From Savitreella phatthalungensis (taxonomy: Eukaryota): a stretch of 64,000 bases of DNA. Shown here piece after piece: positions 1 to 64,000 of the stretch (position 1 is the stretch's first letter; the number at the start of each line of letters is the position of its first letter). The position numbers and the translations under genes are program-made. The notes under the pieces are model-generated. The model was not told where the DNA came from. It ran no database searches and saw only the letters and a program-made list of their open reading frames with translations. The DNA lies in NCBI GenBank assembly GCA_051599415.1, contig AP039698.1, positions 186,001 through 250,000 on the forward strand. The letters are read 5' to 3'.

Positions 1-647
1 ATGAACACGCTCGTCACGGACTTCCTTCCGGTCGATCGCATTCTCCTGGTCGAGGTAGGAGTCGTACCCCTGCTCAATACGTTGCAAAATCGGTCGCCAA
101 CATTCCTCATTGTTAATGAAGTCTCCGAAGCCAGGCGTGTCGACGATGGAGAGCTGAAGAGAGACGCCATCCTCCTGGACCAGTGCTGTGGTGGTTGTCG
201 TGCTGACGGTCTTGTCATTGCGCTGCTCTCCACCGAGCTGGTAATTTTTCGGTCCATATGTGTCACTGTTGAGGAGCGTGTTGACCATGGTAGACTTGCC
301 GAGTCCTGACTCGCCGACGAGCATGACGGTGAATTCGAAGCCCTTCCGGACAGACTTGCGGTGCCATTGTGCTGGCAGGTTGGCAAAGCCCACGAAGCCT
401 GTGAGTTTACGCTTCACAACTGTCGCGACTGGCGGTGCTGACGCGGTAGCCGGCTGAGCAGCTGCGGGTTTGGATGTCGTTGGTGCAGACATCGAAGGTG
501 TCTGTGGCGTGGAGGGGACGGGAGGTGGGGAGGCGGGTGTGAAGACTGGTTCTTCTGACTTGTTCGAGTTAGTGAGCTGTTCGACTTGTACAGACTCAAT
601 GAGACGAGGAAGAAGGGGAGGATGTCACTTACTTGGTCTGTATCCAT
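1..647 (-). CDS. CDC3: Septin, Cdc3/Spn1 type; 5' part only, runs off the left edge. Exons 647-633 and 558-1, intron 632-559
   Basis: Not in the ORF track. The minus-strand translation reads MDTDQ/SEEP...KRKLTGFVGFANLPAQWHRKSVRKGFEFTVMLVGESGLGKSTMVNTL...LSIVDTPGFGDFINNEECW, containing the septin G1 and G3 motifs. Intron GTAAGT..CACTAAC..AAG keeps the frame. Confidence 0.9.
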
Positions 648-1224
648 CTGTTCGTCGTGATGTCGCTCAAGTGGTGGCTGAACCACGTTCGCGTTGTCTG
701 TTTCAGAGTGTCAGCCTCAGCACTAATTCGTGAGACGGAAGTGGACCGGTCGGTAAGCCGAACCTGCCGGAGTATTACGTACCTGACATGCTGTATTGGC
801 TGTCGAAGGGTCACAAAACACAATCAGCGAGACTTGATAGAGGTCTGGAGTCGCGTGAATCCGCGTGATTGGGGACTGCGTCGAAGTGGAGGATCGAGGA
901 TTGGGCGCGACGCTAGAGATCACGCTTTTGAGACGCGTTCCTTGCTATTGCGAGAGGTGACAAAGGATGTAAAGGAAGGGAGAGAGTCTCGCTGGCGGTC
1001 AGAGCGGACAATGGCCGGTATGCAGTGTCAAAGACTGGATGACCGGGGGTGTGAAGATGCGGAGGAATGGTGCACTAGAGCCTGAGCCTGACCCAGAGTC
1101 TATATCGACGAAAGATATCCGTAGAGCAGAGAGATGACGATCAGATTTCGACTGGGAGGACTTTGTTGAATGTATGGATGGCGGGGGAGTGGTTGCTGCG
1201 GAGGATTGCCTGCGTCGCGTACAA

Positions 1225-1256
1225 GCTACGCTATGCTACGGTACGCTAAGCTACGC
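1225..1256. repeat. Degenerate pentamer tandem (GCTAN)n
   Basis: gctacgctatgctacggtacgctaagctacgc. Confidence 0.6.
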
Positions 1257-2392
1257 ACTTACAGAATACGCTATACAGAGAGAGTGCCGTACTGACTGTA
1301 CAAGTATGCAGCAGGAGAGCTGTGCTGTATTCAGTGTTTATGGTAGGAGAGGCTATTATACTTGACTGTATTCTATTCCATCCATTGTACTGTATACTGT
1401 ATGTACTATGCAGTGCAGGGTAGTGGAGCTGACTTGATTGATTTGATTGAATCAATCTGACCTTGGTCTGTTTGGACTCAAAATTGATCGAAATTCATTT
1501 CAATTCACTCGACATCTTCCATACTGTGCTCAGATACAGCTTTGACAGACTCGATTTTATTGATGTCTTTTGAGCTAGACGCGCCTCCCTTCCACCGTAG
1601 CACGTCTCTAATCACAGACAAATTCATAGTATACTGCAATAGCAAGTACAAGCTTCATTTTCAATCAATTACACAGAGTATCATTATAGGATTTCCTTTT
1701 CGAATTAGCTTCAGCAGTAGAGCTGATCACGAGTACTTTACATGGATGAGATTTCAAATTAAAATTCGAATCATGATCGATCCACTGTCCAGGCTCTGTA
1801 GATCTCGATTTCGAATTAACCTCGCAAGCGAGCTCCACTCTGTCTTGGGGCCCAAATTCTATTCTCTTGCCCGCACCCTCTTCAATGTCTGATCTGAAAT
1901 CGATCATGATCGATGTATTCGTAGTAATTCAGTACCATATGCACACACAGAACAAGTGATCGTGCAGAGCGTAAGAGAACATACGACGATTCTACTTCTA
2001 GCTACGATATATTGCATTATATTGAGTACCTGTAAATCCTATTTTATATACTTAGTATAATTGTCCATCCATACATGTTCATCTAAGATCTATATATCTC
2101 CGGCATATATCTGGTGGAGACGCGCGGAAAACGATCGAGCTCATCCTCAATCACGTGTGTGCACATGTTCTCTCTCAGACATATATGCAGCTCATATGCT
2201 GAATTTCCCCACATCACCTCACATGAGAAGCGTTGTACGCTTTTGAAGTACACTATCTTTCTGCTCAATACAACACTTCTTATTGTTGCTCATTGGACTT
2301 ACAAAAGTTGGTCAAAGTCTAGCTCATCGGGCAAAATACAGGGGATAGACTGAAACGATCGCTGTTCCGCTGGCCGAGCGCCAGGCACACCC

Positions 2393-3340
2393 ATGGCAGA
2401 TATAGCGCCTGAGCCGGAAAAGCTCGCTCTCGGTCCCTTGGCCTATGCTTCAGGTGCAGACATCATCAGGGCAAATCAGAAGGACTCCTACTACATCGGC
2501 AGTCTCTATCACCAGCTCGAGGCGGTTCTTCGTCGCGTTGTTGGAGCACGTACACTGACACAGCACTCCGATGAGCTCTATACCGCTACAAACGCTCTAT
2601 ACCTTGCGTTGACCACACTCGTCGGCGTACGCACGCTCGGCGAGGAGTACTGCGACATCACCAACGTCGTCTCTCGTGGCAGAGGGTTCCCGTCCCTCAG
2701 ACGCCGCACTGCGCTCGTCGTCGGCAGCTCATTCATTCCATATATCCTCGCAAAGTCATGGCCACGTGTCAAGCGGCGATGCCTCGACTTCCTCGAACGC
2801 AAGGGATACACCACCGAGTTTTCAGACAGATGGACCGAGATGATCTCCTCCTTGATGACAGTACAGAATTTGGGCACACTTCACTTGGCATTCTTCTATT
2901 TCACGGGTGCCTATTACACATTCACACGCCGATTCACAAGTATGCGCTATGCGTTCACACGCAAGATGGACGAGTCTGCAGAGCGCGCTGGCTATGAAGT
3001 GCTTGGCACGCTGATGGTCCTTAGATTGGTCCTCCCACTTGTGACGAAACTTGTGCGGTCGGACGATGGTCCAGGCGGCGTGGATGGCATCACAAGCAAC
3101 TCAGTCTCAGGCACGTACACAACGCACATCGATCTAGAAGACGACTCTGTCATGCCGTTCCTGGACGAGCAGGCGCGCAGATGCACACTCTGCCTCAGCC
3201 CAATGCAGGATCCAACGGCGACCTCGTGCGGCCATCTATTCTGCTGGACCTGCATCAGTGAATGGACACGCACCAAACCAGAATGTCCGCTCTGCCGGCA
3301 GGGCGCCAGCGCATCGCACCTCTTGCCGATTCGCGGTTGA
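2393..3340 (+). CDS. PEX10: Peroxisomal RING E3 ligase Pex10
   Basis: Pex2/Pex12 N-domain motifs DIIRANQKD and TLGEEYCDI; C-terminal C3HC4 RING CTLC..CGHLFCWTC..CPLCR. Confidence 0.93.
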   Translation: MADIAPEPEKLALGPLAYASGADIIRANQKDSYYIGSLYHQLEAVLRRVVGARTLTQHSDELYTATNALYLALTTLVGVRTLGEEYCDITNVVSRGRGFPSLRRRTALVVGSSFIPYILAKSWPRVKRRCLDFLERKGYTTEFSDRWTEMISSLMTVQNLGTLHLAFFYFTGAYYTFTRRFTSMRYAFTRKMDESAERAGYEVLGTLMVLRLVLPLVTKLVRSDDGPGGVDGITSNSVSGTYTTHIDLEDDSVMPFLDEQARRCTLCLSPMQDPTATSCGHLFCWTCISEWTRTKPECPLCRQGASASHLLPIRG

Positions 3341-3631
3341 TGGGTCTATCGTCGGGCCAGAGATAGGCTGCACAGAGCATATCTTGTGACCTTGTCCAGA
3401 CAGATCGTAGTCACGTGTAAAATCAATACTACATAAGAACAATCATGCATGATGTGGCTAAGGGTGCGGCGTAAATTCAAATCAAGGCACCCGACATAGG
3501 CTCATGCGGTCGTTTGCACAGGCGCATCGACCAAGACCTACCAAGACCAATACTCGGAACGACTCTTGCACTCAGCTCAAGAAAACCGCTCTTCTCTGCT
3601 CATCACGCACATACATCACATAGCTACAAAC

Positions 3632-4427
3632 ATGAACAGAGGTCGCGGTGGCTTCACACCACGCGGCGGACGTGGTGGATTTGCACCTCGAGGCGGACGT
3701 GGTGGCTTTGGCGGTGGTGACCGGTTTGGTGGTACGTTCTGCTGCTAGAGCATATACAGAGTGTTTGGTGGATGTAAGTACTGACGATTTTTCTTGCAGG
3801 CGACCGGAACGCGATTCCTGACCAGGTGCTGGAACTCGGGAGCTTCATGCACGCGTGCGAGGGTGAGTTGGTGTGCGAGTCGACAAACGTCAAGATTCCC
3901 TACTTCAACGCCCCGATCTTCCTCCAGAACAAGACGCCGATCGGCAAGGTGGACGAGATCCTTGGACCCATGAACCAGGTCTACTTCACAGTCAAGCCAC
4001 AGGAAGGCATCGTCGCTACCTCTTTCAAGCAAGGCGACAAGGTCTACGTTGGCGGCGACAAGCTTCTCCCACTCGAGAGATTTCTCCCGCAGCCAAAGGC
4101 AGCAGGCGTCAAGAAGCCTAAGCCAGCAGGCGGTCGTGGAGGCGCACGCGGGGGTGGTCGTGGCGGCGGTTTCGGTGCACCTCGTGGACGCGGAGCACCT
4201 AGAGGTCGCGGTGGTCCTCCTGGGCGCGGCGGCTTCGGTGGTGGTCGCGGTGGAGGTTTTGGCGGAGGTCGTGGCGGATTCGGCGCACCTGGAGGTCGTG
4301 GTGGCTTCACACCCAGAGGAGGTATGTCTTTCACCCCGTTGAACACTACTGAAAAAGCCTGAAGAACAATCTACTGACACGTATCACAGGACGAGGAGGT
4401 TTCACACCACGGGGACGCGGCAGGTAA
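3632..4427 (+). CDS. GAR1: H/ACA snoRNP protein Gar1; exons 3632-3731, 3800-4321, 4390-4427
   Basis: RGG-rich termini flank the core [46 protein letters not shown]. Introns GTACGT..TACTGAC..CAG and GTATGT..TACTGAC..CAG restore the frame. Confidence 0.95.
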
Positions 4428-4757
4428 ATGCCCTCCAATGACTCTGGGTCTTTTCGATCAGATGTCCTGTCGCCATTGGCAGCTCCCTCGACGATACCCG
4501 GATCCCTTACGTAGTCACTCTACAAATGTATATACGTGTTCAAGTCTCTTGTGGAGCGAGGTTAGACTGTGGGCGGACCTCTTGCTTATGTACGATTGCG
4601 CCATCCCGTGCAGATCTTGGTTGATTTCCCCACACAAATAAATATCCCATCAAGCACGGTATCTATCAAAAAGTCTCAGTATCCTCTGCACAAGGATTAT
4701 CACCTTCCGGCGCGTCAAAGTCAGCTCCTTGTACTACCTTCAAAGCTGTCATCCACC

Positions 4758-6101
4758 ATGCTCGCATTAGATGACCCGATTGCGATCGTCGGCGGAGGTG
4801 CCAGTGGTCTCGTCTCGATCAAGGCTTTGCAGAGCGAAGGCTTCACGAATATCGCGCTATTCGAGCGGCGGCAAGATCTAGGGGGCGTATGGCTGTTCGA
4901 TGGGGACGAGACGTCGACGCCAGATGGCGAGCGTTTCCCAAGTCCGATGTACGATCGCCTGGTGGGCAATATCTGGTACAGACTGCTTGAGCTGGAATCG
5001 CACAAGTTCCCTGATGGGACGCCGGAGTTTCCAGATCGGCGGCAGATGCAGCAGTACCTGCTCGACTATGCGAACGAGGTTCGCCCTCTCACGCATACGC
5101 ACACCAACGTCGTGAGCGCGAGTAAGGAAGGCGACGAGTGGATTGTGCAGCTGCAGGACACGCGGGACCGTGGCAGGAGTGACACAGAGACCGCGGATAA
5201 CGATGCGTCGCAGCGCAAGGTCACAGAGCGCAGGTTCAAAGCCTTGATCCTGGCTTGTGGGCTCTACGATAACCCAGACACGCCGAATATTCCTGGACTG
5301 GCAGAATTGGAGCGACAGTATCCCGATGTCGTCACACACTCGAAATGGTACCGAGACCCGACAGAGTTTGCCGGGAAGAGACTGCTCGTCGTCGGCAACG
5401 GTCCTAGTGGCATCGACATTGCTGCGCAGGCGGCTGACTATGCGCAGACCCCAATATACAGGCCGATACACGGGCCAGCGGAGCACGCATGCCTCCCAGA
5501 CGACCGCATCATCGACACGAAGCCCGTCGATCACTTCGACCCGGCTACTCGAACCGCTGTCCTCACAGACGGTACGCGGATCGACGACATCGACCGTATC
5601 ATCATCTCTACGGGTTACAGGCACAACTTCCCATTCCTTTCATCGCTCAACAGTTCTGCAGAACCGCTCATCACAGACGGCGCTCGCGTTCACAACCTCT
5701 ACAAACACATCTTCTATCGGCCTGATCCGACATTGGCATTCGTTGGATTACTGATTGCCGCAATCCCATTTCCTGTGAGTGAGGCGCAGGCGCTGACGCT
5801 TGCGCGCGTCTGGTCAGGCAGATTGGTTTTGCCTGGAAACGCTGCGATGAGAGCGGACGAGGAAGAGAGACTGGTTGTGTGGGGTGACACGTACAAGTTC
5901 CACAAGATGCGGTACCCACAAGATGCAGACTACGGCGACGACCTCAGAGCATGGTGCGAGGAGGCGTCCCCGAAGAAAGCACAAGAAAAGCTGCCAGTCA
6001 AGTGGACAGACGAGAGAAGGCTCTGGCGGAGGCAAAATTTGGAGATGAAGATGAATCAACTACGAAAGGCGAGGGAACAGCACAAGCACGCATTCGAGTG
6101 A
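4758..6101 (+). CDS. FMO1: Flavin-containing monooxygenase (thiol-specific Fmo1-like)
   Basis: FAD motif IAIVGGGASG, ERRQDLGGVW, FMO signature variant HSKWYR, NADPH motif VVGNGPSGID, and STGY. First ATG is at 4758. Confidence 0.85.
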   Translation: MLALDDPIAIVGGGASGLVSIKALQSEGFTNIALFERRQDLGGVWLFDGDETSTPDGERFPSPMYDRLVGNIWYRLLELESHKFPDGTPEFPDRRQMQQYLLDYANEVRPLTHTHTNVVSASKEGDEWIVQLQDTRDRGRSDTETADNDASQRKVTERRFKALILACGLYDNPDTPNIPGLAELERQYPDVVTHSKWYRDPTEFAGKRLLVVGNGPSGIDIAAQAADYAQTPIYRPIHGPAEHACLPDDRIIDTKPVDHFDPATRTAVLTDGTRIDDIDRIIISTGYRHNFPFLSSLNSSAEPLITDGARVHNLYKHIFYRPDPTLAFVGLLIAAIPFPVSEAQALTLARVWSGRLVLPGNAAMRADEEERLVVWGDTYKFHKMRYPQDADYGDDLRAWCEEASPKKAQEKLPVKWTDERRLWRRQNLEMKMNQLRKAREQHKHAFE

Positions 6102-6458
6102 AGCCTGGGCAAAACGATTTAATCAGATGCCATCATACAGACTCGGTAAATATATGAATGGGATAGAGATGTGTAGCAAATGAAGAAAAGCTCATAGTCG
6201 ATCAGCGCAACATGCATGGTACGTACGATGTTGAGTGGCAATTTACATATGCTGCGTGAGCACACTTAATCCGGAGTTGTTGAGAGCGCCAGACACGCTA
6301 GCTCCATGACACAGATCATGTTCGAGGCAGAGGACGCTGCATCGAAGAACGGCCCTTGCTGAGACACTCTAGACAAGACTGATCGAGAGCGCAACAGAGT
6401 AGATGAGATACGATGCCATGACTCGAAAGACTGAACATGACCACAAAAGAAGAAAAAG

Positions 6459-6467
6459 AAAAAAAAA
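6459..6467 (-). terminator. RNA polymerase III oligo(T) terminator of tRNA-Val
   Basis: A9 on the + strand directly after the discriminator base. Confidence 0.8.
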
Positions 6468-6559
6468 TACCACGTGCCGGGATCGAACCGGCGACCTGTT
6501 CCGCACGCATTTCGACGAAAAAATGTGAAGGAAACGTCATACCGCTAGACCAACGCGGC
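6468..6559 (-). tRNA. tRNA-Val(CAC) with a 20-nt intron (6523-6504)
   Basis: Acceptor stem GCCGCGT/ACGTGGT-A; D arm TGGTCTAGCGGTATGAC; anticodon arm TTTCC-TT-CAC-A[intron]C-GGAAC; T arm GCCGG-TTCGATC-CCGGC; T9 tract immediately downstream. Confidence 0.9.
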
Positions 6560-6741
6560 ATCTGCGGAATTTCGACAAAATACAACATATAAACGCCGAT
6601 TCAATTTAGCAAAGACGCGTACCACAGACGCGTTCTTCATGCACAGTAAGAACATCAGACTCTTGTTCACTTGAACTCACAGTGCACTTCCTCTGAGGAT
6701 TCCATCAGCGTCACACTCTCTGTACGCTTTCATCGCCCGTC

Positions 6742-9543
6742 ATGGCGGATGCGCAGCCGGCTATGGAGCTGGACTCCGCGCAGGAGGACGGCTTCTGCAG
6801 CTTCTTCAACCACCTGCCAGCCAAAGACGACAATGTTTGCCGAATCTTCGACAGAAACGGATTCTACTCTGCTCACGGCTCAGATGCCGTGTTCATAGCT
6901 CGCACGGTCTACAAGACACAGACAGTACTCAAGCACCTCGGCAACAAGGACCCAACCCGCGGGTTGGCATCCGTCACCATGTCACACATGGTGATGCAGT
7001 CCTTTGTCAGAGACTGCCTGGCCAACCGCGGTATGAGGATCGAGATCTGGCGTGCCGAAAAGGGGAGTCGCTCACAGTTCCGCGTCGCAAAAGTCGCAAG
7101 TCCGGGAAACCTGCAGGACGTCGAGGACATCATCTACGGATCTGCCGCCACAGCTGTGACCGATCCAGTCCTCATGGCCGTCAAATTATCCATCAAGGAT
7201 AACGTATCGACAGTCGGGACATGCTTCACTGGGGCAAATCTTCGCGAGATCGGTCTGAACGAGTTCGTGGACGACGAGCTGTTTAGCAACTTTGAAAGTA
7301 TGGTCATTCAGTGCGGCGTCAAGGAGTGTCTGGTACAGGCCGTCGAGAGCTATGAGATGACGAAACTTACGACAGTGCTCGAGCGATGCGATATTGTCGT
7401 CACAACGCTCAAGAACTCCGAGTTCTCCGACAAAGACGTTCGCGATGACCTTACACGACTGCTCGGTGATGACGACCCTTCGAAGCTTGCCAAATTTGAC
7501 CTGAACCTAGCATGTGGCGCTGCCAACGCCCTCCTTCGCTACCTCTCTCTCATGTCGGATGCTTCGAACTTTGCAACCTACAAATTATCACAGTACGATC
7601 TATCGCAGTATATGCGACTCGATGCTTCAGCCCTGCGGGCACTCTCTCTCATGCCAGCGCCACAGGATGGTGCTAAGACGATGAGCGTGTTCGGGTTGCT
7701 CAACAAGGCGAAGACACCGCTTGGGCAACGCCTACTCGGCCAATGGCTCAAACAGCCACTCGTCGACGTCGACGAGATCCGGAAGCGCCATGACCTGGTG
7801 GAGTACTTCTGCAACAGGTCAGACCTCTGCAGCATCGTTCAGCAGGACCACCTCAAATACGTGCCGGACCTGTACCGTCTATCGAAGAAATTCAAGCGCA
7901 GTGGAGCTGATCTACAAGATGTCGTCAGGCTATACCAGGTTGTCATTAGACTCCCTGGCCTCACACAGGTTCTCCAAGACTCTCCAGATCATGTCCGGTC
8001 TGCCTTTGTCACTCCGATCGATGAGCAGCTTGGATCGCTTAGCAAATTCGCCGACCTCGTCGAGACCACGGTCGACCTCGATGCACTTGATCGACATGAA
8101 TTCCTGATCAAGCCCGAATTTGATGAGAATCTGAGGATCCTCAAGGAGCGTATCTCCACGCTCGAGGCTCAACTACACGCCGAGCACGAGGCCGTGGGGA
8201 ACGCACTCAATGCAGACACGGACAAGAAGCTGAAGCTTGAGCAGCACAGCACGTTCGGCTATTGCCTACGTCTCACACGTCTGGAAGCGAGCAGCATTCG
8301 TGGGAAGCGCGAGTACTCAGAGCTCCAGACCTCCAAGGCAGGCGTCTATTTCACTACCACTAAGCTCTCGAAGCTCTCGCGCGAGTACGGTGATGCGAGC
8401 CAGCAGTACGGTCGCCATCAGACTGGCCTGGTGCGGGAAGTGGTCACGATCGCTGCATCGTACTGTCCTGTGGTGGAGCGGCTGGGTGCGGTTGTGGCGA
8501 CGCTGGACGTCATCCTTGCCTTTGCCAGCACATCCATCCTCGCTCCCACACAATACGTCCGACCGACGATGCATGCAAAGGGCGAGGGCGACGTGATGCT
8601 GGTGCAAGCCCGACACCCGTGCATCGAGGCTCAAGACGATGTCACCTTCATCCCGAACGATGTCGAGCTTCGCCGAGGCGACTCGGAGTTCCTCATCATC
8701 ACAGGAGCAAACATGGGTGGAAAGTCGACATACATTCGCCAGATTGGCGTCATTGCCCTGCTCGCCCAGATTGGATGCTTCGTGCCGTGCACAAGCGCAG
8801 AGTTGACTGTGTTTGACTCGATCTTAGCGAGAGTCGGTGCTGGTGACTCACAGCTGAAAGGCGTGTCGACGTTCATGGCAGAGATGCTGGAAACTGCGAC
8901 GATTCTGCGGTCGGCAACGCGAGACTCTCTGATCATTATCGACGAGCTCGGTCGCGGCACTTCGACCACCGACGGATTTGGCATCGCCTGGGCCATCTCT
9001 CAGTACATCGTCGAGCGGATCTGCTGCTTCGGCCTCTTTGCCACCCACTTCCACGAGCTCACAGACCTGGCGAAGAAAGTACCAACGGTCAAGAACCTGC
9101 ACGTCGAAGCGCACATCGACACGACCGCCTCTCCGCAGGACGACACGCACACCCGCACGGACGCAGACATCACACTCCTCTACCGTGTCGCCCCTGGCGT
9201 CAGCGACCAGTCGTTCGGTATTCACGTCGCCGAGTTGGCGAAACTGCCGCCGACGGTGATTGCGATGGCGAAGCGGAAAGCTGAGGAGTTGGCAGAAGAA
9301 TCTGGTGATCCTCGGAAACATGCGCGAAAAGACGGTGGCGATGCCGTCGACGACGAAAACGACGATACACAACAGGGACAAGATAGAATCAAACAAATCC
9401 TAGACGCCTGGAGAGCACGCGCCCTACAACTCCCTCCAGACCTCCCAGAAGACCAACTCAAATCGGCCTTTAGAGAAATCGTCGACCCGCATCGAGAGTT
9501 CCTGAGCCAAAACGCCTGGTACACCAGAGTCACACAGACTTAG
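6742..9543 (+). CDS. MSH2: DNA mismatch repair protein Msh2
   Basis: 933 aa MutS homolog: FYSAHGSDA, YMRLDASAL, Walker A ITGANMGGKSTYIRQ, SQLKGVSTFMAEMLE, IIIDELGRGTST, FATHFHELT, DQSFGIHVAELA. Confidence 0.97.
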   Translation: MADAQPAMELDSAQEDGFCSFFNHLPAKDDNVCRIFDRNGFYSAHGSDAVFIARTVYKTQTVLKHLGNKDPTRGLASVTMSHMVMQSFVRDCLANRGMRIEIWRAEKGSRSQFRVAKVASPGNLQDVEDIIYGSAATAVTDPVLMAVKLSIKDNVSTVGTCFTGANLREIGLNEFVDDELFSNFESMVIQCGVKECLVQAVESYEMTKLTTVLERCDIVVTTLKNSEFSDKDVRDDLTRLLGDDDPSKLAKFDLNLACGAANALLRYLSLMSDASNFATYKLSQYDLSQYMRLDASALRALSLMPAPQDGAKTMSVFGLLNKAKTPLGQRLLGQWLKQPLVDVDEIRKRHDLVEYFCNRSDLCSIVQQDHLKYVPDLYRLSKKFKRSGADLQDVVRLYQVVIRLPGLTQVLQDSPDHVRSAFVTPIDEQLGSLSKFADLVETTVDLDALDRHEFLIKPEFDENLRILKERISTLEAQLHAEHEAVGNALNADTDKKLKLEQHSTFGYCLRLTRLEASSIRGKREYSELQTSKAGVYFTTTKLSKLSREYGDASQQYGRHQTGLVREVVTIAASYCPVVERLGAVVATLDVILAFASTSILAPTQYVRPTMHAKGEGDVMLVQARHPCIEAQDDVTFIPNDVELRRGDSEFLIITGANMGGKSTYIRQIGVIALLAQIGCFVPCTSAELTVFDSILARVGAGDSQLKGVSTFMAEMLETATILRSATRDSLIIIDELGRGTSTTDGFGIAWAISQYIVERICCFGLFATHFHELTDLAKKVPTVKNLHVEAHIDTTASPQDDTHTRTDADITLLYRVAPGVSDQSFGIHVAELAKLPPTVIAMAKRKAEELAEESGDPRKHARKDGGDAVDDENDDTQQGQDRIKQILDAWRARALQLPPDLPEDQLKSAFREIVDPHREFLSQNAWYTRVTQT

Positions 9544-12383
9544 AACTCCCGGGAACGATACAAAAGCGACAGCACGCTCCCGCACCTCACTCGACTAATG
9601 TCCAGTATATGCTACGCCAGTTACGTAATGACCATCGATGCATGTTTGCCATGAAATACAAACCCGCTTGCGCGTGTCTGAACGGCTTTGAGTCTCCGGC
9701 GAGTGGTATAGCTCGGCGACTTTGTGCATTGGATTGTTGAGTGGATGGCTGTGCAAAGGAACGATACGCGCTCGTTGTCTACGATCGATGGAGTCACATG
9801 CCTCCTGGTTTGATGCGGCCACCATGTGCATTCCACACAAGCAATACGCGTCGATGCTAGTGTTCGCGGGGGGTTCAACTGCAAATCACTCATCACATGA
9901 AATAAGTCACCACCGCCCGACACATCAGAAGCACCCGCGCATGACAGATGCAGAGCATCACGTTCATCTCGCCCAGGATCTACTTCACAACAGCCAGAGC
10001 GCGTGCTCGGGAGATCGACCGAACTCGGGAGTGGTTGAAGGGGTTTGAGTGACATGACATGCTGGTTTACAGCTAATTGGATCTGCTAGGGAGAGGCGCC
10101 GGCGGAATCACACGTGGAATGCAGGTGCACAGATTCCGAGATACGATGATAATGTGCAACCGAATCTGTCTAGGTGAGTGAAACCACGTCAATCCATCGA
10201 GATCGTGTGCTCAAATCAGCCTTGAGCATCTCGAAAGAAACGCGACTCTGGTGCACGGAATATGATGGATGAACCTGTATCGGTGTGTGACGGAGGATTC
10301 TGGTTTCTGGCAAAAAAGATGGGGTGGCAATGGTGGGGAAAGAGAGATTTTCGGAGTGCCAAGGAATTCAGAAGTTAATAAAATGGGATTGACGGAGTCG
10401 GGAAGGATCGACCGGCATTCATAATTCGTCTTCGAACACCACTCACATCCGAAGAAGGACTGAAGACGGGGCAAGGGTGAGAATACACGAAAAAGGAGGC
10501 GTCCTCAACAAGCACAAGGTTCTCTCAGGTGACGTCGAGCGTGGGTGGTGGAACGTGGATAGTGGACAATTCGGCAATGACCGTGCTAAATAGACTTATA
10601 CGGTTGACCGAGAGAGGATTATTAGTGTGAATGGCCAACCGGATAGATTCTGATCAACGGGTGAGTTTGCTGAATTTGAAGATATAATCCAGAGAACGTT
10701 AATGCGGTCACCAGGAATCACGACCTGCAATGCAAGCCAGTAGAAAGATCATGGAGGACAGAATGGTTGCCGTGCATTCAACGATGGATGCTTAGAACGG
10801 CCGAGCAGGAGATGATACCTACACGGCAGAACGAGACATGGCGTACCAAAATGTAGGAGTAACGGCGTCATCGTCTGGGACAAATTGCTTTGAACAGGAA
10901 AATCGGAAGAATAGGGCACTGAATTCAAACCAAATTCAGACTGGAAAAACACGATTGTAGATATCCATAAGCGCGAATGCGTGCATAGCAGGAATGGAAT
11001 GATGGATGGAAGCACGGGTTGGGAGTGATGGAGGATTCGATCTATTTACAGTCGGCAAGCTTCTCCCCTTCAATCTGCTTCAATCTCATTCACTTTTCTC
11101 GCTAACAGAGACTATTCTTGCCAACGGCCCGGCAACAGATTGAAGGAGTAGTTCTTGAAGCTGGCTTCTTTCACCTAGCTGTGAGCGTCCAGCAGAAGTC
11201 CTGAAGCGGCGGTTCTCGAAAGTGAGACCGCTTGAGCCACGATCGGACGGGAGGATTTCGAGGCGGTAGCATCACATGAAGGTTGTTCACCCAAACCGGT
11301 CATCTGCCTGAGACAGCCACACGGAAGGATCTGACACAAGATCAGGGTACCAAGATAATGGTTATGAAATCATAGCTGCTGCTGGAGAAAAGTCAGTCAG
11401 ATGGACCATACGGTTGTGGCGGTTCTTGGAGTGGGAAAACGGCAGAGACTATGCAATTCAATTGTCTATAGATTGAGAGAATCGGTCATGCGAAGATCTT
11501 TAATCTGGGAAAAGAGCCAAGCTTAATTCAATTAAAGCGGCTTCCAAACACCAGCCTCTTCATCAATCATTTCCACAGGCTGGAGATATGAATTTCGTGA
11601 CTAATTGGTCGAATTTTACTGCTCTCAGATACAGAATCAACCATTGAACCAAGGGCAGGTCAAAACCTCGCTGACTACCTCCTCAACCTCCGCTTCCTTC
11701 CTCCTCATGCTGAGATTAGCGTTCACTCAGCCGCCTCGTCTACAGCGCATGAGTGTTCGAGCAGTAGGTAACAAAGCCAGTAAGCACAATCAACTCTTCA
11801 ACCACTGAATATTGGCTTGATACAGCTTTTCTCCCTCGCTGCCCTGCCACCCGGGCACTATGCCATTACGACTCAATCTTGACTCGCTCTGTCTATCATT
11901 TCATGCTTTCGTGGCGCTGACGCTAAACCAGGTCGAATCAAGACCTTGACTCTCTTGCTCTCTTACTGGCCTGATAAAGTGTCTTTGAGTCGGCTGGTCT
12001 ATCCCTTAGGCTCTTTAGTTTCTCTACCGATTCCTATAACGGATCTCCTCCCGAAGCAGTCCACTCGGGCAAGCCATCTGGCAACTGAGTGTGCGTCGGT
12101 GGACGACAGAGCACCAAGTAGAGATGGTCAAGCAACTTGGGCTGACTTTTGAGGGCGGGAGTTGGATAAATGAATCGCGATAGACAGATGGCAGAATTAG
12201 CCTGTTCTGAATGGAGGGCAATGGGCTGAGGAGGTCACGCAGATGCGCAAGTCAGCACTTTTACCCCCCGCCCCTCCGATCCTGGTCGATCCACTCAGAC
12301 TGGGTCAATCACAACGATCGAGCGAACGACCAGGCGACCAAACAACCTGACCAACATCATTCCGGTCAACCGACAACCCGTAC

Positions 12384-12435
12384 ACTCACTCTCACTCTCA
12401 CTCTTACTCTCACTCTTACTCTCACTCGCACTCTT
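12384..12435. repeat. (ACTCTY)n hexamer microsatellite within a pyrimidine-rich leader or promoter
   Basis: actcactctcactctcactcttactctcactcttactctcactcgcactctt. Confidence 0.8.
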
Positions 12436-12943
12436 AGTCTCATTCTCACCTCACCTTACCTGACCTCGACTCTCTCTCTCTACACCTCTCCTCAACACAC
12501 CTCATTTCACCACATCTCACCTCTACCTCGCACATCCCATTCACTTACAAAGACTCAACCTCCCCTTTGTCTACCAGAAGCGTTAGTCTTCCGTCCTCGA
12601 CACTTCAAAACAAGGACGACTTGTGAATCTGTCATTGTCGTCAAATTGGAGCGCAAGCCGGACTTCATTCCGTCACGTTCAGATCACGAGCGAACGACAG
12701 AAGCACCTGACGTCTTGCAACAGAGAATTCGCAAGGTGCAACTGGCTTTGTCCTACGAATTTGCATCGTACTTTCGCATCACCTGCAATCGACTGCTAAA
12801 CGAACGATCTCGCTTGCACAGCATTTCAGATCTATTCCTGATTGCATTCCTGTGTGTCTGACAAAAGAGCAAGAGTGTTCTCATAAGTCGACCGACGGCG
12901 CCTCTTCAAACATCGTGCTCGTCTTCCCTACCTATCATTCATC

Positions 12944-14392
12944 ATGGTCGACTTTGGAGACATCCAGGTCGGCACTCGTCGTCAGAGCTCCATCGCTAGC
13001 TTGGCCGCTTTTCAGTCAGCTCGCGGAATCTCACAGTCAGCAGGGCATGGCCTGGATCACCAGTCTCTGGGCGACCCTTCCCAGCAATACCAGGCGCCAA
13101 GTGCACAGGCCCAGGCGGAGCGCAGACGCTCCAGCATCTTGTCACTCGCTAACCTGAACGTTCGCCGGCGCTCATCTGCCATTTCTCTCAACTTTGCAAA
13201 TCGTAAGGATGCAGGCAAGGCTGTCGATGAGCCCATCCTCCTATCACGTGAGAAAGAGGGCTATCTCTTCTTCAGCATGACATCCGATGGACTTCTCAAC
13301 TACAAGGTCGCCAACAGAGTACAAGGTGCCATGTCGAAATACCTCGTCGACCCGAAGCTCTTCAACCCGGAAGGTGCACCTGTCGTCGTCCTCTCCTCAC
13401 CAGAGTCTGGATCCGGACTTGCCACACAGACCTATTCACGCCTTCTGTTGCCCATCTTCAAGCACTTCAAGGTCGCACACTCGCACATCAACCTGAAGGA
13501 CGAGAATATGGCCCACTACCTCGCTAGCAATGGTCAGTTCACACCGAACACCATCTTCGTACTCCTGTCCGGTGACGGCGTCCTGCACGAGGTCGTCAAC
13601 GGTCTTTCACAGAACCCTCATTTCTCACAGATCAACACTCCAATCCGGCTGGCCGTCGTACCCTGTGGCAGTGGAAACGGCATGTCCTCGTCCCTCAAGA
13701 TGACAACAATCGCCCAGGGACTACGCGGCCTGTTCAAGAACAACTGGCAGCCATTACAGGTGATGAGTGTGCGGTCGCAGTCGCTCGGTCTGCAGTACGC
13801 ATGTGTCGTCTTCTCCTACGGATTCCACGCCGCGGTGGTGCACGATTCCCAGTCGCCGCAGATGAAGCAGGCGTACGGGAGCAACCGGTTCAAGGAGGCA
13901 GCCATCAAGCATCTGAAGCCAAAACCGTACTCGTACCGCGGCGCACTCGTCCTCTCAGACGCTCTCCGCCACCCGGACTTTGAGCAGTCCAGCAGAGCAC
14001 AGGATCAAGTAGTCGGCGGTCGCGAGCACTCGTACATCCTCGTCACCCGGTGCAGCAACCTGGAGAGCGACTGGAAGATCGCCCCGCTGGCTTCGCCGAT
14101 GGGCAACCCAGGCAAGCTCGACGTTGTTCGGATGTCCGGTGATCTGAACGCATCTGAACTCTCGGGCGTCCTCATGAGCGCCTACTCGATGGGAGCCCAG
14201 ATCAACGATCCGCGATTCGAGTACTACAGAGCCACAGGCGCAGTCCTCGCAGTCGGAGCAGAAGACGAAGACAGACGTCGTGTCTGCATCGATGGCGCAA
14301 TCCACACAGTCCAGTACGGAGAGCAAGTCGAGATCGGCTGCACGTACGATATCGGTCCACAGCAAACCAGAATCCTGATGCAGAAGTTGTAG
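12944..14392 (+). CDS. Diacylglycerol-kinase catalytic domain protein (sphingoid base kinase-like)
   Basis: SPESGSG, LLSGDGVLHEVVNGL, VVPCGSGNG and C-terminal CIDG match DAGK_cat/SphK motifs. Confidence 0.8.
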   Translation: MVDFGDIQVGTRRQSSIASLAAFQSARGISQSAGHGLDHQSLGDPSQQYQAPSAQAQAERRRSSILSLANLNVRRRSSAISLNFANRKDAGKAVDEPILLSREKEGYLFFSMTSDGLLNYKVANRVQGAMSKYLVDPKLFNPEGAPVVVLSSPESGSGLATQTYSRLLLPIFKHFKVAHSHINLKDENMAHYLASNGQFTPNTIFVLLSGDGVLHEVVNGLSQNPHFSQINTPIRLAVVPCGSGNGMSSSLKMTTIAQGLRGLFKNNWQPLQVMSVRSQSLGLQYACVVFSYGFHAAVVHDSQSPQMKQAYGSNRFKEAAIKHLKPKPYSYRGALVLSDALRHPDFEQSSRAQDQVVGGREHSYILVTRCSNLESDWKIAPLASPMGNPGKLDVVRMSGDLNASELSGVLMSAYSMGAQINDPRFEYYRATGAVLAVGAEDEDRRRVCIDGAIHTVQYGEQVEIGCTYDIGPQQTRILMQKL

Positions 14393-14500
14393 ATGCCCTA
14401 GCTCAAACTTCGAAACCCTTTTAGTTCTTCTTAGTCATACACATCACCAACCACTCTTCCACGAACGCGACATAATACATCTCATTTTACCTCCCCCTTC

Positions 14501-16753
14501 TCACACTGCTACAGACCCACCTGTCCCGTTATTCTCTGCCGCTTCGACCACAGTCTTCTTGTAGTGCGCGATGGAGTGCGGATACTTGACGACCGTCCCA
14601 TCTTGGCACAGCCAGAGTCTGTCTGAGGCCTGCTCTAGGAAGGTGACGTCGTGTGAGACTAGGATGACTCCGCCGTTGAAGTTTTTGATGGCTGCGGTGA
14701 GAGCGTCCATGGCCTCGATGTCTAGATGGTTGGTAGGCTCGTCGAGGACGAGGATGTGTGGGTTCTGGAGCGACACGCAACTAAACGCCACTCGAGACTT
14801 CTGACCACCAGACAACGTCGACATCTTTGACAACCCAAGCGTCCCAACAATCCCAAACGCACCCAGGTGCCGTCGGTACTCCTCCTCCGATCGACCAGGG
14901 TAGTGCTTTGCCATAAACGCAACCGCCGACAGGTTCAGCTCGAGCGACTCGACGTGGTGCTGAGCGAAATAGGCGATTCGGAGGCGCGGGTGTCGCTGAA
15001 CGAAGCCTTTCGTAGGCTCGAGTTGCTCGATCAGGAGCTTCAGCATCGTCGTCTTGCCTGCACCGTTGGGGCCGATAACGCCGATCCGCGAGTCAAGCTG
15101 GACGTCGATGTCCACGTTCGATAAGATTTGCTTCTCTCCATACGCGAACGAGACGCCCGTCATCTGCAGCACAGGAGGCGAGATGTTCTCTGCTGGTGGG
15201 AACTTGAATGTCACCTCCTCGTCGTCCTCTGGCGGCTCAAGCACAGGTAATTTCTCAAGCTTCTTGATCCTAGACTGCGCTTCCGCTGCCCGAGCTGCAG
15301 AGTACCGGAACTTGTCGATGAACGCCTGCATGTGCTTCCTGTACGCGAGCTGCGATTCGTACTCGCGCAGCTGGTTCTTCTTCCGCTCAGACTTTGTCGC
15401 ATAGAACTGGGTAAAATCGCCGCGATAGTAATCCAGACGCTCGTTGTGCTGGTGGATGATGTCGGTCGCAATCTCGTCGAGGAAAGCTCGGTCGTGCGAC
15501 ACGACCAAGACGGTGTTGACGTACGACGCCAGATAGTTGGCGAGGAAGGCTACCGATGGCACGTCCAACATGTTCGAAGGCTCGTCCAGCAGGAGCAAGT
15601 CGGGCTGGCAGAACAAGGCCCTTGCAAGCGCAATTCGCATTCGCCATCCACCACTGAATGACTTCGTAGACTTCTTCTGTGCCTCTGTGTCGAATCCGAG
15701 ACCGTGGAGGATGCTAGCAGCACGGGCCTCCGCCTTATCGGCGTCAATGTCTGTCAGCTTTGTCTGGACATCGAGTAGATGCGCGTCGAGCTCCGAACGC
15801 TCTTTTTCTAGCGCCCATCTGCCTGGATCGTCCTCGGACATGTCTGTGAGTTCGCGAGCGATCTCGCTGTGCCTCGAATTGATGGTCGCCTGGTCCTTCA
15901 GCAGATACTTGCGCCACACATCAGCATCGAGCACGGCCTGTAGGGCTGAGGTATCATCTCCAGTGACTTCCTGCTCGACGTGCAGGATTGTGAGATGCGA
16001 AGGGACAGCGAGCTCGCGGCGCGACAGCGCACGCAACAATGTCGACTTGCCGATACCGTTCCGACCCACGAGGCCATACCGTCTGCCGTGCGCCAGCGAT
16101 AGAGAAGCATCCGTCAGGATACGCAAACCTGCGAAATTGATATCGATCGCATCGATGTGGATATCCTTTGATTTGCCAGTCCGCGATTCGAATGATAGTG
16201 GATTGACCTTCAGGTAGTTGTCGTCGTAGTTGACTGTCTCCTCAGTCTCGTTCAACAGGCGCGAAGCCTCATAGTCTGCCTTCATCTCCTTTTTCGCCAG
16301 CTTTGCAGCGATCTTGAGCTCCGCCTTTGCAAGCTTCTTCTTGTCGACCTGCGACGCCATCTTCCGGCGAGCTGTAGCCTCCAAGTCCGTCCCGCCGCCA
16401 AGTAGACCCATCGTGCTGGACATCTGGCGCTCGCTTTCCATGTTTACCGTGCGATTCAGCCTAGCGAGACCTCCTGCGTCACCGCCAGTAGCAGCGGCAA
16501 CCTCTGCTTTGCTAGCCAGCTGCTGCTCCAGCAAAGTGACAATCTCCTCAATGCGTGCCTCGTCAACATGGCATGAGATCAAGATCTTCCGCAGCGTGGC
16601 GAGAGCATTGTGAGCATTGGGCTCTGCGTTCTCAACGATGTACTCTGCATACCCCCGGCAGTATCGCTCGATGACGGAATCTGTACCTGCTGGAAACAAC
16701 CCCTTGAAATGGCCATTCAGCGAGTCCTTCCACGCGGGAGCCACAGAGGGCAT
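14501..16753 (-). CDS. GCN20: ABCF translational regulator Gcn20/ABCF3
   Basis: Two ABC cassettes without TM segments: GRNGIGKST..FSGGWRMR..LDEPSNMLD and GPNGAGKTT..LSGGQKSR..LDEPTNHLD. First ATG is at 16753. Confidence 0.93.
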   Translation of the reverse strand: MPSVAPAWKDSLNGHFKGLFPAGTDSVIERYCRGYAEYIVENAEPNAHNALATLRKILISCHVDEARIEEIVTLLEQQLASKAEVAAATGGDAGGLARLNRTVNMESERQMSSTMGLLGGGTDLEATARRKMASQVDKKKLAKAELKIAAKLAKKEMKADYEASRLLNETEETVNYDDNYLKVNPLSFESRTGKSKDIHIDAIDINFAGLRILTDASLSLAHGRRYGLVGRNGIGKSTLLRALSRRELAVPSHLTILHVEQEVTGDDTSALQAVLDADVWRKYLLKDQATINSRHSEIARELTDMSEDDPGRWALEKERSELDAHLLDVQTKLTDIDADKAEARAASILHGLGFDTEAQKKSTKSFSGGWRMRIALARALFCQPDLLLLDEPSNMLDVPSVAFLANYLASYVNTVLVVSHDRAFLDEIATDIIHQHNERLDYYRGDFTQFYATKSERKKNQLREYESQLAYRKHMQAFIDKFRYSAARAAEAQSRIKKLEKLPVLEPPEDDEEVTFKFPPAENISPPVLQMTGVSFAYGEKQILSNVDIDVQLDSRIGVIGPNGAGKTTMLKLLIEQLEPTKGFVQRHPRLRIAYFAQHHVESLELNLSAVAFMAKHYPGRSEEEYRRHLGAFGIVGTLGLSKMSTLSGGQKSRVAFSCVSLQNPHILVLDEPTNHLDIEAMDALTAAIKNFNGGVILVSHDVTFLEQASDRLWLCQDGTVVKYPHSIAHYKKTVVEAAENNGTGGSVAV

Positions 16754-17303
16754 GATAGACCTACAGCAAAGATGCACCCAGCGCTCGATCAGAGATGATT
16801 AGCAGTGATATCGAGCAGAAGATGAACTTCAAATGTCAGGCAGCCGTGAGGTTAACGTCTTCCTTGAGGTATACGTAGTGTGCATACATACTGCGTGCAT
16901 GTGGACAAATCGATTGAGAATGCTGACGTTTCACGTGCAAGAGTTTAACAACGGATATATGTGCACGATCTAACAGTGTATGCGGGTAGTATACAGTGCA
17001 GACCTCTTCCGAGGAGGCGCTATGAGGCTATCATATGCCTGGCTGGCCGCCTAAGTTGCCAGGGGTTCCGAAGACTTGTCTAGCGTCTTGAGCTCGTCGT
17101 TGCTCTCCAACCCTTTTGCAAGCTCTAGATGTGTGCGTAAGAGTCACCCATGTAGGACATGTATTGAAGGGCTTCCGTCCGCAAAGACGAGATACGCTCA
17201 GTCGTAGATAGATGAACTTCACAATCTCTGACTCTGATCCCGCGAGTAATCGAAACTTGTCTCCGATCCGTCGTGCAGGCAGATCATTACAGGCTCGATG
17301 ATC

Positions 17304-17589
17304 TCAGCCACCAGCTTGCTTTGTGACGGTCTGTTCCTGCAGAAGTGCTTCCTCAAGCCGGCGTTGCTGGTCAAATTCAATCTGTCGCTCTCGACGAGCA
17401 CGCTGCCTGGCCTCGTCAGAGAGAACACCCTGATGCATAGCCTGTTTGTGTTAGTCTTGCTCCAGCCGACTCTTTCATTGATGGCATTCGCACCTGTTTG
17501 TCTGCCTCCTGAACGTAGTGCACACCAAAGATAATTGCGGACGTTGTAAGCAAGGACACGCCTAGAGTTATTTTCGACGCACGACTCAT
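17304..17589 (-). CDS. PET117: Cytochrome c oxidase assembly factor Pet117; exons 17589-17494 and 17441-17304
   Basis: Spliced product MSRASKITLGVSLLTTSAIIFGVHYVQEADKQ/AMHQGVLSDEARQRARRERQIEFDQQRRLEEALLQEQTV.. (77 aa); intron GTGCGA..ACTAAC..CAG. Confidence 0.9.
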
Positions 17590-17802
17590 GCTTGCTTGAG
17601 TACTTGGGAGACCTCGACCCGGCGCTGAAGAAAAGTATCCCCGTGACGTATGTGATAGAAATTCAGTACAAACATTATCTCGTGCAATACGCGCCAAGCG
17701 CAACACACGTCTTTAGAGCTCATATATTGAGTTAGGTACTGAGCCTCGAGCTCGGCAGCGGGAAGTATATCTGTGCGACATGACTGAGGTCCTGTGAAGG
17801 CA

Positions 17803-18099
17803 ATGTCCAGCTTGAGCTTGGCTATTCTACTCACAGGCCTCTTCGTCTCCGGCTATTTACTAGGCCGCAGCAGCTTTGTCTTCAATCCTGCTGTGCTAGA
17901 GGCATCCTTTCCACGCTTCGAAGCCTTGTACGACGCTATCAAGTCTCTTGCTATCATTGCGGCTGCTTACGCTCTGCTTTGTTTGGTTGCTGCGCGTCTC
18001 GCGAGCCTTGTGCCGCGCTCAGTGCCGCTCAGCAAACGTCACTTGACAACAGATTCACTCTCGGCATGCGAGAACCTTCGACGTCGAGGGAGCTTCTGA
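17803..18099 (+). CDS. Putative 98-aa two-TM membrane microprotein upstream of and overlapping GPI1
   Basis: ATG 17803; hydrophobic stretches LSLAILLTGLFVSGYLL and IKSLAIIAAAYALLCLVAARL; C-terminus CENLRRRGSF; no internal ATG in any frame before the GPI1 ATG. Confidence 0.6.
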   Translation: MSSLSLAILLTGLFVSGYLLGRSSFVFNPAVLEASFPRFEALYDAIKSLAIIAAAYALLCLVAARLASLVPRSVPLSKRHLTTDSLSACENLRRRGSF

Positions 18100-20003
18100 G
18101 GGTCCGTCAGGGAGCTGACAGAACGCCTGACCGCAGGGTGACGGCTTGCAATGTCAAGGTCTTTTGGCCGGCAGATCTGCTTGACAGTCACGATGATGCC
18201 TTGATTCTCGGCTGGCACAACTCTCCCACTGACTTGTTCGTCATCGATCTGGTTTCCAACGTCTACCGTACTGGTTTAGAACAGCCGGTCGATCTTGACG
18301 GTCTGGTAACGAAGTATGCAAACAGCCAGGTATCACAGTTCTGCGGTAAGCAGCCGCTTTCGATCCTAGGCCAGGCGTTCTCGTCGACGACATCATTTGT
18401 CGCAGCTAGCGAGCACATGCTGTTTTGCCGCTTCACCAACAACAATATCTATCCCTCGTTCTGCTTGAAAGACTCCAAGGCAGCTGTACAGCTGATCATC
18501 TTCGAGCGCCCTGATCCTCACAGGATGCAGTACTTCTCTCTCGCGCCGATTCCTTTCGAGGTAGATGCGAACAGCGACAAGATAAACGGCGATGACTTTG
18601 CTGTTCTGCGCAGTGACAAGACTCACGGAGGGCCGTTGATAGGCCTGTCGAAATTACATCTGAACCAGATGAACTGCTCCCGTGAGGTGGCAATGGTTCT
18701 ACAGCGTAATTTACCTCAGCTCGGCTCCCGCCGCGCACGGAATCGTGCCCAGAGCTTCCACGATGTGGTACGAAAGTCAGCCTCTTCGACGATCGCTCGT
18801 TTCTCGGCAACAATATCCTATGCTTTTCACGACAGCGCCTGGCCAGCACTCAAGAACGGTGTCGCCTTCATCTTGAGTCTTGTCGTCAGCTTGCTGGGAT
18901 ATTGGTCTTCGCTGCTTCGAACGGAGCTACCTCTCATTGGTATCGCTCTCGTTGAGTTGTCAGTTCTCGCACGAGAGTTAGACTTTCGCCTTCAGCGCAT
19001 CCGTGGCTGGCCCGAGGACTATGCAACCCTTCGCAGGCGCAAAAAGGATTGGGCTTCCATCACAAATTACCACCCCGACTACATCAAGTTCTACAACGGA
19101 CTGTGGCTGATCGCCAACGACCTGATCATTGGTATCTACGTCGTGTCAATTTGCCATACGAACGAAGATATACTTGCCGATGCGCTTTACGGCTTCATCG
19201 AGAACTTCACGCTCGATACAGTCTCGCGAGCAATGTGGTGGTTGAAAGGATGGCCGGCGGGCCTGAAGCTCAACAACGAGCTTGCTACCTTTCTGGGCGA
19301 CTTGTTCTTGTGGCTTCTTGGCACTTGGCGTGGTGCGCTCACGGCAGCCTACCCGCACTTCCCGTGGATCATCCGCAGTGTCGGCATATGTGGTTTCCTC
19401 GGGGCATCGATCTCGGTCGCACTGATCTCCGACTGCCTGTCACTTCTCACGCTGCATCTGCACCTCTTCTACCACGCTTGTGCAAAGGTCTACGGCTGGC
19501 AAGTCTCGGCATTGGTATCTCTCTTTCATCTCTTCAGAGGCAAGAAGCGCAATGTACTTCGCCATCGTATCGACTCAAATGACTACGATCTCGATCAGTT
19601 GCTGCTCGGCACGGTCTTGTTCACCCTCCTGGTATTCCTCTTCCCGACGGTACTCGTCTTCTACGTCACCTTTGCGATCGCACGCATCGCTATCAGGTTT
19701 CTCCGGACTGCGCTGGACATGGTGCTCGCATTCCTAGTGCAGCTCCCTTTGTTCGGACTACTGCTACGCATCAAAGATGCCAAACGATTGCCAGGTGGCC
19801 TGCGCTTCTCTCGGCTCGACGTGCCGCCGCCAGAGAAGAGCTCGTTCAAAGGCAAAGCAGCGATGTCAATTGTCTACATCGAGCCCAAACCACTCCCTAT
19901 TGATGTCATGTTTGCAGCATTTGCAGCAAGGCAACGCAGCATCATGGGCTCGACCATCAATCTAGCCAGACTCTTCAGCGACACCGTCCAAGGCACACTC
20001 TAG
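18066..20003 (+). CDS. GPI1: GPI-GlcNAc transferase subunit Gpi1 (PIG-Q); start codon uncertain
   Basis: N-terminal VKVFWP..ILGWHNS; Gpi1 domain YIKFYNGLWLIANDLIIG, WPAGLKLNNELATFLGDLF, SLFHLFRGKKRNVLRHRIDS, QLLLGTVLFTLLVFLFPTV. Confidence 0.93.
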   Translation: MREPSTSRELLRVRQGADRTPDRRVTACNVKVFWPADLLDSHDDALILGWHNSPTDLFVIDLVSNVYRTGLEQPVDLDGLVTKYANSQVSQFCGKQPLSILGQAFSSTTSFVAASEHMLFCRFTNNNIYPSFCLKDSKAAVQLIIFERPDPHRMQYFSLAPIPFEVDANSDKINGDDFAVLRSDKTHGGPLIGLSKLHLNQMNCSREVAMVLQRNLPQLGSRRARNRAQSFHDVVRKSASSTIARFSATISYAFHDSAWPALKNGVAFILSLVVSLLGYWSSLLRTELPLIGIALVELSVLARELDFRLQRIRGWPEDYATLRRRKKDWASITNYHPDYIKFYNGLWLIANDLIIGIYVVSICHTNEDILADALYGFIENFTLDTVSRAMWWLKGWPAGLKLNNELATFLGDLFLWLLGTWRGALTAAYPHFPWIIRSVGICGFLGASISVALISDCLSLLTLHLHLFYHACAKVYGWQVSALVSLFHLFRGKKRNVLRHRIDSNDYDLDQLLLGTVLFTLLVFLFPTVLVFYVTFAIARIAIRFLRTALDMVLAFLVQLPLFGLLLRIKDAKRLPGGLRFSRLDVPPPEKSSFKGKAAMSIVYIEPKPLPIDVMFAAFAARQRSIMGSTINLARLFSDTVQGTL

Positions 20004-20328
20004 CTTCCAGTATCGGAGTAGACCAAGAGCAGACATACTCTACGATTCACGACTCTAAGCATATATTCCCCATAGTTGTAGCGCACGGATGCTATCCAAT
20101 ATGCGTAACCACGTAGCAATCCTTCTTGCGTGCATACTCGGACGATATGAGCAAGCGCAGCAAATACAGTCATGCGGCAAGTTGTCATGCAGTGAATCGA
20201 TCAATCTCTATATAGGGCAATAATATCACCACGCGCTTAGAGAGCTTCTTCCGTATAGACGCGTCTCAAGACCGAGTCAAAGCTGCCTTCGCAATAGACA
20301 ACGGGATCATGCCACGGTAGTTGCAGTC

Positions 20329-22901
20329 ATGGTAAGCTATTACCATATGATTTTGATCTGGTACTGATAGCAGGATGATAACATCGCCAATGGCTTGTCA
20401 AATCGCCTGTACGAGAAGCGGAAGGCAGCGGCGTATGACCTAGAGAAGTAGGAAGATCCTTATCACAACCAAGCTCAGTCAGCTGACCATACAGGATCGT
20501 TCGCGAAGGTCTCATTGCTGGTGACAGTTTCAAGATACGCAAAATCATCGAGACATTATGTGACGAGTTCATTGGATCGACTGGCAGTAAAAACGCTCGA
20601 TCTAGCGCTGGAGGTCTTATTGGACTGGCTGCAACATCAATCGCGCTCGGCAGGGACGTCGATAGGTACCTTGAGCTTGTCATCCCTTCAGTGCTGTCCT
20701 GCTTCCAAGACCGTGATTCTCGGATACGGTATTACGCCACCGAATCACTTTACAATATTGCCAAAGTTGCAAAGGGCGAGGTCTTACTCTTCTTCAACGA
20801 GGTCTTCGATGCTCTATGCAGACTCGCAGCAGACGCGGATGTCTCCGTGAAGAACGGCGCGGAGCTGCTCGATCGGCTGATCAAGGACATCGTATCAGAA
20901 AAGGCGACAGCCTACGTTTCCACATTACAAGTCGAGCGGGACGATGAGGATAACCTCGAGGAGCGCGATTCGTCCGGTCGACATATCGTCCATCCTCAAC
21001 CGAAACATGCCCGGACCACGGCGTTCTCATTACCGAAGTTTATTCCTTTGTTGTCGGAACGAATCTACGTGATCAATCCATACGCTCGGACCTTCCTCGT
21101 ATCGTGGATCTCGGTTCTCAACAACATCCCGGATCTAGATCTCATCACGTATTTGCCAGCTTTCTTTGACGGCATCTTCAAATTTCTCAACGACTCGCAT
21201 CAAGACGTCCGCGTCGCCACATCGAGATTGCTGGAAGAATTTCTCGACGAGATTAAGCGTGTCGCCCGCACGAATCCCGCACACTGGCAACAGGCGATAG
21301 TCCCGGCTATTGAGGCGACAGAGCCGAAAGATCAGTCTCGGAGCTCGACGCCTTCTCCGGAGTACAGCTTCGCAGACAGCCAATCACTAGTGCGAGATGA
21401 AGGGGCGACCAAAGACGGGGAAGAATGGATGGGAGATGTCGCGCCGGGTCAGGGAACCGCCATTGACTTCCATTCCCTCGTTGGCATTCTTCTCGATGAG
21501 CTCAATTCGCTTGACGAGACGATTCAACAGACGTCGCTTAAGTGGCTCGTCGAGTTCTTCGACATCTGCCCGCGAACTCTAGTACAATCGACGCCGGACC
21601 TGCTGCGTGCCGTTTTGCCGCTAATCGCGCATGAGTCACCTTCACTGCGCAAGTCAGCGGCAGAACTCAACAGCCGGCTACTGGCTCTTGTCCGGCAGGT
21701 CATTCACAACGAAGGCGACGCTGACAGCACCGTCACGGACAATACGTCTCCTTCGCTACTTGACTTTGGGCAGACTGTGGGTGCGGCGACTGTACAGTTG
21801 GTGGACGATCACGAAGAGACACGAGTGACTGCTTTGAGCTGGCTCATGGAGTTACACCGTTCCGCACCAAAGAAAATGTTGGCCCTCGATGACGGCACCT
21901 TCCCAGCGCTGCTGAAGACCCTGAGCGACCCAAGCGAACGCGTCGTCATGCAAGATCTACAGCTGCTCGCTTTGATCTCGAGCAATTCAGAGGACGATTA
22001 CTTTAATGTGCTCATCATTAATCTGCTCACGTTGTTCTCATCGGATCGCAAGCTGCTGGAGCAGCGTGGCAGTCTCATCATTCGTCAACTGGCCTACAAT
22101 TTGAATGCTGAGCGCATCTATCGCGCCATCGCCGACAATCTTGAAAAGGAGGAAGACCTAGATTTCGCTAGCACGATGGTCCAGACTCTGAACAACAACC
22201 TGATGACCGCTCCAGAGCTGCTCGATCTCCGCAGGAGATTGCGCAACCTCGAGATGAAGGACGGTCAAGCTTTCTTCACTTCGATCTATCGTTGCTGGTG
22301 TCACAACGCCGTGGCCACTGTCTCTCTATGTCTGCTGGCCCAAGCGTACGAACAAGCTAGCAGCTTGCTCCATGTCTTTGCAGACCTAGAAATCACGGTC
22401 CCTTTGCTCGTCCAGATCGACAAGCTCGTGCAGCTACTCGAATCGCCAGTCTTCACGTATTTGCGTCTGCAGCTACTCGAGCCAGAGAGGCACCCATACC
22501 TGGTCAAGTGCCTCTACGGCCTGCTCATGATCCTGCCGCAGACTTCTGCTTTCACCACTCTTCGCAACAGACTCAATAGTGTTGGCTATTTCGGCATGGC
22601 TGGTCAATCGACGAATTCTGCGGGCAATAGGAGCTCGACTGCAGCACTGACGGGCGTATCAGCAGCTCGCGTCAGTGCAAACGCAGGCGGAAAGAAGGAA
22701 GATGTGAACTGGCAAGATCTGTTGCAGAAGTTCCGTCAAGTCCAAATGCGGCATGAGAAGGCGCGGCATGACCCTGCAAATTCTGCTACTCAGGCGAACG
22801 GTGCACTGGCCCTCGCTCAAGCGTCGTCGACAACAGCCATGACCACGAGTACAGGATCAAAGCGGAGATCGCAGATGTCGACCATCAATCGGCGGCGATA
22901 G
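20329..22901 (+). CDS. VAC14: PIKfyve/Fab1 complex scaffold Vac14; exons 20329-20331, 20374-20447, 20495-22901
   Basis: Spliced N-terminus M/DDNIANGLSNRLYEKRKAAAYDLEK/IVRE..GGLIGLAATSIALG; RYYATESLYNIAKV; C-terminal LVQIDKLVQLLESPVFTYLRLQLLEP. Coding exon 1 is the ATG alone. Confidence 0.93.
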
Positions 22902-24003
22902 GCGCTGTAGATGGATTGCGCATGGGTGTGCGTGCGTCCCGCAATGTCGACATGCAGCCATAGCACAAGTCGGTGGCCGACTGGGTCAACGGAGAATCGC
23001 CGCCCAGAGATGCAATGGTCGCGCCTGTCGCCCACTCAGGTGCCGCAGGATCGGTAGCGATCCCACAGATCGTGCACGCCGTCGTACTGCCTGTAGAGAT
23101 ATCCTCGGTCAATTTGTCAGTCGCGCGAGAGACGGTATCGACAAGTGATGGGAAGCGCGGCTCGAGGTCGGCAAAATAATCGATAGTCAGCCTGTCAATA
23201 GCATCGGCAATTTCTCCCGGGCGCCGACCACTCTCAGGAACATACATTCCTCGTATCCGGGCGTATTCGATGAGCTCCGAGGTCAACAGGCGCTTGACGA
23301 ATCGTGTATGCCAAATGCCTGTGGCTGAGTCATGCCATGACTCTGAAGCGTGTCTCACCACGGCGTCACCGCGACCCTGAGCGGCCAGCGAGAGCGTCAT
23401 CGATGCACATCGCGTGCTCGTCTCACCAGTACAGACGACCGCGCAACCTAATTCCTGCGCAATTCTGGAGAGCGTCTGGTGCCGAGCTATCCACGAGAGA
23501 TCGTCTCGAGCAGTGGGAGTGCCAAGCGCTGCAAGCACATCGGCGAAAGGGTCACCAACCGCATCGGTTTGAGTGCCAGCATCACTAGTCGCTGGTGCGA
23601 GTTTTGGCTCGCGCTCAACGATCTCGAGCTCAGGATATGTTTCGTGCAGCCACTGGAGATTCGCAATTCCGGTCACGGGGTCCCTTGGTTCGCGCAAATG
23701 GACAGCAACCGGCTTTGGCGCCTTGCCATTGGTGGCACGATGGGAGTTGCAGAGAAGGGCGCAGAGCACGGTAGATCCCAGACCACCAGACACGCCGACA
23801 AGTACCTGTGCCGTGTCTTTCCCATGTACGAGGTTGGCTCGCCTCCATGACTCAAAAGTAGCCAGGTATTTCGTCTCGACAAAGTCGCGTGTGCATGTCC
23901 CGCAAAGAAAATTCCGACGGATTGGGTACAGGGGACCTGCATGTTCAGATGCCTTGCAGCGTCTGCAGGCTTTGGTCTCTGTCGATGGACTCTGCAGCGT
24001 CAT
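22885..24003 (-). CDS. NCS2: Cytoplasmic tRNA 2-thiolation protein 2 (Ctu2/Ncs2)
   Basis: N-terminal CRRC..CGTC, degenerate PP-loop VGVSGGLGS, ASMTLSLAAQGRG, FPSLVDTVSRATDKL, C-terminal CTICG and LCYGC. Confidence 0.85.
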   Translation of the reverse strand: MTLQSPSTETKACRRCKASEHAGPLYPIRRNFLCGTCTRDFVETKYLATFESWRRANLVHGKDTAQVLVGVSGGLGSTVLCALLCNSHRATNGKAPKPVAVHLREPRDPVTGIANLQWLHETYPELEIVEREPKLAPATSDAGTQTDAVGDPFADVLAALGTPTARDDLSWIARHQTLSRIAQELGCAVVCTGETSTRCASMTLSLAAQGRGDAVVRHASESWHDSATGIWHTRFVKRLLTSELIEYARIRGMYVPESGRRPGEIADAIDRLTIDYFADLEPRFPSLVDTVSRATDKLTEDISTGSTTACTICGIATDPAAPEWATGATIASLGGDSPLTQSATDLCYGCMSTLRDARTPMRNPSTAPIAAD

Positions 24004-24333
24004 GTCGAGAGAACCAGACGCCAAGCCAGGGTTTAGACGCCCGCTTCCGTGATGACTGACTTGAGACACAAGAGCTCAGGGCAAGCTCTCACTCGATACA
24101 ATATGTGTCACGATGGGATCACATGCCTGATCAATCTTGGCAGTTTCAAACACATTTGAAAAGTGATATCGACCTGCGCCACGCTCGAGGATGTATCGAT
24201 GATTGATTTAGCCAAGCGCCACAGCAGACTTCAAATTGCATGCCCATGGTATGGTTCAATCCAGCCAGCCATGCATGTATGAATGGATGCACATTTTTCT
24301 GTGGTGGATGCTTCGATGACTGACTAAGTGATA

Positions 24334-24341
24334 TGTGACTG
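24334..24341 (+). promoter_or_regulatory. HomolD box (TGTGACTG) upstream of RPS30
   Basis: Exact match to the reverse complement of CAGTCACA, the S. pombe ribosomal protein promoter element; TTAGGG follows at about 24376. Confidence 0.5.
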
Positions 24342-24703
24342 CCCGTGGGAAAAGATTTTGTAAATTGCGCTGAATTAGGGAATTCTCGATTAACTATATC
24401 GATTGCATAGTAGTCATAACAGTTCCCTTCTAATTGCTTGAAATCTGCTCTGTGATCTTGCCTCCTCACTGTGCTTGGCTGGCGGATTCGTTCCCCTGCG
24501 ATCCACCGCTCACCTACCTGTGAGTACACGCAAGCAAGCTCTCCTCGCGAGACCAGTAGCAAGCAGGAACTAGCAAGCACGGAGGAATTAGCCTGCGCGC
24601 GCGTGCTACCAACCAAGCATCTCCGCCTAGTCGGCACGCAGCTCGTTCCAATCACTCCTGAAGAAGATAGCTTCGCACCTTACTTGACAGACATCAATTC
24701 AAT

Positions 24704-25152
24704 ATGGGCAAGGTTCACGGATCGCTCGCGCGTGCAGGTAAGGTCAAGTCGCAGACACCTAAGGTCGACAAGGCAGAGAAGCCTAAGCAGAAGACCGGCC
24801 GCGCTCTCAAGCGTATCAAGTACAACCGTCGTTTCGTGAACGTCACCAACATCATTGGCGGCAAGAGAAGGTAAGTTTACTATCAAATTTGGCAAGCGCG
24901 ACCTGTTGGACGCTGGATGCTCGTTTGGAAGATGTTATGCAGAGACATGAGGGATTGCGCGAGCCCGCTTTGTCAAGACGATGATGCACATGCCATGCGT
25001 CAGGTCAGTAAAGCTCGCAAGCGAGTCGTGTCGACTCTCTGTTTCTAGCAATCTCTTCTTGACCGGCATGGCCACAACCTCCCTTCGCCTGTGATATTAT
25101 CAAGAACATATTACTAACTCTATTCAGGATGAACCCGAACCCGGTGGCTTAA
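24704..25152 (+). CDS. RPS30: 40S ribosomal protein eS30; exons 24704-24870 and 25128-25152
   Basis: Not in the ORF track. [63 protein letters not shown]; intron GTAAGT..TACTAAC..CAG. Confidence 0.97.
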
Positions 25153-26342
25153 ACAGGTTGACTTCTGCTCTACCTATCACGACCATCGACAAGTTGCATC
25201 TTCCTTTCTCACCCGTTCACCCAATATCATCAACAAGAAACCTGATGCCTTCATCAACTCTTCTTCGTCAGGAAGAGAAGGTCTTCAGCATGTCCATATA
25301 ATGTGACGACGACACAAAAAAGAACCACCATTTATAGAGCAACAGACGTTCAGGAGGTGCTCTTTGCGGATTGACTGTCACGACAAATTGGTCATGATTG
25401 GACATCATTTGCAGAGGTTCCCCAAACCAAATTCTCATTCGGTGCAACCCTTTGCTTGATCACAGCGTGACTCTATCCCTTGGAAACCCATGTCTGCGCT
25501 GTCGGAGTGCAAGAGTGATCTCAGAGTATGCAAGGCAAGCTCAGCTATGTCCGCGCTGACAGGCATGTTGAATCTCATGTGCTGCAAGCTATCGGAAGAC
25601 GGAGTATTCATTGCATGCGAAGCACATCCGCTGTGCAATCTTGTCATGACAAACAGTCACGCCGACAAAGAGCCATGGAATCGTGAAACTTCGTGTACAG
25701 CACCTTTTTGGCAGTGACAGACAAGGCTTGAGCGGAAGGCGTTGTTGACTTGTAGGGTGGCGTGCAAGTCCTTTTGTTGAGCTAACCTACGGGTGTACAC
25801 ACAGGTCATCATGATCAGGCTAGACTCAGCGGACTTGTCATGTGTTGTTTCGTACTGCAGATTTAGGCAGTGCAGCTTGCATGCGTTTTCGTATACTTCA
25901 TTACGTGGTTGAACTTGCTTGTAACATCTGAACAAATAATTTAGATCGCCAAGTATCGCTCACCCGGCTTACATGGAATCTTGACCGTGTAAGTTGAATA
26001 TTCTGCTGACTCGTACCTGCATTTGAGATGGATGGCTAATGGAATCAGAAGCTACTGGTATGTACAAATTGCTCTGTTGGGTCTCAAGTGGATGCATCCA
26101 CTGCAACGGAAGCAATTCTAATAGCCGCGGCAAGTTGCGTCATAGTCATCCACAAACTTGCCTCATAGCGCAACAGATACAGTGTCTATTGTCCTGGCGT
26201 ACACAACCGGTTCCCAGTCAGATGTCCTAGCATTTGCACTACTGCACAAATAGCCGAGTCGCCGAACGTCGGATTGTGCAGTTCTTGTCGCGCGCTTCGT
26301 TCTGCTAGCTGATACGGAAGGTGACGCTTGCGCGTGCGCAAC

Positions 26343-29300
26343 ATGCCTCGACGGATGCGCCAGAGCTTCTACGACCAGTGCGTGGTCGATTCTTCAGAGG
26401 AAGATCTCGCCAAGCCGAGTTACAAGCATGACAACAAGGACAGCAGTTACTTGGACTTTGTGCACCGCAGTCCGAGTATCGACGAGAATGATGAATCGTC
26501 GGCGCACAGACACGCTGAACGCACGCCTTCTGAGGGCAGCTCCATGGTGGCGCGCATCGCTGATGACAATTCAGAACCAGCTCCTGTCGTCGAAAAGCCT
26601 GAGGACGATGTCGATGAGATGGAATTTCTCGCGGAAGGACAAGCGCGGGCTGACGAGGACTCTTACGATCAGGCAAAGACAGGTCAGCATCCCATCGATA
26701 GCACCAATGGTCCATTGGAAGCTACAGAAATGTCAACGGAGGACCTTCATGATGTCGTCCTTGCCGAGCAAAAGCACGACGTCGATCCTGTGAACGAGCA
26801 GTCGCGACAAGCACTCGAAATACAAGTGCGACAGCTTTTTGACCTACCAGAATCCGAACAGTTGCTCGAAGCTTACTCTGCATGGCTCTTGAAATCCGTT
26901 CTGCTGCAAGGCAGACTGTTCCTGACGTCCACACAGCTTTGTTATTACGCTTTCATATCACACACCGCCGAGAGCACTATCAAGTCAGGTTACCTTGTCA
27001 AGGTCAGCGAAGGCACTGGTCGAACGCATCGCTACTACTTCTCGCTACAAGACCACATGCTCTCGTACTATCAAGATCCGGGAGAACGCCTCTTTGAGCA
27101 GGGAAATATCAACCTGAAAGATGCCATAGAAGCACTTCCAAGTGTGAAGCACAGTACGGTCGACGGCTATGCCTTTTTGCTGCGGACACGCTTGCGTGAC
27201 TACATTTTCAAGACTGAGACTGCGTCAGCCGCGAACGAATGGATCAAGATCATTCAGAAAGTCATCTTCCGCTTGAACACGAATGGAGATGCGGTCAAGG
27301 TCACGATCCCCTTTTCCGCGATCCTTGACATCGAGCAAACACATGACTTGACCTTTGTCGATACGCTCAAGGTGCGACTGGCCGAGGAGGATGGCTCTTT
27401 CGAATTGTCAGAATACAACTTTGCGCTGTTCGAATATATGGATATGGCTTTGGCATCGCTGAAGAAGCGCGTGGCAGAGACCGATGCGCGTCGTCTGAAC
27501 AACGCTAGCGTGCGCGACACATCAGTTGAAGCTCCAGGCTTCTATCGCCGTCCGGGAGAGCTCGCGAACCTAGCACGTGGCGATAATGGTGGCAGCGATG
27601 CGGATGGTGACTCCAACTTCGAGCAGACGATTGCAAAATTCGTGAAGCAGCATCAGCGAAGGCGCTCAGCGGCTTCACGAGCCGTGTCTTCTGTCGCCTC
27701 GATCGGCCAAGGTCTCAAAGCCGCAGCTAGCTCCGCCACCTCGACAGTTTCAAAGACTCTTCTTGGTGTTTTCAAAACTGCTGAGGATGAGGAGGTCGCT
27801 GCAGAGGTAGCAGCGCAGGCTTTCCGTGAGCATTTCGGGCTCGATGACAATGAAGTCCTACTCAAAAGCTATTCAGTCTTTTACTTTAGCACCGTCCCTC
27901 TGGCAGGCGAGCTATTCGTTTCTGATCGCCACTTGTGTTTCGAAAGCACGACCGCTGGCACGAAGACCCGCATAGTTGTCAAGACCTCCGAGCTAGACAG
28001 TGCTAAGAAGGAGAAGGCTTTTAGATTCGGATTTAGTGGCCTACAAGTCAGTGTTCGCGCTCATGAGGACATCTCATTCGAGTTCAGCCAGGTGTCTGAT
28101 CGAGATCAGTGCCTGGAATTCATTGATGGAGCGATCAGCTACTGGCCGAAACTCGAGCATGAGGCAAAAGAGGAGCAGGAGCGACAACTGAAACTTCACA
28201 AGCAGCACGCAGCTGAGCACGAATCCATTGAGCAGGCGTGTGAGGCTTTCGGCTCAACCTTACAAAGTGACAGCATGCCGCCACTCGAAAGCGTCGTCAA
28301 TGTCCCGCCGATCATCTTCGATTCGCCAAGCGCCAGTATGGTTGCCTTCAAGCCTCGCAAGCAGCTTCACATTACCTGTTTGACAATTGGTTCGCGAGGA
28401 GATGTGCAGCCGTACGTGGCGCTTTGCAAAGGTTTGATCAAGGATGGACAGAAAGCACGTATTGCCACGCACGAGGAGTTCCGTGAATTTGTTGAGTCGC
28501 ACGGGATCGAATTTGCTCCGATCGATGGCGATCCTTCGGAGCTCATGGCCTTATGTGTCGAATATGGCATGTTCACATACAGCTTCTTGAGGGAAGCATC
28601 GACCAAGTTCCGCACCTGGATCGATGACTTGCTCAATAGCAGCTGGCGTGCATGCCAAGGCACGGATATGCTCATCGAGTCGCCATCCGCCATGGGTGGC
28701 ATACACATTGCAGAGTCACTTGGCATCCCCTACTATCGTGCGTTCACCATGCCGTGGGTCAAGACACGCGTCTATCCTCATGCATTTGCCGTGCCAGAGC
28801 GCAACATGGGAGGTAATTACAACGCATTTACGTACAGTGCATTCGACACGCTTTTCTGGAAAGCAATTTCCGGGCAAGTCAACAGGTGGCGTCGCAAAAC
28901 ACTCAACTTGCCCAGCACAAATTTCGACAAGCTCGCGCAGCACAAAGTTCCGTTCCTGTACAACTTCAGTCCTTCGGTGGTGCCACCGGCCAACGATTGG
29001 CATGAGTGGGTTCGAGTCACTGGTTACTGGTACCTTGATAATCCTGACGGCAACGACTGGAAGCCCACAGAGGAGATCACCAACTTCATCGAGCGTGCTC
29101 GCAAAGACGGAAAGAAGCTGGCATATATCGGATTTGGCTCGATTGTTGTGTCGAAACCCGAGGCACTGACAAAGGCTGTCATTGCAGCCGTCAATGAAGC
29201 CGATGTGCGATGCATTCTCGTCAAGGGCTGGTCGGACCGCGGAAGCAAGGGCAAGTCGGACGACGACGATAAGGAAAAGCAGGCTAAGGAAGACAAGAAG

Positions 29301-29996
29301 ACGGACTACGGCGACAACATTCTGTCGCTTGAATCCATTCCTCATGACTGGTTGTTCCCGCAGATTGACGTGGCTTGCCACCACGGAGGAGCCGGCTCGC
29401 TTGGCGCGAGTTTGCGGGCCGGTGTACCGACAATTGTAAAGCCATTCTTCGGCGACCAGTACTTCTTCGGTGACCGGGTCGCCGATCTGGGTGTGGGCGT
29501 GTGCCTGAAGAAGCTGACGACGTCGTCGCTCGTCAAGGCACTGAAGCGATGCGTTGAGGACGAGCTGACGATTGAGCGCGCACAAAAGATTGGCGAGTCA
29601 CTCAGGCAAGAGGACGGTGTTGCGACAGCGATCGAATGCATCTACCGGGATCTCGTCTACGCACAGTCACTCATCAAGTACCCGCAGCGTCGTAAAGGTG
29701 GCAGCCCAAATGAATCACGACCCGTCAGCAGCAATGCCAGCAGCGGGCAAGGCACCAGCGATGAGAGCTGGGTCGACGTGGATGGCTCGCGGTCGACTCA
29801 ACAGCGATCGGACACGACAGACGAGCATGACGATGCGGATCTCTATGACACACACAAGGATGAAGATGGAAAGAGCTTCTCCTTGCTGAAAGGGCTACGC
29901 GATCTCAAGCTGCCCCATCCACTCGGCGACAGTAAGAACTCAAGCTCCTACGGGCTTGGCGGTCTCAACCCTTTCAAGTGGGGCAGTTCTTCTTGA
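26343..29996 (+). CDS. ATG26: Sterol 3-beta-glucosyltransferase (PH-GRAM-UGT)
   Basis: GRAM and PH regions, then LTIGSRGDVQPY, IESPSAMGGIHIAE, YIGFGSIVV, HHGGAGSLGASLRAG, PFFGDQ. Confidence 0.95.
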   Translation: MPRRMRQSFYDQCVVDSSEEDLAKPSYKHDNKDSSYLDFVHRSPSIDENDESSAHRHAERTPSEGSSMVARIADDNSEPAPVVEKPEDDVDEMEFLAEGQARADEDSYDQAKTGQHPIDSTNGPLEATEMSTEDLHDVVLAEQKHDVDPVNEQSRQALEIQVRQLFDLPESEQLLEAYSAWLLKSVLLQGRLFLTSTQLCYYAFISHTAESTIKSGYLVKVSEGTGRTHRYYFSLQDHMLSYYQDPGERLFEQGNINLKDAIEALPSVKHSTVDGYAFLLRTRLRDYIFKTETASAANEWIKIIQKVIFRLNTNGDAVKVTIPFSAILDIEQTHDLTFVDTLKVRLAEEDGSFELSEYNFALFEYMDMALASLKKRVAETDARRLNNASVRDTSVEAPGFYRRPGELANLARGDNGGSDADGDSNFEQTIAKFVKQHQRRRSAASRAVSSVASIGQGLKAAASSATSTVSKTLLGVFKTAEDEEVAAEVAAQAFREHFGLDDNEVLLKSYSVFYFSTVPLAGELFVSDRHLCFESTTAGTKTRIVVKTSELDSAKKEKAFRFGFSGLQVSVRAHEDISFEFSQVSDRDQCLEFIDGAISYWPKLEHEAKEEQERQLKLHKQHAAEHESIEQACEAFGSTLQSDSMPPLESVVNVPPIIFDSPSASMVAFKPRKQLHITCLTIGSRGDVQPYVALCKGLIKDGQKARIATHEEFREFVESHGIEFAPIDGDPSELMALCVEYGMFTYSFLREASTKFRTWIDDLLNSSWRACQGTDMLIESPSAMGGIHIAESLGIPYYRAFTMPWVKTRVYPHAFAVPERNMGGNYNAFTYSAFDTLFWKAISGQVNRWRRKTLNLPSTNFDKLAQHKVPFLYNFSPSVVPPANDWHEWVRVTGYWYLDNPDGNDWKPTEEITNFIERARKDGKKLAYIGFGSIVVSKPEALTKAVIAAVNEADVRCILVKGWSDRGSKGKSDDDDKEKQAKEDKKTDYGDNILSLESIPHDWLFPQIDVACHHGGAGSLGASLRAGVPTIVKPFFGDQYFFGDRVADLGVGVCLKKLTTSSLVKALKRCVEDELTIERAQKIGESLRQEDGVATAIECIYRDLVYAQSLIKYPQRRKGGSPNESRPVSSNASSGQGTSDESWVDVDGSRSTQQRSDTTDEHDDADLYDTHKDEDGKSFSLLKGLRDLKLPHPLGDSKNSSSYGLGGLNPFKWGSSS

Positions 29997-32125
29997 GTGC
30001 CTATGAAGTCCATGCAAGCCATGGCTGTGCGGCACAGGGGTACAGATATCACCACTCCCTTGAATGCCGCACCGAGTACAGTGCAAGGCAATGAACCAGC
30101 ATGTGAGACTGCATAAACGAATGAAATTATAGCCGAGCAAAGGTATATCCACGCCAATGTCCATCAATTTGCCGAGGTGGGGATTGATTCGCTGTTCGTG
30201 AGCCTGAGTAATGATTTGATACCCGGGTAATTCGTCGACACGGACGGGCGGATGCGCGGATGAGAGTGCCAAGTGTTTGAGCTCGGTCTGCCCCACTTCA
30301 ATTGTTCGTGCATTCCTCGGTGATATCAATTCCTGTGATAAGCCAGCTGTAGCTGTGCATTGGCAGGCTCAGCAATCTAGCACTCGGCTAACTAGCACAA
30401 TACACGGTTACCTACGATATTGTACAATGGCAGAAGGGTCATCTCCATTTCAACGTCGCCGATAGCTTACAGAATGACTGACGCGGTACGAAGCAAGCAG
30501 GGGCTGAGTGAGGAATTTGAGCCGACCGCGCGGAGTGTTTTCAGAAGATGGGGTTGATGAAACAATCGATGGAACTCGAACAGATGAGACCGTCGTGTAT
30601 GCGAAGAATCGAATGTGCTATGGCAGGGTTTAAGGTCCGTCTAGTGCGAGCGGGTAAAAGTCAATGGAGTAAGAGAGCTCGCGGGTCTCTCAATCGAGCT
30701 CAGATTGATGAGGCAGTATGACGCAAGTCGCAAACTCTAAATTAGGCAACCTCTTACATCACACCGGCATCCTCGCTTGTTCAGGCATCTTCTCAGACTT
30801 TGTATCCGCGCGCCTGGAATTGGATGATGTAGCAATCTCGTTCTATTGATTTCGATGATTGAATCCCATGATGAAGGATGAATATCAGATCAATAGCATA
30901 TATGAGTGTTACAAGGAGGAATGAATTCTAATCCCAATGAATGGCATATGTGAATTACATATGTAGTACACAGGTAGAACACAAGTCTGAGTGGAAAGGA
31001 AAGAGGAGGTGAGGGATTGTGTAGCAAATGAGGAAGAATGAAAAAATTATAGGATTAGAGATGAATAAATTGGGCGTTTTGTGACGGCATTGCTCACAAT
31101 CCTGCTTTACTATTCGCCGTAATTGCCGTGCCACCTATTCCGAACACACCTGCTGCAGTTACAAGACTTTTGCGTGAAATGGATGACCCGTTAGGGATCA
31201 GCGGATAAGTGAGCCCTGTCCGGACAACGCGGACGACAGCCACCCAGCACTGGGGACAGTTGAAATGATTGCAGGATTGACTGTCGCATGAATTCGCATT
31301 GAATTCCGCCAACACAACTTTGGAGTCGATCTATTCTATCACTGTGCTTGACCAATGCTGCAAGGTAGTGAGTGCCTTTTCGTAGCAGAGACAGATCTCC
31401 AAACTAGGACGCAGAACGTTCGTATGCCCAGACGGCAAGCAGCATAGACCATCCAACCTCGCAAGTGGATTACCAGTGCGTTGTACAGTGTCTACGCTCA
31501 GTCGTACACCACATACCGTGTACCGTTCACTGGTCCACTGCACCGCCGCACACCACGTTCTCTGTCTGCACCATCGTAGTCACTGACCCAACAAGCACGC
31601 GTCGGAAGACCAATCATCCTGTCTTGCAACGTAGTCTAAGAATTCAGCAAGGGTGCACCATACCAACCGACATCGCATATAGACTCACTCAGGTTGCACG
31701 GCTCTTAGCATATTGCTCCCTGCAGCACAGCACGACCTGGCACGAAAGGTAAGGTCTGTCACCTGCACGCTATCGACCCCGAACCAGTCGCAACCCTTCT
31801 TGCTATATTGAATAAGCAAGCGCGACATCAAACAACAGCGACAGCCACCACGATTTACTATCAACAAACGTGGCAGATCAGCTCGTGACCAGTGTTGCTC
31901 CTGCCGTTTTCGCCTGAGCTATTGCACATCCCGTCCTCTTCAATCGATCACGGTTTTGTTTACGTTCAACGTCACTCCGACCCCGCCGAAAGTCTCTGCA
32001 GCAAACGAACATTCATTGCTGCTACCACGACTGAACGATTGCTGCATCAACGTCATTGCGATATCTCCTTTCACCTCTTCTGACCTCACAACTCACCCTT
32101 CAGCTTCGCCTTCTCACAGTCTCCT

Positions 32126-32581
32126 ATGGCTGCATTGAGCACGCCTGCATCAACAGGCGGCAGCGACGAAGGTCTCGTCGACCATGCCATTTTTGATCAG
32201 TTGCTAGAGATGGATGACGATGGTGATCGTGAGTTCAGCAGAAGTATTGTATGGAACTTCTTCGAGCAGGCGGAGACGACATTTACTCAGATCGAGACCG
32301 CACTAGAAAAAAAGGAGTTGGCAGAACTGTCGAGCCTTGGACACTTCCTGAAAGGCTCATCAGCCGCCTTGGGACTTACGCGCGTCAAGGAGTCGTGTGA
32401 GAAGATTCAGCATTTCGGCGCTCGTAAGCGAGCAGATGGCTCTGGACAAATTGATGATGAGGAGGCCTTGAGCAAAATTGCTACCACCCTGGCCAAGTGT
32501 AAAGAGGACTATCGCGAGGCAGAGATCTACCTCAAGGACTTCTACGGTGGCGAGGATGGCGCCGTCAAGGAAGACGACTGA
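32126..32581 (+). CDS. YPD1: Histidine phosphotransfer protein Ypd1/Mpr1
   Basis: FDQLLEMDDD..FSRSIVWNFFEQAETTF..LSSLGHFLKGSSAALG (HPt phospho-His). Confidence 0.95.
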   Translation: MAALSTPASTGGSDEGLVDHAIFDQLLEMDDDGDREFSRSIVWNFFEQAETTFTQIETALEKKELAELSSLGHFLKGSSAALGLTRVKESCEKIQHFGARKRADGSGQIDDEEALSKIATTLAKCKEDYREAEIYLKDFYGGEDGAVKEDD

Positions 32582-32588
32582 TGACTTT

Positions 32589-32612
32589 GGGGGGGGGGGG
32601 GGGGGGGGGGGG
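32589..32612 (+). repeat. G24 homopolymer
   Basis: Uninterrupted G run starting 8 nt after the YPD1 stop. Confidence 0.9.
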
Positions 32613-33084
32613 AAATAAAGAAGCATCCGCCAGGCTATATGTCCATCCGTTCCTACACCCTTTTCCGCATTCAGCATGCAACAAATTGTCCCTCTAGAGG
32701 GCCCTCACGTCCTTCATTTTCTATCATCATTGACGTAGGCTAGGCACAGCGAAACGAGATTGCTTCAATCACAAGCCTTATTGTGTGTATAAGACTCTAT
32801 CTTTGGGCGATGGCCAGACAATTACTTCTTAGGTTAGTCTCGGATAGTAGTGGCTTATGGAAGAGAGAGACCTGGAGTCATATCCTCCTGTTGCATTGCT
32901 GCCCCTTGAAAGTCCTTCAGCACGGTGCATCTTAGAGCCCACTTTGACAAATTCACGTGTGCGTACTGTTGCAATCAATTTATGGCCAGGGTTGACAAAG
33001 GCACAAGGACGTCACTCACTCCACATCAGTGCAAAGAGTGGTGGGAAGTGTACTCTAAAGAGGCTACTGACCTTTTCTCTCGCA

Positions 33085-33921
33085 ATGACGGAGCCAGCAT
33101 GGAAGAAGTTCCTGAAGCTGAAGGACACTGTACCAGTCACCTCATCCGACATCGCCTCTGCCGTCACCGCCAACACCCCACTCACCCAGCCAGCCAAGCG
33201 GCGTAAGCACGATCACCCTGACACCTCTCTTTCCACCTCGTCCGCTGCCGTAGGCATTCAGTACCGGAAGCGAGGCGCTGGAGACGCCGCGCTCGCCCGG
33301 CGTGACAAGGCGTCTGGTGGGAACACGCCCGCGGACCCTCTCGCTGAGGCTGCACGGAACGCTCGACAGAACCGACAGAAGAAGAAGGCGAAGGCGAAGG
33401 TGACCGTGTCGAAGCGTGAGCTGGCAGCGCGCCGGGACGCTGCCGCTGGCGCACTGGCGTACCTGGACGCCTACGCCACCCGCCAACACACCACCTGGAA
33501 GTTCTCAAAACCAAAGCAGAACTTCATCGTCAGGCACCTCTACCATACCGACACGATCGACCACAAGGTCTTTGTAGACCGCGTCGTGCCCTACGTGAGT
33601 GGGATGCAGGGAGGCACGAGGAATAGGATGGTGGAAGAAGCGAGGGCGCTGGTGGCTCGGGCTGAGATTGAGGGTGCTGGTAATCAAGAAGGAGGTGAGG
33701 AGGCCCAGGAGAAAGAGGTTGGCGGGGAAGCGGAGGAGGCAAGTCCTGTGACGGCTGAGCAAGTCGATCGGGCTAAGCAAATCATCAGAGTCCTCACAGG
33801 CGCAGAAGGAGAAGAGAACGAAGAGAGCGACGAGGATGCAGGCTCAGAGAGCTCAAGTGACTCGGACTCGAGCTCTGATTCAGACTCCAGCACCTCGGAC
33901 TCAAGTTCAAATTCAGATTGA
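33085..33921 (+). CDS. WKF/DUF2373 domain protein (C7orf50/YCR016W-like, nucleolar)
   Basis: N-terminal EPAWKK, ALAYL..WKFSKPKQNFIVRHL, YVSGMQGGTRNR, acidic Ser-rich tail. Confidence 0.75.
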   Translation: MTEPAWKKFLKLKDTVPVTSSDIASAVTANTPLTQPAKRRKHDHPDTSLSTSSAAVGIQYRKRGAGDAALARRDKASGGNTPADPLAEAARNARQNRQKKKAKAKVTVSKRELAARRDAAAGALAYLDAYATRQHTTWKFSKPKQNFIVRHLYHTDTIDHKVFVDRVVPYVSGMQGGTRNRMVEEARALVARAEIEGAGNQEGGEEAQEKEVGGEAEEASPVTAEQVDRAKQIIRVLTGAEGEENEESDEDAGSESSSDSDSSSDSDSSTSDSSSNSD

Positions 33922-34003
33922 TGACAGTAATGGTATTGAGAAACGATAAGAAGGAGACAGAGGCTATGTTGGAATGTTGCTCGAGAATAAGGCCTCGAAG
34001 CAT

Positions 34004-35308
<1,305 letters not shown>

Positions 35309-35379
35309 CTAGCGAGAGGTCAATTGTACAGAAGCGCGCAAGTTCTTGAGAGCGTCCAAGGTGTATGATCGTGCGGGAG

Positions 35380-35600
35380 TGCGCGTATGTGTGTGTGAGG
35401 ATGTGCGTGTGTGGGGGGAAGACTGGTTGCGCGTCGCCTGGATAGGATCGATCGGAATGACAGAGAGATAGAGCGCTGGGCAACCGCAGGCGTCTGTGTG
35501 ATCGTATGCGTATGCGTAAGCGTAAGCCCGGGCTTGTGCGTGTGGGTGAGGGTGAGGGTGAGGAGGTGATTGTGGTTGTGGTTGTGTGAGTGTGTGGGCT
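35380..35600. repeat. GT-rich low-complexity tract upstream of PEP4, including (GT)n, (GCGTAT)n, (GGGTGA)3 and (GGTTGT)n
   Basis: Short tandem units visible in the sequence. Confidence 0.6.
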
Positions 35601-37391
35601 GCTTGCGTATGCAACTCACTGCTCGTGCTCCTGTGCACTGGTGGGCGCAACGGTTCAGGCTGTACGGGATGCTCGAGTGAGCTCTGTGAGCACACCAGGT
35701 TGTGAAATTGCAACTGACCGACGGGAGGCTTGATTCAGCGTACGAACGCTACCCGTTAGTCAGACTGGATAATCCAGATCAGGCCTGAGTGATTGACTTC
35801 ATCAGAGGTCTCAATCTGCGTACACCTGATATCTCTCAACTAGGAAATTGATATGATTAGAGCAATCAGATAGATTCACTTGAGTCGAATAGAGAATACC
35901 AGGTCGACCGTTCCAAAATTAAAAGCCATGAATGATTTATATTGAATATTCGTTGCATGGTATAACTGACACCGGGAGATTCTAGTGAGAGCTCTCTGTA
36001 GGAGCACACATGGTTGCTATTGACAGATGGTCAGCAATTCGGTTTGCGAAATCGGCTCGAACTCAACCAGGCTGAATCACACGGCTTGAAGCCAAGCCAT
36101 CATAAGTCACTTGCTTTGACCAGCGACCGAGCCAATTCGAGAGAAGACTCTTTGAGCATCTGACCTGAACGGGTAGATTGAGGTCTGATTTTAAGCTGGA
36201 TTTCCTACTGAGACAGGCTAACGAATTCAGGCCAATCTGAGATGGCTCAAGAATGACTGATCAATTGACCTTAGACTACGTCATCTCAATTTAGTGGCAG
36301 GAGACAGTGTGAGGTGACTAATTCATGGTATCGCTGAGTAGTCGACAGCATGCATCCCCAGCAAACATGTATGATGGGAGATGCAACGTTCGATCCTGTT
36401 GCTCGCTTCGTTCGAACGAATGCACGTCGACTACTCATTCGGCAGAGTCCGCCGCTTCTCCCCTGGAATGCTTCATCCACCTCTGTACCTTACAGGATTC
36501 ATGTTCGACCACGATTCCACGGTCAGTTCTACCATCGTACCGATGCATCCTTACGACGTACAAAAACGCGATCTCTTTGATGGTGCCCTTCTCCTACCTC
36601 CGTCAGCGTGTCATGAATCTTGCTATCCAGGTGTACACCGGCTTATCAGCCTTGCTCGATCTAACTCCGATTGTCTTGCGCGCGGTCAAGGGAGCCTATC
36701 TATGTGCATCCGGCGATTGCCGCTCAAGGGCCGGCTTTCAACAGCACCGTTTAAACTGTAATTGAGAATTTGTGCACCAGGGTGCTCCTGTAAATATTGT
36801 GACAAGTACGACGGTCGTAACAATACAGAAGAGCTGTAGAAAATGATGAAGCGTTGAAGTCGCCTCCCAAAGTCCGGTGATAAGGATGTAGCGTTAATCG
36901 TGGCCATTGCAGCAGTGATCGTAACCATTGGAACGTCGATCATGACCAACGTCTCGACTCTCGAAGGGCTTGTCTCTGAAGCAGTACTGGCAGCAGAATT
37001 CAGACTAAAGAGGACCTGGGCATCGAAGGCAAGGCAAGGAAGCGCTTTCATGCTTTTCATTCAATCGTCTATAATGCCGTTGGAGGGAACGCCTTATGCA
37101 ACGCAATGCTGCGTTGAATGCAGGACGGTGCGAGTAATTAAGCTAAGAAATGTGATGCAAGCCAATGACGCCGATCTATCCAAAATTTTCTTATGCACAA
37201 CAATTTCCAGCTTTTGTATATTGTCAATGATACGTTACGTTTCATGCAGATCGTCATAGGTGAATGGCGACACTTGTCCTGGACACATCCACCTCCAACA
37301 AGCTCATCCCGCCTTCCAGTCAGTCACACTCACACATTTTTATTTAAAAGACATCGATTAGGGTCTGAAGGATCATAGCGTGTGCTCTAGT

Positions 37392-40193
37392 ATGACCGAC
37401 TCGATTCTCAGCACAGACTTGCCCTATGCTGCAGACCCGATCGCGCCGGTTCAGGACCGGTTCTCAGCGTGGCAAGGCGTCATTGACCAGCTCATTACAT
37501 ATTTTGACAGCCTAAGTAAGGCAGAAGCACAGCACAACAAGGAACTTGTCAAAGTCTCCGAGGCAATCCCGGAACCTTTCTCTACACATCCGCACTTCGA
37601 TAGACGTAATTCCGGTGGAAGCTCGGTCGATGGTGTCGGACAGCTTTTGAAGCAGGAAATGCGTGGCAGACTGATCCACAGTGACCAGATCCTTCGTACT
37701 CTCAATGAGCAAATCATTCCACATCTGACAGAGTCACGAAAGTCTCTCAACTCTCGCATCAAGGACATTTCGGGTATGTCTGGCGACTTTCAAAACTCTC
37801 TCTCAGACGATCTCCCAAGATCAAAGGCAGCAATCATCAACCTTCAGTCAGCAATTGCTGATTGGGAGTCTAATTCGGGCAAGGTGGACGTAGCAAAGGA
37901 CCCGTTCCTTGTGGATCTTGACACACGCAAGATCTTGAGAAAACAGCTTGCAGAAGAACAGTACTTGCGTGGATCTCTCACAAACCTCCAACGTTCAGCA
38001 CAGTTCCTCGAACAAGAGGTCGTGACGGTCGTTCGGCGCGCTCTGCAGCAATACAATGAGCTCGTCTCACGTGAGGCAGCAGAGCTTGCGGGGATGTCGC
38101 ACACCATCGACCAGGGCATTGAGCACGGCCAGCTAAATTCAGAGTGGCAGCTGTTCGCACAACAACAAACCCGTGACGGGCTCTTCCTCGCGCCGACATC
38201 CCAAGCTCGCGCCCTGGAATCGCAGACCTACGCGGGCAAGAATCACCCATCCACAACGCCTGTCTTCGATGCATGGCTCGAACGTAAATCTGGACGTCTA
38301 TCAGGATACAGCACAGCCTTTTACATTGTCACACCCTCGCGGTTTCTGCACGAATTCAAGAGCAATGACCTCAGAACAGATTCTGAGCCGACATTCTCGC
38401 TCTACCTACCAGATTGTTCCATCGTTTCTGTCAGCAAGGACTCTGACAAATCGCACAAGCTCATCCTTCGGGGTAAGCAGACTGGTGGAATTCATCAGTC
38501 ACACGACTGGACTTTCCGAGCGAAGAATCGTGCAGACGTCGTATCGTTCTACACTATGATTGGTCGCGCCGCTGATCTCACATTCACCATGTCTCGCGCA
38601 TCAGTCGGTGCAGCAGCAGTCGGTGTACCCGCGTCCACCCATGAGGCGTCCTTCGTGGAAGATGCCGACGACAACGTCCCATTCCGCGGACCGGAAACCT
38701 TGCCGAGTAATCAGACGGCCGTTGCTCGCGAGCCTGCAGGACAAGTGCCTGCACTCGCTTATGCATCCCCGTTGGCCGCTGCGCGGGTGGTTCTCGATGA
38801 GAGCGCACCGAGTGGCGATGTCTCCAACCGTGACGGTGTGCCTCGCAAGGCTACATCGACCTACGGTGACACCAACGTCGCACTGGCGCACGCGGGTATC
38901 GTCAACGCGCCGGCAACCGATGCTGCCGCACCAGCAGGACGTCAGTCTTCAGGAAGTGGTTTTATTTCGGAGCGTATCCTTGACGACAATTCCGATCTGC
39001 CATACGATCGTGAACACGGCACAGCATCAACCCTGCCGAAAGACAAGGGCTTCATCCCAGTTCACTATGACGCTGGCCGTCGCTCTTCGCTCGCAGATAT
39101 CAAGGTAGCACCGAAGCGTCAATCGTCTCTGGCCTTCCGCCCGATTGAGGCAATGAGTCCAACCGGCACAGACAACGCAGCTGCAGTCTCGAATCAGGGA
39201 TCCAAACCTCCGAGTCGGAAAGCCACTGTGTCATACGGTGAGCCGATTCACTCGGTACCAGCAGCCGTCACGAGCACTGCCGAGGAGACTTCAGAGCAGG
39301 CCGTCGACAACCGTGATGTCTCGCCTTGGTTTCCTCGTCCCGGAGAAGGCACCAGTGGCAGAATCAGCGGTTCGACCGCGACACCTGTGACCGCAGTTGC
39401 ACAGACAGGCCCGCAGGTTGCAACAATCCGTAAGCCTTCCTTGGCTTCGGAGCAGGCCCTTCATCAGTATCACAAGGAGTCTCTAGCACGGGGACCGACG
39501 CGCAAAATGTCCTTGTCAGAGCAAATCCTCGCTGGACCGGGTTTGGCTGCTCAGGATTCACGACACCAGGAGTTCGAGCCACTAGGCGACGCCTCTCCGC
39601 AAGATGGACACGCTGCAGCTGCCCGCTATCGCGTTTCGCAGCCACCAAGCAGACAAGCCAGTATTGACGTCATTGCAGACCAATCTCTCGCAGCACATGA
39701 CGCCGCACCGCACATGCGCATCGGCACACAGACCAAGGAAGACCGATACAAGGTTGGCTCTCGCCGTGGCAGCAGGAGCAACAGCGGCGTTGCCACTCCG
39801 CTCGAAGGTGCGCTTGGCGGGTCATCACTCGAGACCACGAGTACAGAAGCAATCGCGGCGCGCCTTGCACAGAGTTCAGGCAAGCCTCGACGCACGCCGT
39901 CTAGGAGCGGCTCACTCGATCTCGGAGATGGCAGCGCTGCGACCGGCACTGCAGGAGCATCATCTGGCAATGCCTCACCAGGCTTCAAGATCAACGAGGC
40001 TAGAACGTTCCGGAAGCCGCCCTCTCGCGGCTCATCCCTCTCGATGGGCGGCCCAACCGGTCAGACTGCCGACGGCAACGTCTTGACCTCCATCAGCGAG
40101 GCCTTCGAGCGCGACCTAGCCGCAGCCAAAGGCAACCAGGCCGGTGATACGCATATCCCGGGTGAGTTTCCACGCACAAACTCGAGCGTTTAG
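37392..40193 (+). CDS. BAR-PH domain protein (Slm1-like) with a long disordered C-terminus
   Basis: Helical N-terminal region (DRFSAWQGVIDQLITYF, KDPFLVD); PH domain WLERKS..FYIVTPSRFLHEFKS..FSLYLPDC..WTFRA. Confidence 0.75.
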   Translation: MTDSILSTDLPYAADPIAPVQDRFSAWQGVIDQLITYFDSLSKAEAQHNKELVKVSEAIPEPFSTHPHFDRRNSGGSSVDGVGQLLKQEMRGRLIHSDQILRTLNEQIIPHLTESRKSLNSRIKDISGMSGDFQNSLSDDLPRSKAAIINLQSAIADWESNSGKVDVAKDPFLVDLDTRKILRKQLAEEQYLRGSLTNLQRSAQFLEQEVVTVVRRALQQYNELVSREAAELAGMSHTIDQGIEHGQLNSEWQLFAQQQTRDGLFLAPTSQARALESQTYAGKNHPSTTPVFDAWLERKSGRLSGYSTAFYIVTPSRFLHEFKSNDLRTDSEPTFSLYLPDCSIVSVSKDSDKSHKLILRGKQTGGIHQSHDWTFRAKNRADVVSFYTMIGRAADLTFTMSRASVGAAAVGVPASTHEASFVEDADDNVPFRGPETLPSNQTAVAREPAGQVPALAYASPLAAARVVLDESAPSGDVSNRDGVPRKATSTYGDTNVALAHAGIVNAPATDAAAPAGRQSSGSGFISERILDDNSDLPYDREHGTASTLPKDKGFIPVHYDAGRRSSLADIKVAPKRQSSLAFRPIEAMSPTGTDNAAAVSNQGSKPPSRKATVSYGEPIHSVPAAVTSTAEETSEQAVDNRDVSPWFPRPGEGTSGRISGSTATPVTAVAQTGPQVATIRKPSLASEQALHQYHKESLARGPTRKMSLSEQILAGPGLAAQDSRHQEFEPLGDASPQDGHAAAARYRVSQPPSRQASIDVIADQSLAAHDAAPHMRIGTQTKEDRYKVGSRRGSRSNSGVATPLEGALGGSSLETTSTEAIAARLAQSSGKPRRTPSRSGSLDLGDGSAATGTAGASSGNASPGFKINEARTFRKPPSRGSSLSMGGPTGQTADGNVLTSISEAFERDLAAAKGNQAGDTHIPGEFPRTNSSV

Positions 40194-40262
40194 TCAGAAG
40201 CATAGGGTGTACCAGGTCAAGTACGCATTACATGACACCTTCATATATCTGATATTTCGTAT

Positions 40263-42758
40263 CTAAAGGGTCGTAGCTAACGTCGCATTCGTCGATTTCT
40301 TGTCTGTGGCAGTGGTGGGCTCGGCCTTGGGGGACTTCACGGTCGGATGGTCCTTGACCAGTTCCTTGTGGCCGCTGACAAAGTGCTGAGCGACGAGATG
40401 ATCGAGTACAGGCCAGCCTGGGGAGTTGGCGAACCTGCGCCTGACGACGATATTGTTGTGCGCGTCCGGCGGTAGCTGAACCAACACTTTCCGCCAACTC
40501 ATCTCGGCGTGCCAATTCCGAGCAATCTTCTCCTCCAGCTTCACCCGCTCCTGCCGCCACCCAGCCACAGTCTCTCCCCCGCCACCCATCACAGGCTTCT
40601 GCTTCAGCGGTGGGATGTCACTCGGATGATACATCCTGTCATGTAGAATGCAGTGAGCATCGCGCTTGCTCGGGTCTGCAAGTGTATCGAGCTCCGGCAT
40701 CGGTGGATTGACCACTGATTCGAGCGCTTTGAAGAACGATGTCCGCGGCGGCGCTTGCAAGCGTGCTTGCCCGTCAGCTTCCTGATCATCGTCACCCGAG
40801 CGTACCGTCTGCGAGCGCTGCAGCGCCCGCGGCGTCTTGGGTTTTGCGTGTGTCCCGGCAGGACGCAAGAGGCCTAAGAAGCCGGGAATAATGCTAGAAG
40901 TCGAGGCGGGCGCCTTGTCTGTGGACTTCTTGTCAGTCTTATCCTGGGTCACACGATCTCCTTCTACCGCCCTCGGTGAGAGGTCGCTAGGTGGCTTTTC
41001 GCAGTCGGAATTGATACTGACAGCGGACGAGGCTGCGGAAGCAGCATCACCCCGATCGGGATCATGGCTTTCGGTGTTTGTACCCTGCGCAAACGTGATA
41101 TGATGTCCTTGGCCCGCTTCGCTCTCGACCGCCAATGTATTGGGGACCTGTGAGCCGGAGTCTGTCTCGTCTTCGGTCTTCGTCGGCGAATCTTCCTCCT
41201 CGTCATCGTTAAAAAGAGCTGCCAAGTCTGCGGGCGCATCTGCTTTCCCGGCAGACACTTGACCAGGCGCGGCCCCCCGTCGAATATCGTCAGATTGATC
41301 CTGGATCAGATTCTCGTTCTGGCCATTCGATCCGTCCATACGCTCCCTGTAGGCCTGGTTGATGCTCTGCCAGTCAAGAAAGTAGAGCGCGGAGGTCCGG
41401 AGCGGGACGATCCCATCATGGACGATGTTGGCGTAGATAGTGCGAGCTTTAAACTGACGCAGAGCGTCCCGACATGCCGACCCAGGCTCAGACATGAGCT
41501 GCAGCAAGGGCATAGTGGACCTCACTACCTTGTCTTGCGCTCCACCAGCAGGATCGCGAATGTTGTACCTCCCAAGAGGTTTTGGACTCAACGCCAGATC
41601 CAATCCGGTCTTTCCAATGATTCCGAGCTCAAGGGCGAACTTGACATACGCCGGATTTTCGGCTGAGATGCCGAGCAGTGGGGACGCAAGTGTGACAAAA
41701 TTGACCGGCTTCAAGCCTCCGCGAGTCGGGTCAAAAAAGGCGCCAGCAGTCCGGTTGTTCACGTAGCCGATCGCATACAGCTGCACGAGACCTCCAAGGC
41801 TGTGGGCGATCAGGCTGATTTCTCGGTACGGATTGCTTTCTTGTCTGTGCATCCGTCCGCCTTGCTGCATACGCCATCCGGTCAAGTAGAGAAGCCAGAT
41901 AGCGAGGCGCTTTCCGAGCCATTTGACGCCGCGTTCTGTGCAGCAAACGTTGCCAGCCCAGGCTTTGCAGACAATATCATCGTGCCGGTCGCGATTCCGT
42001 GCCTCCAGTAGTTCCTTCAGATACAGCATGTCCGAAGTCGCATTTGAATGGATGCCATGTGTCAGGATGACAAGATGGCTCGCTTTGCTGCGAGGTGGGC
42101 TCATTTCCCGATCATTGTCGAGCATCGCAGCATGCATGAGTCGTGTATCACCACTGACTTTGCGCAAGTTGAAGGGAGTCAGTGGATGCATGTGCCAAAG
42201 GTCCATCGTATCCTGCCGCGTGACCGAGACAGCAGCCGCCTGACTCACGATCGACTGCACCTTCCCGGAGAGTTTCCGCAACTCTCTCCGGGACGGGCCA
42301 ATCGACACCTCGAAGGCAACCTCTGACGACGATTGGAAGATGATCTGGCTCGAGACATCGATCTGGTAGACACGCTCATCTTCAATTTCTTCTGGTGCAG
42401 GGATCTGTTGCCATCTCGAGCTACCAGCCTTGAGATCGGCGTCGAAGTGAGGGGGTAAGTGGGATGCTTCGACCGCCATTGTATGATCATAAGTCTGTTC
42501 GCAAATTGAAGTGTACAAGATATATGGTCCATTCAGATAGGCTGTGCGCATCAGGGTGGACGAGCTGTTCCGCACGCGAACCCATAGTCTGTGTTTGTCA
42601 TGTTCCTCGCGACGCCCCTCTGCCTTCAGCGGATCACTCTGAGAAGTCCTCAGACCTTTGACTCGAACAGTGAATCTCGCAGTCTCGCCAATCTTGAGCT
42701 TGCCAGCATGGAAGAAAATGGCATGACCGCCCTCGTCTTCTTCCTGACGTCCAGCCAT
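40263..42758 (-). CDS. DUF676 putative serine lipase (Rog1/YDL109C-like)
   Basis: HLVILTHGIHSN, TERGVKWLGKRLA, ISLIAHSLGGL, NFVTLASPLLG, YANIVHDGIVPLRTS, DAHNNIVVRRRFAN. Confidence 0.85.
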   Translation of the reverse strand: MAGRQEEDEGGHAIFFHAGKLKIGETARFTVRVKGLRTSQSDPLKAEGRREEHDKHRLWVRVRNSSSTLMRTAYLNGPYILYTSICEQTYDHTMAVEASHLPPHFDADLKAGSSRWQQIPAPEEIEDERVYQIDVSSQIIFQSSSEVAFEVSIGPSRRELRKLSGKVQSIVSQAAAVSVTRQDTMDLWHMHPLTPFNLRKVSGDTRLMHAAMLDNDREMSPPRSKASHLVILTHGIHSNATSDMLYLKELLEARNRDRHDDIVCKAWAGNVCCTERGVKWLGKRLAIWLLYLTGWRMQQGGRMHRQESNPYREISLIAHSLGGLVQLYAIGYVNNRTAGAFFDPTRGGLKPVNFVTLASPLLGISAENPAYVKFALELGIIGKTGLDLALSPKPLGRYNIRDPAGGAQDKVVRSTMPLLQLMSEPGSACRDALRQFKARTIYANIVHDGIVPLRTSALYFLDWQSINQAYRERMDGSNGQNENLIQDQSDDIRRGAAPGQVSAGKADAPADLAALFNDDEEEDSPTKTEDETDSGSQVPNTLAVESEAGQGHHITFAQGTNTESHDPDRGDAASAASSAVSINSDCEKPPSDLSPRAVEGDRVTQDKTDKKSTDKAPASTSSIIPGFLGLLRPAGTHAKPKTPRALQRSQTVRSGDDDQEADGQARLQAPPRTSFFKALESVVNPPMPELDTLADPSKRDAHCILHDRMYHPSDIPPLKQKPVMGGGGETVAGWRQERVKLEEKIARNWHAEMSWRKVLVQLPPDAHNNIVVRRRFANSPGWPVLDHLVAQHFVSGHKELVKDHPTVKSPKAEPTTATDKKSTNATLATTL

Positions 42759-43828
42759 ATAGGCGCGGTCAGTGTATTGTAGCAGCCCACTCTATTGTCG
42801 GTGTCACTGTCGCTGTGAAATAAGAAAAGCGATACACGAATACGTGTAGCTCCATGAGACCGTCCGGAATGATGAATGGTGTGTGTGTGTATGTGTGTGT
42901 GTGAGGTGCTGCATTCGGATGACATCGTTGCGGACCACATTGAGCCGTTCACACCGATTGGGTCACCATGCGTCACACTGTGGTTGATTTGAGCGTCAAT
43001 GTCCATCCATGCACTTAAAAGTGGGAAAAGCAGGAAGCCGTAAAATAGCGATACTGAAATAGTGGAGTTTGTTGTTGAGAGCTAGGTGAGCTCGGCTGGG
43101 CCAGAAATCCCAGCACTCTGTGCAAGCAGATCTGCATCCAAAGCAGTGCATATTCTGTGTGAAGACCATGGTGCCAAATCACACGTGCAGCTTCAGGTGC
43201 GAATGTAGACAGTGCAGATTCCAGAAGAAGTAGAAATTATCGGATTCCAAGCCAGGGTCAGATTCATTCCAGTCGGCTATACAGTTTATAGATTTGACTT
43301 CTCATGCAGTCAGAACAAATCTGAATTCACTTAATTACGATTGACCAGGTTAATGCACATATATAGATAAAATATATAAATTATATGCATATTGGCATCA
43401 TGTGTAAACGTGCGTAGGCGTCTTCGACGTATACTGGGGGCTCTTCGAGATCTCCCGCTGAATGCCTGTCAGATAAAGGATGCATGTACCATTCATTACG
43501 AGGGAATCTAAGACCGGCAGGCAGATCGAGTCTGCCGGAAATATCGCTTCCACTTGCACATGGCATCCCTAATATAGTGTAGCCAGTTGTTCCAGAATTG
43601 GCGGTACAACGATTGAGTCTGGAAAAAGCAGATTTGCCAGAGAAGACTAAATCAATCGATCGGGACAGTGTCCACTTAGGTCAGTTACTGCCAATCACCG
43701 GATATGCAGTCAGTACATATTGTTTAATCACTTTCTGTCAGACGACCGACGCGTAAAGAGCAAAACAGCCGACACACTGCCATAGTCCCTTCTCTGGTAC
43801 TCTATTTCAGCTTCGGAGACTCCGAGGC

Positions 43829-45031
43829 ATGGCGGTGGCGGCAGTTGTGAGGCCAACAGCCTCGACGTCCCAGCCAAAGATAGCTGCGAAAGAGCTCGCT
43901 CCACCAATATGGTGGTCTAACGCCATTATGTTCTTGGGAATCCATGCGGTCGCCATGATAGCTCTAGCCAGGCCTCCTGCGGATTGGCGGCCTTATGTAC
44001 TCGCCTATCTGAATTGGCAAATCGCTACCCTGGGCATCACACTCGGTTACCATCGGCTGTGGTCGCATCGATCATATACAGCAACCTTCCCATTGAGAGT
44101 TGTCCTCGCAGTGAGCGGCACGCTCGGATTCCAGGGGTCGATCAAGTGGTGGGTTGTCAGACACCGTCTACATCACCGTTTCACCGACACCGATTCCGAT
44201 CCATATAGCGCAGAACGTGGCCTAATCTTCTCACACGTTGGCTGGATCTTTCGGAAACCGCGATACGCCAAATTGAGGTATGTCGATCAGTCTGATCTTT
44301 CCGCTGACCCGGTCGTCCGCTTCCAGCATCGTTTCTTCGTGCCACTCGCTCTCGTGCTCGGTTTTGTGCTCCCTGCGGTCGTTGGGCATTTCTGGTTCGG
44401 CAGTGGATGGCAAGGACTTCTGTGGGGAGGATTTGTCGCTCGTATCGCCGTGTGGCACTGCACGTTCTTAATCAATTCGCTCGCACATTATATCGGTGAC
44501 CGCTTCTACACGACGGACGTCTCTGCACGCGGTAACCTCATTCTAGCGATTCTGACAAACGGCGAGGGATTTCACAACTACCACCATGCCTTCCCATGCG
44601 ATTACCGGAACGGCATCAAGAAGTATGACTGGGATCCCACGAAATGGATCATATCTCTCCTCCACCATCACACTGGCCTAGTGCCGAAAGTTCGGTGTAT
44701 ACGCGACAGCGATATTGAGCGAGCACGGAAGCGGGTCGTGAAGCTACATAGTGGCAGCCCTCGGACGGACGAGCCAGACACGAAGCGCCCGTTGCCCTCA
44801 CTCAACCGCGCGACAGCTCGTGAGGCCTACAAGGATCGACAAGTCATCATTCTCGACGGCTATGCAGTCGATGTCGAGGCATATGCTCACGAACACCCTG
44901 GCGGCGAAGGTATCTTCCGCGCTTACTTTGGCGCACGGGACGCATCGGTGCCTTTTAGAACGCTCAATCATCACACGACTCATGCACGCGCGCTGATGCA
45001 AGACATGCGCATCGCCGTTGTTACAGATTAG
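43829..45031 (+). CDS. Delta-9-type acyl-CoA desaturase with fused C-terminal cytochrome b5 (OLE1-like)
   Basis: His boxes HRLWSH, HRLHH and HNYHH; WDPTKW; b5 motif HPGG. Confidence 0.9.
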   Translation: MAVAAVVRPTASTSQPKIAAKELAPPIWWSNAIMFLGIHAVAMIALARPPADWRPYVLAYLNWQIATLGITLGYHRLWSHRSYTATFPLRVVLAVSGTLGFQGSIKWWVVRHRLHHRFTDTDSDPYSAERGLIFSHVGWIFRKPRYAKLRYVDQSDLSADPVVRFQHRFFVPLALVLGFVLPAVVGHFWFGSGWQGLLWGGFVARIAVWHCTFLINSLAHYIGDRFYTTDVSARGNLILAILTNGEGFHNYHHAFPCDYRNGIKKYDWDPTKWIISLLHHHTGLVPKVRCIRDSDIERARKRVVKLHSGSPRTDEPDTKRPLPSLNRATAREAYKDRQVIILDGYAVDVEAYAHEHPGGEGIFRAYFGARDASVPFRTLNHHTTHARALMQDMRIAVVTD

Positions 45032-45068
45032 CTAGAAAATACAGAACAATACATAGAAGTCATCTCGT

Positions 45069-46910
45069 TCAAGCTGTATCGAGCGTCGACTCCAGCTGAT
45101 CTGCAAACTCATCCAGCAGGGAGTCGTCGTCGTCTTCACTTTGATTTCCGGCAACTTCTCCCGTCGTTGGATATATCTCTCCCTTCGTTCCCGAACCTTG
45201 ATGAACTGGAGTGTGGCCATTTCTAATCTGGCCTAAGTCCTCAGCAGAGTCGAGCTCAGCCAATTTACGCTTGCTAGCATTCGGAGAGTCTACATCAGGC
45301 AGACTAGGATCGACTTTGTAGGGAAAGATGTCCGCGCGAGAGAAACACGCAGCGCAGCGAAGTAGCCAGTCGACGTACACAAGCTTGACCCAAGGTTTCC
45401 GAAAAACTATCCGCGATTTTTCAGTCAGATTAGAGCGCGTAATCGACACACCAACGATTACGTGCGTTGGCTCAGTCGTTGTGTCTTGTGAGCTAAGAAC
45501 TCTCGCACCAAATTGCTCCGCCAACTGGCCTTGCCATTCGTGCCGCGGATCCTTGTCGCTTCGGAAAATGCCAGTGAAAAGAATGATTACGCCCGTCAGT
45601 ACTTGCCGCTTCATAGAGGTGATGATTTGTTTGACGTCGGCTTGTACATTAGTCGAACGCCGAGAAGATGCGTGCAGCTCGTAAAATCGTGAATGTACAC
45701 GAGTCAGCAAGGGTCGAAGATGCTGGAGCTGATCGTCATCTTCACTTAGTAGCTTTGATGAGCCAGCAGACTGATTCGTGTGCTCAAGGGCTTTTTGCTG
45801 TGCAGCGAGTGGGCGCACAGATATCTGCTGCTCCAGGACCGCAACTTGTCGTTCCATCGGACTGCCTTCAGTGCCTTGCTCAGGCGTGGACAACGCGGCA
45901 ATGCCGCTGGAGGCCTGATCAAGAACAGGCAGAAGAGCTCCGTTGATATCTCCGATGCCGATGAAGAAGTCAAAAGGATGAACTTTGATGAGATTCGCGC
46001 ACCACTGCCATACGTCAGCACGGTCATCAATGATGACTACCATCGTATCATCCGTTGGGAAAAGTCTTGTTAGCGACTTGTGCGTAGAGTTGCCACTCTC
46101 ATCCCGGCTCAAGATCCTGTTCGCGAAGAATTGTCCGCTAGGGTCGATGATCTTGGCGATCTGACGTGCATAAGGTCGTGTGCCCATCGTGTAGATATGC
46201 ATCTCGTACATCTTTGAAATTTCCGATAGAAACTCTTGCAAGCCGGGCCTTGGCTTCACGAAGTACGTTGGCGCTCCGGGACCTTCCTCAACAATCTTGA
46301 AGAAGGCCACGTCTCTGAGCACATCGTGATTTGGATTGCTTTCATCCGTCAGCCACTCACCCACAGTTGGATCAACCGTGGTCTGTATAACACACTGGTC
46401 CAGGTCGACCACAAGGGAAAGGCGCGAGCTCCTCAGCAGCCTCTTCGCTGATTCGCTTTCGAGCCGATGAGCCTCAGAGTCCGAGACTTTCAGACCTAAA
46501 GCATCGTGAGCCATAGCTACAGTTGCTCTCGAGGTATCCTTGGTACCGAGGTAATCGCTGCTCGTTAGATCCTTGCCGCAAGCTGCGCAAAGTCCACCCC
46601 ATTGTACCTCGTGGGAGCACGCCTCATGAATGTACAATAGTGGAGACCGCGCGTCGTTGATCGTGTCGCCCGCTCCGACCATCCACTCGACTTTTTCTCC
46701 AGATACAGGGCTCTGGAAGACCTCGACAAACTCACGCGGCACGGACTTATCAATCCCATCTTCGTCGGTCTCGATCGCCGTGCCGGTGAATTTGAACGTG
46801 AAAAGCGGTTGGAACTTATCAACACTTGCGCCGGCGTTGACATGTTGTGTTGAGATTACCAGAGGATACTTATAATCTTCGCGTCCATAAATCACCTGCC
46901 TCGCGGTCAT
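45069..46910 (-). CDS. FCP1: RNA polymerase II CTD phosphatase Fcp1
   Basis: CSHEVQWGGLCAACG, LVVDLDQ, VKPRPGLQEFL, YEMHIYTMGTRPYA, MVVIIDDRADVW, C-terminal BRCT (VYVDWL). Confidence 0.93.
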   Translation of the reverse strand: MTARQVIYGREDYKYPLVISTQHVNAGASVDKFQPLFTFKFTGTAIETDEDGIDKSVPREFVEVFQSPVSGEKVEWMVGAGDTINDARSPLLYIHEACSHEVQWGGLCAACGKDLTSSDYLGTKDTSRATVAMAHDALGLKVSDSEAHRLESESAKRLLRSSRLSLVVDLDQCVIQTTVDPTVGEWLTDESNPNHDVLRDVAFFKIVEEGPGAPTYFVKPRPGLQEFLSEISKMYEMHIYTMGTRPYARQIAKIIDPSGQFFANRILSRDESGNSTHKSLTRLFPTDDTMVVIIDDRADVWQWCANLIKVHPFDFFIGIGDINGALLPVLDQASSGIAALSTPEQGTEGSPMERQVAVLEQQISVRPLAAQQKALEHTNQSAGSSKLLSEDDDQLQHLRPLLTRVHSRFYELHASSRRSTNVQADVKQIITSMKRQVLTGVIILFTGIFRSDKDPRHEWQGQLAEQFGARVLSSQDTTTEPTHVIVGVSITRSNLTEKSRIVFRKPWVKLVYVDWLLRCAACFSRADIFPYKVDPSLPDVDSPNASKRKLAELDSAEDLGQIRNGHTPVHQGSGTKGEIYPTTGEVAGNQSEDDDDSLLDEFADQLESTLDTA

Positions 46911-48260
46911 CTATCCACATTTGATGTTACCGCGGTGCTCACTCGGCTTTCTTCCGAAATCCTGCACGTCTTCCGTGTCGAATACATCCGACCCAGGTGC
47001 GCTGTGCGACCGTGATTGCTGGTCGGCGCAACTGCGCTGTGCACGAGATGCCCGCGTCCAGCCACGGTGAGGCCTGGCGAACGCGGGTTCGGGCTTTGCC
47101 TGGGAACGGCTCCATAATATCAGCCACGATTATACACAGGTAACAATCCATGAATTCAGGTGAAATTCCTAGCCACAGATTTCACTCTCACGTGCAAGAA
47201 ATATGGCCCGTGACCGCACCAGACAGCATAACAGAAACTATCAGGCACATATGCAGTACATGCGTACACTATTGAAATCTCATGCCGGAGATCTGTCGAG
47301 ATCGCGGTGGGAGCCTGTCGCACCGCATGTCTTTTGATACGGAGCGATCCAAGTCTTCGAACCTTGGACCTCCTGCTCGCTCTCCTGGATAGTTCATTAA
47401 CGAAAGAGCGGGCAAGATACACCCTCCAGCCTGTTCTGACCAATGCGGAGAAACATGGTCGTATCGATATCGCGAGATAGGGGACCAGTAGAAACCCTCG
47501 CATACCATCTTGCATGTCTGCCAAGACGGAGCCCTTGCGTGACTGAAGAGCTGACTCCAATCATCCGCGCTTGCGAATTTCGGAACACATGTTCCGTGAG
47601 CTCCGTGTCCGCGGCATCCATAATTCGCTTAATTTACCTTCAACTTGAGGCAACGTCATTGGGCGGCGAACAAATGGTTCGTGTAATGAGCTTCCCGCGC
47701 CAATTCCATCGGCAGACTTACCTCTGAGTGATCCATATGAATTGAAATTTTTCCTTCTGGCCTGATTTACCTTGGGACGGCATCCCTCACCTGCATCATC
47801 GCAGTGCTGGAATTCCGGAATTTTGCCCGACGAAGCTGAGGGTACCTGCAAGTTCTCGAAGTGTTACTTGAGTAAGACCAGAGAGAGTAATCTACGCGGA
47901 CCCTAGTGGACAAGATGGGCAATCGATCTGCAATACGGATGATGCGGACGGCGCCACCGAAATGTAACCGTCCTCTGTTCACTCAGAAAGCATACCCCAC
48001 GCATGTCGTCAAACTAGGAAAGTTCGACCCCAGCCATGGATGGTTTCTGATGTCTCGTGGGAGCCCCATGGGGAGATCGTACCGTGGAGATGAACAGCTT
48101 AAGAATCTGCGTAATCCCTCCCCTTTTGCACCGCGTGTGCCCCACAGATTCGTGCGAGAAGCCGGCATCGACCGAGAGCCATTGGGGTATATAAGATACT
48201 GTATCTCCTGAATCTCGAAAACTATCGCGACGGACGTCTGTCACTTGCTACCCTGTGAAG

Positions 48261-49361
48261 ATGTCCGACGACTCGCTGCGTAGGTTGCAAACCGGAGAAC
48301 TCGAACTCGGAGTTGCGGAGGCTACGCAGAGACATGTTTCACGACGCGTAAAGTCTGCTCCCCCGGCCTCTGCAGGGCGCTTGGCTTTCGAGCGTCGGAG
48401 GCCTCAGTGGCTTCGTGAGATGCTTGCTGAAGCATTCGGCGTATTTTTCTACGTCTTCCCCGGCATTGCAGCTGTTGCTGCTCAGGTGACAGCGATTTAC
48501 GAAGAGGCTCTGATCAAGAACTCACCTCCAGCCCCTGTGATCGGAAGCATCACGAACGTTGCTTTCGGCTTCGGATTCGGTATCGCCTTTGCCATCATTT
48601 GTTTTGCACCGACATCGGGTGGTCAATTCAACCCAGCCATTACCATTGCGTTCACCATCTTCCAAGGCTTCCCCGTCCGAAAAGCAATCCGCTACATTTT
48701 TGCTCAGATCACAGGTGCTTTCGTCGCTGGACTCTTCGTGTACGGCATGTATCGGCAGTCTTTCCAACTTATCATGGAAGCCGGAGTGCCGAAGCGTGAC
48801 CTGATTCAAGTCTTCTGCGCTTTCCCGCTCGAATATCAGACGGCCGGGTATCTCTTCTTGATCGAATTCTTCGTCGACAGCTTCATTGCATTTGTCATTT
48901 GGTCTGTGCTCGATCCAGCAAATCCGTTCATCGCTCCTTTCTGTGCACCCTGGGTCATCGGTCTCGCCTACACGTCTATGATCTTCGGCTTTGGCGCCAT
49001 GACAATCTCAACAAATCTCGCTCGTGATTTGGGCACGCGTATGGTCGCTGCAGCCTTCCTGGGCACGGAAGCGTTCACCTATAAGAGTTACTCGGCAATC
49101 TCGATCCTGGTCAATATTCCAGCTTCGTTATTCGCCATTACGATCTACGAGTTCGTCTTCCGCGACACATTCGTCGCCATCAAAGACGGGCACCTCTCTC
49201 ACCCTCATGGTCTAAGTGACGAAGATGTCAAGGACGAGATCGAGCGACGCGAGTCGAACACAGACCAGGCAGCATTTGCCTCGACGCGTCTTGGTCGGTT
49301 CCTCAGCAATCGACACTCTGGCGAGGATGCTCGGGAGCATTTCTCTGACCATGCGAAATAA
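48261..49361 (+). CDS. MIP-family aquaglyceroporin
   Basis: Six hydrophobic segments; SGGQFNPAIT and STNLARDLG. Confidence 0.9.
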   Translation: MSDDSLRRLQTGELELGVAEATQRHVSRRVKSAPPASAGRLAFERRRPQWLREMLAEAFGVFFYVFPGIAAVAAQVTAIYEEALIKNSPPAPVIGSITNVAFGFGFGIAFAIICFAPTSGGQFNPAITIAFTIFQGFPVRKAIRYIFAQITGAFVAGLFVYGMYRQSFQLIMEAGVPKRDLIQVFCAFPLEYQTAGYLFLIEFFVDSFIAFVIWSVLDPANPFIAPFCAPWVIGLAYTSMIFGFGAMTISTNLARDLGTRMVAAAFLGTEAFTYKSYSAISILVNIPASLFAITIYEFVFRDTFVAIKDGHLSHPHGLSDEDVKDEIERRESNTDQAAFASTRLGRFLSNRHSGEDAREHFSDHAK

Positions 49362-49427
49362 ACACACGAGTGAGTGGAGATTTGGTCATATAGTCATTCC
49401 AATTTCATAGCAGTAGCCTTGTTTGCA

Positions 49428-49946
49428 TCATCCAGACTTCATGTAAGCATCGATAGCTGTGCTGAATGCCGCAAAGCCGCCACAGCCTAAAGCCATTGCT
49501 TGCGGACCAGCGTTTCGTGCCAACACTGCTCCAGTAAAGCAACCGGCAGTCGCGCTATTGTACAGATCGTTCTTCGCCCGGTAGCCTTCAATGCAGCATT
49601 CGGATCCTGCGAAGATTGCGCCGACTACGGCGAAATTTTTGGCCGTGCTGTATGACTTTTTACCCATATCTCTGAAGCCAATACGCATTTGCTCCTTAAA
49701 CGGCTTGTCATAAAGTGCGTTGTCGGTGTTCTCGATCTGCATACTGGACATGAAGAGGCCAAACAGAGCTCCAAGACCGAAGCCGGCACCACCGGACAGG
49801 ACGGTTTTGAAGGCGCATGACTCCGAGACCGCATTAATGGACTGCATGACGTACGCCTGTTGCTCCTGTTGTGACATCGCACCGGCGCCATTCCCACGCG
49901 CCGGTGCACTGCCTGGCAAGGTGACATTGCCGAACGGACTCGACAT
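49428..49946 (-). CDS. TIM22: Mitochondrial carrier translocase Tim22
   Basis: ESCAFKTVLSGGAGFGLGALFGLFMSS, AKNFAVVGAIFAGSECCIEGYRAKND, GCGGFAAFSTAID. Confidence 0.95.
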   Translation of the reverse strand: MSSPFGNVTLPGSAPARGNGAGAMSQQEQQAYVMQSINAVSESCAFKTVLSGGAGFGLGALFGLFMSSMQIENTDNALYDKPFKEQMRIGFRDMGKKSYSTAKNFAVVGAIFAGSECCIEGYRAKNDLYNSATAGCFTGAVLARNAGPQAMALGCGGFAAFSTAIDAYMKSG

Positions 49947-50427
49947 TGAGATCGCTCAGAAGAGAGCTATGGCCCAGCAGGGATTTCAATCGTTGTCGTT
50001 TTTCACACAAAATCTTTGGTTGGTCATTCTGGGTCCTGATTTTGAGTATCGTATCAATATGCACGTGTTCGCGGCATTGTAGGTACAATCCACGGCGGAC
50101 ACAGCCTTGGAGCGCTGAGGTTGAATGTATGATCACCCCTGTCGAATTTGGGGTTGAACACTGGCGTTCAGAATCTTCGACACAAGGAGCGCCACTGCAC
50201 GGCGGCCAGGCACTTGCCGCTACACGACCACCGAACCATGCTTGCCAGCTTCGTCCCGGCTGAACGTTTCGCCAATGACGACCGCCTGCCTATAGGTTTG
50301 CAAGGACAAGCATAGCTTCTGCGCGTCATGATTCATCATGCTATCGATTGCTTACAAAGAAGTTTAATGGTACAAATGTCGCTTGTCGTGCTATCTACTT
50401 GTCGTTATTCTTGTCGAAACGCCCACA

Positions 50428-52329
50428 TTAGTCAGCGTAATAGGTGACATCTGTGCGCTTCGCAATTTGAACACGCGTGTTGTCCTGATCGAACACGACG
50501 TAGACGTTCTTCAGGAACATGATGCCCAAGATTCCGAAATTGTTGTTCCAGGCCTGAATGCCACTGTAGCAGTAGCCATTACCCTCGGGATACCATGCGA
50601 GGTCACGCACTGGCACGGCGTACTTCGTGCCGCCGAGGGAGAAGTAGACGTTGCGGTTACCGGCATATGCGTTCGACGTGGCATTGCAGAAGATCTGATA
50701 GTGCTGGCTGCCAGAACTTGGGTCTGTGCTTACGCGAGCGCCGGGCAGATTTTGATGGATGTTGCGAGCCATGGTCGGATCCAGCATTATCAGTGTTGTT
50801 CCCGAATCAATGATGACGGGTTGGGAAGGCGTCCAGCTTCCTGCCGTGCCGACCGAAACAGAGTCCATATTGACTTGCCAGTACTGCGGATAGCGCAAAG
50901 GAACATTGGTCAGAGGCCCGGAAACGACGCTCGAGTCATACCCTCCGAATGTCCACTGACCACCGCCGCCAGAGTTTTGCCATTGGTTGTCCTTGACGAA
51001 TTGCAAGCCGAAGACGCCCTTTGGAATGATCTTTTGAGCGACCATATTGTCGACTGGAGTGGCAGCGTTCTGGGTGCTCAAACTTCGGAAACCTAAGCCT
51101 AGAATACCGTCCATTGGGTTGGACATCAGATTCGGGCTCACCACATGTGCCACATCCAGGCTTTGTGCTTGAATCGGGGCGCCCGCGACGTTTACTGTGT
51201 CGTAGCCGACGTAGCCGGATGTCTGAGAGCCGTCGCCGTAGAGCAGAGAGAATGTAGTAGTCGTGTTCTTGAAGGTCGTCGATTTTGACGGATTGTACAG
51301 GTCGTGGCCGGAATTGATGCACGAGGGGCAGTCCGTGTTGAACATCCATAGATCAGACGAGCCAGTGTCGAGCAACAGACTGAGCTGATTGTTGTTGCTG
51401 CCAATGGTGACCTCCGAGAGGAACTCGGAATCGAGCTGAATGTTATCCGCTTGCAGGATCAGTGGTACGGAGCTGGTCGTTGTTGCTGCGCTGCTTGATG
51501 TTCTGCTGCTGCTCAGAAGAGTCGATGATTGGCCTTGGGAGGATGTCGTCGTGCCCAGCACAAGTGAGCTCGTTGTTGGCCTGACCGAAGACAGGGTGCT
51601 GAGAACATTCGGAGTGTTGAGCGAGGAGGATGAGCTTGGAAGAGTTGATGTTGTCGCTGGCCTACTGCTTGTAGTGGTGGTTGTCGTAGCTGGCCTACTG
51701 CTTGTAGTGGTGGTTGTCGTAGACGAGCTCGTCAACTTCAAAATCGAGCTCGAGCTGCTTTTAGTAGAAGATGTGGTCTTGACGGACGTCGAAGAGCTGG
51801 TCGTTGTCGTCGCTGGCTTCACTTGACAGATGGAGAGCATGGGAAAATATTTGCAATATGCCGGAACTGATGCGGCCACGCCTCCGGTTCCCAGGCCGCC
51901 GCCGGTCGTACCACCTGCGGCTGCGGGCTGTGTGTTGAACGAGCGACCACCTGCAGTCGTAGTCGTAGCTGGATTGGTATTGAAAACTCGACCTCGCTTT
52001 TCGAGCTGATGATCAGCCGGCGGAGTTGCAACGACAAGATATTTGGCATTGACAGCATTGATGGCATTGGCCACATTTGGCGTATAATGTGGATTCGCCT
52101 TGATCTTTACTTTCAGTACTTGCGGTACAATTCCGAGGTCGACGATCTCGCGCGGAGTGTCTGCGGCAGCGACCACAGGCGTAGCAGCAGCCGTCTTATT
52201 GCCATTGCTAGCGCTGACAATTGCTGCGGTGCCATCGCCAGCGACTGCACCCACTGCGGCTGGTAGCGCAGCAGCTTCGCTCACAGACCAGGCGAGAGCT
52301 ATGGCTGCGAGGTTGACAATCTGGACCAT
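50428..52329 (-). CDS. Secreted pepsin-like (A1) aspartic protease with a Ser/Thr-rich insert
   Basis: Signal peptide; LEKR Kex2 site; catalytic LLDTGSSDLW and IIDSGTT; YGDGS flap; GILGIMFLKNVYVVFD. Confidence 0.9.
   Translation of the reverse strand: MVQIVNLAAIALAWSVSEAAALPAAVGAVAGDGTAAIVSASNGNKTAAATPVVAAADTPREIVDLGIVPQVLKVKIKANPHYTPNVANAINAVNAKYLVVATPPADHQLEKRGRVFNTNPATTTTAGGRSFNTQPAAAGGTTGGGLGTGGVAASVPAYCKYFPMLSICQVKPATTTTSSSTSVKTTSSTKSSSSSILKLTSSSTTTTTTSSRPATTTTTTSSRPATTSTLPSSSSSLNTPNVLSTLSSVRPTTSSLVLGTTTSSQGQSSTLLSSSRTSSSAATTTSSVPLILQADNIQLDSEFLSEVTIGSNNNQLSLLLDTGSSDLWMFNTDCPSCINSGHDLYNPSKSTTFKNTTTTFSLLYGDGSQTSGYVGYDTVNVAGAPIQAQSLDVAHVVSPNLMSNPMDGILGLGFRSLSTQNAATPVDNMVAQKIIPKGVFGLQFVKDNQWQNSGGGGQWTFGGYDSSVVSGPLTNVPLRYPQYWQVNMDSVSVGTAGSWTPSQPVIIDSGTTLIMLDPTMARNIHQNLPGARVSTDPSSGSQHYQIFCNATSNAYAGNRNVYFSLGGTKYAVPVRDLAWYPEGNGYCYSGIQAWNNNFGILGIMFLKNVYVVFDQDNTRVQIAKRTDVTYYAD
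51656..51721. repeat. Perfect 33-bp tandem duplication inside the protease Ser/Thr linker
   Basis: gctggcctactgcttgtagtggtggttgtcgta x2, encoding TTTTTTSSRPA. Confidence 0.9.
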
Positions 52330-53435
52330 CTTGTCGTCTAGTGGGGCGCTGTAAAAGTCTTCGATCGGGAAAGACGCGTCTTATAGATGCTACTCGCGAG
52401 CACAACACAGGATTGTTACGCCAGCAGCGTTCACCGCGGGTTCTGTTTTCCGGAAATGGAATCTGTTGCTGGATCACAAGGGAGCCTTGCACGACAGATG
52501 TTGATGGCGGCGTGACGAGGTCACGACCGTGTCCAGGGTCGTAAAACGACCAGATCTTTGTTTTCATCTGGTCGTCCTTGCCGGCAATGGAAGCTTCCGG
52601 TAGCCAACATCATAGTCACATTCTGACCGAGGTCAGAGAAGTAGGCGCGACGGCTGGCAAAATCTGCTCGACTGCTTCGGGGCTGAAAAGACACAATTGT
52701 TTTCCGATCTATGTAAACTCGAATCAGGGCGATGAAAGGCTTCGCTGCCTCTCTGTTCCAGGACCGGAGTAGTATCCGGGTTTTTGGTTCACTGCATCCA
52801 GACTCGTCAAGATTGCATTTTTTGTTATTCTTCGTCGAACTTTTATTTTAACCGTGTTCATATTGAGAGCAATTGCCGGTTGTTGGACGGATGGATGGCT
52901 TGTTCCGAAAAACATCTTTCATAAGTAAATGTCGAGAATAATTTCTGAGACTGTTGCCCACCGTGGATAGAGGTCCAGCGCAATGGCCTGGAACGGCGTA
53001 AATCCTGATTCAGAAATGGCGCATTCACTACTCTTACTCGTGTCAGATTAAAGAACGAAATTAGGTCGACGTATTCTGCCGTAAAGTGCACCACTTGGCC
53101 AATCATCGCAACGACTCGCGACACTCTTGGCACACTCCGGAACCCGTATGCGGTCACGAACTAAATCGCGGATAATTCTAGTTCGCTTTTCTTCTCTCTT
53201 GCCTCGAGTCGCCAACATTACCACAAGTCTGCTAAGAATTTTCTTCGCCAATCTCCTAGTCCGGATGTGCAAAGGATGCGTCAAACACAATGAGCTCATC
53301 ATATCCTGATAAGTTTGCATCTGGCAGTTCGCAACGTACCTAGAAACGAAGTGATTTGTGCGCAGTCAACCGCATGGGCCGTGGGTACGCTTATCCCGAT
53401 CATTCACACTCGTGATTGTGGACGTGACGAGAACC

Positions 53436-56400
53436 TTAGTCATACTTGTAATACCAGGGCTCTTGAACGACCTCGTTGTTGTTGTACCGATGACCTCGCA
53501 CGCCGTCCCCGCGAAATTGCGCTGGGTAGCGCTGACCTGCCGGGATTTCGCTTTCATCGGCCCTTACATACGAAGGTTCCATGTCAATTGAGAAGTTGTC
53601 CCCGACAATAAATTTACCCGTCTGAATCTCGGTGTCCGTAATAGTGGAGCGGTGCACGCGCGCGTAGCCAATGCGTTTCAGACCTCTGAGAAAGATATAC
53701 TCGCACCAGCGGTCCCAGTCTGAGGGCTCAATGTCATGCATACCAGTGTCGTCGGTCAGATGACGTTGCGGATATTGACCTGGAACTGATACGACGTAGC
53801 CAAGGAAGATGAATGGATTCTTGCTCTCGCGCATGATACGTCCAAGCTCGAGAGATTGCAGTCGACGGTCCTCCGGATCTTCCTCTTGTCCATTATGTGA
53901 CACGATGACATCGACATGTCGTCCGTACACATCCAGAGTCGCGTGAATCGCTGGTGCCAACTCGCCGACTGGCGAAGGCAGTAAATGGTGCGTCGACTGG
54001 ATGATCGGGAACTTGGAGAGCAGCGCGCAGCCCCACGTGTGCTTGTTCGGTCCCGGTCCGAAGTCAACGTACATACCGATCTCTTCGGCGATCTGCTGGG
54101 TCAAGTCCCGCTGTCCCATGATCAAACGCTGTGTATCGGTCTCGAGCAACCCTATGACGTCGAGTTCGAGCTCTTCGATAATCTGACGCATTCGTGTCTC
54201 ACTTGACCACATGTCATTATCGAGGCCGAAGTGGACAGTCCAAATGCCCGCAGTCAGAAGTCTCTCTTCTGCATGATATGGCTGATAGTCGAATGTCGGG
54301 AATCGGACATAGCAAATGACAAAGACCAGAATGGACAGTGCCGCGCTCACGAGTCGCAGACCACCGAAAAGGGCACGATGTAAAGCTGCGACCGCATGAC
54401 GATCAGGCTGATAAGAAGCCCGAGAACCAAAAAGCCCGACAGCTAGGCACGCGGTGGATACTGCCAGCACAATATCAGTGCGCTCACGAAGCAATGGCCC
54501 TCCCGGCACAAATGCGTATGCGACCACCCAGACATGCATGAGGGCGAGTATTACAGCAATGAGGTAGCCTAGGCCAAACGCAATGCCAGGTCGACCGCGA
54601 GAAGCATCGCGTAAGAGCTGAACGGTGGCGCCGCAGATACTAGACGCAAATGCGAGGCCTCCGATGTAGCCTGGATAGCCGGGGAACACGTAAATGAGCG
54701 TCAATCCAGATGTTACACCAGCGAGCCAAGCAGCGCGAGAGACGCGTGGATGCTGCAAAACACCACACGCAGTGCCGGCCAGCATAGCGATGATCAAAAG
54801 CCCTCCATGCGGAACCACGAGGGGGCCACGAATTGGGAAGCCGTCCCATATCCATAAAATGATGGTGCTCGAATCACTCAGCATGGAGTGCAGAAGAAAG
54901 AAACTGCCTCCGAGACCGAAAGCCAGGGCGCTTGAGTTGATCGAGCTCTGTGACGTCGGGGCTTCTCGCTTTGTCATGCTGGCTCTGTCAGACCGATGCA
55001 ATACAGCCACGGTGAGGGCACCAAGAGCTAGTCCGGTATGGTTCCAGCCGCCATTCAGGCTGTGCATGGTCGGCCAAAGAGGATTCAGGGTGTAGTAGGA
55101 GAGCTTGGCAATACTGTGGAGTGCCAGCCCGAAAAGAAACGAGACAATGTCGATGTCAGTGGCGAAAGTGCGACGAGAGCTGCTTGTGAGCTGCAAAGCC
55201 CAGTACAAAGTTTGGGCAATACATCCGGCAGACACGGTCAGTAGCCTGGCCGTGGGGTCGTGCACTTTGAATGCGACGACGCCGAGCAGTGTCAGGAGTC
55301 GAAGCAGTGTCATCTGAGATCGCAGAGCATTGCGAATTGGGTTGCTCAAAAGCAGCAGAGGCGCAACTAGAACGAAGTAGGACGCTTCGAAGCCGGAGAT
55401 TCCCATGTGCCAGAGCGGGAAATACCATATGAGGAGCGGCAGCGCGCTATATGTCGTCCATGAAAGATAGGAGAAGAGAATGCGTGCACAGAGGTCAAAG
55501 ATGAAGAACGTGTCCACCTGTGGTGACACATGCGGCAACGACCGTTGCTTAGCGCTATTTGCAGTATCAGTAGCCGATCACGAAGCGGTCTCGAGCCACT
55601 GGAGGGGATTGTCACGCACTTTTGCTTCTCCTCGACAGCCGATGATGATCTCAGCGACCTACGTGACAGCGTGAGTCTATGGCAACAATGACGAACTCGT
55701 GTCAAGGTACCTTTTGAAGCCAGAAGCCAAGCGGATGTCGACGTCAAAACGTTCGAATTCAGTCGCCGCGCTTGCGTCGAAGGCCACGTCGTAGATGATG
55801 AGCGACCATTCGAAGAATGCGTAAATTGTGTATGCTTCGATCGTCAGTATATACAGCGTTCCGGGGGTGAGCCACGATGAGCATACCTCCTGCCTTTTTG
55901 TGAACTTTATGCTGGATGAAGAAGTAAATGAGGGGCACGATCGAGCCGAAGAAGAGTATGCTAAACAATCGACGGCGACGATAGCCAGGAGATCCGACGG
56001 GCGTGATTTTGAGACAGCCCAGCTGCCACGGAATTGTCAGCACTAGGTAAGTGATCATGAATATATCGTGCCAGTCGTGATCGTCCGTCGACGTGACGTA
56101 CACCCAACCGCCACAGGATAGTGTGCGAATCAGGCCGGCGACGAGGACGAGGGCTGGCACGCGCCCAGGCTGCTCCCGGCTGATCAAGTACCAAAGCGCG
56201 CATATTGCAAAACGGGGCCCGCTGGTAATAGCAATGAAGACTTGAAATATGCTTCGTTCGGGATACCAATCGCCAATAGTGGCAGATACTGACGGAAACC
56301 ACTCTTGGGGATAGCCGTAATGCTCATTCTGGACAATCTGATCAGTCAGCAAGCTTGATAGACGTCATGCGTAGCCGCTGAACTGACTTTGGTATAATGC

Positions 56401-56551
56401 AGCATCAGACCAACGAGGAGCGCTCCGAAGAAACCGCCGTAGGCCAGCGCAGTATGCGCATGGGCAATCCATTTGCCTAAAAATTAGTCGAAGCTCTCAG
56501 TGTGTATGTAGACTCACCATTGACCGACACGAGCACGTCCCGGCCCGTCAT
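53436..56551 (-). CDS. CWH43: GPI lipid remodelase Cwh43 (Frag1/PGAP2 plus PGAP2IP); introns 56517-56477, 56387-56338, 55886-55835, 55710-55659, 55619-55555
   Basis: IVQNEHYGYPQEWFPSVSATIGD, YVTSTDDHDWHD, AYTIYAFFEW, GIWTVHFGLDN, HNGQEEDPEDRRLQ, RWCEYI, ITDTEIQ. Five GT-AG introns join the frames consistently. Confidence 0.93.
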
Positions 56552-56719
56552 ACTTGTCGAAGCTTGAGCTGTCGTGTCGCGTCTTTTTATTGCCGAGGTC
56601 GTCTCAATACGCGTGATGCTTGCACGATCCACTGCTGATCGCGAATCTTGCTCAATGCTATGCCCACCCTAACTGCGCAACTGACTATGTGTTTCGAATA
56701 TAAGTAAAATGCTAGGTGA

Positions 56720-56807
56720 CATCTCAATGATGAATTGAGGAAACTAATAAATCATGAATATCTCATTTCGGTGCTTTGCTCAGCGTATCACCACTGACGA
56801 GAAGATG
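56720..56807 (+). ncRNA. Candidate box C/D snoRNA
   Basis: ATGATGA at 56727, CTGA at 56794, terminal complementarity TCTC/GAGA and CATCT/AGATG; no target recognised. Confidence 0.3.
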
Positions 56808-56886
56808 CACGTCCGATCAAATAGGCTAGAGTCTATCTGACTTGAATGACCGTGCCTGGAGAGGCGCTGGAATTTCCGGGCTAGCT

Positions 56887-58071
56887 ATGTCACGCAAGTC
56901 GCAGTACTTTCTCGAGCAGTCCTTGCCTGAGCTTCTGGATCTAGTAGACCGCGGCTTGTTCACGAAAGACGAAGTCCGCCGTATCGCTCGCAAGCGTGCG
57001 TCCTTCGAAGAAGCGCTTTCGCGACCGATTGCGCGCAAAAGTGATTTCCTGCTTTATATCGAGTATGAGCTCAATCTCGATGCTCTTCGTGTTGTAAGAT
57101 CTCGTGCTAAAGGCCCTGCGAAACGATCTATAAGTGACTGGGCGATACATCGGCGCATCAATTTCATCTTCGAACGAGCACTGAATAAGTTTGAGGGCGA
57201 CATCAATCTATGGCTTCAGTGGGCACAATACTGCCATGAGCAAGACTCTCCCCGACAATTGAATCGCATTTTTGCTCGTGCGCTGCAGCTGCACCCGACC
57301 TCGGCCCAGCTCTGGGTGACAGCCTCTTCTCATGAATGGCTCGATAATGGTAACATGACAGCCGCTCGTAACCTTGCACTGCGTGGGCAAAGGCACAATC
57401 CTGGTGACGAGCGACTGGTGGTATGGCACTACAATCTGGAGTTATCTTTCGCGCGTCAGCTGGTTCGCCGCCGTGCAGCACTAGGCATCGATTTTACCGA
57501 GCTCAAAGTTGCGACAGAGGTGGACGATGCACTGGACGATCGGCGCCAAGCCTCGGGTTCGAAAAGTAGCCTGGAGAATATTGCTGCAGGCGCCCTGGCT
57601 AATATTGTCTTGGGGAATCAGGGAAAAGTAGAGTCGCCGTCACTTTGGCGCGCTCTTTACAATGTTACTCGTAACTTCCCAGATCTGGCGCTTTATTCGA
57701 CCCTATTAAGCACCTGTCGGCAGCGCCTGCCTGATCAGGACGTAACTGGATGTTTAGACAGGCTAGATCAAGCCTGTGGACATTCGCGCCATGCTATCGT
57801 GACAGAGCTGGAGCTGATTTCAGAGAGAAGTAAGAACATGCTTCTGCCCCACATCGAAAGCGTCGTCGCTCGTATCGCTGAACTTCGACAAATTGTCAGC
57901 GATTCCGAGCTGGGCTCCCTCTTTGATCACGTCCTAGCTGACCTCCTCGCTCGGCAGTTGGCTCGCAGGGATAAGACTACCCCTGTGGCTGAGCTGTGGA
58001 TGCGGGTAGCATGCGATAGCCGCTTCCTCACCTTCGAGCAGGGAATCGGAAATTCTCCTGTTCAAGGATAA
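56887..58071 (+). CDS. UTP6: U3 snoRNA-associated protein Utp6 (HAT repeats); 3' end may be spliced
   Basis: QYFLEQSLPELLDL..GLFTKDEVRRIARKRASFE, DFLLYIEYELNL, IFERALNKF, ALQLHP. Confidence 0.88.
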   Translation: MSRKSQYFLEQSLPELLDLVDRGLFTKDEVRRIARKRASFEEALSRPIARKSDFLLYIEYELNLDALRVVRSRAKGPAKRSISDWAIHRRINFIFERALNKFEGDINLWLQWAQYCHEQDSPRQLNRIFARALQLHPTSAQLWVTASSHEWLDNGNMTAARNLALRGQRHNPGDERLVVWHYNLELSFARQLVRRRAALGIDFTELKVATEVDDALDDRRQASGSKSSLENIAAGALANIVLGNQGKVESPSLWRALYNVTRNFPDLALYSTLLSTCRQRLPDQDVTGCLDRLDQACGHSRHAIVTELELISERSKNMLLPHIESVVARIAELRQIVSDSELGSLFDHVLADLLARQLARRDKTTPVAELWMRVACDSRFLTFEQGIGNSPVQG

Positions 58072-58645
58072 TGCGACAGTTCACTCCGATCATGTGCTTC
58101 GCTTGACCGAATCTACTATCTTGGTCATCATCTCGGGATTATAGAATTACCATGGCGGAAAGCTTGCGTCGTATACGATCACGATCGCTTTCGTACGGCG
58201 CCCAATCATCAAGTGACGACCAGATGTAATAAGCAACTCACGAATTAGAACCGATAAGGCCTGTAGACGTTGCAAATCCCAACGTGTGTATCCTGATCAG
58301 GCAGCAAAGCGGTTGGTGCATCACATGTGTGTCTCGATACTTGCGCTCAAGAGGGCCTTGCGATCATTGCAAATGTTCTTGTTGTCGATATTGATCTGTA
58401 TGTGTTTGCTATCACGTCCGCAGACACTTGGTATATCGTCACGATCGCGTGTCTCTTGTGGTCTCAAGAACGGCTACCAGCAATTTGATTGTCTGCAACT
58501 GTGCTCACACTGGTGATCCCTTGCACGCCGTACGCATACAGCATGCTGCGTCATGCAACGTCTCATGTCAGCAGACACGAGGCAAGGATGAAACATACTG
58601 ATTGCACGGATTAGCTCAAGTTCGTGACGATTATCCTTTGTAGTT

Positions 58646-59069
58646 GTCACGGCCGGTCGATGGCCCAGGTCGATTGTATACGCTTTGTACACAATGCCGT
58701 CACTTCCACAATCACTCGGTCTACACATGACAAGATAGTAGCCCCGTATGGAGCTGTTGAATAGTATCATTCTGTTCTAGGTCCTGGTGTTGGTGATATC
58801 TGGCATGCCGCCTCCATACGGCGTGTCGCGTCCTCTTGTACTCCCCCTACCGACCTGCCACGTCAGCAGAGTTGTGGTATGTATCAGATATAGCATGGTT
58901 GGTGCCACTGCCTAGGCCGTCTCTCGTAGTCCCTCCGTGTCTGTTCGTGCTTGTTCGTGTCTCTCCGTGTTCCTCGGTGGACTCCGTCTGTGTCCTCCTG
59001 TGTCGTCTGTCTCGTGTCTGTAACGCTTCGTCCGTCGCTCTCGGGTCCTGCGGCCGTCCTCCGCGACAG
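58646..59069. repeat. Diverged direct repeat, copy A (probable transposon relic)
   Basis: Aligns to 60628-61048; 116/140 identical without gaps over 58671-58810 (hand count). Confidence 0.85.
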
Positions 59070-60518
59070 TAGTCTGGTGTAAATGTTTGAGACACTTGCC
59101 GCCCTCGGTAAGCCATCGTGTGAGACCTGCTATGTCGTCTCAGGTCCGGGTCCAGGTCACTTGATTTGTGGCTCCTGTGCTCTGAAGGCATCCTATGCGG
59201 CACAGGACTTCTTACAAGTTATCCCAGCTTGCAGGACGGCATGTGGAAGATTCGACTCTTAGTCTCTCAATATAAACATCAATCATTTGCGAAAGAAGTA
59301 AAGCGCATTGATGTTCGCACAGTCCGCACCAGAGATTCAGCAACGACATCGTGCTCTGACCAGCCAGCAGGGATATGAATACCACGGACGACTCGATCAA
59401 CCACGTCGAGACCGCCCGCGTTGTTACAGATGTCTATAATGCATGTGCGCCGGATTCAGGCCTGTATTGTACTAAACGTGTACGAAGCATGCTTTTGTGT
59501 GCAGCCTTGCAGGACATCTTATCTGTGGGTTCCCTGCCCGATATGGGAATCTGCTTCGTGTGATTACAGCAAGCGACTAAATGGTCAGACAAGTACGCGT
59601 GCGAATCGCAGTCTGTCAAGCAAAGTGCTTTATGCAGAATTTCGAGACTTTTGGTCATTAAGAGGTGATTTGGTGTCCAGCTTCACGAGCGCTGTCCAAA
59701 AAATGATTTGTCCTGCTACAAAGACCATGAGCTCTAGGACTAGGTTTGGGTGATCTGCTGCATTTACAAATATCGGATTGGCAATGGAAAGGTAAATATC
59801 TACCATTCTGGCTCCTTCGAGCAGTTCATGCGAGATTCACAATGCATCGATTGTCTCATCACAAGTATACTACATACTCACAAGTCTCGCAGATTGCGTC
59901 CCGATTATGGATTTATTGATCGCACAATCTGAATTTGTAGCCTCCTATAGATTCCACACATCTAGCAATCACTCCTGTTTGACGTGTCTTCTTGATCAAG
60001 TTCGCAGTCAAAAACATCCTCACAACAGGGAATCGACATGCACACTCGCAAACACTGTCCAGCTCCTCGTCTTCACGGATCTAGTCGCCGGCGCCGTCCT
60101 TCCTCAAATGCTTTATAATCACTGTCACTTTTGCATCCACTCTATGATATTTTGACAATCCTACAATATATGTACCAGACACAGCACTCTCCTGAGTCAT
60201 TACAATTCACCAACGCATGTCTCTTGTCGTCTGTCGGAACTGTTTGTGATGTGTATGTTTCCTGCCGAGTCACAGCATCAGTCCTCTCTTATCGTCTGCT
60301 CCGGATTCGCAGCGCTTTCTTCATCATTTTTTTAAATTTTGTGAAAGTCTTCCGCAACATAGACGCGTGGCAGCCAGGAGTCGTCGGTGCCGGGGAGCAA
60401 TGCCATGGCACGAAAACCACTGGAGAGCTTGTGAAGCTAGACCTATTGCTTTACTAGGAAATGCAAACTTCATACTGCAGACCGGGCATGCGTCACAACA
60501 GCTCAAGTCGTCTGTGCT

Positions 60519-61146
60519 GATTGTATATCCGCGTGCACATTGCCGTCACTTCCGCGATTACTCGGCCTACGTACTGCGAGATTGTAGACCCGTATAGAGC
60601 TGTGAAATATCGTTGTGCTGTGCTAGTGTCGCGACCGCTAGATGATCCGGGTTGATTGTATATGTTTTGTGCACAATGCTGACACTTCCGCAATCACTCA
60701 TTCTGCGTATGACAAGGTAGTAACCCTGTTTGGAGCTGTCAAATAGTATTGTTCTGTGCTAGGTCCTGGTGTTGGTGATGTTTGGCATGCTGTCTCTGTG
60801 CATCATGCTGCGTCTTCTTGTACCTAAGCCGACCCGCTATGTCAGCACAGTTGTGGTATGTATCAGTTATAGCATGGCGGGCACCACCGCCTAGACCACC
60901 TCCTGTAGTCACTACATGTCTGTTTGTACTTGTTTGTATCTGATTGTGTCCTTTGGTGAACTCTGTCTGGGTACTCTTGTGTCGTCTGGTTCATGTCCGT
61001 GTTGCTTCGTCTGTCGCTCTCGAGTCCTGCGATCGTCCTCCGCGACAGGTTGGTGAGCTCCGCGTGAATGTTCCTGCGTTGTCTCGTCTGTCTTCGTGTC
61101 GCTTTGTCCGTTGCTCTCGGATCCCGAGACTGTCCTCCGCAACACA
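60519..61146. repeat. Diverged direct repeat, copy B (60628-61048), plus partial tandem sub-copies at 60519-60626 and about 61095-61146
   Basis: Shared blocks such as CACTTCCRCAATCACTC, CTAGGTCCTGGTGTTGGTGAT, GTTGTGGTATGTATCAG and GTCCTCCGCRACA. Confidence 0.85.
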
Positions 61147-61470
61147 CAATCGCGAGTTCCACAATTATGTGTGGACCACCGGTTCCATCCGGTGCGACAT
61201 CATACAGTAGGGTGCTGAAGGTCATACCCTTCCGTCTCTTTGGGGCTGACGGCTCTTGCGGCCACCAGAACATTTGCAATGCGAGCCGAGCTCTCGATCC
61301 CGTCAGCACGGCATCGTGTCATTCCGCCGTCCCACGGAACATGTAGACTATCGCGACTCTACCAGCTGCGCTGGGCATTCAATTTCATGCAACTCTAGTA
61401 CACAATCCAACTTCACCAGTCGCTGAAAAGGAGAATGCTTGACGTCTAGATGAACACCTCACTACGATGT

Positions 61471-64000
61471 CTAATTGGTGGTGTTCTTGTAACTTGTCAC
61501 GTTGGCTGTCGCGTTGACGTCCTTCGGCTGCAGCAAATCCGCGAAGCTCGCAGGGAGGTTGAGGGTAGACGAAAGGTCAACGAGCTTGCTCCCGACGGCT
61601 GGACCGACGATCAGCGCGACAAACACGATGAGAAGAAGGAAGAAGAGAGTGGCATAGCGGCGAACGATTCTCTTGCGCAGCCTGTTCTGCTTCATGCTGA
61701 AGATAGGTGGTCGTATTTGCCTGCTTGGTCGAAGCCAGAAGAGGATCATTGAATGACCGCGGTCAACGTAAGGAATCGCCAGAGCTGGCACCATGAGGAA
61801 GAGGAGAATGTGGCCGAGAATGAAATCTGCGGAGAAGTGGCTAAGCTCGATAGTCTTGCAGGCGAACTCACGTAGAGGTTGTGAGAAGGCATGGCCGCCA
61901 AGCGAATTTCCGTACCACCGGCCAGTCCAGAAAGCAAGGTTGGCACCGTCGTGCTTGAATTCCCGCGTTAGACAAGTGATCGTGATGAGCTTGAGGAACC
62001 AGCGCTGAATGGCGATAGCTGCGATCATGCCGAGAAGTGCCTTCGGGAATGACCAGTTCTCAAGTAGCCACATAGCCTCGAAAATGATGAGCAACATGAC
62101 GACAGCAATCGCGTGCGCAATCGCAGCCAGCACTGCGCCGAACTTTTTGCAGCACATTGAGAGACAGGGTCCCATGCAACATGCCATGCCGGAGAACATG
62201 AGAGCGACACCGGCGTTGATACCGACGGGCGCAAAGGCGACGATGGCTACGCGCAGAATTGGATTCGAGCCCGATGCAGACGGGTCTCCAGTTATGTTGC
62301 CGGGCTGAGAATTCATGAACAGGAATGGAACCAATGTAACGATGACGAGGAAAAGGGGTCCCACGACTTCCGAGAAGAAGACGTTGGTAAAAGAAGACCT
62401 GGGAATGTCGCCAGACATCTTTTCCGATGGCAGACCAAGCACCTTGCGCTTGTAACCTGTGATTCGCGTTCGAGAAAGCCTGCAGTAGCCGATCCACGAA
62501 TTTGCGTGAGTGCGCGAATTGCCGCGGGATAGCCAGCGAATGAACTCGCGATAATCGACAAAGAAATCCGTCCATGCGAACTGATGCGGGTTGAAGAGGA
62601 ATGGCGAGATGCAGAGTGCGAGGATAGACACCCAGAAGTAAATGAGATGCGGTACCCAACACGTGAGCGTGGCAAAGAGAAGCATCATGAGTGTGCGAGA
62701 TCCAAGATAGATCGATGGCCCAGCGAAGCGGGAGAAGAGGATCGAGAATGGAATGCGGGATGTGGCAAAGCCACGACCAGTGCCAATGTATCGAGCGCCG
62801 CCGAAGGACAGATTGTTCAGAAGAGCATTGGCATAAATTTGGCAGACAAAGACCTCGAACAGGGGAGAGAGCGAGCCGAAGTGCTTTGCGAGACGTGTGG
62901 CCGCACGCCAGACTCCGCGTTCCGTCAATTCCTGCACCACGAGGGGCACGAATGAGATGAAGAAGACGATGAAGATAGAGAGAATACAGCGCTTGACCCA
63001 AGCCAGTACCGGAGCGAGATTGTAACAGCCACCCGGTACGAGCTCATCGGTTGGAGGCTTGTTCGGGTTGTAGACGCAGACAGTGACGAGATAATAGATC
63101 GCACCAAGGTTCAGCATGACGATCATAAAGAGCTGCACAGACAGCATGATGAACAAATTGTTGATGTGGAAGCCGGGATGGGCATAGTAGAAGGAGAGGA
63201 AGCGGTCGATGGGCAATTGCGTACCCAGGTAGTAATATTCTCGAGAAAGCAATTGCTCACCCATGCCTGTGCCAATCTTTGTCGTGAAATTCAGGATGGA
63301 TCCGAAGCCAAGATCTCGTCCCTTGCCACACTGGTAATATTCGCAATGCTTGATACGGCCGCCGCGAAGCAGGGCTGTCATACCGGCGTAGATATCCTCG
63401 TTGAGATGGAGACCTTTCTGTGCCTTTGAGACACCGCCACGAGTCGTCATATAGATACCATTAAGGAAATCGGGATGACCATAGTGCAACTTGCCGCCAA
63501 TTTGCGCAAGCGTGCGCGCGAACAAGGTTCCAAAGGTCTGTTCTTTGCCTGCAGCAACATCGCCGAGGATGCCGATGTTCTCAGAAAAGATGTACTCACG
63601 AGCTCCGAGAATAGCGACCGGATGCTGTTCGTCCGATTGAACGCCTGGTGTGTACGGCGATGTCGTGGGCGGTTCCATTTCCTCAAACTCTGCGAGAACC
63701 GATCGAATTTTGAGGCACTCCTCGAGGTAGTTGTCCTGATTAGCGTCAATGAGCTGAATATACTCGCCACGATAGAAGATGAGAGCATGATTCTGGTTGT
63801 CTGACTTGCCGTCGCCAAGAATCGGGTTTCCGGATAATTGCACGCGGAACTTCGGCCGGCGCTTTCCATTTTCCATGATCTCTGAGTGGCCATCAATCAG
63901 GGCAGAGAAGATGCGCGGCTCATCACCCTCATTCAGTGGGGGTTCTTCGTCGAGGTAAGCAATCTGAAGGTCAGGGTAGGCTCGCAAAAGGAATTCCGTG
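61471..64000 (-). CDS. FKS1: 1,3-beta-glucan synthase catalytic subunit; 3' part only, runs in from the right edge
   Basis: [75 protein letters not shown]. Confidence 0.97.

What the first reader, a model, noticed from the sequence alone, without database searches (positions are those of the whole stretch)
17803..18180. Candidate bicistronic GPI1 locus: an AUG-free two-TM microprotein ORF precedes and overlaps GPI1
Seen: a 98-codon ORF (ATG 17803, TGA 18099) has two hydrophobic helices and ends in CENLRRRGSF, a PKA-type RRxS site. It starts only 214 bp from the divergent PET117 start, which leaves no obvious separate promoter for GPI1. There is no ATG in any frame for about 260 nt, where roughly 4 would be expected at 1/64. 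The next ATG (18066) is the only in-frame ATG that can yield the conserved Gpi1 N-terminal VFWP motif, and it overlaps the last 34 nt of the small ORF. Known: AUG depletion of a first cistron is the hallmark of leaky-scanning bicistronic mRNAs; the GPI-GlcNAc transferase uses small two-TM subunits (Eri1/PIG-Y, Gpi19/PIG-P), and human PIGY lies on a bicistronic mRNA. Inference: this is a co-translated, possibly PKA-regulated, uncharacterised partner of Gpi1. I have an unverified recollection of similar ...RRRGSF-ending hypothetical proteins beside GPI1 in filamentous ascomycetes.
Basis: partly seen in the sequence, partly recalled or inferred. Interest (0 to 1): 0.78.

Follow-up and report, generated by a model that had tools for sequence, protein, structure and literature searches.

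The report
Conserved microprotein ORF overlapping GPI1 start
A 98-codon reading frame that begins upstream of the GPI1 gene of this yeast-like fungus and runs 34 bases into it is a real, conserved gene for a small two-helix membrane protein, probably made from the same messenger RNA as Gpi1 and possibly an unrecognised helper of the first enzyme of GPI-anchor synthesis.

Summary
ORF 17803..18099 (98 aa) has two hydrophobic helices and ends in RRRGSF. It starts 214 bp from the divergent PET117 start and overlaps the only usable GPI1 ATG (18066) by 34 nt, after a 263-nt ATG-free tract.

It is not a chance ORF. An exhaustive HMMER search found a 94-aa homologue (E 3.5e-10), and a follow-up found two more. 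All four share the start, a GYLLGRSS motif and an identical 13-residue tail, LSACENLRRRGSF.

One homologue shares its contig length with a Gpi1 orthologue. Its tail and that orthologue's head can be encoded by one DNA only in the same 34-nt overlap (0 of 2000 shuffles). All three forced base differences are silent in the small frame and amino-acid-changing in GPI1.

A Dothideomycete 'pig-Q' gene model carries a homologous two-helix module fused to Gpi1.

The ATG depletion alone is weak (P 0.055 to 0.23). No transcript data could be obtained, and binding to Gpi1 is untested.

Best reading: a conserved overlapping upstream cistron for a membrane microprotein linked to Gpi1. This is a new variant of the bicistronic microprotein kind.

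The parts
17304..17589 (-). PET117: exon 1 at 17494..17589, 52-nt intron at 17442..17493, exon 2 at 17304..17441. This is the divergent neighbour.
   Evidence: Pfam PF15786 matches both exons, on complementary halves of the profile. ORFs listed.
17590..17802 (.). 213-bp shared intergenic region between the PET117 ATG and the small-ORF ATG. It holds a TATA-like TATATT at 17713..17718. Presumed bidirectional promoter (inference).
   Evidence: Sequence read. No promoter test was possible.
17780..17797 (+). Mini-uORF of 5 codons plus stop. It ends 5 nt before the small-ORF ATG and matters only if the transcription start lies upstream of 17780.
   Evidence: ATG positions, sequence, start context.
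17803..18099 (+). Conserved small ORF of 98 codons. It has two hydrophobic helices, the invariant motifs GYLLGRSS and RLA.L, and the invariant tail LSACENLRRRGSF.
17806..18065 (+). ATG-free tract, in all three + frames, between the two start codons.
18058..18099 (+). Codons for the invariant 13-residue tail plus the stop. The tail holds a PKA-type R-R-x-S-hydrophobic site that also fits the mode III 14-3-3 motif R-x-x-S-x-COOH.
   Evidence: Alignment A2. Motif definitions read in PMC4760375.
18066..18099 (+). 34-nt dual-coding overlap: the small-ORF tail in one frame and the Gpi1 head MREPSTSRELL in the other.
18066..20003 (+). GPI1 (PIG-Q family), 645 aa.
   Evidence: Pfam PF05024, E 3.1e-98. 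Orthologues.

Best explanation
The 5' end of the GPI1 transcription unit carries a second, conserved cistron. It is an overlapping upstream ORF encoding a membrane microprotein of about 95 residues: two helices followed by a tail ending in the invariant LSACENLRRRGSF-COOH.

Proposed mechanism, with what is shown and what is inferred:
1. Shown: the ORF is under purifying selection as a protein, and its position relative to the GPI1 start codon is conserved.
2. Inferred: its stop lies 34 nt inside the GPI1 coding sequence, so its mRNA must extend into GPI1. The simplest case is one mRNA for both, starting in the 213-bp PET117/GPI1 intergenic region.
3. Inferred: scanning 40S subunits meet AUG 17803 in a non-modal context (G at -3, A at -1, U at +4). 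Some initiate there and make the microprotein. The rest scan on through 263 nt without any AUG and start Gpi1 at 18066. Because the ORFs overlap, a ribosome that translates the small ORF cannot go on to make Gpi1, so the first AUG sets the ratio of the two products.
4. Inferred, less certain: the microprotein acts with Gpi1 in the ER GPI-GlcNAc transferase. Its tail would be a phospho-regulated retention or interaction signal of the PKA / Arg-based / mode III 14-3-3 type.
For: Homologues:
- HMMER against 1.84 billion representative proteins gave exactly one hit: 94 aa, E 3.5e-10, aligned end to end.
- A second search added P0013, 66% identical to that hit. Cluster look-up added P0012.
- Alignment A2 has 36 invariant columns, including M1, S2, GYLLGRSS and all of the last 13 residues. 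Gaps are whole codons only. Identity to the window is 41-46%, while Gpi1 of the nearest relative is 66% identical.

Synteny:
- P0013 and the Gpi1 orthologue P0002 both come from Logan, each with a longest contig of 10250.
- The P0013 tail and the P0002 head can be encoded by one DNA in the same 34-nt offset: 12 solutions, against 0 of 2000 shuffled heads.
- The 3 base differences from the window that are forced (18075, 18078, 18084) all fall on small-ORF third positions. They are silent there and change P>S, S>T and S>T in Gpi1.

Coding signal:
- The codon log-likelihood is +0.085 per codon in frame, against -0.23 to -0.79 in the five other frames.

Link to Gpi1:
- The first 92 residues of the Kalmusia 'pig-Q' model P0008 align to A2 with hhalign score 33.5. 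This compares with a maximum of 15.8 in 200 shuffles and 15.6 in 53 natural membrane segments. They precede the Gpi1 N-terminal motif in one polypeptide.
- The ESM Atlas nearest clusters are 92-aa and 109-aa Ascomycota proteins auto-named pig-Q, at scores 0.86 and 0.83. This is a lead only.

One mRNA and leaky scanning:
- There are 0 ATGs over 263 nt, against 1-7 in the first 263 nt of 18 long ORFs.
- None of the 4 homologues has an internal Met.
- The AUG 17803 context matches none of the modal bases of 19 first ATGs in the window: A at -3 in 9, C at -1 in 11, G at +4 in 9.
- Only 214 bp separate it from the PET117 start.

Tail:
- It fits R-x-x-pS-x-COOH and resembles the basic-cluster/PKA site of the TASK channel trafficking control region (passages of PMC4760375).
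- Cross-talk between the GPI-GlcNAc transferase and cAMP-PKA is documented in yeasts (passages of PMC11294708).
Against: - There are no transcript, ribosome or peptide data of any kind. A GPI1 transcription start inside the small ORF is not excluded.
- The AUG depletion is weak as statistics. P(0) is 0.055 by composition and 0.23 once the peptide is given, and the gap ranks 15th of 1108 in the window.
- Met-free 97-residue stretches make up 26% (257 of 995) of windows in real proteins here.
- The codon score is at the low end for real genes, whose 5th percentile is 0.06. It is reached by 3 of 57 off-frame ORFs and by 5 of 42 intergenic ORFs of similar size, this ORF being one of those 5.
- The family is small: 4 sequences from about 3 lineages, all automatic ORF calls on unnamed assemblies.
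- The Taphrina-type Gpi1 heads (P0003-P0005) cannot carry the same overlap, with 0 solutions. No homologue from them was found, so the arrangement is not universal even among the nearest relatives.
- No similarity to any Pfam family, and so none to any known GPI-GlcNAc transferase subunit.
- Net charges flanking the helices differ between homologues, so the topology, and with it a cytosolic tail, is not settled.
- The fused Kalmusia model may be a gene-prediction artefact. Its DNA could not be seen.
Confidence: 0.5

Rival explanations
1. It is a cis-acting regulatory uORF of the conserved-peptide type. Translating the overlapping uORF diverts ribosomes from the GPI1 AUG. The invariant C-terminal peptide acts inside the exit tunnel to stall termination at 18097. 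That would tune, or by queuing even position, scanning subunits on the GPI1 AUG, which lies 31 nt upstream of the stop. On this reading the released peptide has no function of its own.
For: The strongest conservation is in the last 13 residues and the stop position, as expected for nascent-peptide stalling uORFs. The uORF overlaps the main start, which gives the most repressive geometry. The spacing between the GPI1 AUG and the uORF stop is identical in the second species. The RNA around the two signals folds slightly better than shuffles: z = -2.3, with 5 of 200 shuffles as good.
Against: The N-terminal 26 residues and both hydrophobic helices are also conserved, which a tunnel-acting peptide does not need. 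At 98 codons it is long for a regulatory uORF. A homologous module exists as part of a Gpi1 polypeptide model, which argues for a function as protein.
Confidence: 0.17
2. It is an independent small gene with its own short transcript, and GPI1 is transcribed from a start inside or just after it. The overlap is only tight packing, and the protein's function need not concern GPI synthesis.
For: The genome is compact: 214 bp to PET117 and short introns. The ORF has its own conserved start and stop. A TATTTA lies inside it near 17855. The ATG-free tract would equally suit a GPI1 5' UTR.
Against: Its stop lies 34 nt inside the GPI1 coding sequence, so its 3' UTR and poly(A) site would have to sit within GPI1. 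The same overlap is kept in a relative whose Gpi1 is only 66% identical. The module is attached to Gpi1 in a Dothideomycete model.
Confidence: 0.15
3. It is the first coding exon, or an N-terminal extension, of Gpi1 itself. It would be joined to the VFWP-containing body by splicing or another recoding event, as in the fused Kalmusia model.
For: P0008 carries the homologous module in one polypeptide with Gpi1. Of 42 GT..AG pairs that would join the two frames without a stop, one (17928..18136, 209 nt) has G at donor position 5, a CTGAC branch site 19 nt (and a second 7 nt) from the acceptor, and a YAG acceptor.
Against: That candidate intron would remove helix 2 and the invariant tail, which are conserved in their own frame with silent-only changes. 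It is four times the length of the one verified intron nearby, which is 52 nt. The stop codon position is conserved in all homologues. No -1 slippery heptamer lies in the ORF. No GT is conserved within the tail codons.
Confidence: 0.1
4. It is a chance ORF in an A-poor, pyrimidine-rich promoter or 5' UTR region.
For: The A-poor composition (49 A of 297) lowers both stop and ATG frequency. The window holds 99 ATG-to-stop ORFs of 70-140 codons outside the reading frames of the 19 long ORFs taken as genes, and 7 of them score higher on codon usage.
Against: Full-length homologues share the same start, the same stop and invariant motifs at a divergence where Gpi1 is 66% identical. Differences in the overlap are silent only.
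Confidence: 0.02

Closest known systems
Human PYURF(PreY)-PIGY bicistronic mRNA
   Same: A GPI-GlcNAc transferase component is co-encoded with a second conserved protein on one mRNA. PYURF-PIGY is listed among characterised bicistronic transcripts (passage of PMC13303939).
   Different: In that case the small transferase subunit is the downstream cistron and the partner ORF is unrelated to GPI synthesis (recalled from Murakami et al. 2005; not held). Here the small ORF is upstream, overlaps the main ORF out of frame, and the main ORF is Gpi1/PIG-Q. There is no sequence similarity.
Eri1 (yeast) / PIG-Y (mammals), the smallest GPI-GlcNAc transferase subunit
   Same: A small protein with two hydrophobic helices in a GPI-GlcNAc transferase context. 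Eri1 connects the enzyme to Ras/cAMP-PKA signalling (passages of PMC11294708; listing of bioRxiv 10.1101/2024.02.28.582498).
   Different: No Pfam family matched any of the 4 members. It is longer (94-98 aa against about 70, a recalled figure), with a 30-residue tail and an invariant C-terminus that I do not recall in Eri1 or PIG-Y. Membership is not supported.
uORF-encoded membrane microproteins such as SLC35A4-MP/STREMI and MIURF-MIEF1
   Same: A conserved microprotein of about 100 aa with transmembrane helix or helices, translated from the 5' leader of an mRNA whose main ORF encodes a membrane or organelle protein (abstract and passage of PMC13303939; abstract of PMC12396333).
   Different: Those are vertebrate, non-overlapping and mitochondrial. 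This one is fungal, overlaps the main start codon, and has a homologue fused to the main protein in another lineage.
Conserved-peptide regulatory uORFs (fungal arginine attenuator peptide, plant CPuORFs)
   Same: An upstream ORF with a peptide-level conserved C-terminus next to its stop codon. The comparison rests on recalled knowledge.
   Different: It is much longer, hydrophobic, and conserved at the N-terminus as well.
[quoted passage not shown]
   Same: The extreme C-terminus has a tribasic cluster, a PKA-type serine at the penultimate position and the mode III 14-3-3 motif R-x-x-pS-x-COOH. The tail -R-R-R-G-S-F-COOH fits the motif as printed in PMC4760375.
   Different: This is a motif resemblance only. 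The proteins are unrelated, and phosphorylation, COPI binding and 14-3-3 binding are untested here.
N-terminal extension of the 'pig-Q' gene model of Kalmusia sp. IMI 367209 (P0008)
   Same: A homologous two-helix module (F.AGY and ER[IL]A motifs) directly upstream of the Gpi1 N-terminal motif.
   Different: There it is in one predicted polypeptide with Gpi1 and lacks the RRRGSF tail. The related Lojkania model P0007 starts after it.

Membership tests
Gpi1 / PIG-Q (main ORF 18066..20003) | Match to the Gpi1 domain profile | tested here: met
   PF05024, E 3.1e-98, 328.8 bits against a cut-off of 22.2. It is 56-66% identical to five orthologues.
Eri1 / PIG-Y | Sequence match to the family profile | tested here: not met
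   No Pfam-A family matched at E up to 1 or up to 10 for all 4 members. That Pfam-A holds a PIG-Y model is recalled, and HMMER filters drop most weak hits.
Eri1 / PIG-Y | Small protein with two transmembrane helices | tested here: met
   Two hydrophobic segments in all 4 homologues. AF2 helices at 3-26 and 40-69. Length is 94-98 aa, longer than the recalled figure of about 70.
Eri1 / PIG-Y | Physical and functional association with the GPI-GlcNAc transferase | not testable with these tools
   Needs co-purification and an enzyme assay.
Gpi19/PIG-P, Gpi15/PIG-H, DPM2 (other small transferase subunits) | Sequence match to the family profile | tested here: not met
   No Pfam family matched any member. 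That these families have Pfam models is recalled.
Leaky-scanning bicistronic mRNA | Both ORFs are conserved coding sequences | tested here: met
Leaky-scanning bicistronic mRNA | One transcript spans both ORFs | not testable with these tools
   No RNA run was listed. This is inferred only, from the stop codon lying inside GPI1 and the 214-bp distance to PET117.
Leaky-scanning bicistronic mRNA | No AUG in any frame between the first and second start | tested here: met
   0 ATGs in 17806..18065. The statistics are weak: P(0) is 0.055 by composition and 0.23 given the peptide. Conservation in relatives is untestable without their DNA, apart from 0 internal Met in all 4 peptides.
Leaky-scanning bicistronic mRNA | Weak context at the first AUG | tested here: inconclusive
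   AUG 17803 has G at -3, A at -1 and T at +4. Modal bases in 19 first ATGs of the window are A (9), C (11) and G (9). The sample is small and the true starts are unverified. G at -3 is still a purine.
Conserved-peptide regulatory uORF | Peptide-level conservation concentrated at the C-terminus next to the stop | tested here: met
   The last 13 residues are invariant, and differences in the overlap are silent only. The N-terminus is conserved as well.
Conserved-peptide regulatory uORF | Ribosome stalling that controls main-ORF translation | not testable with these tools
   Needs toeprinting, ribosome profiling or reporter assays.
Mode III 14-3-3 / PKA / basic-cluster C-terminal control motif | R-x-x-S/T-x-COOH with R-R-x-S-hydrophobic | tested here: met
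   The tail RRRGSF-COOH is invariant in 4 of 4 homologues. Motif as printed in PMC4760375.
Mode III 14-3-3 / PKA / basic-cluster C-terminal control motif | Phosphorylation and binding of 14-3-3 or COPI; cytosolic exposure | not testable with these tools
   Charge distribution gives no consistent topology.

The most novel reading that the evidence does not exclude
The two-helix module is an ancient, so far undescribed component of the ascomycete GPI-GlcNAc transferase, older than the Taphrinomycotina/Pezizomycotina split. It is always encoded in cis with Gpi1, either as an overlapping upstream cistron (here) or fused to its N-terminus (Dothideomycete model). [quoted passage not shown] It would then be the functional counterpart of Eri1/PIG-Y in fungi where no such subunit is recognised.
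Probability: 0.2. Interest if true: 0.8.

Novelty: new variant of a known kind. Interest (0 to 1): 0.6.

Why it matters
GPI anchoring is essential for fungal cell walls, and its first enzyme is a multi-subunit complex whose small subunits are poorly understood and evolve fast.

A conserved membrane microprotein tied to the GPI1 start codon would add a candidate subunit or regulator. It overlaps that codon in one subphylum and appears fused to Gpi1 in another. It would also give a rare fungal example of a dual-coding, overlapping bicistronic locus with a fixed product ratio, and a concrete, mutable site (the penultimate Ser of the tail) for testing the long-discussed link between GPI synthesis and PKA signalling.

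There is a practical point too. Gene callers omit, split or fuse this ORF inconsistently: the window's 98-aa product is absent from the 15-billion-protein collection, and P0007 and P0008 are modelled differently.

Tried and rejected
- Own genome: none is held.
- DNA of relatives: two scans of metagenome contigs (Gpi1 alignment A1, then P0006) and one scan of genome contigs (A1) confirmed no relative. Codon-level dN/dS and out-of-frame AUG counts in relatives therefore could not be done. Only the overlap could be reasoned out from two protein sequences.
- Word-indexed protein search with the window peptide found nothing at near lengths. The hit came only from the exhaustive HMMER search.
- Complex prediction of Gpi1 with the small protein: no verdict (score 0.00, partner fold uncertain, alignments not used). 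It is reported here only, as neither support nor evidence against.
- ESM Atlas with residues 1-92 of P0008: no usable hit.
- AF2 of the small protein gave a mean pLDDT of 62.9. That is too low for a meaningful fold search, so none was run.
- PDB sequence search with Gpi1: 0 hits, so no solved transferase complex was available to compare small subunits.
- Rfam on 17000..18600: 0 matches at E up to 1.
- Programmed -1 frameshift: no X XXY YYZ heptamer lies in the ORF frame.
- Splicing the small ORF to GPI1: 42 frame-joining GT..AG pairs, of which only 17928..18136 has acceptable signals, and it would delete the conserved half.
- An earlier version of the joint-coding script had a bug and returned 0 solutions even for the window itself. 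It was corrected.
- Positive-inside rule for topology: inconsistent between homologues.
- Literature: no paper holds both 'PIG-Q' and 'uORF'. The searches 'GPI1 / upstream open reading frame / bicistronic' and 'polycistronic / Ascomycota / microprotein / leaky scanning' listed nothing on this locus. Murakami et al. 2005 (PMC1266422) is not held.
- Earlier findings of this scan: four look-ups gave nothing relevant.
Full report
**What is in the sequence.**

The window comes from an ascomycete whose Gpi1 is closest, among named proteins, to that of Taphrina deformans. Overall identity is 56-66% to five orthologues.

On the + strand, ORF 17803..18099 encodes 98 residues ending in CENLRRRGSF. ORF 18066..20003 encodes a 645-aa Gpi1 (Pfam PF05024, E 3.1e-98).

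On the minus strand, PET117 starts at 17589. Its two exons, 17494..17589 and 17304..17441, match the two halves of PF15786 and are separated by a 52-nt intron. The small ORF therefore starts 214 bp from the PET117 start.

ATG 18066 is the only in-frame ATG that includes the conserved VFWP motif. The two ORFs overlap by 34 nt in different frames, and no ATG lies between 17803 and 18066 on the + strand.

**Is it more than chance?**

Taken alone, the ATG-free tract is weak evidence.
- It ranks 15th of 1108 gaps in the window.
- The stretch is A-poor, and composition-matched shuffles give no ATG 5.5% of the time.
- Once the peptide is fixed, synonymous resampling gives no out-of-frame ATG 23% of the time.
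- Met-free 97-residue stretches make up 26% of windows in real proteins here.
- On the other side, none of 18 long ORFs in the window lacks ATGs in its first 263 nt.

Codon usage is mildly coding-like. The score is +0.085 per codon in frame, and all five other frames are negative. That is near the 5th percentile of real-gene windows and 8th of 99 non-genic ORFs of similar size.

None of this would settle the matter. Conservation does.

**Homologues.**

The word-indexed search found nothing. HMMER over 1.84 billion representative proteins found one hit, P0011: 94 aa, E 3.5e-10, aligned from residue 1 to the last.

Its 90% cluster holds P0012. A search with P0011 found P0013, 66% identical.

In the four-sequence alignment:
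- the initiator Met-Ser, the motif GYLLGRSS after the first helix, an RLA.L motif after the second helix, and all of the last 13 residues (LSACENLRRRGSF) are invariant;
- the two gaps are whole codons;
- identity to the window is 41-46%.

Both hydrophobic segments are present in all four. None matches any Pfam family.

**Synteny and selection.**

I could not obtain DNA from relatives. However, P0013 and the Gpi1 orthologue P0002 both come from Logan, each with a longest contig of 10250.

P0002 starts MRESTTTRELLI. I asked whether one DNA could encode the P0013 tail and the P0002 head in the window's 34-nt offset. It can, with 12 solutions, whereas 0 of 2000 shuffled heads and none of the Taphrina-type heads can. 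The overlap is therefore conserved.

The three base differences from the window that are forced (18075, 18078, 18084) all fall on third positions of the small frame. They are silent there and change Gpi1 residues (P>S, S>T, S>T).

In the dual-coding stretch, then, it is the small frame that is held constant. An unconstrained region would not keep an open 94-98 codon frame, the same start and the same stop at a divergence where Gpi1 is 66% identical.

**Link to Gpi1 beyond this clade.**

Among distant Gpi1 hits, the Kalmusia 'pig-Q' model P0008 (771 aa) has about 80 extra N-terminal residues with two hydrophobic segments before the Gpi1 N-terminal motif. The Lojkania model P0007 starts after them.

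Residues 1-92 of P0008 align with the small-ORF profile at hhalign score 33.5 (probability 82%). This compares with a maximum of 15.8 in 200 shuffles, 12.3 for the reversed sequence and a maximum of 15.6 in 53 natural membrane segments (full-length comparison).

The ESM Atlas nearest clusters to the window peptide are 92-aa and 109-aa Ascomycota proteins auto-named pig-Q, at scores 0.86 and 0.83. These are below the tool's 0.9 mark, so they are a lead only.

Together these suggest the module is old in Ascomycota and tied to the 5' end of GPI1, sometimes modelled as fused. The fusion itself could be an annotation artefact that I could not check.

**Mechanism.**

The small ORF's stop lies inside GPI1, so any mRNA encoding it must run into GPI1. 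The only obvious promoter space is the 213-bp region shared with PET117, which holds a TATA-like element at 17713..17718.

The most economical model is one mRNA with leaky scanning:
- AUG 17803 has G at -3, A at -1 and U at +4. This matches none of the modal bases of 19 first ATGs in the window.
- It is followed by 263 nt without an AUG, up to the Gpi1 start.
- Overlap forbids reinitiation, so the two products are made in a ratio fixed at the first AUG.

A 5-codon mini-uORF (17780..17797) ends 5 nt before 17803. If it is transcribed, it could also send reinitiating ribosomes past 17803 to 18066.

As for function, conservation of both helices and of the N-terminal motif, together with the fused homologue, favours a working membrane protein that acts with Gpi1.

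The invariant tail fits the PKA consensus and the mode III 14-3-3 motif R-x-x-pS-x-COOH next to a basic cluster, as in the TASK channel trafficking control region (passages of PMC4760375). Cross-talk between GPI-GlcNAc transferase subunits and cAMP-PKA is documented in yeasts (passages of PMC11294708). These last steps are inference.

**Rivals.**

- Regulatory conserved-peptide uORF. This is credible because the tail and stop are the most conserved part, and the local RNA folds slightly better than shuffles (z = -2.3). It does not explain the conserved helices or the fused homologue.
- Independent gene with a GPI1 start site inside it. This would need polyadenylation within GPI1.
- Splicing to Gpi1. 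Only one of 42 frame-joining GT..AG pairs (17928..18136) has usable signals. It would delete the conserved half and is four times longer than the verified local intron. No frameshift heptamer exists.
- Chance ORF. Excluded by conservation.

**Comparison with known systems and novelty.**

It works like the known bicistronic microprotein loci. PYURF-PIGY, MIURF-MIEF1 and SLC35A4-MP/STREMI are named as such in PMC13303939. It is reminiscent of Eri1/PIG-Y in size class and context.

It fails the only membership test available for any known transferase subunit, with no profile match. It also differs in being an out-of-frame overlapping upstream cistron of GPI1 itself.

My searches found no paper on it. 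The window's peptide is not in the 15-billion-protein collection.

I rate it a new variant of a known kind, with moderate to high interest. The rating is limited by the small family, the lack of any expression data and the untested partnership with Gpi1.

Noticed in passing
window 17780..17797 (+): A 5-codon mini-uORF (ATG..TGA) ends 5 nt before the small-ORF ATG. If the transcript starts upstream of it, reinitiating ribosomes would probably skip 17803 and reach the Gpi1 AUG. That would be a second route to making both products.
   Followed up: partly
window 18040..18160 (+): The RNA around the Gpi1 AUG and the small-ORF stop folds at -46.7 kcal/mol, z = -2.3 against dinucleotide shuffles, with 5 of 200 as good. 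No covariation test was possible.
   Followed up: partly
window 17928..18136 (+): This is the only candidate intron (209 nt: GTACGA donor, CTGAC branch, CAG acceptor) that would join helix 1 of the small ORF in frame to Gpi1 just before VFWP. It could be an alternative isoform. No RNA was available to check.
   Followed up: partly
P0007 versus P0008: Two Pleosporales Gpi1 gene models disagree at the 5' end. One includes the two-helix module and the other starts after it. This suggests inconsistent annotation of the module in public genomes.
   Followed up: partly
window 51440..51826 (+): A 128-codon ORF overlaps the long minus-strand ORF 50428..52329 and has the highest codon-usage score of all non-genic ORFs of 70-140 codons (0.187 per codon).
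   Followed up: no
window 1..309 (+), 32360..32677 (-), 55759..56058 (-), 60170..60457 (+): These are intergenic ORFs of 95-105 codons with coding-like codon scores of 0.11-0.14. They are probably exons of genes that I did not model.
   Followed up: no
window 14501..16753 (-) and 21429..22901 (+): The flanking genes are a two-cassette soluble ABC ATPase (ABC_tran plus ABC_tran_Xtn) and the C-terminal part of Vac14 (Fig4-binding domain).
   Followed up: partly
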